Assembly: GCA_951406725.2 (NCBI GenBank)
Contig: OX597819.1
Location: 104,346,001 to 104,410,000, forward strand
Reading direction: 5' to 3'
Source of the DNA: Octopus vulgaris
Lineage: Eukaryota
DNA: 64,000 nt
The notes under the pieces: generated by a model
Database searches by the model: none
What the model was told of the DNA's origin: nothing
The model's input: only the letters and a program-made list of their open reading frames with translations
Program-made: the position numbers and the translations under genes
Shown: one piece after another, positions 1 through 64,000 of the stretch
Numbering within the stretch: the first letter of the stretch is position 1
Layout of the letters: every line of letters starts with the position of its first letter

Positions 1-611
1 ATGCTGGCCATTGATAAAATTTTTTTCGAGAAAATATTTTTTTTCGAAAATAATTTTATCTTCCGGTGCTCGGTTGACATTTGATATAAATTTAAGCGTT
101 CACTTCCGGACTAACTAACTCACTCTGTGAAGATCAGAATCCTCAGTTCAAATCGCACGTGCCTCGTCAAATCGCACGTGCCTCGATGGGCTGGAGTACT
201 TCTATTTTGGATGTATTTGGGGTACTTAATTGTGCCCATGACTTAGTGTTTGCTTCTTTCATGGGTATGAGTAAGTATCTCATTTATTTCTTTTACCACA
301 TGTATCACTGACGAAGAGAGGGCTCTTAGTAGCTAACTCTGAAATCGGTCCGATATGGTAATAATGGAATTTTTTAGAAATTTCTTTCGACCTTTATTCG
401 AGTAGCGTGCGTATTGTGAAAAAATTACATGGTTAATGGACAATATGTCCAATTTTTCGGCATATTTGGCATTTGGAATTTTTTTTCCCTTGCCCTCATT
501 TATGAATTATATAAATTTAACCGTTAAAGGTATTTTTTAATATGCTGGCCATTGATAAAATTTTTCGAGAAAATATTTATTTTTTTTCGAAAAGAATTTT
601 ATCCTCACATT

Positions 612-612
<1 letters not shown>
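1..612 (+). mobile_element. Hammerhead-bearing Penelope-type terminal repeat / retrozyme-like unit, partial tandem with ~541 bp period, cut by the window start
   Basis: 1-60 (ATGCTGGCCATTGATAAAATTTTT..CGAGAAAATATTT) recurs at 542-603. The unit contains a hammerhead at 301-357, has no ORF, and ends at (TA)n 614-649. Confidence 0.7.
301..357 (+). ncRNA. Type I minimal hammerhead ribozyme
   Basis: tgtatca-CTGACGA-agag..ctct-GAAA-tcgg-TC-cgatatg. Stem I has one A.C mismatch at the cleavage site; stem III is reduced to near-palindromic ATCGGT. Confidence 0.7.
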
Positions 613-653
<41 letters not shown>

Positions 654-837
654 GTCCCTCAGATACGCCACCACAACAACACGTTGTGAAGATGTAAACA
701 CATGGATTGCAATATCTCTATACGAAAACTGCAAATTTGTGAGTAAAATATTGGATTTAATATTTTAATGACATATATATCTATATTAATACAAGCCCCC
801 TCTCTCCCCCGCTCTCTCTCTCCCTCTCTCTCTCTCG

Positions 838-930
<93 letters not shown>

Positions 931-1779
931 TATATATATGCACATTGCTGTCTCTAATAATAATATCTAAAAACATTTTAGCACAAGTCTAGAAATTTTA
1001 AGGGCGGGGCAAGGCATTAACATCGCTCAAGGTACTTGAATTGTACTTTATCTGATCGATCCCCCAAAAATGAAAGTTGAACGTAGCATTAGCTGAACTC
1101 ATTTTCCTCTGTATTGTATATCGACCTAAACAGTCAACACTAATCTGAACCTCACGTCGGTGTTAAGTGAGGATCCTCTTCGTGTGTTTTAGACAGCTTT
1201 TGAGTTTTGCTAAGTCCCGCTGACCTCCTTTGCAATATTTTTTCCTCCTTGTAGTCTCCTCTGTAATGGTTTGTCTCACTTCTCCAGGTTCGATTCGCTC
1301 TCCAGAATTGATATGTACAGCTGCTACCATGCACCCTATCCGTTTCAATTATCAAAAATATCATCATTTAGATCTACCAGTGTCTCACTGGATCCGTCAT
1401 TACAGACTGTGCAAAGTTTCTTCTCTATTTTTCATGGTATAGAAGTAAGTTACCTTTCTATTCAACAGTTTTTGTTCAAATTCATCGGGTAAGGAGGCAT
1501 AGTCTTTTATAATACATCTCTGCCACATTTGTTTTTCTGAGTGAAATTAGTCTGTGTGTAATGTGTCCGTATTGGACCTGACATTTGCAGAATTTCGTGT
1601 AGTTGTTGCTATTATTGTTAAGTGAGGCATCAAAATTGCTGTTTTGTATTACAAACGCAGAAACATTATTTTTTCTTTAAAATGTTTGGACTTTGTTTCA
1701 TAATATTTTTGTCCAATTTCTTCTTTGCTTAATTTAATTTTCTGTACAACTGACAAAATTTTTGTTTATTTGGTGGTGA

Positions 1780-2070
1780 TGGTGTTGGCATTTACAAACT
1801 GCAAGTTATATACAGAAAAAAATGATGGCACAGATATACATCAGAAAAGGTCTCTGAGACTGCTATAAATACTATTTTCTGGGATATGCTACTACACACA
1901 AGCAGGGAGATCATAGCAAATCGACAAGATATTGTTGTTAAGGACCCCTAGAAAAAACCCTTCCCAATCGAAGTATCTGTCTCAGCAGATAATAACAGAA
2001 CTTTCGAAAATATGAAGTCAGCCAAATATAATTACTGAGAAATCGAGATAACCATTAAAGGTAAACAAGG
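1780..2070 (+). pseudogene. Decayed R4/Dong-clade LINE endonuclease region
   Basis: Translates to ...WHRYTSEKVSE..IFWDMLLHTSREIIANRQDIVVKD..., which aligns with the better-preserved copy at 3260-3795. Confidence 0.7.
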
Positions 2071-2140
2071 GCATAGCGAAACACGCCTAGTCACGATAAA
2101 CCCAATGATGATAATGCTGCTGCTGCTGCTGATGATGATG

Positions 2141-2216
<76 letters not shown>

Positions 2217-2228
2217 CAATAAATAAAT

Positions 2229-2353
2229 AAATGCCCTGATGCAGTACCAGGAAGTGGCTCTCATGGCTTCTCATCTTTACTGATTGGAAGTGTTATCATG
2301 TACATTGTTTTGTCTTGGTATAAAAGATGATGGTGATGACGATGATGATGATA

Positions 2354-2411
<58 letters not shown>

Positions 2412-2793
2412 TCATGATGTCATGATACCGTACCAGCGGTGGGTCTCATGGCTTTTGATCTTAACTGATTGGAAGTTTTGCCATGTACATATTTTGTAAT
2501 GGTGTAAAAGATGGACTACAGCAAATATTCTGCTCAATACCACAGATATGCTTGTCAATTGCTTGACCGTAACCAGTTGAGTATGTCTTTTAGTGGCTCT
2601 CTGATCACGTGCAGAAGTAGTAGGAAGGACATATATTGTTTATCTTGATATGAGATCACCATGTCACACACGTGGTTGAGATGCATGTACCTGATGTACC
2701 CTGATCAGATGGGTAGTCATGATGGGTATACAGGGCTTCGTATATTTGTACCCCTAGGATAACTTTGATAGCATGCACTGCTCTCTCACTCAA
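2229..2793 (+). mobile_element. Two pieces of a ~560 bp non-coding SINE-like family embedded in (TAA)n (family F)
   Basis: 2229-2330 and 2425-2793 match the reverse complement of 35167-35724 and match 4095-4650. The 3' end CTGCTCTCTCACTCAAT runs into (AAT)n. Confidence 0.8.
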
Positions 2794-2829
2794 TGATAAT
2801 AATAATGATGATGATGATGATAATAATAC

Positions 2830-3176
2830 CAGCGACCACCATGCCAATTTGATTCCAGGATCGTAAAGAAAGAGGACGAAAAACAAAACAAAAAACAAAT
2901 AAAAAATGAACGCCTTAAAATTTGAAATAGGAAGAATTCGGAGTATGAGAATTGTAAAGGTCGTGTCTATAATAATTCTTGGCAACAGTAAACAAAGGTA
3001 TGGACAAATGGCTGGAATAGAATGCGCAGTAGGGCTCCTACAGAAAGTTTGTCTCTTAGGGACAGCAAGGATTATCAAGAGGGTTATAATCCCTTGAAAG
3101 ACAACAGAAAACGTCTGGATACTTAAGATTACAGGTAGTAACTACCAGGAATAAGATCGAACGTGAGTCAAACCAA
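2830..3176 (+). pseudogene. 3' end of an R4/Dong-clade LINE
   Basis: LKFEIGRIRSMRIVKVVSIIILG...LLQKVCLLGTARIIKRVI is the typical C-terminus of RLE-type elements. A 3' UTR follows, then an (AAT)n tail. Confidence 0.8.
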
Positions 3177-3197
3177 ATAATAATAATGATGATGATG

Positions 3198-3257
<60 letters not shown>

Positions 3258-3259
3258 TT

Positions 3260-3790
3260 TATGGAATAACAACAGAAAAAAGATGGTATAGGCACACACC
3301 AGAAAAGGTCACAGAAAACGAGAAAGCAACCATACTCTGGGATATGCCGATACACACACATAGAGAAATTAAGGCCAACAAGCCAGATATAGTTGTCAGA
3401 GATCATGAAGAAAAAAATGCTTTCTAATTGATGTATCAATACCGGCAGATGACAACGTGTCTCTAAAAGAAATGGAGAAACTCTCAAAATACAAAGACCT
3501 GGAAATAGAGGTAACCAGAATGTGGAATCTGAAAACAGAAACAATTCCTATCATAGTAGGTGCATTAGGCATGATAAAAAAATATTCAGCCAAATACATA
3601 ACAAAAACACCAGGACTTACAAACACATATAACATACAGAAAATTGCACTACTAGGCACTGCACACATCCTACGCAGAGCACGTTCCATACAGTAACCAT
3701 CAGAGCACCACAACAGATCACAGCACATACCTAAGGCACACAGAGCTGCGCTCGGTAGTGAAGTGAAAGCACGCTATAAAAAATATACTA

Positions 3791-3795
<5 letters not shown>
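3260..3795 (+). mobile_element. 5'-truncated R4/Dong-clade LINE (RLE domain and 3' UTR) in (TAA)n
   Basis: WYRHTPEKVTENEKATILWDMPIHTHREIKANKPDIVV..LIDVSIPADDNVSLKEMEKLSKYKDLEIEV..IALLGTAHILRR (PD-D-K endonuclease motif). Flanked on both sides by (AAT)n; close to copies at 5350-6052 and 63290-64000. Confidence 0.92.
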
Positions 3796-3855
<60 letters not shown>

Positions 3856-3856
<1 letters not shown>

Positions 3857-4070
3857 TTCATTTTTGTATTCAGTTTGCAAAATTCTTTGTGTAAATTCGT
3901 GTGTTGAAGCATATTTTATTGTGTTTGGGGAGAGTAATTCTGTTTTAATGCTTTATTAATTAACAATTAATTTATTTTAGAAAAAAGTAAATGAGTAGAA
4001 ATTGAACCGGTGAATGTGTTAATTAGTAAAGCATTAAAACAGAATGACTCTCTCCAGACACAATGAAATA
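3856..4070. repeat. Fragment of the family at 17320-17520 with an inverted duplication
   Basis: 3860-3960 resembles 17330-17430. 3913-3963 is an imperfect reverse complement of 4018-4070. Confidence 0.6.
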
Positions 4071-4094
4071 ATGATGATGATGATGATGATGATG

Positions 4095-4650
4095 ATACCG
4101 TGATACAATACTAAGCTGTGGCTCTCATAGCTCCTTATCTTTACTGATTGGCTGTGTTAACATATACATGCTTTGTAATGGTGTAAAAGATGGGCTACAG
4201 CAAATATTCCGCTCAATACCACAGATATGCTTGTCAATTGCTTGACCGTAACCAGTTGAGTATGTCTTTTAGTGTCTGACGGTATGTGCATCTCTGATCA
4301 CGAACAGAAGTAGTGGGGGAGTATCATAGTCATATTTTGAGAGGAAATCTTTGGGGTTTGAATAAGTCACCTCTGGAAAGGAAGTCGTCTCCTTTATCAC
4401 CCTTAAACAACCCTTATTCAAGGATCTTTTGAGAAGGATGGGCCACTCGACCCGGAGAAAATTCTAACTGGGCCCCATCAGGAAGGACATGCATTGTTTA
4501 CCTAGCTATGAGATCACCATGTGATAACGATATGGCTGTGATGCATGTGGCTAGTGTACTTTTATCAGATGTGCAGTCATGGTGAGTATATTGAGCCTCG
4601 TATATTTGTATCCCAAAGTCACTTTGATGGCGTATGCTGCTCTCTCACAT
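4095..4650 (+). mobile_element. Family F SINE-like element, near full length and diverged
   Basis: Colinear with the reverse complement of 35167-35724; flanked by (GAT/AAT)n. Confidence 0.8.
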
Positions 4651-5296
4651 AATGATAATAATCCTTTCTACTATAGGGACAAGGCCTGAAAATTTGTGAG
4701 GAAGGGACTAGTCGATTACAATGACCCAAGTGTTCCCCTCTTTGAATCAGTTAGGCTGTGGCGAAGTGGGAGAGCCTATGTGCTACACATGTGGTGGCAA
4801 AATCCATCTCGTATACCTATCTGTGACAGGTAAAATGAAAAAAAAAAATTGGAAACAATCAATAGTAGAGACAAGCAGAAATAACAGCTGTAGGCCCCTG
4901 AAACACACACCAAATGGACATAGGACAGGATCACTACTGATTGCTGCTAAAGTACCATCACTACCCGTTTTGATGTTGATCTGTACGTCACCTCTCCTCA
5001 GCATCAATGCCTCTATCAATGAGGTGAAGCATTCAGTACCAGTGAAAACGCTCTCAAGTTTATCAAAACCTCGACCAGAAACACCAGGCGACTCTTGTAG
5101 GTAGGGTGTATATTCAGCCAGATTATGGGAATAGCTTAAGATGAAGTTGTAGAGTTATAGGCTGTCCCCCTAGCATAATTTAATGAAATGCGAGAGCAAA
5201 TGGCGAAACAGGTACATGTGAGACAGTGAAGTAGATTATGATAGGAGATTTCAGCCGGTAAAGGAAAGTAATAGGGGTTGCAGGTGGTCAGTGGTG

Positions 5297-5349
<53 letters not shown>

Positions 5350-5353
<4 letters not shown>

Positions 5354-6048
5354 TAGTTTTATTTTTATAGCGTGCTTTCACTTCACTACCGAGCGCAGCT
5401 CTGTGTGCCTTTGGTATGTGCTGTGATTTGTTGTGATGCTCTGATGGTTATTGTATGGAAAGTGCTCTGCGTAGGATGTGTACAGTGCCTAGTAGTGCAA
5501 TTTTCTGTATGTTATATGTGTTTGTAAGTCCTGGTGTTTTTGTTATGTATTTGTCTGAGCATTTTTTTATCATGCCTAATGCACCTACTATGATAGGAAT
5601 TGTTTCTGTTTTTAGATTCCACATTCTGGTTACGTCTATTTCCAGGTCTTTGCATTTTGAGAGTTTCTCCATTTCTTTTAGAGACACGTTGTCATCAGCC
5701 GGTATTGATACATCAATTAGAAAGCATTTTTTTCTTCATGATCTCTGACAACTATATCTGGTCTGTTGGCCTTAATTTCTCTATGTGTGTGTATCGGCAT
5801 ATCCCAGAGTATTGTTGCTTTCTCGTTTTCTGTGACCTTTTCTGGTGTGTGCCTATACCATCTTTTTTCTGTTGTTATTCCATAATGTTGGCATAGCTTC
5901 CAGTGTATATATATTCCAACTCTATCATGTCTGTGAATATATTCCTTCTTAGCCAGGACTGGGCAGCTAGAGATAATATGATTTATTGTTTCTTGTCCAT
6001 CTGCACATATTCTGCAGTTACTTGTTATATTTCTTTTCATTATATGTT

Positions 6049-6052
<4 letters not shown>
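5350..6052 (-). mobile_element. 5'-truncated R4/Dong-clade LINE (CCHC knuckle, RLE, 3' UTR)
   Basis: CRICADGQETINHIISSC zinc knuckle, YIHRHD, RPDIVV. Both flanks read (AAT)n on the element strand. Confidence 0.92.
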
Positions 6053-6110
<58 letters not shown>

Positions 6111-6139
6111 GATCATGATCATGATCATCATCATCATCA

Positions 6140-6200
<61 letters not shown>

Positions 6201-6554
6201 CATCATTATCATCATCATCTTTATTATTATCATTATTATTGTCTCACACATACACCAACCACGCTTGAAATTCATTATCATTATTGTTAAAGATAATGAG
6301 GTCGACATTTTCATATGTTTTTTTATTATTTTATATTTATCACCTAATAACTAGAAAGAATGTAAAACAATAATGATGATGAAAATTAATTATGATATTA
6401 ATAACATCAACTGGAACAAAAACAACAGCTTTATTTTGTTTACTACTGGAACGTCAAGAAAAAGGGTATTACAGATCGGGTTTCTCATGGTGTTCGGGTC
6501 TTACAAGAAACTGGGTGATAAGAGGAGTAAAAGGATAAGAAAAACGTGTGCATA

Positions 6555-6626
<72 letters not shown>

Positions 6627-6628
6627 TC

Positions 6629-6677
<49 letters not shown>

Positions 6678-6679
6678 AC

Positions 6680-6754
<75 letters not shown>

Positions 6755-7023
6755 TAATAATAATAATAGTTTACATAGAACAGGATTTATCAAAATGGAA
6801 GAATAAAAAATATAAAGTAAGAAATAAATGGAATATGGTTGCGTGGAAGTATTCCTCGGGAAAAAATGACGTTTACTATAATGTATTAGATTAGAAACAC
6901 AAAATTATTGAGCAAAAGATTCTGGGTATGCCGATAACGATTTCTGAAAGGATCGTAGCAAAAATAACAGAAATACAGAAGTGATCAATATTAATGAGAT
7001 AAGAGAAAGATGAAAGTAATGAA

Positions 7024-7106
<83 letters not shown>

Positions 7107-7244
7107 ATAAAACAGAGGAATGATACACACAGACACACACACGCATATCTATGTATATACACACACAAATTAAATGTTTACATATATTCATATACGTATG
7201 TAAACAGGTATGTATGTATGCATATTAATATATATATATTTTAA

Positions 7245-7415
7245 TTATTGTACTTGTTTCACCGCATTTACCCGAACAAATCAACCCCAAGACTTATTAT
7301 TTATAAGACTAGTACTTATTCTATCAGTCTCGTTCGCTGAAACGCTAGATTACGAGGAGGTAAACACACCAAGACCGGTTGTCAAGCGATGGCGGGGACA
7401 AACACAGACACACAA
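7245..7415 (-). mobile_element. 3' half of the composite tRNA/CORE-like SINE
   Basis: Matches 22470-22670. Confidence 0.7.
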
Positions 7416-7427
7416 ATACATGCATAT

Positions 7428-7474
<47 letters not shown>

Positions 7475-7642
7475 CACACACACACACATATTGCTTATGT
7501 CTGATGATCTGTCGCTTGCATGAAAGTGGGTGTAACGTTTTGTGAAGTCATTAAGTTTTAATGAAATTTCTCATTCTCTCTTGTCACACACACACACACA
7601 CATACACACACACAAATATATATATATATGTGTGGGGGGTGT

Positions 7643-8275
7643 TAGAAAGAAAGAATGATTCAGCAAAACATGTGGTATCTCCTTAGTGCTTGTGATTTAT
7701 AATTCAAACATTATTGCAGAGTTGTTAGAGTAAATAAGGGATTAAGAAATAATGCATAAAGTCTCTTACAGCCGTTTCTAGAATAGCTGTCCATATGGTA
7801 CATACGTTATTGGCAAAGATTCCCATATTGGACAACTATTCCGTCTACATAAAAGAAGAATTAAAGAATATCCTGAATAATGGATATTATTAGTTTCCAT
7901 TAAGGAATATTCTTAGTAAAATATATAATAGTAACCAATTCTATCGACAACAAATTAGGAATATCTTTAGTAAAAGATAAGGGCTGTTACTAATTCCATC
8001 GTCGGTGAAAGAACGTGTGACTGCTATCTTTTACAAAGGATATTCTCTACTTCAAGAACGATGGAACAGGTAAATACTAAAATCCTTTATTAAGGATATT
8101 CTTTATTTCTTCTTCTCTGAAGATGGTATAGTTTTTATATATGGAAAAGTTCGCACAATGACCAATGCTCCACATGCTCAGCTATTCTAGAAACAGCTGT
8201 ATGAGAGTTTATGTATTATTATTTATATGCTCTAAGGTGATGCCATATGTTTTGCTTGTTGATTCTTTCTTTCTG
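7643..8275. mobile_element. Old inverted pair of hammerhead-bearing Penelope-type terminal repeats
   Basis: 7643-7689 pairs with 8229-8274, 7749-7789 with 8179-8219, and 7853-7885 with 8080-8115. Each arm has a hammerhead core. Confidence 0.75.
8112..8207 (+). ncRNA. Type I hammerhead ribozyme with long stem II, partly decayed
   Basis: CTGAAGA-tggtatagtt..agctattcta-GAAA-cagctg-TA with a palindromic stem III and weak stem I. A decayed mirror copy lies on the minus strand at 7762-7855. Confidence 0.6.
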
Positions 8276-8434
8276 ATATATATCTACCCACTCACCGGTG
8301 AACCACTTATAGCCATTCCTTGCTAAAAGGCTACAACACTACTTTTGTTTCAGTTGCTGTTCAAGTCGGAGTTTTAGTGGTAAACCAATCCGAGTACCTA
8401 TCGTATATATTTATTACATTACGTCATTAGACGG

Positions 8435-8494
<60 letters not shown>

Positions 8495-8607
8495 TTATAT
8501 ACTTGTATATATATATATGTATATATAGTGAGAATTCGCAAAAGGCGAAGACGGGTGTGTAAACAACAAATAGATGTATTAGTTTAACGCTCAGGAAGTG
8601 AGAAACT

Positions 8608-8643
8608 CTTTTACGTTTCGAGCCTACGCTCTTCGACAGAAAG
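8608..8643 (-). ncRNA. Minimal hammerhead variant (A6U plus an extra A) inside a small element at ~8527-8740
   Basis: Minus strand reads cttt-CTGTCGAA-gagc-gtag-gctc-GAAA-cg-TA-aaag, with perfect 4-bp stems I and II. Confidence 0.75.
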
Positions 8644-9147
8644 GAGCACACAAATAGACAGAGAGAGAAAATATAAAAGGTTTAGTGGCTAGCAATTTAT
8701 CATGGCGAATGCCGGACAGAGGGGTCACACAGGAGAGGGGGGTTGTTCCTTAGTACGAATATAAATAACCTCTGTTTTACTATATGAAGTAGCTCTATCA
8801 CTTATCCACATATTCTGACATATATCAAAATCTTTCTTCCTCATAATAGGATATAGTAAACTTCTATTTCAGATTAGTTACAGGAAACTTTGAACCGTCT
8901 TCTGAATCATGAATTAAAAGTTTTAGATCATAAACGTCTTCGGCTGATGTTCATAAACGGGACCTGGCTACGTGGCAGTATATTCTAGGGCACAAACCAT
9001 GTTATTTTCATACTTACCAAGTAAAAATACGGCATTTGAATGGCCGACTCCAGTGAAAAACATTTTAAATATTACAGAAACTGGCTAGATTGTGGATGAA
9101 TGTATCACTGGTCGCTTCTCTTTCATTTTATTTTTCTGTACAACTAA

Positions 9148-9191
<44 letters not shown>

Positions 9192-9457
9192 TATATAACT
9201 TGAAAACTTATGTGTGGAATTATTAGTAATATATATTTAATTCATGTTATGCGACAATAAAATATTCAGGCATCAAAGTCTGCCACTACACATGAAAATA
9301 TACAAAAAACAGTGTTGGTTATTTAACAGTAGATTGTTTGCAACTTTTTTGTTTCTTATTTTTCGAGTTGCTAAGTTACGAGGCATAAAGGAATGCACCG
9401 TTTTTCAAGTGATCAAAATATTAAAATAGACACACAGAAACATATATACACGTGCTT

Positions 9458-9697
9458 AAGGCAGCGAGCTGGCAGAAACGTTAGCACACCGGACGAAATG
9501 CTCAGGGGTATTTCATCTGCCGCTACGTTCTGAGTTCAATTTCCGCTGAAGTCGACTTTGCCTTTCATCCTTTCGGGGTTGATTAAATAAGTACCAGTTA
9601 CGCACTGGGGTCGATATAATTGACTTAATCCGTTTGTCTAAACTTGTTTGTCCTCTCTGTGTGTAGACCCTTGTGGGCAGTAAAGAAATAAGAAACA
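9458..9697 (+). mobile_element. tRNA-derived SINE with Nin/Deu-like central domain (family A)
   Basis: AGCTGGCAGAAACGTTAG A-box-like, GAGTTCAATTTCC B-box, GCCTTTCATCCTTTCGGGGT.GAT.AAATAAGTACCAG domain. More than 12 copies or fragments are present in the window. Confidence 0.85.
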
Positions 9698-9702
9698 TAT
9701 AC

Positions 9703-10013
9703 ACGTACGTACGTACGTACGTACGTACGTACGTACGTACGTACGTATGTATGTATGTATGTATGTATGTATGTATGTATGTATGTATGTATGTATGTAT
9801 GTATGTATGTATGTATGTATGTATGTATGTATGTATGTATGTATGTATGTATGTATGTATGTATGTATGTATGTATGTATGTATGTATGTATGTATGTAT
9901 GTATGTATGTATGTATGTATGTATGTATGTATGTATGTATGTATGTATGTATGTTTGTATGTATGTATGTATGTATGCATGCATGCATGCATGCATGTAT
10001 GCATATATGTATG
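9703..10013. repeat. Compound tetranucleotide microsatellite (GTAC)n(GTAT)n(GCAT)n
   Basis: Read directly from the sequence. Confidence 0.98.
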
Positions 10014-10148
10014 AATGAAATGGTCTTCCACTGAATCATTGTGAACCAGATTCACTCACAGTTGCACAGTCTAAGAGGTAATGCAGTTCGACCGACCCTA
10101 AAAGCACGTGGTTGCAAAGTGATTACCTTAACCGCACAAACACATCTA

Positions 10149-10186
<38 letters not shown>

Positions 10187-10869
10187 CACGCACATACTTA
10201 TATAGATCTGTGTGTGTTGGGGGGGGGTATAAATATTCGTACACACATACATGTACATAAAGTATGTGTATACACATATGTGTTTGTGTTGTGTGTGCTC
10301 GTGTATGCTTGTGTGTGTTTGTGTGTTTGTGCTTGTTTGTACCTGTAAGTGTCTCTGTGTGTGAACATAAATCTAAATAATGGAACAAGAAATAGTGTTC
10401 AATTATGAATTATTCCAATGAATTATTGCTATAATTGTTGCCTCCAGTTGTTATCTAATTAATTATCACTCTATCAATTATCTTGATGAAAACAGACGCC
10501 CTTACCCCACGATCTGCAATCCATTATGAAGCAAGGATGAAATCATATTGAATACTTCGTAAACTTTCTTTTGTCTCTAATTACTTGCTATTCTTTGATG
10601 AGTTGGAGCTACCAAAGAACACAGTTACGTAACATATTTTCCCAGTTCACATAGTTGTTAGTTGTTGTTTTGCACCAAGTTAGCTCTGATTGAGTAAAAT
10701 GAACGAAAAATCTTTCCAGTCATGACCTTCCTGTCTTTACAAACTATATGGTTTTCACTACTTGGTCGGACGACGATTCGTGAAATGCTAACGCGTTGTC
10801 GTTTGATCCATAAGGAATATAAGTTATCAAATAACAGCCTTGAAAGATAGTGGCTTAAAACTATCAGTA

Positions 10870-11045
10870 ATTTCAGGGGATGGAATAAGCCGATTACATC
10901 GACCCCAATGCTCAACTGGTACTTATTTTATCGACTCCGAAAGGATGATAGGTAAAGTTGACTCTGGTGGAATTTGAACTCAGAAGACGAAATGCCACTA
11001 AGCATTTTCCCGGCATGTTAATAATTCTGCCAGCTCGCCGCCTTA
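10870..11045 (-). mobile_element. Family A SINE
   Basis: Reverse complement of the 9458 and 55773 copies. Confidence 0.8.
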
Positions 11046-12580
11046 CTGTCTTGAAAGATAATGATCGACTTAGATGTACAATAGTAATTTGAATAATGCA
11101 AGAAAGCACGTTTGATTGTTTGGTAAGTATGGGGTAGACAAATTAGGATGATTATCTTTAAGGCTCGTTCCTATTAGCCAGTTCGAATGACCAATTGGAA
11201 TCAGTAATTAGGTGACTTTTTATACATCTCTTCGAAAATGTATGAGTGATTGTTCATTGGAGAAATTCCGTCGAACAAGTCTATGAGGAGAAGCTGGATA
11301 GTCTTCAACTAATTTCGGCCACTAATTTTCTAATTATAGTTGGAATAGATTGGAATTCCTCATTAGGCCTTCTTATGGATAATCCTTGCTTGTCTTGGGG
11401 TTTTAAGTATTCGCCGTAAGGCTGATTGTGGTTAAATTGGTGATGATAGTTGAATTAAAACTAACTGAAAATCTATTCCTGGCATGACCATTCATGTTAC
11501 GGAAAATTGCGAGGCCGTTATTTCTGTACAAATCACAACTCTAAGCGATGTGCACTTCTAGAAGTTGTTCAGGATAAATAATCAATGAGATACATTACCT
11601 CAGCTCCACGAAGAGATATGTCGAACAACGGGTTACTTCGTTGACTCAGTACAAGTAATCAAGTTATAAGAGTGATTTTGTGGTGATCCGAGATTCTAAT
11701 ATAAAGTTTGTTGTTCCTAGTGAATCCACCCCAGAGGTTCATGACGTATAAGAGGAGGAATTTTGATATAGATGGATAAAAGGACGCTGTTATCTCAATT
11801 TACCATCATCAACACAATTCTACCTGAGTTTTCCTCCAATCCACTGGTTGCCCAGCAGTTGCTGTAATACCTAGCCGTCGTCTAATGACGAGTTTCGTCA
11901 CGTGTTGAAACGAACTTCGTACAACATTTCATGATAATCTTCCCGTACTTTTCACACCACTTATTATTCTAACGATCAGATATGATGTTAGCAACCGTAG
12001 TGCTATTAATAATGCTGTTGTACATTGAACTGCTAATATTTAACTTTGACGACACGTGATGAGGGTACTTCGTTTTCGCGTGTAACCTACATATATATAT
12101 ATATGTCTCTCTCTCTTTCTCCCCTCTCTCTCTCCCTCCCCCTCTCTCTCTATATATATATTTACGTATATATATGGCTGAGAAAGCAAGGATCCCCAAA
12201 AACTCACTTGACACAGAGAAAGAAGTATTTAGTCAATGCCCTCATCTAAGGAGTTTTCCCGCGACAAACTTGGAATTCCTCCTTCGTTGAAAAAAGCCGT
12301 GACAACTTCTTCGTAAATCACTACAGTCGGAACCGATATAAGGGCGATAACACCATCCCGCCTGCTGCCACCACTTGCACAGCTTCTCCGGACGTATTTT
12401 TTGCTCACAAAATTAATTGATCATGACATCTTCCCTCCAGTTGTGGAGAGGTTATGTGCCTTCGGTCATTTGAATCTGACGAGTCGCCTATTCGGCTAGG
12501 CGCTTTATAGGTACGGAACTTATGATCACTCTCTGACCGGCATTGACAATCAGTTTGTTTGTATATATACATGCATACAT

Positions 12581-12638
<58 letters not shown>

Positions 12639-12651
12639 CCATCCATCCATA

Positions 12652-12692
<41 letters not shown>

Positions 12693-14173
12693 CTACATTT
12701 GTATGACTGTCAAATATATTTGCAAATTTAAATTGGCTGCTGCTCCTCATTTACAATACCTTTTGGATTTAAACACATTACTTAAGTTTTGCACCGTTAC
12801 AAGAGAGAGGCTTGAAAGGGGAATTAATTTTTGTTATTGCGCTGAATGTGACACAAGTGAATACCCATTGCCCAGTTTTACCTACACCTTCAGTCCTAAT
12901 GAGAAGCATTTCGTAGTGGCAGTAAATATATCACATTTACCGCTGTTACATATCTGCTTAAAACCAAGTCGATCAACATAATAGAGATAGCAACTAAATC
13001 TCTCATAAACAAAACTTTTAACTACCTGTTTATGCAGGTACTTAAGATGCGTAGTTTGTATAGTTATCTTCTTAGAGACAAATGTTCTATCTTTGAGATA
13101 CACACCACTGTAAATTAGCCAAACAACACATCAAACTTGTTAAGGTCTTAGTTCAGGTTAATATAATTATATATTTAACAATATACATTTCACGCACCTC
13201 TTTAACACACTTAAACATAATTAATTAGTTCCCTAGTTATGTCGGATATAAACTTTCAAACGATTAACGTACTTCTTTGACACAAATGAAATTCTTTACA
13301 GTTAGGTTTTACACACTCGCCCAACTTTTACAGTTATATATCTCTTTTGTTCAGTTAAAATATATCAACTTTTAAACATTCATTCTTACTTCTGGGTCTT
13401 CACCACCATCACTACCATGAAGTCGTTGCCACCGCTAACACCATTCCTATCATCAATACAATAATTATCAGCTCCACCACCACTACCGCCATCATCATGG
13501 CCGGCAACATCACCAAAACCTCCACAACTACCACTAATACAATCATCACCATAGAATACATATCTAGCCCCTTGGGTACATTTTTGTTGACAAATTTCTT
13601 ATAAGATCTTATTTACTTTTCCACTAAAGTTGATTCCATCGTTGCTAACTTCTATTTTTCTGATATTTTTCACTTTTGAAATTTCTCTTTCAATTTTTTT
13701 ATCTATTAATTTTACTATATTTTTCTTACCTTTTCAACATTTTGTTAAACTTTTTTCTAGAACATTTTTTTGTTTTGAAAAAAAAAATGTTTTTGTGGTT
13801 TTATTTTATTTTTAAAGGAATCTTCTGAAAATCTTCCATCATTTTCGTCATATCCAACATCTGCATCTTCAACCGTTTTACCAACACTACCGTCGCAATC
13901 ACTACCACCAATACAACTATCACCTATACCACCACCACCACAACAACAAAAACAACAACGACAACAAAATCAACAACAATTTTCAGCGACGGCACCGCCA
14001 GCAGTATCACTACTGCTATTACTACCAAAGACAACTACAAAAATACTACAAACAGCAACCAAGACTACAACGTAACGATAATTGTATATGTACACTGTCG
14101 TGATCATCATGATCATCGTTATCATCGCCATCATAACTGCTATCATAACAACCCCCCAATCATCATCATCATC

Positions 14174-14244
<71 letters not shown>

Positions 14245-14312
14245 TATCGACATTTGTAACAGCTTTATCAAAGGTTGTTCTTTCAGAATGCACCAGAAAA
14301 ATGTTCAGTATG

Positions 14313-14354
<42 letters not shown>

Positions 14355-14422
14355 GGCGGTGTATGTGCGTGTGCGTGTATGACCGCTTGTACGTAAGTTT
14401 CAGCATGCCAAATGAGGTGACT

Positions 14423-14471
<49 letters not shown>

Positions 14472-14481
14472 CGTATGTATG

Positions 14482-14523
<42 letters not shown>

Positions 14524-14604
14524 TATATGTGATTGATATATAAATTCAAATATATATAGGTATATATATACATGTATAGAAATGTAAATATTACGTAACA
14601 TGTA

Positions 14605-14701
<97 letters not shown>

Positions 14702-14787
14702 CCTTTTGTTTGTTTACATAATACTATATTTGTATATTATTTTTATCAATAATATTGTGATTTTTGTTGTGATTATCACCATCATTC

Positions 14788-14834
<47 letters not shown>

Positions 14835-15071
14835 TCATAAACTGGAATCAATATCTGGCAGAAAAAGAGAAAGCTGAGAAGAGAAAGACATAAGAAAAAA
14901 AACAACGAACAGAATAAAAACAAGACGGTTCTTTGAAAGAGAAAGAAAGAAATATGTTTATCTTGCCTTTAATCGCTTTGATCATTCTTTTGTTAACATG
15001 ATTTCATACCTTGTGGCATGAGATATGTTATTTTCGTGTCATGGGTAGGGTATATACATGCACACACACTA

Positions 15072-15132
<61 letters not shown>

Positions 15133-15307
15133 AACACACACACAGTGTGTATTTGTGAGTGTCTCTCTGTATGGCTGCATGTCAGAATGTCTGGGTGAGT
15201 GCATGTATGTGTCTCTATCTATTTATGTACGTGTGCATATGTATGTTTGTGTGATTGTGTTTGTATGTGTGTAAAAATTTGTGTGTCTGTGCGTATACAT
15301 GTTAATG

Positions 15308-15338
<31 letters not shown>

Positions 15339-16263
15339 GTGTGTATATGTGTATATATATTTATATGTATGTATGTATATATAGGTATGTACATACATAC
15401 ATACATTCATATATGTATATGTGTATATGATACGCCTCTTGTACTTGTGTAGGCATGTGTGTTTTTCTTTGTCTGTGTATGTATATGCATGTCCTTGTAT
15501 ACTTATATGCGTATACTGTATATGTATGCATGTAATATTGTATGTGTGTCTTTAAAGTATATATGTTCAGGTCTGTGTGTGTATTTGTCTACCATTTCAA
15601 ACCCCACTACATCTTTTTTCACTCCTTTAATTTATTTTGATATTTTTGCTTTTGCTTTTCTTTCACCCTTTTTTATCATTCCTATTTTTACCTTTCATTC
15701 TTTTCTATTTTCTGTTACCTATTCTTTTTCTTTATCTCTCCCGTCCTTTACTTTTTTTTTTTTAAATTGCCGATTCTGAGAGTTGAAACCGTGAAAACGT
15801 TTATGTGTCGTTTCTAAGTTGCCTTCTAATTTTCTTATATTTCTTTGTGTATCTTTCTAACCCCAAAGTTACGAGTCTTCACTTAAACTGTTTCACTCAA
15901 ATTTTTATTTAAAATCTTCCCCTAGATCTTCCCCACCAAAATACCAACAACAAAACAACTCCTCCCTCGCCCTTATATATGTTGAACCCTCTTTTACTGA
16001 AGAGAGTTTTTGTATTTGCTTCAGTTTCTGTATTTAAACTTGTAGTATCTTGAAGAAAATATCAGCCCTCTCTTAAAAAATGTGGGGGTTTTACAACTTG
16101 GTTATATTTCTGTTGTTTGTTTGTTTCTTTTCTTTTTTCATTTTCCCTTTCTTTTGCGTTTTCTGTTCTTGTTTCCATTGCTGTCAAGAACATATAAGTT
16201 AACGGGGAAAATGGGAGAAGAATAAAGGTTTTTAAGTGTCACAACGGCAACAACAACAAAAAT

Positions 16264-16318
<55 letters not shown>

Positions 16319-17477
16319 GCTACCGCCTCTTCCTCCTCCACCACCTCCACCACCACCACCACCACCACCGTATTTGTTAGTTTCGCTGTTACTATATTAG
16401 TGAGGGTCAGTGAATATAAAGTAGGGTACTTGCGAAACAGACGGATGTCCTACTCTTTTTCTGAACGTCAGTATGGTTATTGAGCCATTTATGGCTAACT
16501 AGTTGAATCTATGATATTAGGGTTAATTGTATGAGATGATGAAGTTTAGTTTTACAGTTTTTAATGTATGATGTTTGTCAGAGGATGATATGTGGTGTCT
16601 ATAGTCTATTGTAGAGCTTCCGAGATTGGTGGGAAGAAAGCATAACGTTCACTGCAGTCCAGGTACGAAATCCTAATGGTTGTAGTGTACTGGGCAACTG
16701 ATGAAATCCACTACTAAACAAGGAGTACAATTCACCCAGTGTGCTTCTACAGCATTTCCACGTAAGCAGTTTCACTCACAGGAGTGTTCTACCAGCCTAA
16801 GCTATGGGAGAAAAAACTTACCCAAAGTACCACCCAGTGTCATCGAACGCAGAACTACACTAATGGGGAGGAAGCCTCTTAACCAGTTGGTAATGCCAGG
16901 GCCAACAAAGATAGAATATAAAAATTGGAGCTCTTACAATTTTATAATAGAAGGGAAAGAGATTTCATGACATTCATTTTTCTTAGAACATCATTGGAAT
17001 AAGTAAGCCAACGTGGAGCATTACTTACGGAAACTCGATCCACTAGAAATCGCAGCCAACAGTCACTACAAATGATACGAAGGAAAGCCTTGAGAAAGAA
17101 TACATAAGTAATAAGAAATATAATTCTATTCAGACTATATTTGGTTTCAAAAAATAGGAGAAGGAGTTTGGTGAGAAAATAAGGCAAAACAAAGAACGCA
17201 AGATTTGAAAGTTTTGAATGACATGTCTCAGAGATGAGATGACACATGATGTCCTCTCATCAGCAACCTTAACAAGATTGGCATCAATGTAATAAATTTA
17301 GTTATAATATAATTATTATGTATATTTCGTTTTTTGAATTGGTTTGCAAGATTATTTATATGAGTTCGTGTGTTGAAGCATATTCTGTTGTGTCTGGGGA
17401 GAGTCATTTTCTTTTTGTGCCTTATAATGTAACACACTCACCGGTAAAATTTCCACTTATTTCTTATTTTTATTTTC

Positions 17478-17514
17478 CTAAAATTTTCGTTGCGTCTTGC
17501 AACATTTTCAATAG
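17478..17514 (-). ncRNA. Minimal hammerhead variant with a U3-A8 core, at the end of a small element (~17320-17520) next to (TA)n
   Basis: Minus strand reads cta-TTGAAAA-t-gttgc-aagac-gcaac-GAAA-at-TT-tag. Confidence 0.6.
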
Positions 17515-17621
17515 TCTTGACTATTATGTATATATACATACATATATATATATATATACATACACGTACATATATTTATTTATATATATATATACATTAA
17601 TATTTATCTCTCTCTCTCTCT

Positions 17622-17670
<49 letters not shown>

Positions 17671-17771
17671 TAATGTAGACATATACACACATAAACACAG
17701 GCGTAGTCATAGAAAAATTTTTATATACATAACATAAGATAAATTTTAATATAATATATATACACTATGTA

Positions 17772-17972
17772 TTCTTTTATTTGTTTCAGTCATTTGGTTG
17801 CGGCCATGCGGAGCACCGCTTTAGTCGAACAAATTGACCCCAGAACTTATTCTTTGTAAGCCTAATAATTATTGGATCGGTTTCTTTTGCCAAACCACTA
17901 ATTTACGGGGACGTAAACACACCAGCATCGGTTGTCAAGCGGTGTTGGGGGGGGGACAAATTCAGACACACG
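17772..17972 (-). mobile_element. 3' half of a composite SINE whose 5' half is probably at 20220-20388
   Basis: Matches 22462-22670 of the intact copy. Confidence 0.8.
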
Positions 17973-17984
17973 AACATATATATC

Positions 17985-18275
17985 ACGTGATCACGTGACC
18001 GACCAGTCCATCAGATGTAGTTACACATCGCTGGTCACAATGCGTTCGCATTGTTTTAGCCTTCGAATGACGCCACAACGCTGGCTAAGCGAGGAGGCCA
18101 ACAGAAGAAAGAGTGGTGACAGATTACAGCAGGGATCACCACCCCCTGCCGGAGCCTCGTGGAGCGTTTAGGTGTTTTCGCTCAATAAACACTCACAACG
18201 CCCAGTCTGGGAATCGAAACCGCGATCCTACGACCGCGAGTCCGCTGCTCTAACCACTGCCCTAACATTGCACCA

Positions 18276-18278
<3 letters not shown>
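17985..18278 (-). mobile_element. tRNA-derived SINE (distinct family)
   Basis: Minus strand GGCAGTGGTTAGAGCAGCGGACTCGCGGTCGTAGGATCGCGGTTTCGATTCC (A and B boxes), followed by a non-tRNA body and a (CACGTGAT)2 tail. Confidence 0.8.
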
Positions 18279-18372
<94 letters not shown>

Positions 18373-18586
18373 TATATATATACATATATATAAGTAATAC
18401 TAAGCAATTAAGGGTTTAGCAACGAATTACCTCACCACACACCGAATTTAGAAATAGCAGTCAAAGAGATATAGCTATTCCTTCTACTAAAAGGGAGATC
18501 TCAGTAAAAACACAGCACTTGAAAGGCAAACACAGACAGGTAAGAAAGAATGAAATGACGGCAATCTATCATACAATTTTAAGTTA

Positions 18587-18678
18587 CCAACGGACGTACG
18601 TTTCGAAATCAAGTTTTAGGAAAGCATAAGAATTAGAAAATTCTACCCTACCCAAACTTCTTTTCTCATCGGCGTAGG
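18587..18678 (-). ncRNA. Type I hammerhead ribozyme (U4C variant), copy 1
   Basis: cctacg-CCGATGA-gaaa..long stem II..tttc-GAAA-cgtacg-TC-cgttgg, with one stem I mismatch. Confidence 0.8.
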
Positions 18679-19169
18679 ATACTACAATTATGAATAATTG
18701 TATATTAAATTTTGAGATACTAGAAGGCATTATCTCAACTCAGTGTCAGAGCGAGCCAAAGCGTTACCAGTACCACGAAATTCAAAGTGTGAGTGAAAGT
18801 TTGTGTCACTAGCCCCCTTCCACCCGCGTGTAGCCACGACAAGATGCTGTGGTCATTTACTGGGATAAAATATGGTTATCAGTAACAATAAAGGGTGAAA
18901 TTAATTAATTTGGAATAATTATTAATTACACCAAGTAGATTTCGGCATGTAAAAGCCTCATTCGAGGAAAATTTAAGTAATACTAAGCAATTAAGTGTTT
19001 AGCAACGAATTGCCTCACCACACACCGAATTTAGAAATAGCAGTCAAAGAGATATAGCTATTCCTTCTACTAAAAGGGAGATCTCAGTAAAAACACAGCA
19101 CTTGAAAGGCAAACACAGACAGGTAAGGAAGAATGAAATGACGGCAATCTATCATACAATTTTAAGTTA

Positions 19170-19261
19170 CCTACGGACGTACGTTTCGAAATCAAGTTTT
19201 AGGAAAGCATAAGAATTAGAAAATTCTACCCTACCCAAACTTCTTTTCTCATCGGCGTAGG
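19170..19261 (-). ncRNA. Type I hammerhead ribozyme (U4C variant), copy 2
   Basis: cctacg-CCGATGA-gaaa..tttc-GAAA-cgtacg-TC-cgtagg, with a perfect 6-bp stem I, palindromic stem III and GUC triplet. Confidence 0.88.
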
Positions 19262-19649
19262 ATACTACAATTATGAATAATTGTATATTAAATTTTGAGA
19301 TACTAGAAGGCATTATCTCAACTCAGTGTCAGAGCGAGCCAAAGCGTTACCAGTACCACGAAATTCAAAGTGTGAATGAAAGTTTGTGTCACCAGCCCCC
19401 TTCCACCCGTCTGTGTTTACCTTTCAAGTGCTGTGTTTTTACTGAGATCTCCCTTTTAGTAGAAGGAATAGCTATATCTCTTTGACTGCTATTTCTAAAT
19501 TCGGTGTGTGGTGAGGCAATTCGTTGCTAAACCCTTAATTGCTTAGTATTACTTAAATTTTCCTCGAATGAGGCTTTTACATGCCGAAATCTACTTGGTG
19601 TAATTAATAATTATTCCAAATTAATTAATTTCACCCTTTATTGTTACTG

Positions 19650-20104
<455 letters not shown>

Positions 20105-20150
20105 ACACACACACACACATATATATATGTATGTATGTATGAGTAAATCT

Positions 20151-20208
<58 letters not shown>

Positions 20209-20219
20209 CATGCATATAT

Positions 20220-20388
20220 ACGACGGGCTTCTTTCATTAGTTTCCCTCTACCAAATCCACTCAGAAGGCTTTCGTCGGTCTGAGGCTATATTAGAAGACA
20301 CTTGTCCAAGGTGCCACGCAGTGGGACTGAACCCAGAATCATGTGGTTGGTAAGCAAGTTACTTACCGCACAGCCACTCCTGCGCCTA
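20220..20388 (-). mobile_element. 5' half (tRNA head plus CORE-like box) of the composite SINE
   Basis: Matches 22700-22866; minus strand TAGGCGCAGGAGTGGCTGTGCGGTAAG..GGGTTCAGTCCC..ACCTTGGACAAGTG. Confidence 0.85.
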
Positions 20389-20497
20389 TGTATAATGTAT
20401 AAACATTATGTACAACGTATATAATATATCTATTAAATATAAATATTTGCATTGAATATAATGTATATAATATAAATCAATAATATATATATATATA

Positions 20498-20890
20498 TAA
20501 GAGAGCAACCATCATGTGGTCTACTCTAGCACTAAAAATAGATCCGCCGGCCGATGAGCTACAAATAAAGGTATTTTATGTGAGTAAAATTACATAATTT
20601 AATAATTTATTAATAGCGAAACAATTGTCCCGAACTAATTTACATTTTTGTTATGTTTATTTGCCCTGTCTGCGCCAGTAGTTGTGCTAATATTCATCGG
20701 AAACATTTTTTATGAGGCTGAAGCCCAGTGGATCTATTTTTAGTGCTAGAGTAGACCACATGGTGGTTGCTCTCTTATATTTATGTATAAAGGTATCGTA
20801 ATCCGGGCTTTATATGCACTAAGCCACTTGGTGTTAAATGGATGTACTATAAAAAAATAGTATACAACTTTCTCACCCTCATTAGTTGAT
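20498..20890. mobile_element. Small hammerhead-bearing element with a 48 bp inverted repeat, between (TA)n tracts
   Basis: 20498-20545 pairs with 20730-20777 (one difference); a hammerhead lies between the arms. Confidence 0.8.
20548..20632 (+). ncRNA. Type I hammerhead ribozyme (U4C variant)
   Basis: cgg-CCGATGA-gcta..aataaa..ttatgtga/ttacataa..tttatt..tagc-GAAA-caattg-TC-ccg, with palindromic stem III. Confidence 0.82.
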
Positions 20891-20950
20891 TATATATATA
20901 TATATAATATAGATATTATATAAATATATATACATATGTACATACATATA

Positions 20951-21313
20951 GGAAACAAGACAAGTAACATAAAGAACTACCCTTCATCAGTTGTCGGCTG
21001 TTTATCTACTCTACATTTCGAGCAATTACGACAAGATGTGTCTTCGAGAAAACAACTGCTCCCGCAAAGCAAAATGAAATTTGGAATCTAATTTGGATCA
21101 AAGTTGGTAACAAAAACAGGACAGACTATTTGTTTTCACTGTCCTGTTTTTGTTACCATGTTTGATCCCCCGCAAATCCCAAATTTTATTTTGTTTTGCG
21201 GGTGCAACTGTTTTCCTGAAGACACATCTTGTCGTAATTGCTTGAAATGTGGAGTAGATAAACAGCCGACAACTGATGAAGGGTCATTCTGTATATTACT
21301 TGTCATGTTTTCC
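20951..21313. repeat. Imperfect inverted repeat with ~175 bp arms and decayed hammerhead-like cores
   Basis: 20951-21124 pairs with 21139-21313. Arms carry CTGAAGA..GAAAtgT remnants, but stem II no longer pairs. Confidence 0.8.
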
Positions 21314-21537
21314 ATTTGTTTCTTTCGTTGTTCGTAAAAATATGTTCGTATTCCAGGTTTTCGTATTTCGTATTTCATGTTGTTTACGTTTTATGACGTC
21401 CTGTACCAATACATGCATATGTATATACATATATATGTCAGTATCTACATATATGTATGTATATATACATATATATTTATATATTATTTACATTTTTATA
21501 AGATTGAGCGCCACGCATCCATTTCCAAGTTTATCTC

Positions 21538-21600
<63 letters not shown>

Positions 21601-22215
21601 TTATGTGTGTGTGTGTGTGAGTGTGTGTATGTGTGTGCGTATGTGTGTGTGTGCGCGTGTATGTGTGTGAGTGTGCGTGTATGTGTGCGTGTGTGTGTGT
21701 ATTAAATATATAATACGCGCATATAGACACGTAAATGCACATTCGCGTATGCATACATAAAAATTGCATGTTCCGATATACGCATCAAAAGAAAATAGAC
21801 GACAAACAAAAACTTGGAGTCAGTGCAAAACTGTAAAGGAAGTGCTACCGCCATACCGCAGTAAAAAAAAAGATAAAAACAAAGAAAAACCCGAAGTGAC
21901 GGACGGCATGCAAAATAAAAAAAAATATGACGAAGCGAAACTGCAGGGAAGAAACATTTTTATAATAAAAATGAAATTGCTTCTGAGGTTTTCTGTATGT
22001 GCTGCACATAAAAACAGAAAAGAATTGGAAATAGTGAAATCTTTCCTATATTCTCCTCAGAAGTTTCGTTTCATATCCACTTTGCTTCACAACACAGGCA
22101 ATCCCACTTTAAAGTCATTCCTGCGAAAATACACTTGATTTCTTTTCCTTACGCTTAATATTTAAGGTAACTTTATAGAGACAAAAATATAAACACGATT
22201 TGATATCATTATATA

Positions 22216-22264
<49 letters not shown>

Positions 22265-22383
22265 ACATACATACATACATACATACATACATACATACAT
22301 ACATACATACATACATACATACATACATACATACATACATACATACATACATACATACATACATACATACATACATACATACA

Positions 22384-22448
<65 letters not shown>

Positions 22449-22457
22449 TCTCTTTAC

Positions 22458-22866
22458 TCTTTACTCTTTTACTTGTTTCAGTCATTTGACTGCGGCCATG
22501 CTGGAGCACCGCCTTTTAGTCGAGCAAATCGACCCCGGGACTTATTCTTTGTAAGCCCAGTACTTATTCTATCGGTCTCTTTTTGCCGAACCGCTAAGTG
22601 ACGGGGACGTAAACACACCAGCATCGGTTGTCAAGCAATGCTAGGGGGACAAACACAGACACACAAACACATACACACATATATATATATATATATATAC
22701 ATGACAGGCTTCTTTCAGTTTCCGTCTACCAAATCCACTCACAAGGCATTGGTCGGCCCGGGGCTATAGCAGAAGACACTTGCCCAAGATGCCACGCAGT
22801 GGGACTGAACCCGGAACCATGTGGTTGGTTAGCAAGCTACTTACCACACAGCCACTCCTGCGCCTA
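22458..22866 (-). mobile_element. Intact composite SINE: tRNA head and CORE-like box, internal (TA)/(TG) microsatellite, 3' domain, short repeat tail
   Basis: A/B boxes at 22800-22860, internal repeat 22655-22700, tail AGAGTAAAAGAGTAAAG on the minus strand. An opposite-strand copy lies at 25190-25740. Confidence 0.88.
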
Positions 22867-22880
22867 TATATGTAAGATAT

Positions 22881-22987
22881 TCTTTAACAATAGTATTAAC
22901 AGTAACTTCGAAATTTCGGTCAGGTAAGCCATCATCATTTGCTGACTGAAATTTTGAATTCATTGTCAATACTATTCTTGTTAAAGA
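22881..22987. repeat. Imperfect hairpin with ~43 bp arms and a hammerhead-like remnant
   Basis: TCTTTAACAATAGTATTAACAGTAACTTCGAAATTTCGGTCAG pairs with CTGACTGAAATTTTGAATTCATTGTCAATACTATTCTTGTTAAAGA. Confidence 0.7.
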
Positions 22988-23112
22988 ATAATAAATTTTT
23001 ACTCTACAAAATATATTTAGTAATCCTTCAATTTAATGTAAAATTGCTTTTATTATAATATCAAAAGAAACATTAATACATCTCTAAATATATAAAATTT
23101 AATAAACACAGA

Positions 23113-23153
<41 letters not shown>

Positions 23154-23188
23154 GGTCCCGGGTTGAGTCGGGGTTAACCTTGAGTACC

Positions 23189-23245
<57 letters not shown>

Positions 23246-23248
<3 letters not shown>

Positions 23249-23292
23249 TTGTTTATACACCTGTCTTCGTCTTTTGTTTTCCTGTAAATTTC

Positions 23293-23342
<50 letters not shown>

Positions 23343-23388
23343 AAATTTACAGGAAAACAAAAGACGAAGACAGGTGTATAAACAAGAA
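23246..23388. repeat. Perfect 50 bp inverted repeat around a (TA)n core
   Basis: 23246-23295 is the reverse complement of 23339-23388. The arm resembles the element terminus at 8527-8570. Confidence 0.95.
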
Positions 23389-23389
23389 G

Positions 23390-25175
23390 CAGGTCTTTCC
23401 TTGTGAGGCATTAATAGACAAATGGTTAGTATTGCCGACTCTTGAGAATCCCACATAAAGTTGGCCATGAGAGAAAACTGGTTTCGCAAGGGTCAAACCA
23501 CATGCAAGGACTGACCTTAGGCCTTGCTAATGCTCATTGCAAAGCACAGTTTCAACGGGAATTGTAGGTGCTTGTACTGGAAAGGTATATCCGAGGGAAT
23601 ATTCTAGGAATGGATACAGACTTACCGCTTGCTTTACGAGTCAAAATTGTTGTCTGCATAACTGTTGACATCATCTTTATTATAAGTCGTGTGCAAAGCT
23701 TTGGTGGATCGCAGTTTCGAAGTAGCATAACTGGCGCCCCAATCTTGTGATGCAAGTTGTGAGGTGGGAGGCCGGGTGATGTTAGACTAGTCAAGAATTC
23801 AACTGGATAATTCACAGCTTCATCAATGTTGAGTACAGTGTCAATGGAACTGTAGATGTGACGCTCACCTGGCGAGTGTTCCAGAAGTTTGATGTACAAA
23901 TCATCAACTTCCACATTCTTTGGGGCTAAAATGACACGGGTTTTCATCCAGTTGTGGTTTGTAAACTGATTCCTCAGGGTAGGAAGCACCTTATTCATTA
24001 GTTCCTTTAAATCAGATACCATGTGTCCAAAAGGCAAACTTACCCGGCCATCCTTCCGCCAAACGAAATGCCATCACCGACGTCCAACAGTGACTTTGAA
24101 AAGGTTCTGTCTGCATCATCATCAGCTGCAGTGTCATGTTGATTGTGAGTCTCAGCTTTTGCACACTGCTCCATAGGTAGGACGACTTCATACTGGAATT
24201 TACCTCATCAGCTCTTGTCCCCTTTGGAACCACGAGAAGGGTTTGTTTAAAGTCTGCTGCAAGCAAGACTGTAGCACCTTCAATGAGCCTGTGTTGTGTC
24301 TCAGATCCTGAAGGGCCATGTAAAGAGTTTCAAAGGAAACCTTAAGGCTCATTGGCACCTCGTCTGAGATTATCAACTTGGATTCAACCAGAAGTTTGCC
24401 TTTTATAGTTGGTTCTCTATCAGTTTGTGTTCGTTATCAGCTATATATGCCGTCATTTCCTCGATGTCATAGCTGATTTCTGACAGGTACTCAATTGCGA
24501 GATTGTTTGCTGCCTGCTCCAGTTGAGGCAGACCAAATGTAGCAATGCTTTGACCTCCCATAGCTAGCACTCGGGTGTCCAGGTCAAGTAATGCCTTGTT
24601 ATAAATAGCGTTATTGAACGTGGAAATTTCCGCTGGGGTTTGCCTTTGAATCCTTTGTAGGATGTCCTCTGCCATGCTGCTTTTGTGGGTCGCCCAAACC
24701 TTGAGTCACATGTCATCAACACAACAGAAAATAACTGGCGGACTTGACACGGTACTCTGCTGAGTGCTGCCTCCTCCAGTGTCTGGTCCCAGTGAGCATC
24801 GTTCTCCAGTAGTACATGTTTGGAGCAAACTTCTCTGTAGGTCGTGCAGACTTCCCCATACGTGTATCATGGATAAATTTCCTGGGGAACCGTTTGATGC
24901 AAAAGAAAATGAATGGGTTATTTCTATTGGCTAGGAAGATGAATGGGTTATTTCCTTTGGCTGTTAAAGGAAAATACAAGGGTTATATATGTGGACCCCT
25001 TATAGGGGCTCAAGCCATCCAATTATAGATTTGTATTACACTTTAATGAACCTAGTAACAAAGTGGATGTTACTTTAACATGTTTGCGAAGGTTCACGAA
25101 AATTCGTTAACGGGTGTAGACGGCAACTTTACACAAACAAAAATCCAAACAGACAACTCGCGTTTATATACGTAT
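23390..25175 (-). mobile_element. Internally deleted, decayed Helitron (RepHel PIF1-like helicase plus probable 5' end)
   Basis: Minus-strand peptides TYREVC..LLENDAHWDQTLEEA, ADFKQTLLVVPKGTRADEV..KSSYLW, NYPVEFL.SL..PGLPPHNL..KIGAPVMLLRN.DPPKLC, FAMSISKA*GQSL and FSHGQLYVGFSRV. TATATA.ACGTATATAAACGCGAGTTGTCTGT near 25175 resembles a Helitron 5' terminus. Confidence 0.9.
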
Positions 25176-25189
25176 ATATATATATATAT

Positions 25190-25775
<586 letters not shown>

Positions 25776-25805
25776 ATATATGTATATATATGTATATATA
25801 TATAA

Positions 25806-25845
<40 letters not shown>

Positions 25846-25846
25846 A

Positions 25847-25904
<58 letters not shown>

Positions 25905-25908
<4 letters not shown>

Positions 25909-26186
25909 ACTAATATAAGATGAAGTTTTTTCACAGAAAAAAATTCCATCAAAAATTGTGGCAGCATATTAAAATACCTTTACGGTTAAAATTATAAACA
26001 ACTTATCAATAAGGGCTAAAGAAAATTATTTCAATGCCAATATGCAGATAACAGATTTTTAATTCGTCAATTTCCACATATTATTTACATATTTATTAAA
26101 TAATATGTGGAAATTGACGATTTAAAAGTCTGTTATCAGCATATTGGCATTGAAATAATTTTCTTTGCCCTTATTAATAAGTTGTT

Positions 26187-26190
<4 letters not shown>
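25905..26190. mobile_element. Diverged member of the family at 1-612 with a ~95 bp fold-back
   Basis: 25965-26050 is the reverse complement of ~460-550 (TTAACCGT.AAAGGTATTTT..AATATGCTG). 25993-26087 pairs with 26097-26190. (TA)n lies on both sides. Confidence 0.8.
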
Positions 26191-26247
<57 letters not shown>

Positions 26248-26963
26248 CTGTCTCTGTGTGTGTGTGTGTGTGTGTGTGCAAATATATATGTGTGTATACG
26301 AAAGCTGAATATACAATGTATAATATGTATAATAAGGTATAAGTTAGAGGTGTTTAAACCCTGTAAGTGATAGATGTAACTAGCTTACGCATATCCAATC
26401 CACATCATAAATAAATAATTAATATCTACATTCTACGCTAGCCGACTTTTTTTTCTATAATTCATTTCAGTTGAGAACTACAAACTCCTTTTATATGTTA
26501 AATCTCCCCTTTCTATCTTTTTCTTTACTTTTTCATTGCACTCCTCAAACCTAAATATTATCCCGACACCTTGTCTGTTAACACGGTAAATCGTACCCCT
26601 GCTAGATATAAACATTACCCTTATTTACGGCTTCCTTTGTACGTATACGAACTACCTACAACGTATAAGTTAGTGGCACATAGGTCCTATTAATCACACC
26701 GGATATCCCTAATTAGGGATAACTCCCTCAGATTACACCGGCGGTCAACTAGCCGAACTGGCAGACACGTGGAAGTCATGCTAATAACTAACTACGAGAC
26801 CTTAGATTCAACTAACCTCTATCCTTCATCGACCTCACAATGGATTTAATGAATTTTGAACCTAACTAAATTGTAAGTCTTTCGAATCATTGAACATTTT
26901 CTTCTCCGGTTTCTCCCTCTGTATTTCGTTCTATTCTCCTCTTTGTCTATCTCTGCCCTCTTC

Positions 26964-27040
26964 GTTCTGATGACGTCTACCATTTGCAACGATGTAAATG
27001 CATATTTACCTCAACATGGTACACGGAACCAGCTGTAAAC
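26964..27040 (+). ncRNA. Type I hammerhead ribozyme with one core substitution, within a putative Penelope-type repeat (~26330-27140)
   Basis: gtt-CTGATGA-cgt.taccat..atggta.acg-GAAC-cagctg-TA-aac. GAAA reads GAAC, so it is probably inactive. Confidence 0.65.
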
Positions 27041-27564
27041 TCACTCTTACCCTCACCTTGCTTAACTAATTAAATAATGGCTTTTTAGCACAAAAGACAC
27101 ACTTCTCATTGTTGTTTTTCCTCCATTTTCTTATCGTCTATAATATGTATAATATGTACGATACATGCAAAATGAACACCAACATACACACTCATTGTCT
27201 TTAAAAACATTAATTAAAAGTATTAATTATGATAATTACTTAAAAGTACTATGTTGGAACATTGCTTTGGCAGCAACGCAATATAATGACTTCAGTTGTA
27301 TGGAGTCTATGATGTTTATAATAATATTACCGCGAGAACATGAAATGAAATAAAAAGCATGAGTTTTCGCAGGTGTCGCTCATAAAGGTTTTTAAAAGAA
27401 AGAATATAAGCGCAAACATTTTCTTCAAACTTTGATCTCATATTTAAAAATCAAATATTTAGGCAGTGAATATTCAAGAGAAAACCAAGCTCGGTTTACC
27501 AGCTGATGATCGGAAACGAGCAATTCGGAGTTATGGAAATCAGAACTTTTCTACTTCACACAAG

Positions 27565-27606
<42 letters not shown>

Positions 27607-27677
27607 TACACACACACACACACACACGCACGCGCGCACGCACACACACACAGACATATTCACACACACACACACAA

Positions 27678-29054
27678 GCTATCGGCCGATTGCAAGCAGG
27701 GCAGCGTGCCCTTGTTGCGAAATCTTACAATGTCCATGTCAGCACCATCTCTCACCTGCAACAGCGATACAGCAACACCAACAGTACTGCAGAGGGCGCC
27801 CTTGGGTTACCACGCCCAGACTGGACTGCTTCATCCGCTTGCAACACTTCCGTTATCGCTTCAGACCGGCCAAAATGAGAGCTCGCGATACCATTGGCAC
27901 TGGACAGCAACCCATCAGCGACAGCACGGTACGACATCGACTGGCCGCCAACAACCTGCGTTGCTGCTTTCCTGCTTGAGGGCTTGACCTCACCGCCTGC
28001 CAGAAACCCCTTTGACAGTTTTCTTCAAATTATGCCAATGTGATCTGTTTGCCCGAACACTGTCGTATGTTGAGGTTCCTGTGTACTATACCTGGACACA
28101 AAATAGATGGAACAGACGCAAGGAAAGAGCACCCCTTGAGGGCTGGGAAGAACATGTTATCTTCGGTGCTATCGGGCGAGTGTACACTGTGCATCCTAAT
28201 CAGCAAGAGTGTTTCTTTTTGCGTCTACTGCTATACAGCACCGACATTGGCGGCATCAACAATGGAGGTCGATAGCCTTCTCTGACGAGAGCCAGTACTG
28301 CGTTTCTCCCTTGAAGTGAGGGTGTGGAGTAAGAGGGGTGAACGCTACAGAGATGCATGTGTTGTGGAGAGAGACGCGTTGGGTGGCTGAAGCATCATGG
28401 TTTGGGGTACTATAGGCTTGAATCAGAGAATTAGGCCTCATACGTTCCAAAATGTTGGTGCAGGCAGAGGGAGTGGCATCACAGCGCAGCGCTTCCTTGA
28501 CCAGATCCTAAGACCTCACATCGTGTCCTTCTTCGCGCATCTTCATAGCCACATGTTCCAACAGGACAATGCTCCCTCCCCCACGGCTAGGGTCACCATG
28601 AACTTACTGTGTCAGCACATCAGAACCAAGCCGTGGCCGGCTCTCAACCCGGATTTGGACTCAATTGAACACACGTGGGATGAAATCCAGAGATGGCTGA
28701 ACCAGGTGGCCCAAGGCCGACAACTCATGTGGAACTGGAGGCAGCTTTCCTCAAGATGTGGGCGCAGGTGCCAATTGCTTTTGTTAACCATCTCATGCAT
28801 TCCATGTACCGACGGTGTATGGCCGTTTTGAACACCCAGGGATGGCGTACACGGTATTGAATATGTCACGCCCTGCAATCTCGATGTGCTGGATCCGCCC
28901 ACTACCAGAACACATGACAACGACCCACAGACTGTGGTCAACGTACATCCAAGAAATTGACTTGATCAGATTGATCAAAATTTACCTCTGACAATGAAAT
29001 CAAAACATATTTCACAGTTACACACGTCTCGCGTTTCTTTTGCGGTGCAGTATA
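27678..29054 (+). mobile_element. Decayed Tc1-family DDE transposon lacking its left end
   Basis: IGRLQAG..VAKSYNVHVSTISHLQQRY (HTH), GRPWVTT, WRSIAFSDES, MVWGTI, FQQDNAP, WPALNPDLDSIEHTWD. The right end CGTTTCTTTTGCGGTGCAGTATA is TIR-like. Confidence 0.92.
28003..28232 (+). pseudogene. Helitron Rep-region fragment embedded in the Tc1 transposase
   Basis: TPLTVFFKLCQCDLFARTLSYVEVPVYYTW..W.RRK..AIGRVYTVHPNQQECFFLRLLL is a conserved Helitron RepHel block. Confidence 0.9.
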
Positions 29055-29153
29055 TACTATAAATAAAAAGTACACAGAACTGAAATAAAACTCCAAATTA
29101 AATAATGTCAAGTAGTAAACCATAGTATTCAATGCATTACGTAGAATAAATTA

Positions 29154-29203
<50 letters not shown>

Positions 29204-29204
29204 A

Positions 29205-29251
<47 letters not shown>

Positions 29252-30399
29252 ACATGTAAATATCTATCAATGTAACTATCTATCCATCTAGCTACCTACC
29301 TGCTTGTATACAAGCAAAGGCACAAACTGATCTACTTCTAAATGTACGTATTTGTGCAAGAGTATATGTATGAATTTATGCATGCATTTATATTTATATA
29401 TGTACACATAAAGTTTATTCGGGATTTATTTAAATATCCTTTCCTTTCCAGAATTAAAGCTGGTCACTCACAAAATGACAAGGCTCTTTTCTTTAAATCA
29501 AAACAGGTCTTGCTTGGTGCAAGATATGTGAATAGGTTAGTGTGTTCACATGTTCACATGTACGAGGCGTGCAGGTTTGTTTCATTGCTTTCAACTTAAG
29601 TGTGTATCCGTGTGTATTTCGTATGTATGTATGTTTATAGTTTATGTATATATATATGTATATGTATATTTGTATATATCAATATATATAACATATCTAT
29701 ATGTGTGAACACATACATATATACATACACATGTATAGTTTCATTATGCATGTATACATATATACATACACAAACATATATACATACACAAACATATATA
29801 TATGTATGTATGCTTGTGTGTGTGTTTGTGTGTGTGTTTGTGTGTGTATGTGTTTGTGTGTGTGTGTTGTGTGTGTGTGTTGTGTGTGTGTATGTATACA
29901 CAGACACTTTCTGTTTCGAATATGGCTATGTATTTCTGTCCATCTATTGTATACCATTTGCTTCTCAATAAATATTTTAACAAAACTAAATGTTAATGCT
30001 GAATGTGAAACACAAGTAGGAATTCGAGGAAAAAGATGGAAAAATGGGGGAGGAGTTTATTCAAATAGAAGAACTAATAAATTAATAAGAACCAGCGAAG
30101 ATTTTCTAAATTAGCGAAAATTTGACATTTTTCATTTGCTTTGTTAATTAGCTGCTAATTAGTATGTCGCTGCATTTAACGCAGTTTGCGAAACACTGAA
30201 GTGATTCTGATTTTTAGTTTAGTTTTTGTGTATTTGCAAAAATGTAGTTTTCAGACTGATAAACATTGAGGTCCAGGTATCGGTTTCCCCGCGATCTTTG
30301 TTTCTGGTTCTCTGTATTTTGGGTTCAAATTCCGCCATGGCTTTGTTTATTGTAAATTTGATACATAAATCGGCTCGTCACCACCATATGGACTTTTAT

Positions 30400-30880
30400 A
30401 AGTCTTCAGCAGATGTTACTGTTGCAAGCTTTCGGAAGGGGAAAAACCCGAAGCAATCACAAAGAGGAATGCAAATAAAAACTCTAAGATGAATGTAATG
30501 ACAGTGTATATCATCAGAGTAAATCCCATAATGACATCTCCGTTGGTTAGTTCACATGCAAGCTCCCAGAAAGCATTTCTATAGGGAACTCTCTTCTGGC
30601 AAGAAAACGCTAGGACGACCACATCTTCATATCAAAGAATGAAGTCACTGAACATGGTTGCAGAAATTTGGCATGTGATCACAGTGCATGTGATCATTCT
30701 TGCTGGAGGTTAGAACAGGGCAGAATTTTTTTTAAAAACCAAAGGGAAGCTGAGTGTTGCTGTTGAAGAAAAATTATACACCCCAGGAGAGTGAAAGCAG
30801 CGACTTCCTTCAAATGCAGTTAGTGCAACCAGGACTGTCACTCTCGAACGGAATTCTACAATTATAGTAGACTAGTACTG
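30400..30880 (+). pseudogene. Decayed 3' end of an RTE-clade LINE
   Basis: LRWLVHM..PRKHFYRELSSGKKTLGRPHLHIKE and a terminal zinc-finger remnant FKCS*CNQDCHSR. Confidence 0.7.
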
Positions 30881-31499
30881 TCAACAAAACCAAAGTAAGA
30901 CATTTCAAAACTCTTGAGATGAATGGTTATCTCAGAAAAATATCTTTCTATCCATCCATCCATCCATCCATCCATCCATCCATCCATCCACCCAGCTACC
31001 CATTCATCTATTCATCTATCCAAACATACATAGATACATACATACACACAATATGTAGGCACGCACGCACACATACACACATGTACACACGCACACACAC
31101 ACACAACACACACATATGTGTCTACACATGCATACATACACATACATAACTCCATATACTGATAATATCCACTCAAAGAGGTTGAATAACTCAACAGTAG
31201 CACACCATCAGAAAAGGTCATGTAGTACAATATTCCCAGAAAGTTGTCAAGTCACAGCAACATTTATATAACAGTTTATTCTTCAGTTACACCGGGACAT
31301 ATACTCTCAGGTTGAAAAATGTGCTTTGGCAATACAAAAACAAAAGATATATCAAAATAACTGATGCACAAAAGGGATAGGGATACAAGCAGATCACCTT
31401 GATAAGACTGCTTAATTTTTGGAATCAACGACGAGAATTTTACTCATATCTGAAAATATCATCAAGGAATAATTTCGTGTTAGAAAATTATATAGCGAA

Positions 31500-31800
31500 A
31501 CTTGTAGAAAGAACTCAAACATGGATAATATAATCACATATAATATGAAAGAGTATTTGTGAAATATTTCTGTCAAGACTTCAATAAAATTCAAATGTAA
31601 CAAATTAGATTTAATAACCTTAGACAAAAAACAGAAAATTTCCACTGTCGTTGAAATCAGTTACCCACGAGGTTAAAGTAAAGGTGTTTAGTAAAAGCGT
31701 TTAATATGCTGAACTGACAAGAAGTCTGCAGGTACTCCATCAGGTCTTTTATTTTAGATTATATTATTGAAAAAATTGGTCCAGTGCCATCTTAAATCTT
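31500..31800 (+). pseudogene. Highly decayed RLE-type LINE endonuclease remnant
   Basis: NISVKTSIKFKCNKLDLITLDKKQKISTVVEISYP resembles NKPDL..D...K...VEIS.P. Confidence 0.4.
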
Positions 31801-32159
31801 AGGGTCACTGGAAATTTGCCGTACGGGTCTAGGGGCATAATTCTGATCTACGTATACTGCGGCTTGCTGTCAATAAATCATATAGAGTAGAGTGCTTTGA
31901 TTTCCCTGAGTCCTATGATGTTGCTAAGACGGCCCTGATTTGGTTAGATGACTAACTGCCTTGGTACCAATCTTGAGAAGTTGGGCTTCTCAAAATCTTA
32001 AAGGACATACCTAATCAAGAGATTAAGTCTACAACCTGTCGAAGGTACTGTCAATAATATAAAACGTTCAAAACGTTAAATATCATGATATTTACATATA
32101 CAATAGCATCTCTGCTTTCAACCATGTGTGTGTGTGTGTGTGTGTGTACACATATAATA

Positions 32160-32368
32160 TAAGGCATCCTTCTCGAGCACTATGGGGTCGTAATGGCCGG
32201 TTTCCAGTTTCCGTGGCGTATATATATTTAACTCCCTGAATGGGACTGAGGCAACGTGTAATGAAGTGTTTTGCTCAAGAACACAAAGAGTCGCCTGGTC
32301 AAAGAGTTGAAACCACAATCTTACGATCATGAATTGAACACTCTGAACACTTGGCCACATGTCTCCAC
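32160..32368 (-). mobile_element. Diverged tRNA-derived SINE
   Basis: Minus strand GTGGCCAAGTGTTCAGAG..GGTTTCAACTC..TGTGTTCTTGAGCAAAACACTT; the head is related to 44790-44925. Confidence 0.7.
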
Positions 32369-32649
32369 AGCGTGTAAGCATACATATGTATATATAAACA
32401 TGTATACATGTGCAAAGGTGAATAAGCATGCGTACATATAAACACATATGCATAAATACATACATATGGTCATGCATAAACACACACACATGCTATTCTC
32501 TTACAGCTGATATAATTGCTGTCATCATGATCGTTCTTCATTATCGTCATGGCCATCATAATCATCATCCTCATCATTACCCTCATCATCAGCAGTATCA
32601 TTACAATAAAGAAATTACCATCAAAACTTGCAACTGCAACAGAACGATT

Positions 32650-32792
32650 ACACTACCACCGCCGTCACCGCCACCACCGCCATCATCATCACCACCACCA
32701 CCACCACCACCACCACCACCAACGCCACCGCCGTCACGGTCGTCGACGTCATCATCATCATCATCATCATCATCGTCCTCGTCATCGTCGTT

Positions 32793-32823
<31 letters not shown>

Positions 32824-32992
32824 ACATCGTCACCTTCACGATGTTCATTTGCAATACTTTGTTCTGACCAAACCCACTTTCAGTATCAGGAACAATCAAT
32901 AAAATGTCAAAAAAAAAATGGTCGAACACAACAAATCATCGTTGTCGTTGTCGACATCGTTGTCATCATCACCGTCATCATCATCATCATCG

Positions 32993-33047
<55 letters not shown>

Positions 33048-33066
33048 CATCATTATCATCATCGTC

Positions 33067-33121
<55 letters not shown>

Positions 33122-33141
33122 ACATCATCATCATCATCGTC

Positions 33142-33172
<31 letters not shown>

Positions 33173-33178
33173 CCATCA

Positions 33179-33209
<31 letters not shown>

Positions 33210-33228
33210 CATTATCATCATCATTGTC

Positions 33229-33259
<31 letters not shown>

Positions 33260-33266
33260 CCATCAC

Positions 33267-33298
<32 letters not shown>

Positions 33299-33316
33299 AC
33301 ATCATCATCATCATTG

Positions 33317-33358
<42 letters not shown>

Positions 33359-33378
33359 ACATCATCATCATCATCGTC

Positions 33379-33409
<31 letters not shown>

Positions 33410-33416
33410 CCATCAC

Positions 33417-33455
<39 letters not shown>

Positions 33456-33459
33456 TGTC

Positions 33460-33490
<31 letters not shown>

Positions 33491-33497
33491 CCATCAC

Positions 33498-33529
<32 letters not shown>

Positions 33530-33573
33530 ACATCATCATCATCATTGTCATCAACATCATCATCACCATCATC

Positions 33574-33605
<32 letters not shown>

Positions 33606-33614
33606 CACCATCAC

Positions 33615-33651
<37 letters not shown>

Positions 33652-33860
33652 GTCATCGTCATCATCATCAGTAACACCTGCAGTGGCAGTAGCAGCAGCA
33701 GCAGCAATAGCGACAAGAGCAAAGAGAGAATTTAATAGAATTGCAAAAACAAAAGACCATCCACAGCATCATTAACAACAACAACAACAACAACGACGAC
33801 GACGACGATGACAACAGCAATAACACCACCACCATCATCATCATCATCATCATCAACTAC
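32650..33860. repeat. Long compound (CAC)/(CAT)n array with higher-order structure
   Basis: (CAT)n punctuated by recurring AAC, GTC and ACC variants. Confidence 0.95.
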
Positions 33861-34284
33861 AACAGTAGCAAATTACTGTGCTCATCACCCCTCTCCACCT
33901 AACCGTTAACCTGAATATACTTAGACAACATTTCCATCTCATTAGCAGGGTTTTTTTTTTTTCTTAGTAATCACCGTAAATCTTTGGTAATTACTGATAC
34001 GTAAGATATGACAGAAGAATATGATAAAAGATAGGGTCGGAGGGAAAGGTGGAAGTAAAGGAAAGAAATAACGATTGAAGGAAATGAAGAAATGCCAGGC
34101 TGACAGAACGAAGGTAGATTCTGGAGAAGTACGAAGCTTGAAATCATAGAAGCAAGTCAATTGAATTAAGAATAATTAAAAAATTATTAGCGGAAATGAA
34201 TATTCATGAGACTAGTGAAAAAATGAAGAAAGAGTAAATTGTGATTATTTCATGTTTCTCAAGTAGGTTATTGTAGTCTGGTTT

Positions 34285-34700
34285 AGAGGGAGGGAGGGAG
34301 GGAGAGAGAGGGGAGGGGGAGGAGAGAGAGAGGGAGGGACAGAGAGAGACAGATAAAGAGGGAGAGAGAGTGGAAGGGAGAGAAAGAGAGAGTGGGAGGA
34401 AGAGAGAGAGAGAGTGGAAGGAAGAGAAAGAGAGAGTGGAAGGAAGAGAAAGAGAGAGTGGAAGGAAGAGAAAGAGAGAGTGGAAGGAAGAGAAAGAGAG
34501 AGTGGAAGGGAGAGAAAGAGAGAGTGGAAGGAAGAGAGAGAGAGTGGAAGGGAGAGAAAGAGGGGGGAAAGGAAGAGAGAGAGCGCGAAAGGGAGAGAAA
34601 GGGAGAATGGAAGAAAGAGAAAGAGGGGGGAAAGGAAGAGAGGGAGAGCAGAAGGGAGAGAAAGGGAGAGTGGAAAGAAGAGAGAGAGTAAGACTGGAAG
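34285..34700. repeat. Purine-rich tract with a 22 bp minisatellite (GAGAGAGTGGAAGGAAGAGAAA)
   Basis: About 9 tandem units at 34363-34560 within a long polypurine strand. Confidence 0.9.
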
Positions 34701-35096
34701 GGAAAGGTAGGAAAATAAGGATAAGAAGAGGAGGTGGAAGAAAAGGGTATAGTTGGAAGAAACGATCACGGTGGAAGAAGAATTGGAAAGAGAGGAATGA
34801 GTTGAGGAGAAAAATGGGGAAGATGAGATGACGAAGAACATGTCAAATGTAGAAGAAAAATGAAAGACAATGATTGTGAGTAGGAGGGTAAGGAAGTCTA
34901 AGAAAGGATTCAATAGAAAGGAAGAAAAAGAAGAAAATATAGAGGTTGCAGTAAAAGGAGACGAGCAGAAAGAGAAGAGGAAGTAAAAGAGAAAGAAGAG
35001 GAGGAGAGGGGAGGTGGAGAAAAAGTAAAAATAACAGGGGAGGAAAATGTAGAATATGAAGTAGGAAAAAGAAAATGTACAAATGACGTACACAAA

Positions 35097-35166
<70 letters not shown>

Positions 35167-35724
35167 GAGTGAGAGAGCAGTTCATGCCATCAAAGTGACA
35201 CTGGGGTAAAATATACGAAGCCCAATATACCCATCATGACTACCCGTCTGATAAGGGTACACCAGGCACATGCATCACAACCATATGTGCGCGACATGGT
35301 GATCTCATATCAAGATAAACAGCATATGACCTTGCAGGTGGGGCCCCGTTAGAATTTTCTTCAGGTTGAGTAGCCCATCCCGCTCAAAAGGTCCCTGAAT
35401 AAGTGTTGCTTAAGGATGTTGAAAGAAACACCCATGTTTCCAGAGGTGAATTATTCAAACCCCAAAGAATTCCTCTCAACACATGGCTATGATGCTCCCC
35501 CACTACTTCTGCTCGTGATCAGAGATGTACATATCGTCAGCCACTCAGGGACATGCTCAACTGGTTAAGGTCAAACAACTGACAAGCAAATCTGTGGTAT
35601 TGAGCAGAATATTTGCTGTAGCCCATCTTTTATACCAAGACAAAACAATGTACATGATAACACTTCCAATCAGTTAAGATCTGAAGCCATGAGAGCCACT
35701 GCCTGGTACTGCATCAGGGCATTT
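35167..35724 (-). mobile_element. Full-length family F non-coding element in (TAA)n
   Basis: Starts AAATGCCCTGATGCAGTACCAGG and ends CTGCTCTCTCACTC on the minus strand. It has (AAT)n flanks, no ORF, and 3 other copies in the window. Confidence 0.88.
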
Positions 35725-35728
35725 ATTA

Positions 35729-35912
<184 letters not shown>

Positions 35913-35934
35913 CATTATTATTATTATTATTATT

Positions 35935-36260
35935 AAGGCGGCGAGCTGGCAGCATCGTTAACACGCCGGGTTAAATGCTTAGCGGGGGTTCGTCTGTCAC
36001 TACGTTCTCAGTCCAAATTCCGCCGAGGTCAACTTAGCCTTTCATCCTCTCGGGGGTCGATAAATTAAGTACCAGTTGCGTATTGGGGTCGATGTAATCG
36101 ACTGGCCCCCTCTTCCCCAAAATTTCGAACCTTGTGCCTAGAGTAGAAAAGATTATTATTATTAAGGCGCCAAGCTGTCAGAATTGTTAGCACACCTGGC
36201 GAAATGCTTAGCGGTATTTCGTCTGCAGTTACGTTCTGAATTCAAATTCCCCCAAATCTG
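35935..36260 (+). mobile_element. Two tandem family A SINE copies, the second partial
   Basis: AAGGCGGCGAGCTGGCAG.. heads at 35935 and 36163. Confidence 0.82.
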
Positions 36261-36289
36261 AGGCCTTGTACACCCAGTAGAATGGATGG

Positions 36290-36356
<67 letters not shown>

Positions 36357-37357
36357 GACAAGACGAAGAGCGCGATGCGAATACAATAGATATTTTATTG
36401 GTTGAACGATGTTTTAACAGCAAGCCTATCTTTGTCGAGCTCAAAATAAAATGTGAAAAAATTCAAAATTATAGAAATTCAAATCTAAAGTATGAACGAG
36501 AGCAACTAGCATCCACACGTTAATGGAATGACATCATCAGTTTTTAAGTTTCAATTTTATAACTGGCGAAAAGAAAAAGACGGAAAAAAGCATGAAAAAA
36601 GGAAAGGAAAAAGAAGAATATTCAATGAAACAGTTTTGTGTAAATTTGATCATATTATCTCCTGTCATTTTATTCATTCCTCCTGAGCGTGATGTTAATA
36701 ACCCGCAAGCATATTTTCTCGTCATGCAATTTGAGTATTGAAAGGGAAGCAGATTCAGAATATTTTCTGAGAATATGCACTTTCAAGCCTTTTCCAAAAT
36801 TGCAGCCGTTTGAAACAAAATATTCGGCAAGTTCTGTCTTACTATAGTTATTGTGCCTGACGTCATATCTGTGCCCATTAAATCTTTTGTTTAATTATTC
36901 TGTTGTACAACCAACATACATGAAGTTGTGTTTCGTGCTTTCTGCCGCGTACACCAAATGGGAATCTCTACATGTCCCACCTTCTGTATAAATCATAACA
37001 TTTCTGTTATGATTCCTGATGGAATTCTCTCAACTCCTGTTGTTGCACAATAAACAAGGCTTACCTCTCTTGCAGCCGTTTTTCCAATGCAGATATCCCA
37101 ATGCTAGTTTTCTTGGAGTCAGAAATAGAGGTCAATTGTTCTCTTATATTCTTATTCCGTCTAAAGTCTACAATAGGCGGCTGAAGAAATATCTGTTTGA
37201 AACGAGAATATTTTCGTGCAACATTCTGGTAACTTTCATGCAACATTTTTGAAATACCAGCGAAATTTCGGTAGCCGTTAATCACTAAAGGAAGTCTGTC
37301 ACACATGGCATTGTGTTTGCTAGAATTATGCGTGGAGGTTTGACTTTCTTTGCTCAT
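36357..37357 (-). mobile_element. Decayed Penelope-like element 3' part: linker, GIY-YIG endonuclease and terminal repeat remnant
   Basis: Minus strand KQIFLQPPIVDFRRNKNIREQL, GCKRGKPCLLCN, HLVYAAESTKHNFMYVGCTTE*LNKRFNGHRYD, LLTSRSGGMN. A CTGATGA hammerhead remnant lies downstream at ~36500-36545. Confidence 0.85.
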
Positions 37358-37359
37358 CT

Positions 37360-37690
37360 TAGCTATCTCATTTGCTATTTCATTAAATCATGATTCACTG
37401 TACCAAACTGGATGACTAGAAGGAGGACAATACTCCTTATGAAAGCAAGGGTAATACAGGTAGTAACTTTAGACCAATCACTTGCTTACTATTAGTGTGA
37501 AAGCTGTTAACAGGAATGCTTTCAGAAAGCATTTACAATCACCTTGACAACCAGAATTAACTGCGAGAAGAACAGAAGGATTGCAGAAAGAAAGATAGAG
37601 GAACGCACAATCTATTATACATAGACAAAGCAGTTCTACATGAAGTAAAAGCTAAACAGAGAAACCTAACAGTAGCAGGGATAGATTGCA
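37360..37690 (+). pseudogene. R4/Dong-clade RT fragment
   Basis: PNWMTRRRTILLMK..NFRPITCL..KLLTGMLSESIYNHL..EEQKDCRK..RGT..LLYIDKAVL. Confidence 0.85.
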
Positions 37691-39617
37691 CATTACAAAG
37701 ATCAGTGGGGACAGGCAGTCCCCTTCGAAGATGCCCCTCCTAATTTCTACTGTCCCTAAACTTCTTGTATTTGTCAGGTCTGTCCTCCAGTTCGCCATAC
37801 TTTTTCCAAGCAATCGCTCAACATTCGATGCAATACCCAAATAAGTTCATACACTCCATAAACCAAGAATGTGGGATCATATCGTACACCTTACGATTGT
37901 CGATCCATGACATGGCTAAGTTACTTTTCCTCGTCTCGCAGTCTCTATCAGGAGCTGATCCTTGATCCCTCTGCACGTACGCGTGCAACCATTCTGCTTA
38001 TGTGGCAGGGCTCCATTTTTTTCCAGATGTTCGTACATTGACTCTGCGAGTATTCCAGTCAATAACTTCCATATAAGCGACAAACAGGATATCGGCCTGT
38101 AATTGTCTACCGTATTGCCTTTTGCGATGTTTTTCAAGTACAACACTGTCCCTATCCAATGTCAACCACTCTTGTGTTACTTGGTCGGAATTTAACAAGG
38201 TATTGAGTTGCGCAGCTATTCCTGCATAACATTCACCAGCTCTTTTGATCCAGTAGCGTTGAACTCCATCTGGTCCCGGGGTCTTCCAGCTGCTCATTTT
38301 TTTACTGATTTCCTTCACTTCCCTAACTGAAATGACTAGTTCTACCTGATTTGGACAGTTCTTGCAACCATTCAGCATTCTTCTTGTGCTCCTTGTCTTT
38401 GTTCCAGATGTCATCCCAAGACCTTTGACTTTCAATGTTATATGGTATCAACTTTTCATCAGTACACTCTCCATCTAATTCTTTATAGAATCTCTTCTGA
38501 TCTACTCTGAATAATCTATTCTGGCGGTAACCCTTCATTCTTTGGTCGTATCTTACCATCTTTACATTCTTTGCAATGAGGCGCTGTTTCAGTTCCTCCA
38601 TTGCTACTTTCAAGCCCTTTCTTTCAGCATTATATTTCCTTTTCAGCGCCCCGTATTTTTGTTCGGTTTTAAGCTCCCCTTTCTCTTTTCGGTCAAACAC
38701 AGAGATTTCCTTCGAAAGCATGTCTAACCTTGCCTAGATTCTTCTTTTCCACCATGGATCTTTTCTTTTGTCACCCCCATTTTGTTTCTTTTTCTTGACA
38801 TCAACACCCACATTTTCTGCTACAACAATACTTGCAGCCTTGGTCAAAGTATTTGTTTCTGTGATGTTGTTTGTTCTGATGTATTTCAGAATTTCATTGG
38901 CATTTTTCGTTTCTTGGTTCAATTTCCATCGATCAACCTCTTCAAGTTTGCAAATAATGTCGCTATCGTCCTCCTGTAGTCTTGCCTTTATTCTGTTGTA
39001 GATTGCCTTTTGTTCATCTGTCATGTCGCTATTAGATTTACCGTCTTCTTTTAGATCATTTATATGTCTCTCATTAAGTAAACTACCACTGCTCCTTCCT
39101 GTGCAATGAGATTACTCTTATTAGTAAGAACTGTATTTTCATTCTTATCTATGCTGCTATTGTCCATGACCCGTCTTTTGATAGCTTCGAGCTCTACTTC
39201 TGTGAACCAACATTTTTTTCTTATTGCTCTCGCTTAATCACATAGTCTCTGTTCCGTGAGTTGAAACAATCCCTTTCCTATCCAAGGATGTTACATACGT
39301 TGTCAGTAACCCCTAATTTGAGCACCATTTTCATCTACCGCGCTGCTCAAGTAGTAACACACCATGACCACAGCATTAATTTGCTTGCTCCATCTATGCC
39401 GTGTGTGGTGGTCCCTTTCTGGATATCAACAGGCTGTAGCCGGACCAGAATCTCTGAGCCTACCGTGTGCAACACTGTCACCATCATTGGTTTCAGTTTC
39501 ATTATCACAATTATTCACAATATTTTGTTTTTTCATTGTCACTCATATGAGGTAGCGATTATCAGGTTGCGCAATCACCAGTGTTTTTATTGTGACACCA
39601 TCACAAGATGTATCAAC
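37690..39617 (-). mobile_element. 5' half of a decayed R4/Dong-clade LINE (N-terminal domain to mid-RT)
   Basis: [90 protein letters not shown]. The 5' end abuts (AAT)n on the element strand. Confidence 0.92.
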
Positions 39618-39722
<105 letters not shown>

Positions 39723-39747
39723 CATTATTATCATTATTATTATTATT

Positions 39748-40212
39748 GCAAAATCCTGTGGGATGCAATGATCCAGGGCGATCTCCTCACCAGATATCGG
39801 AAATCAGACATTGTTGTGATTAAAAAACAAAGAACATGCCTAATAATCGACATAGCATGCCTCAGTGACAACAAGGTCAGTGTGACAAAAGAAGAAAATA
39901 TAAACAACTATGACGATTTGAAGCGGGATATACGAAGGTTGTGGTCAATGAGGAGAGTAGGCGTGATACCAATGGTAATTGGTGTACTAGGAACTATCAG
40001 CACTCAACTACCAATATGGCTGAAAAAGATTGGTGCAAGTGCGAAGGTAGAACACCTACAAAAATCAGCATTGCTTGGAACTGCAAGAATTCTTCGCGGG
40101 GTTCTTGAAAACCGACCAGTAAACAAACATCACTTTATCATACCCAGCAAAATAAGCTGTGAATTTTCATTTTACCCCAGTGACTCTTTGATGGCATACA
40201 CTGCAATCTCAA
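39748..40212 (+). pseudogene. 3' end of an R4/Dong-clade LINE
   Basis: KILWD..RKSDIVVI..CLIIDIAC..VIGVLG..LQKSALLGTARILRGVL, then 3' UTR and (AAT)n. Confidence 0.88.
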
Positions 40213-41025
40213 TAATGATAATAATCCTTTCTAGTAAAGGCACAAGGCTTGACATTTTGGCGGAGCGGTATAGTCGATTAAATTGACTCTAGAATAATAA
40301 TAATTACAATAGAAAATTGTTTAATGACGTAGAGATGTGATTCTCAAACTTTTTTTTTTATCAATGACTCCATTTTGACTTTATTAAAAATCAATCTTTC
40401 GTTTACCTTTTCCATTACCTGTATTATTATACAGACCACTCCAGATACACATCAGACCCTGAATTTCGTATAATGTTCTGAACAAGGTGTTACAGCTCCT
40501 TTTGAGGAATGCTTGTGCTTAGGAACGAGAAAAAGCAAAACGGATTCAATGAAAAATATTTTCAAAAGAATTCAGATGAGGATTAAAGAGTAAAATACTG
40601 AAACCAAACATATAAAGGTGAGAGGGAGGAATGGGAATAAATAAATGAAGAAGGGATGTAAAAAGTGAAAGTAGAAGAAATATGGCGATGTAGTATATAG
40701 GTAACTGTGGAGAAATGGATGAAGAAGAATATTCCAGAAGAAACAGAATAATGAGGAGAGGTGAGTTTTTGGTTCTTTGAATGTTTCCATCATTGGACTG
40801 CGGTCATGCTGGAGCACCGGTGGAGACCACCCTCATACCTTTTTTTAATATTTCAGGATTAGAACATAGGAAGAAGTGGAAGAGGGGAGGAAGGAGGGAA
40901 GGCGGAGAAGGAGGTGGAGAAGATGTACAGGAGTAGAGAAGGGGTAAAAAATTATCTTAGAATATCTAATAGGAAACCATTTGAATGCAATAGTAACATC
41001 GTCATTATCATCCTCGTTGTTGTTG

Positions 41026-41089
<64 letters not shown>

Positions 41090-41130
41090 CATCATCATCA
41101 TCATCATTATTATCATACTCATTATCATTC

Positions 41131-41316
41131 TTAAGGCTGCGAGCTGGAAGAATCGTTAGCGGTATTTCGCCCGTTGCTACGTTCTGAGATCTGTCGAGGT
41201 CGACTTTGCTTTTCATCCTTTCGAGATCGATAAAATAAGTACCAGTGAAATACTGGAGTCGATATAATCGATTATCCTCCCACCCAATTCCAAGCTTTGT
41301 GCCTATAGTAGACATG

Positions 41317-41354
<38 letters not shown>

Positions 41355-41440
41355 GGCGGCTAGCTGGCAGAATTGTTAGCACGCTTAGCAAAATGCTTAG
41401 CGGCATTTCACCTCTCCTCATGTTCTGAGTTCAAATTAGT
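41131..41440 (+). mobile_element. Two family A SINE copies
   Basis: Heads at 41131 and 41353; Nin-like domain at 41200-41250. Confidence 0.75.
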
Positions 41441-41730
41441 GGTTGTAGAAGAAGTATTAATTGTAGATGTAGAAAATAAAAATAAAAGAAACTGAAAAGA
41501 ATGAAAGAGCTAAAATTACAGCAGAGAGAAAAAAAAACACATTATAAAAAAAGTGGAAAGAGAAAGACGAACAGAGAAAGAGAGAGTGAGGGATAGAGAT
41601 AGATAGATAGATAAAGAGAGAGAGAGAGAGAGAGGAGAGAGAGGGTGGGTGGGCGGGTGGGTAAGAGAAAAGGGGATAGCGAGAGAGAAAGAGAGGGGAA
41701 AGAGAGAGAGAAGAGGAGAGATGGGAAGAG

Positions 41731-41830
41731 AAAGAAGAAGAAGAAGAAGAAGAAGAAGAAGAAGAAGAAGAAGAAGAAGAAGAAGAAGAAGAAGAAGAAG
41801 AAGAAGAAGAAGAAGAAGAAGAAGAAGAAA
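41731..41830. repeat. (AAG)n microsatellite
   Basis: Read directly from the sequence. Confidence 0.98.
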
Positions 41831-42042
41831 TAAGTAAAAAGGAGGGAAAAGGAAAATGGGACGGAGTAGATGTAGAAGAAATGGAAGCAAATTAAGAAGT
41901 TGAAGAAATAGAACAGAAATACGTTTATGAATTTGTTTTGCTAGATTCCTGATATTTGTTGAAACAAATATTCTTTTCTACTCTAGGCACAAAGCCCAAA
42001 ATTTGGTCGAAGGGGGAAAATCAGCGACTATATGTTTGCTTG

Positions 42043-42093
<51 letters not shown>

Positions 42094-42241
42094 GAGGTAT
42101 AGAGGCTAGCTACTGCCATCTCTAGCAGACGATGTGTGTTAGTACCGGAGTGAGTGGTAGAAATAGTTCAAAACCTGGACTAGTCTACTGGTTCCGTCGC
42201 TAGAAAATGATAGGGATTCGCTCCCCTGCTCGAAAATTATC

Positions 42242-42407
42242 TGTTTCTTTATTACCCACAAGGGGCTAAACACAAAGGGGACAAACAAGGACAGACATAT
42301 GGATTAAGTCGATTACATCGACCCCAGTGCGTAACTGGTACTTATTTAATCGACCCCGAAAGGATGAAAGGCAAAGTCGACCTCGGCGGAATTTGAACTC
42401 AGAACGT
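42242..42407 (-). mobile_element. 5'-truncated family A SINE with target-site duplication
   Basis: AAATTATC at 42234-42241 and 42412-42419. Confidence 0.85.
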
Positions 42408-42617
42408 TCGCAAATTATCGGATGTAGCTCCGCATCGTTAACCAGCTAGAGGAGACGTCTTCTTGGGTTTAAAAAATAGCAGTAGAGTCAGTTCGAACGG
42501 ACAGCCATGTTGAAGTAGCTACGAATAGGAATATTACTTGTCAGTACAATTACTGCGTTGATCTCTTAGAGAGATTTTAGAATTAGCCTTTTTGCTTGTC
42601 ACACCACACACACACAC

Positions 42618-42663
<46 letters not shown>

Positions 42664-42665
42664 AT

Positions 42666-42772
42666 ATTTCTTACTGACGAATCTAACGGCCTATGGAAGA
42701 TTGGCTTGATTTAATTTAATCAGGTTAGTTTACCATTAAACAATAGATGAAACGGTGCATCGTATAAGAAAT
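42666..42772 (+). ncRNA. Canonical type I hammerhead ribozyme, copy 1
   Basis: atttctta-CTGACGA-atcta..tagat-GAAA-cggtgcatcg-TA-taagaaat, with an 8-bp stem I and predicted cut after 42764. Confidence 0.92.
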
Positions 42773-43154
42773 TACAGGGTAAATGTTTTTTTTAATTTTC
42801 TCCTGGTTTGCGGAATTAATGTTATTTTGCGGTTGAAGCTTTGGCTGTTATTTCTAGTGGGTGAATGGCCTATTATGGCCGTTCCTTGATTGTGATGTTG
42901 AACTTATAAATGGTCTATGACTATTGAATTTTTTCCCACTAGGCCGCTGGTGGCAAAAAAATTCTACAAAATTTTTTGCCACCCTATATTGATTAATTAT
43001 GAATTTTCTGGTTAATTCCGTAATGGAATCGGCGGCTTATATTTATTTGCTGCCGATAAATTTGGCGCGAGTGCGATGATTTGAAAATTTTAGGTCAGAT
43101 ATTGCCGAGGCAGGGACAGAAGTGCCTCGTGAAAATATCTGTTCCGATTTGGCT

Positions 43155-43261
43155 ATTTCTTACTGACGAATCTAACGGCCTATGGAAGATTGGCTTGATT
43201 TAATTTAATCAGGTTAGTTTACCATTAAACAATAGATGAAACGGTGCATCGTATAAGAAAT
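43155..43261 (+). ncRNA. Canonical type I hammerhead ribozyme, copy 2
   Basis: Same sequence as copy 1; predicted cut after 43253. Confidence 0.92.
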
Positions 43262-43564
43262 TACAGGGTAAATGTTTTTTTTAATTTTCTCCTGGTTTGC
43301 GGAATTAATGTTATTTTGCGGTTGAAGCTTTGGCTGTTATTTCTAGTGGGTGAATGGCCTATTATGGCCGTTCCTTGATTGTGATGTTGAACTTATAAAT
43401 GGTCTATGACTATTGAATTTTTTCCCACTAGGCCGCTGGTGGCAAAAAAATTCTACAAAATTTTTTGCCACCCTATATTGATTAATTATATATATATATA
43501 TATATATATATGAAAAAACAAGTCAAAAATAGAAAATGCTAAGATAATTTTATAGTGAATCTTT

Positions 43565-43602
43565 CAGTACCGGTTTCGGTCATTTTGAGACCTTTTCAAC
43601 TG
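43565..43602 (-). ncRNA. Minimal hammerhead variant with a U3-A8 core, in a small element (~43511-43770) between TA-rich tracts
   Basis: Minus strand cag-TTGAAAA-ggtc-tcaaaat-gacc-GAAA-ccgg-TA-ctg. Confidence 0.8.
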
Positions 43603-44394
43603 TAACGATTAAATAATTAAATTTAGAAAAATTAGAAGAAAAGTTTTTTTAAAAGAATATTTCTATAGTAATGTTCAGATATAAGTAGCATTCTGCCTTT
43701 CTCTGAATCCCTTGTTTGCACTTGTGTGTTCGAGGTCGTTGTGAGTTCTTGGTAGGGTAGGTGAAGAATAATATATATGTATATATGCATGTAATGTATA
43801 TATAATCGACATCATGAACACACTGCTACAACACTGTCTACGCATCTTGAGAAGTGCTAAAACAAGAACATCGCCATCACCAACACAACCACTACTTTCA
43901 AAATAAAAACATTTCCTCTTTCTCCTATTCTTCGCCTCCTCCTTGCCCTACTTCTCTCACACTTCGTCCTCCTCCTTGACCTCCTGCTCCTACTCTCCGC
44001 CCTCCTCCTTGCCATCTTCCACCTCTTTCTACTACTACTACTACTACGAAAAGAGTAAATGGTGGAAGGAATGTATCTAGTGTATCCCAAATTGATGCTT
44101 CTCCAGATGAATGACCGCTGTCATTAAACCGCTCGAGCACATCAGAAGTGATTGCTCGGTGGCATGAAGGCAGGCAGTGGCAAGACTGAGACGACAACTG
44201 CTGACGCTAGGACGGATAAGTTACGCTTCGGAATCTTGTACGGATTGGTCACGTATGCAAAGGAAGAAACTCCGGTTTGTGCTGCCGGTTTGTGAGTCCA
44301 AAGTAAGAGGGGAAAGAGAATTAGTGAATGAATAATTTGTGACTGAACGGGAATCGAAGCTGTGACATAGACTTTCATCTTTTACCGTTTGCAT

Positions 44395-45110
44395 TCAAAT
44401 TGTTTCAGGTATTTGACTGTGGCCATGATGGAGTACCACCTTGAAAGGTTTTAGTCGAGCAAATCATCCCTAACACTTTTTTCTTTGGAAGTCTGATATT
44501 CTATCGTTCTCTTGTGCCGAACCGCTAGTTTACGGGGGACTCAAACAAACCAACAGTGGTTGTCAAGCGATGACATGTGTATGGCAAACATAGACTGATC
44601 TTCCATTGGATACGACGACGAGCGTTGTAGTTGATCCTAGCAACGCAACAGCCTGTTTGTGGAATTAACGCGCAAGTTGCTGAACACTCCACAGATTCGC
44701 GTACCTTTAACGTAGTTTTCAGGATCACTCAGCATGACACAGAATGTGACAAGGCTGGCCCTTTGAATAATAATACAGGTACTTCTCATTTCTGCCAGCT
44801 GTGTGAACTGGAGCAACGTGAAATAAAGTGCCTAGCTCAGGGACACAATGCACCACCCTGAATCGAACTCAAAACTTTACGATCGTGAGTTGAATAGTTT
44901 AACCAATAAGCCACGCGCTTTCACATGACAAACGCATGTACAGAGACGGGGTTTCGAACAGTTTCCATTTAACAAATTCACTCGCAACGCATTTGGTCAG
45001 TTCATTGCTATAGTAGAAAACACTTGTCCAAGGTATCTGGAAGTGAAACTGAACCTTTAACCACGTGGTTTCAAAGCGAGCTTCTTAACTACACATGCAT
45101 GCCTGCACTT
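44395..45110 (-). mobile_element. Old composite SINE interrupted at its centre by another tRNA-derived SINE (44590-44925)
   Basis: The 3' half at 44395-44575 and 5' half at 44945-45110 match 22458-22866; the nested element has its own A/B boxes. Confidence 0.75.
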
Positions 45111-45553
45111 ATCACTTCGATCGCACTAGAAAAAAGAATGTCAAAAGTCCGGGATAGGTAGGGAATAGTGTGTGAGTGCATGAAATAGAATCGAACCATT
45201 TACTCAAAGTAAGCAAACTTGCAGTGTTACCACCACAAAATGTTGATCGTAAGAAGTTGTATGGCTTTCTCTCGAAATATTGTTTACGATATAATTTTAT
45301 TGTGATTAAACTATTATCTTGTGATAGAATTGTTGTTGTTGCTGTTGTTGTTGCTGCTAGCAATGGTGGCAATACTGTCATCGTCATTGTTGTTGATGTT
45401 GTTTTTTTGATCATGATGATGGTAATGATGATGACGATGACGACGACGATGATGGGAGATGATGATGATGATGCTTATAGTAGTGGAGTTAATGATGGTG
45501 GGGGCGATAATGGCACGGGTGTTGGTAACAATGATAACGATGACGCCGACGAC

Positions 45554-45593
<40 letters not shown>

Positions 45594-46446
45594 GTAGTGG
45601 TAGTGTTTTTGGTTGTGGTGGTTATCATGATGACGATCATTACAGCAATGGCCGTAGTCATCGTAGTGTTGATACTGCAGCTGCTGACAGTTAAGTTAGT
45701 GATGCGGGTAGAAATGGGGACTTGTTTATTATTAAATTTTTTCCCAATAATAACTAGCTGCTGCTACAGTTGATAATAATGACGATGATAGCGATGATTA
45801 TTGTTTTTGCTGTTATGTTGTTGCTGTTGCTATTATTATTATTATTGTTATTGTTATTTATGAGGTGATAATTTTGTTGGTGATGGCTGTAGTGATGATA
45901 ACGAAAATGAAGATCATAATGGTGCTGATGCTGATGATGATGATGATGGTGACGGTGAAGATGAGGATTTTGATTATAATGCTGATGATTAGAACGATGA
46001 TAGTGGTGGTGTTGATGGTGGTAACGCTGAAGAAAATGATGATTATTTTGGTTATGATGATAATTCTATAGAGAATGAGATACACAGAGTAATTGGATTA
46101 GCTGCCATATCTCTATTCCAGCTGTTCCAACCAATGCTGTGCACCTCCATGGGTTCCTGCACCACAACAATATAATCCATTGTTGTCTCATTATAACAAA
46201 AGCCTAATCCCAATATCAACAATTTATACGACACTGTGCAACGAGAATCCATATCGGAGACAAGTTAACCTGCACACAAACATTGTCCTATACGAGGGGC
46301 ACCTATTGTCCTATTCACTGATAGATTTAGGGTTAGGGTTAGAGATACAGCAGCGTACAGAGATTTTGGTCCCCAGTATATTTGTCCTACCTAGTAGGTA
46401 TGTATGTATGTATGTATGTATGTATGTATGTATGTATGCATGTATG

Positions 46447-46490
<44 letters not shown>

Positions 46491-46530
46491 CAGCCCACCC
46501 ATTTCTTAACGCAGATATAAAATGGGACAT

Positions 46531-46634
<104 letters not shown>

Positions 46635-46664
46635 TTAATAATAATAATAATAATAACAACAACA

Positions 46665-46850
46665 ATAGTTTCAAAATTTGGTACAAGGCTCCTAATTTCG
46701 TGGGTGGGGTTAAGTCGACTACATCGAGCTCAGTTTACAACTGGTACTTATTTAATCGATCCGGAAAAGAAGGAAAGGCGAAGTCGACCTCGGCTGCATT
46801 TAGACTCAGAACGCAAAGACATACGGAAGCATTTTGTCCGTCGTGCTAAA
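46665..46850 (-). mobile_element. Family A SINE, diverged
   Basis: CTGGTACTTATTTAATCGATCCGGAAAAG..GGCGAAGTCGACCTCGGC. Confidence 0.7.
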
Positions 46851-47067
46851 CCTAGTTATGAAGATTGTCAGAATGTGGAGGATGAAAACCAATACGGTAC
46901 CTGTTACCACAGAAACATTCGGAGTAATGCAGAAAGTGACAAAGTTCATTGACGTGGTACCAGGAAAACTGTTTGAAGGAAATAGGAATAAAGCTCTGCT
47001 TACACATGAAGAGTATTATCTCCCAAAATTCCATAATCCTATAAAAGTTCAATTGAGTATACATATG

Positions 47068-48230
47068 TACGAGGGTCGGCTGAAAAGTTTGTAGGCTGAC
47101 CAAGATATTCTCATGCAATGTAACCAAATGAGGTTTATTTTTCAATATAGTTCTTCTTGTATCCACATCCTTCTTTCATCAGTGTTTCACTGTTTGGATA
47201 CTATTGGTAAAGAAGCTTTCATGTTGGTCAAAAAAATTCATCAACAACAGCATCGTCATCATCAGAGAGAATATCAAGAGAATAGGGAACGTGATCAACC
47301 AGTTCAAAGTCAGTCACACACAACAGACTTTGGAGCGAAGGGCTTGTGCGCTGGAGAATTATGCTGATGAAAGAAAACCCTGTTTGTCAGTTTTCCTAAC
47401 CGTTTGATCTCGATACTCTTTCATAACTACCTCAGTAAAATGGCATAGTAATTTCCATTGATGGTGTGGTCCTTTTGATGATAAGTCAATAAACACAATG
47501 CCTTCTACATCCCCCAAAACTGAAGTTATCACCTTCCTTGCAGATGAAACGACTTTGGCTTTCTTTAGAGCAGATGAGGAGGGGGTTTCCACTGCTTAAA
47601 TTGCCTTTTTGTCTCTGGTTCCATGTGATGAACCCTACACTCATCACGAGTTAGTTAGGAAACGTTCAAGGAAACCAGCTGAGTTTGCTTCAAACAATGT
47701 CAGGTTTCTCTTAATGTGACCATCCTGGTGCGCTTTTGATCAGGTGACAGAAGACGTGACAACCACCAAGCAGAAACCTTCTTCATATCAAGTTCATGGA
47801 ACAAAATATTCTTAACTCTCTCACGGAATATGCTAATAGCATTGACAATTTGATTTATAGTCAATCGCCAGTCATCCATCTCTATGCGGTTAACTTGACC
47901 AACGTTTCTCCTGGTAGTGGCAGTTGCAGGACGTCCAGTCCTTTGGTCATCTTCAAGACTCCCCCTTCCCCTCCTAAATTCAGCCGCCTATTTTTGTGCT
48001 GCGGATAAAGCTGGAGTGTCGTCCCCTAATGTAGCAGCCTTGCCAGCCTGAATGTCATTGAAAGCTAAAGCCTTTTTCTGCAGCTGTTAAATTTTGTCGA
48101 TTATCAAGAGAAACCGCTACTAGTTACCTTTGTAGTATTTTTTGAAGATATGTAGGTTTACCTGGGAAGAAACAAGGCAGTTATTTATAAGGAGAGTTGA
48201 AATTAATGCATGCACGGTTTCACAGCTCTA
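47068..48230 (-). mobile_element. Decayed mariner transposon
   Basis: TIR-like TACGAGGGTCGGCTGAAAAGTT at 47068. Minus-strand peptide LKKAKVVSSARKVITSVLGDVEGIVFID matches the mariner pattern PKKAK..SAGKVMA.VFWD..GI..ID. Confidence 0.8.
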
Positions 48231-48379
48231 GGATACTAAACTGGTACTTATTTTATCGACCCCGAAAAGATGAAAGGCAAACTCATCCTCGGCGACTTTG
48301 AACTTAGAACGAAAAAGCGGATGAAATACTATGATGATGATTTTACCAGCTCGCCGCCTTAAAGCTTTTGATAATATTC

Positions 48380-48895
48380 CTACACATAGGTTCTGGAGAT
48401 ACTGATCATGAATACTGTAATACTGATAATTAGAAAATACACGAAATATGTGACGGGTAAATGGCTAACAATTTTCCAGTTGTAGAGAAAAGACGGAATT
48501 GTAAAAACTAGAAATATCATTAGAAGAGGAACATTTCACCGACCCTTTTGCTTCTGACGTTGACGCTTTCCACTGGTACGCTAAGCAGAACCAGATGTCA
48601 ATACAAATGCAATGGTAAGACAATTAACCATCTTTTGTATATTGATGATCTTCCTATGATAAACAACTCGAAATGTTACGGAAGACAGTACACGGATTTA
48701 CCAAAGAATTAAATATGAGATTCGACTCAGAAAACTGCGCCAAAGCAACTTGGAAGAGAAGAAAATTAATTAAGAACGCTAAGCTCTAGATGAAGAAAAT
48801 GAAATAAAAGAATTAGACTAAATCCAGACATGCAAATACTTAGGAATTTATAAACTAGACCGTGTACAATACAGAAATGAAAGAAAATTTGAAGC
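48380..48895 (+). pseudogene. R4/Dong-clade RT fragment
   Basis: YKCNGKTINHLLYIDDL..VHGFTKELNMRFDSENCAK..KYLGI contains the YxDD motif. Confidence 0.75.
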
Positions 48896-48899
48896 AATA

Positions 48900-49155
<256 letters not shown>

Positions 49156-50750
49156 CGAGCTGGCAGAATCGTTAGCACACCGGGCAAAATGCTAAGCGGC
49201 ATTCCGCCCATCTTTACGCTCTATGATCAAATTCTACCGGAATCGACTTTGCCTCTCATTCTTTCGGGGTGGAATATATTTTATGCTGCTGGTAATACAC
49301 ACGATGAGTTTAGTTGGTGTTGTTTTTGTTTGAAGTCAGGTTTATTTTCCTTACTAACGTACGGTTTTGTTATTGCTGTTGTGTAGCTGTTTTTTAGAAT
49401 GTATAAAAACATTACTACGATGTTATGTGAGTTAATGTAACATAGATATCTTTGTGTATGCAACTACAATTATAACATTCTGACATCATTGAAAATTGCT
49501 TCCGATTATATAACACACGCTTTTGGAATTCATTGTCGACCAGTATAGGATTGTTATTCGATTATATCTTATTTCGTAACTCACCTTCAAAACATCCTTT
49601 GTAGAATACTTTAGGGCAAGTTGATTTATTAAAACTTTTCGGTTGTATCAAGCATTCTTACGAGTTTCTGGTTACATACATAACTTTGATTATACTTCTT
49701 GTACAGAACAATTACAATTAAAAAAATTATTATTGTAATAATAATAGTTTATATATCTTTATTTGTTTATACACACACACACACACACAATATTTGAATT
49801 GATAACAGCGAGCTTCAGTAGACACGAAGTGTATATGATATGGAGGATAAAAATAGGATCACGTGATATATGACGTCAATAAGTTTTGTAGTTTGTTCTG
49901 ATAACAGTTTTGCTGCGTAATATATTTTTTGGCTATGTTTACGCAGAGTGTTGTGTGATGGAGCATTTATATCTTTCTGATATTTCTGAAGAATTCTACA
50001 CTGTCTGACTTTCACTCTCAACGATTTCCTTGGTTTATCTCTATCCAATCTATCCCATCACCATCAATGACACACGTCCTCATCTCTCAATCATTTCTAC
50101 TACAGATCAATTAGACAGTCAATGAATAGTGCAAAAATTATTACACATCGTATGAATTAAATACAAAATATTTATACGAAGATACTTAGCCATTTCTCTG
50201 AAATAAATTTTATAAAATCTCATTAAAAACGAATGACATGGCCTGCAATCAGAGATCAAAATTTGCATACTCCCATTGAAATTTCGTGACGTTGAATGGA
50301 AGGAACTACGTCATTACTACTATTCTTTTACTGTTAAATAATTTTCAGAATTTCGTCTAAATCCAAAAATTGTTGTTAACTTGATAAGGAACTCTGACCA
50401 AATTACAAAGCACAATAGACAACTAGAGAATTAAGGAATTCAATACATACGCACATATGTACCTAGTTTCGTTATGAAACAATTTCTAGATGAACACTCC
50501 ACCTACCTACAATAAGCAGCTGAGGTTATGGCTGAAATTTTAATATGTAAATTCATCGGGCTGCATCGACATTCAGCAGGATCGAACTTTTCATGCCGTT
50601 ATTGGTAAATCCCATTTCCAGTTTGACTCAATGATGTAGTACAATATTTCTTTCAACTAGGCGCCATTTTCAAAGGCACACGCATACATACACATACACT
50701 ATGAATGTGTATATGCCTCTATACACATACAATTATCTTTATTTATTTAC

Positions 50751-50824
<74 letters not shown>

Positions 50825-52150
50825 GTCTATCTATCTATCTATCTATCTATCTACCTACCTACCTACCTACCTACCTACCTACCTACCTATCTATCTATCT
50901 ATCTATCTATCTACATTCATACACACACATATATGGATGTATGTATATATATGCTTGTCTATATAGGCATATATATATTGCAAATTTAAAACGTGTCTCC
51001 TATATTCGTCGGTCTAATATACCGAGGTGAATTTCTGTGGAAAGTTAGAAATAGAATCTAAAGGGGGAAAAAAGAATAAAGCGAAAACAAACAAACCATA
51101 TTTTGATATATGCAAAAATTTTAGCTCGTTAAGCTCGCCCAACCATTCGCTATAAGTGTCTTGTATTAGCGAAAAGCATCGCATTATGGTAAAAGTTGCA
51201 TACATACAGATTGCCCAATAGATTTCAAATTAACTTCATCCACTTTTCCGATAGACAATTGGACAGCTATGGAAAATTTATGCACTTGCAAGTAACTCAA
51301 TTAATTTTCTGAACAATGAAAACGTAACTTTTGCATTGGAAAATATTTTTTTTTGTTTCTTTCGCAGCGTTCCTATCTAAATATGAAGATGGTGTAAGTA
51401 AGGTAAAGAACTTTTGACGAAAATTCAATGCTAAAAGTGAAGAATTTTACCAAAAGACAATAAACAAAGCATTGAAAACGGTGAATTCAAATGTAATTTA
51501 TGCTTGAAATTGTGTCAATTATATCTATGTACAGCTATACTGATGCGATAATTATGTGAAGAGCGTTGCCGATGCTAATACAGCTTTCACTCATTTACAG
51601 ATTAATGAATAACGGTGAGAAAGAGAAAGAGGTACGGTAGATTGTGGTGGTGTTGGTGATGGGGAGTATAGAGGAAACACGGGAGTTGGGAGGGTGATAA
51701 TAATAAACGGGAAAGGTAGTGAAAGCGAGAAAGAGAGAGAGAGAGACATAGAGTGGTACTGAAAGGTGTGGAAGTGGTTAGGGTTAGCTGGTGAGACAGT
51801 GATTGTTAGGTCCGTTATCATCTGCCATCTATTAATGTACCAGCGAAATAAAAGCGAAAAACGGCCATGATTTCAAGTCAATGTTTTAAATACGGAAAAT
51901 AGAATATTTTTGACAAATTCCTCCATTAAAATATCTCTAATCTCCATTATACACACACACACATTACACATACATGTTAAATACATATACATACGCATGT
52001 GCATGTATATAGGTATGATCGTGTGTATGAATCGCAAAGGTCGTATGGATGCATGGATACATACACACATACCTATATGTATATGCTTACGTGTGAGGGC
52101 ATATGTATGTATATATGTGTATGTATCTATATGTATGTATACATACATTC

Positions 52151-52184
<34 letters not shown>

Positions 52185-53204
52185 CGACCTAGCTATATAT
52201 ATTTACGCATACATTAATATGTAGATGCGTAGGTATGTGTTTGTGCACCTATATATATGCGTGTTTGTGTGTTTACACACACACACACACGTTCATACGC
52301 ACAATAACACACACTCATACGTACATATGTATGCGTGCGCGTGTGTGTATGTGTGTGTGTGTGGATGCATACATTAATATATACAAATATTCAAACATTA
52401 ACACTCATACATATAATTGTAGATGCATTAATATATACACATTTACATGTGGTGTGGGGTTAGCGGGGCGATTGCACTTAAACAGGAACAAATTCAATTT
52501 GTAGCGGAAGAAAGGTTATAATTGATTGATTCAATTTCAACACAATAACGTTATATATTGACTAGGTAGACAGCTAATGTCTCCTAAAGAAGACTTTGTA
52601 ATCTTTGTCTACAAATACCAATATAATTCTGCTAGTTGTTTTGTCATTATGAGCAGCATTTCAAGTCATAATGCAGACGAAACGGTCACAGATGTTTTGA
52701 TGATGAGGTCTATGTATACGAAATCAAATCCAAGTTGTCTCCCATAGAGTTTTAAGGATTTGTGCATTTAATATTCTACTGATCTTTTAAGGTCTTTATT
52801 AAATTATTTGTCATACTCTAGAAATGACACCGATTACTGTTTCTATTATTTTAGTGACAACATGCAAAAATTCTTCACACACACACACACACACATTTAC
52901 TTATATGTTCATGTGTGCAAACTAGGGTTCGTATCTTTATATAGAGCAATTGTAGAATCGAACAAAATATACATTGGAGCCCAAATGATAGTGAAAGATG
53001 TAATCAATGAGCATGAAATATAATTGACAATATATCCAAAAATATACGTAAATTTCATTTCCAACACCTCTAAATCTTGCTTTAGCAAACACGCAGACAT
53101 TTTGAATAAAAATATAAGTGAAAATACTTCTTTCGTTTCTAATATGTGTGTGTATGTGTGTGTGCGTGTGTGTGTGTATGTATGTTTGTGTGTGTGTGTG
53201 TGTA

Positions 53205-53237
<33 letters not shown>

Positions 53238-54380
53238 TTTGAAAATGAACAACCATCATACAGCATTAGATAGCACATCACCAATTAGGGTAAAAAGCCT
53301 TGTAATTTATGTAGAGCTGAAACGTTTGAAATCCTTTTTGTAAAATATATTCTTGTTAAGAAACTTTCGGAGATTCTCGGCTCAGAAGTGCTGATTATAT
53401 ATAACCTATAATTATTTTACCCTCACAGTATATTCAAATAGATAATACTGGTACCAATAATACATCAATTTAACTCATTCGTCTCAGATTTAACTACTAC
53501 CTATAACGCTCAGCGTAAAGGAAATACTTCACCAAGTATGCTATAAATATGCATAGGTATATATTCCATCATCTGAAACCGAAATAACCGTCATTTATAT
53601 GGCGTAACCTTCACATAAAAGTAGAAAAAGACAATGTGTATCAAAGTATGGGGGTGTAATGAAAAATTTATATAAGTTTAGTGAAAACAAAATTTACAAT
53701 ATGAATGCAGTCACATGAGTGAGGTGAAGAAAAAAAGCGTACGTACCATCTTTCTGGTTTCTGTAAGTAAGCGACTCTTGTATACTTTGTTTTACATTTA
53801 ACTTTATTTCTCGAAAGTCTTCCACATTTCTTAAAAATTCTGCATTTCCTTTATGTCGCACTTCATATCTCTTTATTAGCATTTTAATATTCTTAAGCCA
53901 ATAATGTTACTCATCATGTTAGTAAAAATATATGTGTTTACTCAACAGAATTAAGGACAAAATTCTATAAATGTTGGCACTACTTGAAAACTGTACACGT
54001 TGAATCATTTTCATGAAAATAACTCATGATGACTAGTTGCCAATATAAACCTGTAGCAATTTTACTATCTTACATTTTACATGTTTTCCCATTTAATTTA
54101 ATTTATTTATGTTATGTATATAATGTCCCTCACTTCTTATATAAGCATATATCCTCCTACTTTTGTAGTTGTAAGCAATTCCCTTCTGTTTTATATTGCC
54201 ACGAATGCATAATAATTAACACCACTTAGTCGATGCTTGAAGAACACAAACGTAAAAAAAAATGATCTTATATGAGTAACAATCCTGTTATCAAATCATA
54301 CACATACACGCACTCGCACACACGCACTGACTCCACTTCTTTCTCATACTCCTCCAACCACTATCCCAAGCACACCACTG

Positions 54381-54453
<73 letters not shown>

Positions 54454-54559
54454 CGACAGACCTTTGTATATACCACAGGGGGCTTCGGTTTGAAGGGTGG
54501 ATCAAAGCGATTAGTTTCATCATTGATAAGGCTCATCAGGGATCTTTTACTTTACCTTA

Positions 54560-55430
54560 GATATTGCTAAAGTTTAGAAATATAAATCCTATCAGAAATG
54601 TAAACAAAGTTGTTGGGGTTAAATTTGATAGTTTTTATGATAGAAAAAGAAAACAAAATATTCCATCCAAAAATAAAAGTATTTAAAAATAAAATATGAA
54701 CTAGATTATGGCTGAGAGATAACAATTTACTCAAGGTAGCCAGCCAACCTCTTTCCACTACGGCCTCAAGATGGGTCTGGAACCTGGCGCATGCTATCTT
54801 CACTGTGTCCTTGGAAGATCTTCGATCAGCTCCTTGGTTTTGACAACCAGCTCAACATTGTAGTTGCAGGTTGAGCGCCTGGCGTCTTTGTTACCGCACT
54901 CTACACATAGTAAGGATTACAATAGGGGGAATTACGAGGCCGAAAGTTGAGGCTGGTGGAGTCACAGAAATTCTCCGACAGCCACTTCTAACTCTTCCCG
55001 GCGGTAAAGTAAGGAGACAATTTCTGCCGCCACTTATACAGCCTCTCTAGCTAGACATGGGTCACAGTTTCCAATATCTTCGTATAGCCGTATCAGTGTA
55101 GCCTAAGATGTGGAGTTGAATTAAGGTGTGCGGATGAAGTCTGAACGCCTGCTGGGTCCCTTTCTACTGACCATAGCTTCGTAGTATCCGATGTAACTCT
55201 CCGTGTTACATCTTAATCTTTTACAGTTTTCACAGAGCATGAGCGGCAGTCACGACGTCGGCATTTTGATACTCGAAGCGAATCATTATGACACACGTAA
55301 CTCTGTACTAATATTTAGATGGCTTCCAGTCCTCCACCTCAGCAAACTGTTTCTCAACTACAACTTAAATCTTTATGCTCTCCAACAAAGTTGACTGCTA
55401 ACCAATACACCAAGCTGTTTCTGAAGAAAG
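54560..55430 (-). mobile_element. Decayed Tc1/mariner-superfamily transposon, maT/DD37D-like
   Basis: Minus strand YKWRQKLSPYFTAGKS*KWLSENFCD..FRPRNSPYCNP..YYV..IACARFQTHLEAVVE resembles WQQDSAP.H..WPPNSPDCNPLDYYVW. Confidence 0.7.
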
Positions 55431-55772
55431 GAGAGAGAAAAATCCTCAAATTTAGCCAGAATAACGTGTGCATTAGGTTATCCTAGATCTAGGAGGTAGT
55501 AATAGCCTCCCTTCGTCAGTCAATTCTCGTCACATCTGATATAATTGTAATTTATTTTTATAGTTTCTTTTCCATATTAGACTGTGTATACACGATTATA
55601 GCTTGGTTGTAATATTTTTAATTAAATTCAAAAGCAGAAGGATGAAACATAAAAAAAAAAAAATTGAAAAGAAGACATACAATAAAATGCTTGAAATGAA
55701 ATACAGACATACAGTGGGAAATTGAGTGGCATCCGATCAGATGGACTGTATTCGAACCTGTAATATTGGTTA

Positions 55773-55999
55773 TAAGGCGGCGAGCTGGCAGAAACGTTAG
55801 CACGCCGGGCGAAATGCTTAACGGTATTTCGTCTACGTTACGTTCTGAGTTCAAATTCCGCCGAGGTCGACTTTGCCTTTCATCCTTTCGGGGTCGATAA
55901 ATTAAAGTACCAGTTACGCACTGGGGTCGATGTAATCGACTTCATACCTATGTCTGTCCTTGTTTGTCCCCTCTGTGTTTAGCTCCTTGTGGGTAATAA
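55773..55999 (+). mobile_element. Young full-length family A SINE with 14 bp target-site duplication
   Basis: TGTAATATTGGTTA at 55759-55772 and 56000-56013; intact A/B boxes and Nin-like domain. Confidence 0.92.
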
Positions 56000-56952
56000 T
56001 GTAATATTGGTTACTAGAGTCCAGTATTTTCGCATTTCTTCTCGTTGATTCAACCTGTGATTTACGTAAAGGATTCATGTGTTTGCGGAACATTCAGCCA
56101 CTTCCACATTATTCCGCATAGGTTGTTTAGTGCATCGAACAATTCAACACTGAAGATTCCTCGTCGACACCGACAGAAAACCGTGGTATTCTATTGAAAG
56201 ATTTTCACCAGAAATGTATACAATGAAGATTTTATTTTATTTTCAAGTTTAGAAGAAATATTTTTCTCTTTTATCTATTTGTCTTTATTTATTTTTAAAG
56301 CTTGAAAAATATATTTTGCAGTTGACCGGGCAAACTTGACAAGCGGGGGTGTGTTCTTCACACCTAAGAACTGTTAACACATATACTGATCTTATTTGAT
56401 GTGCTTTTGTCCATCAAGTTTCACACTTATCTTTATTAGAAAGTGAGCAGTTTACAGGTGTTAACTTATGCAACGTGCAATGCAGCAGCAGCAACAGCAG
56501 TAGCAGCAACGGTAGCAACCACAGCAGCAGTCATATATGGTAATCGAAATGAAAATACCGAAAGAAAAATCAAGCCTTATCATATACACACGTGTACACA
56601 CATATGCATACACGTATGCACACACACACACAGACTCTATATCTCCATTTCACTTTTCCTTTCTCTCTCTCACACACACCCATTACACATACACCCCACC
56701 ACCTCCACACACAAGTATATTTTGTAAAAATATTCTACTTTGATATTAAACGAAACCGATTAAAGGTCTTATGAAAGAAGCATGCGCACAAAGGCACACA
56801 GTAACATAGACACATCTATATAAATGTGTCTTTGTGTGTGTGTGTGTGTGAAAGAGAGTGCGTATACCTTATATCTAGTTTTTTTCACGTATATAAATAT
56901 ACTGATAACTATATTTGCATGTGCACACATGATACACACAGACATAAATGTA

Positions 56953-56989
<37 letters not shown>

Positions 56990-57064
56990 GTCTGTCTGTC
57001 TGTGTGCCTGTCTGTCTGTCTGTCTATCTATCTATCTTTCTATTAATGTATGTGCGTATGTATA

Positions 57065-57095
<31 letters not shown>

Positions 57096-57585
57096 TCACA
57101 TATATATATGCATATACATATATATGTATGTGTATATATATGTACATATATATACATATATATATATACATATATGTACATATATATATATGCATATATG
57201 TAAGTATTTCTTTTTATTTCTATGTATCTATACATTTATGTGTGTATGAGTGCGTGTGTGTATATATCTATATCTATCTATCTATATATATATATATATA
57301 TATATACATATATTTCCCTGAGTGTGTGTATGCGAGTGTGCGTCTGTGTGTGTAGGTATGTGTGTAGGTGTGTGTGTAGGTGTGTGTGTGTGTGTGTAGG
57401 TGTGTGTGTGTTTGTGTGCGTGTGTGAATATAAATTTTCCTCAAGCATTTTTTCGGAATGTTCTTATATGTTACACGGTTTCTTCTTCAACCGATTCTTG
57501 CAAGACATCAGAGGAACGTTCTGGCACATTCCATGAAGTATGATGTTATTGCAGACTTTGGGCAGCGTGTACTGGCGAGAAAGAT

Positions 57586-57626
<41 letters not shown>

Positions 57627-57894
57627 AAGAGAGACAAAACAGAGAGAGAGAGAAAATGAGAAAAATAGAGAAGGCGATATATATAGAGAGAAAGGAGAGA
57701 GTGGGAGAGAGAGGGGGAGAGGTAAGGGGAAGTGAGGGGAAGAGAGAGGGAGAGAGAGAGGGGGATAGTGGAAAAGAGAGAGATGGACGGAGTAGAACAC
57801 AAATGATAAATAGGGGGTGTGAAGGAAGATGCAGAAGGTTTAGAGGAAAAAGAGAAATTAACACATTTCAATAATTAAACACTAAAATGGATGT

Positions 57895-57925
<31 letters not shown>

Positions 57926-58544
57926 ACAACAACAACAAAAACGACGACAACAACAACAACAACAACAGCACAATGACATCAACATTTTGAAAAATAGAAA
58001 ATTGATTAAAAAATTTGGCTTTCTTTAATTTGTAACATCATTTTTTGAATTATATTTTGATTTTCGTTTATTTATACTTTGTATTTTTTCGTGGTTTTGT
58101 TTGTTATACCTGCATTTATTTAGTTTTCTTTTTTATTGTTATCGTATTTTAAAAAATTACCTGCAAGTGCTAGTACTATTGTTGTTGTTTTTATTATTGT
58201 TAGGCGAGTTGTGAAGGTGGCAGATTAGTGGAATCGTTAAACCGTCGGTGAAAATGCTTCGCGATATTTGTTCCGTCTCTTTACATCCTGATTTCATATC
58301 ACGTCCAGTGAAGTACTTCGTTTCAAGTAGTCACAGTCAAGTACCCCCTAGTCAAGTACTGTAATCGACTAAAACCCTTCCCTAAAACTGCATGTCTTGT
58401 ACCAAAATTTGAAACCGCTACGGGGTGGTGAGCTGACAGGATCATTAGCACTGAGGATAAAATGCTTAGAGGGATTTGCCTTTCATCCTTTCAAGGTCTA
58501 TAAAATAACTACCAGTTACTCACTGGAATTCGAAATAATCGACT

Positions 58545-58685
58545 CATCCGACAACCACTTCTGACTCTTTCCCGGCGTATGGTAAGGAGTCGATCTCTGC
58601 TGCCACACATATGGCCTGTCCAGCCGCGGATTGATCGCAATCTTTAGCAGTTTCACATAGATGTCTGAATTGAGCTGAAGGCCTT
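58545..58685 (-). pseudogene. Short maT-like transposase fragment among decayed family A SINEs (58215-58930)
   Basis: GLQLNSDIYVKLL..RPYVWQQ..PYHTPGKSQKWLSD, related to 54960-55110. Confidence 0.65.
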
Positions 58686-59085
58686 AAGACTGCAGTTCTT
58701 GTGCCAAAATTTAAAACCACTATTATTAGGTGGGCCGTAAAGGATGATGGATTGGCAGAATAGGGCGTCAGTAAAAATATTTTGCGATATTTGATCTGGT
58801 TCATTACGTACCGTGTTCAAATTCCGTCGAAATCAAATTTGAATTTCATCCTTCAAGTGGCGATCAGATAAAATATCAATGAAGTATTTCTACCTTTAAA
58901 ATTGTTGCTCTTGTACCCGAATTTGAAATTAATATTAATATACGCACCGATATATATTAAATGCATGTACATACGCATAAGTACATATATTCTTGTATGT
59001 GCAGCCATTTGATATATGTATCATGTGGGTGCATGCATGTGAGTTCATATTTTGATATCTATCTAACTATCTATCTATCTATCTA

Positions 59086-59131
<46 letters not shown>

Positions 59132-59218
59132 TATTAGAGACAAAACCACTATTTTGCAAAACAAACAAGGAAAGACTTAATCAATACATAAAATTTTAAT
59201 AAATAGTCAAAAAAACCG

Positions 59219-59261
59219 CCACTACAATCGTTTCTTGTCTTGATCGACAATCTTCAGGTGG
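59219..59261 (-). ncRNA. Canonical small type I hammerhead ribozyme in a ~250 bp element (59126-59376) between (TA)n tracts
   Basis: Minus strand ccac-CTGAAGA-ttgtc-gatcaa-gacaa-GAAA-cgattg-TA-gtgg. A 14 bp inverted repeat pairs 59126-59139 with 59275-59288. Confidence 0.88.
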
Positions 59262-59370
59262 ACTTCAATAAGTCCTCTAATAATATTTTATAATATTTTA
59301 CTATAAAATTGGATTTAATCCTAAATCTGATTTTTTTCCCTGTAAAGTTGGATTTATTCCCTAATATTTA

Positions 59371-59425
<55 letters not shown>

Positions 59426-59786
59426 TGAGTGCGTATGTCTCCGTACGTGAGCGGATGTGGGCATGAGGGTGCAACATAAACGGAGGGTAAAAACCATAGA
59501 AATTCACGTGACTGTACCTTGTTGTTGCTGTTGTTGTTGTTGTTGTTGTTGTTCTTCTTCTTCTTCTTCTTCTTCTTCTTCTTCTTCTTCTTCTTCTTCT
59601 TCTTCTTCTTCTTCTTCTTCTTCTTTGATCAGCTAACAAAATCGATAAAGCTTCAGAAAAGACGGCCTTGCTTATTTCTTCCGTCTCCTCAAGTTCTGTT
59701 TTCAAAATTCCATCGCAACTTTACCTTTCATCATTTTGCCGTCAATAAAATAAAATACCCGTCAAGTACGGGGTTCCATATATGTA

Positions 59787-59868
<82 letters not shown>

Positions 59869-60653
59869 CAAATAACCCTTCTAACTACATTTCTGGCCTT
59901 GTGACTATATCAGAAATAATTTAGATAATATTTAGTTATTTTTCGTTATTTCTTTGATAGTTTGTTGATTTTATTCCTCTGCACCGCCCCACATCACCCC
60001 CGCATCTCCACCATGTCATGTCCTTTGCCCCATTCAAGTGTTTATCAAATTGTTCACGAGATTTTAATTTACGCTATCATTAAACATTTAACGCCAATGC
60101 GCGAAAAATATTATAAAATAACAATAAGGAGGGAGAAAGAGAGGGAGACAAACAGAGAGGGAGACAAACAGAGAGGGAGAGAGAGAGAGAGGGATGTGAA
60201 GGGAGTGATGGGGAGAGAGGGAGGGAGAGTGGTAGAGGAAGGAGAAATCAAATATCAAATAAACTGAAATAGCAAAAGAAGCGAAATGAATTATGATAAA
60301 AATTAAAATGGAAATTCTTGTCAACGGAAATGTAAAGCGAAAACAAATATGGTGGTAAATTGTTGGTGGAGGCGGTGGAAGTGGTGGTGGTGAGAGGATA
60401 TTTTGCTGTAGGGAAAGGAAGCAGCGATATCATTCTCACATCACAACAATTATTAACGCCATTGCTGTCATTATGGCTGTTATCATCATCATCACCATCA
60501 TCATAATCATCTTCATCAAATATTATTATTATTAATAAAGAAATCATTATTAAATAAATGAATCATCATCATCATCGTCATTATTATTATCATTATTATT
60601 ATTATTATTATTATTACTATTATTACTATTATTATTATTATTATTATTATTAC

Positions 60654-60684
<31 letters not shown>

Positions 60685-60834
60685 GATAATATCGTAGTTA
60701 TTCTTGCTATTATTACTATTATTATTATTGTTATTGTTGATTATCTCATTCTTTAATGTTATCTGTACAAGTATATTATTATTATCATTATTATTATTAT
60801 TGCCATTGTAGTTGTTGCTGTTGATGTTGTTGCT

Positions 60835-60889
<55 letters not shown>

Positions 60890-61165
60890 TTCAGAAAATA
60901 AAAGAAAATATTTTTTATTGATGTTGTGATTGTTATTGATGTTGTTATTAAACATGATGATAAATGGAATTAAGGAAATCATCAACCATCAAGGCAAACA
61001 AGTCTATTGTCTGTCGTTTGAAGAAATGTGCAAACAATAACAGCAAAATGAAAGATGGAGTATGTAAGTGAGCAATTGATTTGTTAGAAATAGCAGTCAA
61101 ATATCTCTCCACTCAGCCTAACATCTTAAATGAAAGTTATTTACACTGGAAAATGCTTACACCGC

Positions 61166-61235
<70 letters not shown>

Positions 61236-61515
61236 GATGATGATGAGGTACAACAGTTTAATGTATAGCTGTTATGACCTGTGGTTAAACAAGAAAATCA
61301 ACAGAAGCAACAACAACAACAACAACAACACTGTTAACAGAGAAAGACGTCTGAAGGAGAAGTATGACAATAACGACAACGGCAACGAACACTACTTCTA
61401 CAAAAATGACCACCACCAAATAAAAAACCACCACCACAGGATCTACCATTACCTCCCGCACCATCAGCCCAACCAGCACCGACCACCATCACTACCGTCA
61501 TCATCGTAGTCGTCG

Positions 61516-61569
<54 letters not shown>

Positions 61570-61836
61570 GTAGCATTAGCAGCAGCAGCAGCAGCGGCGG
61601 CGGCTCAACCACAGCTACCACTGCCGCCAGTATCATTGCAGTTATTTTTGTTGTTATTGGTGTTATTAATGTTGTTGTTTCAGTGATTAATTGAAGTCAT
61701 TAGAAAAACAAATTTCCTATTATAATGAAATATATTAAAAATATATAATTACCTAATTTTTGATAATTATGATAATTATTTCTGATATTGTTGAAGAAAA
61801 AGCAAAAAAAAGACGTCTATGATGATTAGGATAATA

Positions 61837-61869
<33 letters not shown>

Positions 61870-62010
61870 CTAATAATAATAATGGTAATGTTTATGATGA
61901 TTTATTTTGTCCTTTTAATAGACAATCTTCAAGATTATAAGAGTCACAACAAAAATAATAAAATAAAAATCATCATCATCGTCATCATCTTCTTCTTCCT
62001 CCTCCTCCTC

Positions 62011-62121
<111 letters not shown>

Positions 62122-63289
62122 GCTGACATCAATATTATTAAATAAATCTTCATTATTATTATGATGATCATTTTTTCTTCTTGACCTTTCTTTCTTTCTT
62201 TCTTTCTTTCTTGTTCTTGCACAACGTCTTCCTCACCCTATCTCTACTTTTCCCCTTTTTCTCCACTTCCCGCCCCTTCTTCTCCACGTCTTCTTCCCAT
62301 TATTATCATAATTGCGATCATCATATTCACTCCTCTCCCTTCTCCCAAACATTCACTCTCCTACCATTATGTTACAGCAATAAACTAATTATATACATAA
62401 TTTGTGGAACAATTAACAACAAACAACAACTGTAAACAAATATTAAACAATAACAATAAACAATAACAACCAAGTTGAAGAGAAATACATAATTAACATC
62501 AAAAATACATAATTAAAAACTGCTAAAATATAATCTCATGATTGCAGACTAATTAATTAATAATTAAACACAACCGCAGACATCATAATTGCGATTATAA
62601 TTATGTTTTCCGCCTTTGATTATTATAATTTTTTGATATTGTTTTATTGATGCTGTTGTAATTGTTGTTGTTGTTATGCTTCTTTTTTATTGTGTGTTGC
62701 TGTAGATTAAGCTTTTGTTGTATTGATGTTGTTGAGTTAAGCTCTTCTTGTTGCTGTTGTTAATATTATTGATGTCTGTTGTAGTTGTTAATGTTGTTTC
62801 TGATGTTGATATTTTTTCATGGTGTTCGTATTGATGTTTATAATGTTGACATAGATGTTGGTGTGTTCTTGTGTTATTGGATGTTTTGTTTTTTAATATT
62901 ATTTTGATGTGGATGTTGTTGATGTTTTTTAATATTATTTTGATGTGGATCTTCTTGAAGTTGTTTTGTTAATGCTGCTCTCACTATTAGCGTTGATGTT
63001 GATTTGTGATGTTGTTGCTGTTATCCTTATTGTTGGTATGTTCTTGTGTCCTTGAGTTGTTGATATCATACTGTGTTGCTATTGTTGTTGATGATGGTAT
63101 TGTGCACATTTTTGTTTGTTGTTGATATTATAGTTGTTGTGCTCTTGTATTATTATTATTGTCTTTGTGTTGTGTTTTGTATTGTGTTGCTCATTTTGAC
63201 GTTACATTGTTTTATCTCATTAAGTGTTTGCTGTGTCTATGTTGTATTATGGTGCATTTTTTGTTAGCCGCATATATTATTATTATCAT

Positions 63290-64000
63290 TCAGTAGTTTT
63301 ATTTTTATAGCGTGCTTTCACTTCACTGCCGAGCGCAGCTCTGTGTGCCTTGGGTATGTGCTGTGATTTGTTGTGATGCTCTGATGGTTATTGTATGGAA
63401 AGTCTTCTGCGTAGGATATGTGCAGTGCCTAGTAGTGCAATTTTCTGTATGTTATATGTGTTTGTAAGTCCTGGTGTTTTTGTTATGTATTTGTCTGAAT
63501 ATTTTTTATCATGCCTAATGCAACTACTATGATAGGAATTGTTTCTGTTTTTAGATTCCACATTCTGGTTACCTCTATTTCCAGGTCTTTATATTTTGAA
63601 AGTTTCTCCATTTCTTTTAGAGGCACGTTGTCATCTGCCGGTATAGATACATCAATTAGAAAGCATTTTTTTCTTCATGATCTCTGACAACTATATCTGG
63701 TCTGTTGGCCTTAATTTCTCTATCTGTGTGTATCGGAATATCCCAGAGTATGGTTGCTTTCTCGTTTTCTGTGACCTTTTCTGGTGTGTGCCTATACCTT
63801 CTTTTTTCTGTTGTTATTCCATAATGTTGGCATAGCTTCCAGTGTATGTAGGTTCCAACTCTGTCATGTCTGTGAATATATTCCTTCTTAGCCAGGACTG
63901 GGCAGCCAAAGATAATATGATTTATTGTTTCTTGTCCATCTCCACATATTCTGCAGTTACTTGTTATATTTCTTTTCATTACATGTTTTTGGTAATTTCT
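63290..64000 (-). mobile_element. R4/Dong-clade LINE 3' part, continuing beyond the window
   Basis: CRICGDGQETINHIIFGC, YIHRHD, RPDIVV and the same 3' UTR as 3260-3795 and 5350-6052. Confidence 0.92.

Follow-up and report, generated by a model that had tools for sequence, protein, structure and literature searches.

A young hammerhead-bearing repeat family of Octopus vulgaris, probably pasted into TA microsatellites by a Penelope-type enzyme

The 489-nt hammerhead-bearing unit described here belongs to a young repeat family of Octopus vulgaris that was probably pasted into (TA)n microsatellites by the reverse transcriptase (RT)-endonuclease of a Penelope-like element (PLE), with unit-length and probably circular RNA as the template and with two start sites on it. 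The parts of this reading differ in strength. Our data argue strongly that the element is a retrozyme moved by PLE machinery, and two primings on the RNA are likely; a circular monomer as the template is about as well supported as it is doubted. The element is young and non-coding, and judging from its sequence it is likely an animal non-LTR retrozyme. It behaves as a non-autonomous Penelope dependant would, and the features of an animal non-LTR retrozyme that can be looked for in a sequence were all found, with self-cleavage and circular RNA as predictions.

The starting point was one copy in the window, a 64,000-nt stretch of DNA that lies on C6 of the 2.8-Gb assembly. An earlier note on the window had called this copy an apparently very young retrozyme-like element, and had considered it the best candidate in the window for a currently active viroid-like circular RNA replicon. 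The former description agrees with our results, as the family is a dispersed retroelement with many copies that was moved in trans. The retrozyme class also stands, in the form of the animal non-LTR type with Penelope-type insertions; an element flanked by LTRs it is not.

Structure of the element in the window

As the earlier note had stated, the copy consists of two 336-bp repeats without a single mismatch around a 153-bp spacer, with TA flanks and no open reading frame (Table 1). The two cut sites that it had predicted were confirmed in position and lie one 489-nt period apart. The (TA)n runs extend from 42621 to 42667 on the left and from 43487 to 43511 on the right. The longest stop-free frame in the element has 60 codons and the longest ATG-initiated frame encodes 32 aa, also when the unit is read as a circle. 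Unit positions (m) are numbered from the base after the predicted cut (m1 = 42765). On this scale the insertion contains unit positions 390-489, then one full unit, and then positions 1-236. The tandem is thus 1.69 units long, and its overlap accounts for the 336-bp repeats, which are not LTRs. Their identity is ordinary, since the divergence of approximately 0.6% within loci leaves zero differences about 13% of the time. The copy is one of 18 single-armed loci; its 3′ end lies at site B (unit position 236), and no end is found at site A. Release of the unit from this copy would need a promoter or transcription start upstream of 42666. An unrelated high-copy repeat (43532-43783) is located immediately to the right of the element.

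Table 1. Features of the element and its target in the window.
Feature	Position	Strand	Basis
(TA)n microsatellite, left part of the insertion target	42621..42664	.	sequence
Whole insertion: single-armed, 5′-truncated partial tandem of 1.69 units (locus L070)	42665..43489	+	
First 336-bp repeat: pseudo-LTR, overlap of the partial tandem	42665..43000	+	
Type I hammerhead motif 1; predicted cut after 42764 (GUA)	42666..42772	+	motif, fold
Cut-to-cut unit, 489 nt, 36.6% GC	42765..43253	+	predicted cuts
153-bp part of the unit, occurring once in this copy	43001..43153	+	
Second 336-bp repeat, identical to the first	43154..43489	+	
Type I hammerhead motif 2; predicted cut after 43253	43155..43261	+	motif, fold
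3′-end site A with predicted hairpin; 43385 in the window, also 42896; unit position ~132	43352..43385	+	
104-nt "tail" between sites A and B; 12-bp predicted hairpin at 43438-43472	43386..43489	+	
(TA)n microsatellite, right part of the target	43490..43511	.	sequence

Hammerhead motif and predicted fold

Both motifs contain CUGACGA (at 42674 and 43163) and a GAAA...GUA segment that ends at 42764 and 43253, respectively. Helix I has 8 Watson-Crick pairs, helix II is a 5-bp base within a 68-nt insert, and helix III stacks C-G, G-C and G-U pairs on A15.1-U16.1 below a UGCA loop. The closing pair of helix II is A-U; helix II of hammerheads is usually closed by G-C. The motif had been described as a fully canonical hammerhead, which overstates it in view of the closing pair, the Rfam comparison and the predicted fold. 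At the gathering level Rfam matched nothing in the whole window, and at E<=10 its 22 sub-threshold matches around the element include no hammerhead on it. In six sequence contexts the hammerhead fold lay 3.1-4.8 kcal/mol above the ensemble and was never the predicted ground state, and within a single motif helix III had a predicted pairing probability of at most 0.05. For two copies, the helix III duplex was predicted at -17.5 kcal/mol, in line with animal hammerheads, for which dimeric cleavage has been described (PMC4209133).

In contigs of runs X1, X4 and X8 the cut-site base is C and the triplet GUC rather than GUA; related copies thus carry the commoner cleavage triplet.

Copy number, age and dispersal of the family

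A genome search with the unit returned 1147 first-look candidates; the 40 that were scored hold full units that are 96-100% identical, in arrays that reach 14 units. The exact 24-nt cut-site word is present in 843 copies genome-wide, and exact junctions of site A and site B with TA number 420 and 750, respectively, all with reversed controls of 0. The cut-site count, together with the cores that are intact in nearly all full units (see below), shows that the motif exceeds chance. The family occupies many hundreds of TA-microsatellite sites. Divergence between loci is 1.81%, and the nearest relatives of the window's unit differ from it by 3 substitutions. This low divergence together with the hundreds of junctions indicates that the family is young and is no local duplication. 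A single-locus assembly duplication, which the earlier note had named among the findings that would overturn its reading, is excluded by the dispersed copies and the exact-word counts, and the survey of copy number and permutation that it had proposed yielded hundreds of sites, long arrays and variable 5′ ends.

The analyses below are based on 69 distinct loci, 40 from the first unit search and 29 new ones from two short-query searches. The short-query set comprised 60 loci; overlaps were dropped, L138 was merged with L140 and L175 with L176, and 21 matches without a locus were left out. The sample is biased towards full units and towards copies near the window's sequence. A full cut-to-cut unit was found in 47 of the 69 loci, in a sample that favors such loci, and nothing singles out the window's copy as the active source. 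Joins between units are clean: the end word is the same in 97 of 100 units, and the start word in 95 of 100. The 5′ boundary is unfixed, so the element has no true LTR.

The stretch is contained in 20 rows from 8 studies with four organism labels, and no run is on record as RNA. Contigs of runs X1, X4, X8 and X14, for which an RNA origin is a guess, extend over the unit and connect its end with its start, a join that looks the same for a circle and a tandem. The unique flank is mostly uncovered in X1 and X4, and is covered throughout in X15 and in most bins in X16. The depth of the element exceeds that of the neighboring repeat in X1 but not in X4, and is unusable as a measure of expression or copy number. 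Inspection by eye of X4, X8 and X14 contigs (loose ends at 42771, 42787, 42842 and 43083) revealed clusters of A-to-G differences that include the ribozyme core. These clusters resemble hyper-editing of double-stranded RNA, the kind of RNA that two-armed copies would give if transcribed, although none of the runs is recorded as RNA.

Two fixed 3′ ends and variable 5′ ends

The 69 loci provided 120 outer 3′ ends, and these were almost entirely confined to two sites: site A accounts for 60 (m123-147, mode 132) and site B for 56 (m231-241, mode 236), which leaves 4 at other positions. Almost every end enters (TA)n at an AT or TA of the unit, and a predicted hairpin precedes each site. Two arms are present in 51 loci, where they lie back to back with their 3′ ends outward. 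In 47 of these loci one arm ends at A and the other at B; one locus is A+A (L176), none is B+B, and three have an irregular end. A separate test based on junction coordinates (64 A and 100 B junctions listed; C1 and C2 to 200 Mb) gave the same result, as all 22 outward pairs within 10 kb were A+B. Contigs of X15 and X16 leave the unit at 43385 into TA (11 and 7 contigs, respectively). The A and B ends, one per arm, the TA target and the partial tandems together form the footprint that is known as the Penelope "tail".

The genome-wide excess of exact B over exact A junctions (750 versus 420) is not explained by the pair rule alone, and could stem from a wider scatter of A ends, from variation among subfamilies or from a larger number of single-armed copies that end at B.

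In terms of the 5′ ends, no preferred position was apparent. The earlier note had observed that the repeat begins almost exactly at the hammerhead, and it does start one base before the motif; however, only 2 of 119 mapped 5′ ends lie at this point (unit positions 390-391), and the start is a chance 5′ truncation. A pile-up of 5′ ends at the cut was rejected, with 0 of 119 exactly there and 6 within 10 nt compared to 4.9 expected. A cluster at unit positions 288-308 (12 of 119) was lost after scan correction (p 0.43).

Variation within and between arrays

The divergence was 0.67% between the arms of a locus and 0.63% within arms, compared to the 1.81% between loci. In a comparison with n=30, within-arm and between-arm divergence were 0.53% and 0.69%; the two values rise and fall together (rho 0.69), with the former slightly the lower (Wilcoxon p 0.056). 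In 27 of 39 informative loci the two arms do not differ at any shared polymorphic site, compared to 10% in shuffles; both arms come from one template lineage. A variant that recurs in at least 4 loci is usually carried by every covering unit of a locus (131 of 142 cases), while single-locus variants are segregating in 130 of 140. No pair of loci shares two segregating variants, and coincidences numbered 21, against 15 (9-21) by chance. Altogether, 33 arrays carry 21 array-wide haplotypes. Each insertion appears to start from one unit sequence that was multiplied at or soon after insertion. These clonal arrays, and the lack of a 5′ pile-up at the cut, favor a unit-length, probably circular template.

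The same PLE enzyme could instead have copied an uncut linear transcript that reads through the cut sites, with the hammerhead as a passenger and with arrays that grow and become homogenized later in the DNA through unequal exchange or conversion. We consider this unlikely. The PLE enzyme of the anole mainly used uncut RNA in vitro, and insertion did not require hammerhead cleavage (PMC11167929). In Xenopus, only 1 of 9 predicted dimers was cleaved in vitro and the other 8 were not, and the authors propose local tandem amplification (Li, Clavereau and Pollet 2026, 10.64898/2026.07.22.740005). A read-through template also predicts 5′ ends that are indifferent to the cut site, as found here. Furthermore, long arrays hold variants that are common to subsets of their units: shared and singleton variants stand at 16/34 in arrays of more than 5 units and at 10/37 in shorter ones, which indicates that DNA-level exchange or expansion, or polishing artefacts, also act. 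Mixed states at one or more of 18 shared sites were seen in 20 of 64 loci, mostly near homopolymers or ends, and L036 mixes two haplotypes. On the other hand, copying of several units at once should pass on unit-specific variants, and no two loci share two segregating ones. The approximately 21 haplotypes are each fixed through whole arrays and through both inverted arms, and several arrays of 3-6 units (L035, L037, L047 and L069) contain singletons only. Both core motifs are also intact in 99 of 100 full units (38 loci), although the family is young.

A cut but linear 489-nt monomer that is re-copied by jumps from its 5′ end back to its 3′ end would impose the same monomer bottleneck and would need no ligase. 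This template is improbable. None of the 119 5′ ends lies at the cut, and template jumps usually leave small indels, while the unit junctions of this family are clean.

Inverted arms

Among the 14 short two-armed loci, the arms overlap on the unit in 13, and L1-style twin priming, which gives non-overlapping arms, does not fit. In 4 of the 14, neither arm can be a copy of the other: the arms of L161 have no base in common, and in L127, L170 and L179 at least 100 nt are private to each arm. Since neither arm contains the other in these loci, each arm was copied from the template rather than from its partner. An overlap of 1-4 nt is present at the inversion point in 34 of 51 loci, a count without a chance control.

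These observations bear on whether the inverted arm could arise by fold-back self-priming of one product, so that a single priming on the RNA would suffice and the short end would be produced by endonuclease resolution. Palindromes at inverted PLE junctions have suggested such a route (PMC3846280), and the tail has been attributed to resolution (PMC8557442). The 5′ ends of the two arms are within 12 nt of each other on the unit in 9 of 51 pairs, compared to 2.9 in permutations (p 0.002), as would be expected from folding back. However, the four loci with private arm sequence argue against it, the longer arm can be either of the two, and nearby 5′ ends could also result from annealing across the unit's own hairpins, as in L149, where the arms join through the helix III palindrome. 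As the general route, fold-back is quite improbable; it may hold for a subset of insertions.

The viroid-like circle of the earlier note, replicating from RNA to RNA, found no support and is very improbable. The predicted 489-nt circle folds strongly (-141 kcal/mol, z -4.1 versus 60 dinucleotide shuffles), and RNA-RNA replication has been raised as one possible cause of the heterogeneity of mussel circles (PMC7229834). Against this, the predicted fold is branched with 60% of the bases paired, scanning of the window revealed no minus-strand hammerhead, so that the ribozyme in both polarities of a hammerhead viroid or satellite replicon is missing there, and the variation and spread of the copies are explained by DNA copies and retrotransposition, with reverse transcription into DNA. 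The last alternative, in which the 336-bp repeats are the LTRs of an LTR-type retrozyme or the product of a local duplication in the assembly, could draw on the two identical direct repeats, and is refuted by the copy survey, with its 5′ boundary in 2 of 119 cases only, tandem arrays at hundreds of sites, a type I hammerhead, and contigs of other runs that join the end of the unit to its start.

Proposed mechanism

The reading that we prefer, in which a PLE enzyme copies unit-length RNA from two start sites, would proceed as follows. A transcript would be cut at one hammerhead after another, probably in dimeric form by way of the near-palindromic helix III, and the cut monomer would be ligated to a circle. 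The PLE enzyme would nick both strands of a TA microsatellite, and AT/TA microhomology would let one nick prime at site A and the other at site B. Each cDNA would run for part of a turn up to many turns, and the two cDNA ends would then join via short overlaps. In the window's copy, only the B-primed arm would have been fixed, after 1.69 turns. A ligated monomer circle would account for the clonal arrays, both arms and the read-through of the cut, all in one step. In its most specific form, in which the PLE RT grips a single 489-nt circle at two sites 104 nt apart and performs rolling-circle, target-primed copying from both nicked TA strands, the model is tentative and somewhat more open to doubt than to belief.

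Comparison with known systems

The animal non-LTR retrozymes of coral, mussel and axolotl (PMC7229834) resemble the 489-nt family in their tandem units with one type I hammerhead each, a GC content below 45%, the lack of an ORF and of LTRs, dispersed copies and co-occurring PLEs. The 489-nt unit exceeds the circles of 170-400 nt described there and lies inside the range of 51-972 bp in 10.64898/2026.07.22.740005. Cleavage and circles were demonstrated for the animal retrozymes (PMC7229834), whereas for the octopus family they are predicted from sequence. Two fixed 3′ ends, the one-of-each rule, TA targeting and clonal arrays are not described in the accessible text of either PMC7229834 or 10.64898/2026.07.22.740005.

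Endonuclease-bearing PLEs also insert as partial tandems with pseudo-LTRs, often with an inverted, 5′-truncated arm (PMC11167929, PMC8557442, PMC3846280, PMC4209133) and with a tail at a single end (PMC8557442, PMC3846280), and they likewise have internal 3′ ends downstream of the hammerhead and (TA)n targets (PMC11167929, PMC8557442). A purified PLE enzyme was shown to cut both strands, to extend them and to begin copying from two internal positions, both downstream of the hammerhead, which bound the tail (Frangieh 2024, PMC11167929). The 489-nt family differs from these PLEs in having no ORF, a tail of 104 nt as opposed to 30-40, and arrays of up to 14 units. In addition, its ends lie at AT/TA microhomology, while the start sites of the anole enzyme are not homologous to the cut DNA (PMC11167929).

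Non-autonomous Chlamys elements, e.g. MRC1, are similarly protein-free PLE dependants with pseudo-LTRs and multicopy head-to-tail insertions in microsatellites (PMC8557442). In contrast to the octopus family, they are green algal and generally share 3′ sequence with autonomous families, and hammerheads are missing from most Chlamys (PMC8557442). In plant LTR retrozymes and hammerhead viroids, as here, two hammerheads would release a unit-length RNA that can be circularized (PMC4918200, PMC9695139). However, the plant retrozymes have type III hammerheads, true LTRs with PBS and PPT, a 4-bp TSD and Gypsy helpers, and hammerhead viroids replicate from RNA to RNA (PMC4918200, PMC9695139). A plant-type LTR retrozyme was rejected for the 489-nt family, given the type I topology and the repeats that are tandem overlaps; a TA target would hide any TSD.

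The return of retrozymes to DNA via a PLE enzyme with a circular template has been a hypothesis since 2020, and the ligated monomer circle was proposed as the template without direct evidence (Cervera and de la Pena 2020, PMC7229834). Earlier support came from co-occurrence and the kinship of pseudo-LTRs. The 489-nt family adds scars of the mechanism itself, namely a nearly strict one-of-each rule for the priming sites and arrays that were uniform at birth, and it predicts exact start sites at 42896 and 43000. It also bears on the inversion and the one-end tails of PLE insertions. If two-site twin priming on a circle is true, every insertion would preserve a circular RNA in genomic form, and Penelope elements in general would owe their inverted arms and one-sided tails to such priming. 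Elements of this class, their link to PLEs and the two start sites have each been published; the combination was not found, and neither was a one-of-each rule or clonal-array test for a retrozyme, in the main texts of open-licence PMC articles and bioRxiv preprints.

Penelope-like elements in the octopus genome

An autonomous PLE family that encodes a 765-aa RT + GIY-YIG protein is present in the same genome. Its 781-codon frame is uninterrupted in 15 of 20 loci, a set chosen for long frames, and the many open-frame copies are 95-100% identical. This family targets TA and has two 3′ ends that are 40 nt apart, and both inverted copies that were seen (L106 and L108) pair one of each. No match to the protein was found among solved structures.

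In L101-L115 and L120 (e.g. L114:289-5510), a 479-codon frame overlaps the 781-codon RT + GIY-YIG frame, and the CxxC-type linker of this young PLE family is presumably Neptune-like. A hammerhead-like motif with a U3-A8 type core, noticed by eye, may sit approximately 50 nt before the first 3′ end, and the predicted fold backs it only partly. A second PLE family (L116:4999-5045) carries a hammerhead-like motif some 130 nt ahead of its 3′ end, in which the core is the variant CCGAAGA and helix III is palindromic; helices I and II of the motif form in the predicted fold.

No PLE that shares sequence with the 489-nt unit was found in 95 PLE-bearing loci (L071-L120 and L181-L225); the one exception in these loci is a separate 53-bp insertion in L073 that matches the unit. 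In the GIY-YIG search, 150 of 6136 candidates were scored, and Hydra- and Poseidon-type families fall outside it. No partner emerged from 20 longer regions, from the window's GIY-YIG piece and its RT, or from the two short-query searches. The tail lengths also differ, at 40 nt in the intact PLE family compared to 104 nt in the 489-nt family. We infer the partner PLE by class and not as a particular family.

The window itself contains, on the minus strand at 36670-37300, a decayed GIY-YIG fragment of an old PLE family, and the 150 scored relatives of this fragment are 61-79% identical and have no long open frame.

Other repeats in the window and the genome

A second, older hammerhead repeat family with a unit of ~541 bp occupies positions 1-612 of the window and continues upstream (L226:5084-6115), with its motif at 308-355. 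The search for it returned 2705 candidates, with 93-97% identity among the best copies. Its footprint is as in the 489-nt family: one arm is inverted, and two 3′ ends, separated by roughly 95 nt, run into (TA)n. Its sequence does not match the 489-nt unit, and no PLE was found attached to it.

More hammerhead repeats lie in TA runs beside PLE ends at L079:60-560, at L109:1200-1700 and in the left flanks of L057 and L062, and the one in L079 is two-armed. In L057, inspection by eye showed tail-like sequence of the L079 type running straight into the 5′ end of the 489-nt family, a join that is suggestive of template switching between two retrozyme families.

Two further groups of repeats were observed in the window. 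An 82-nt repeat forms an inverted pair at 41190-41271 and 42309-42390; its two copies, with 85% complementarity, probably belong to a short interspersed element. Broken frames are present at 37998-40286 (+), 23552-24073 (-) and 28391-28831 (+), which we take to resemble a non-LTR retrotransposon, a Helitron-type helicase and a Tc1-type transposase, respectively.
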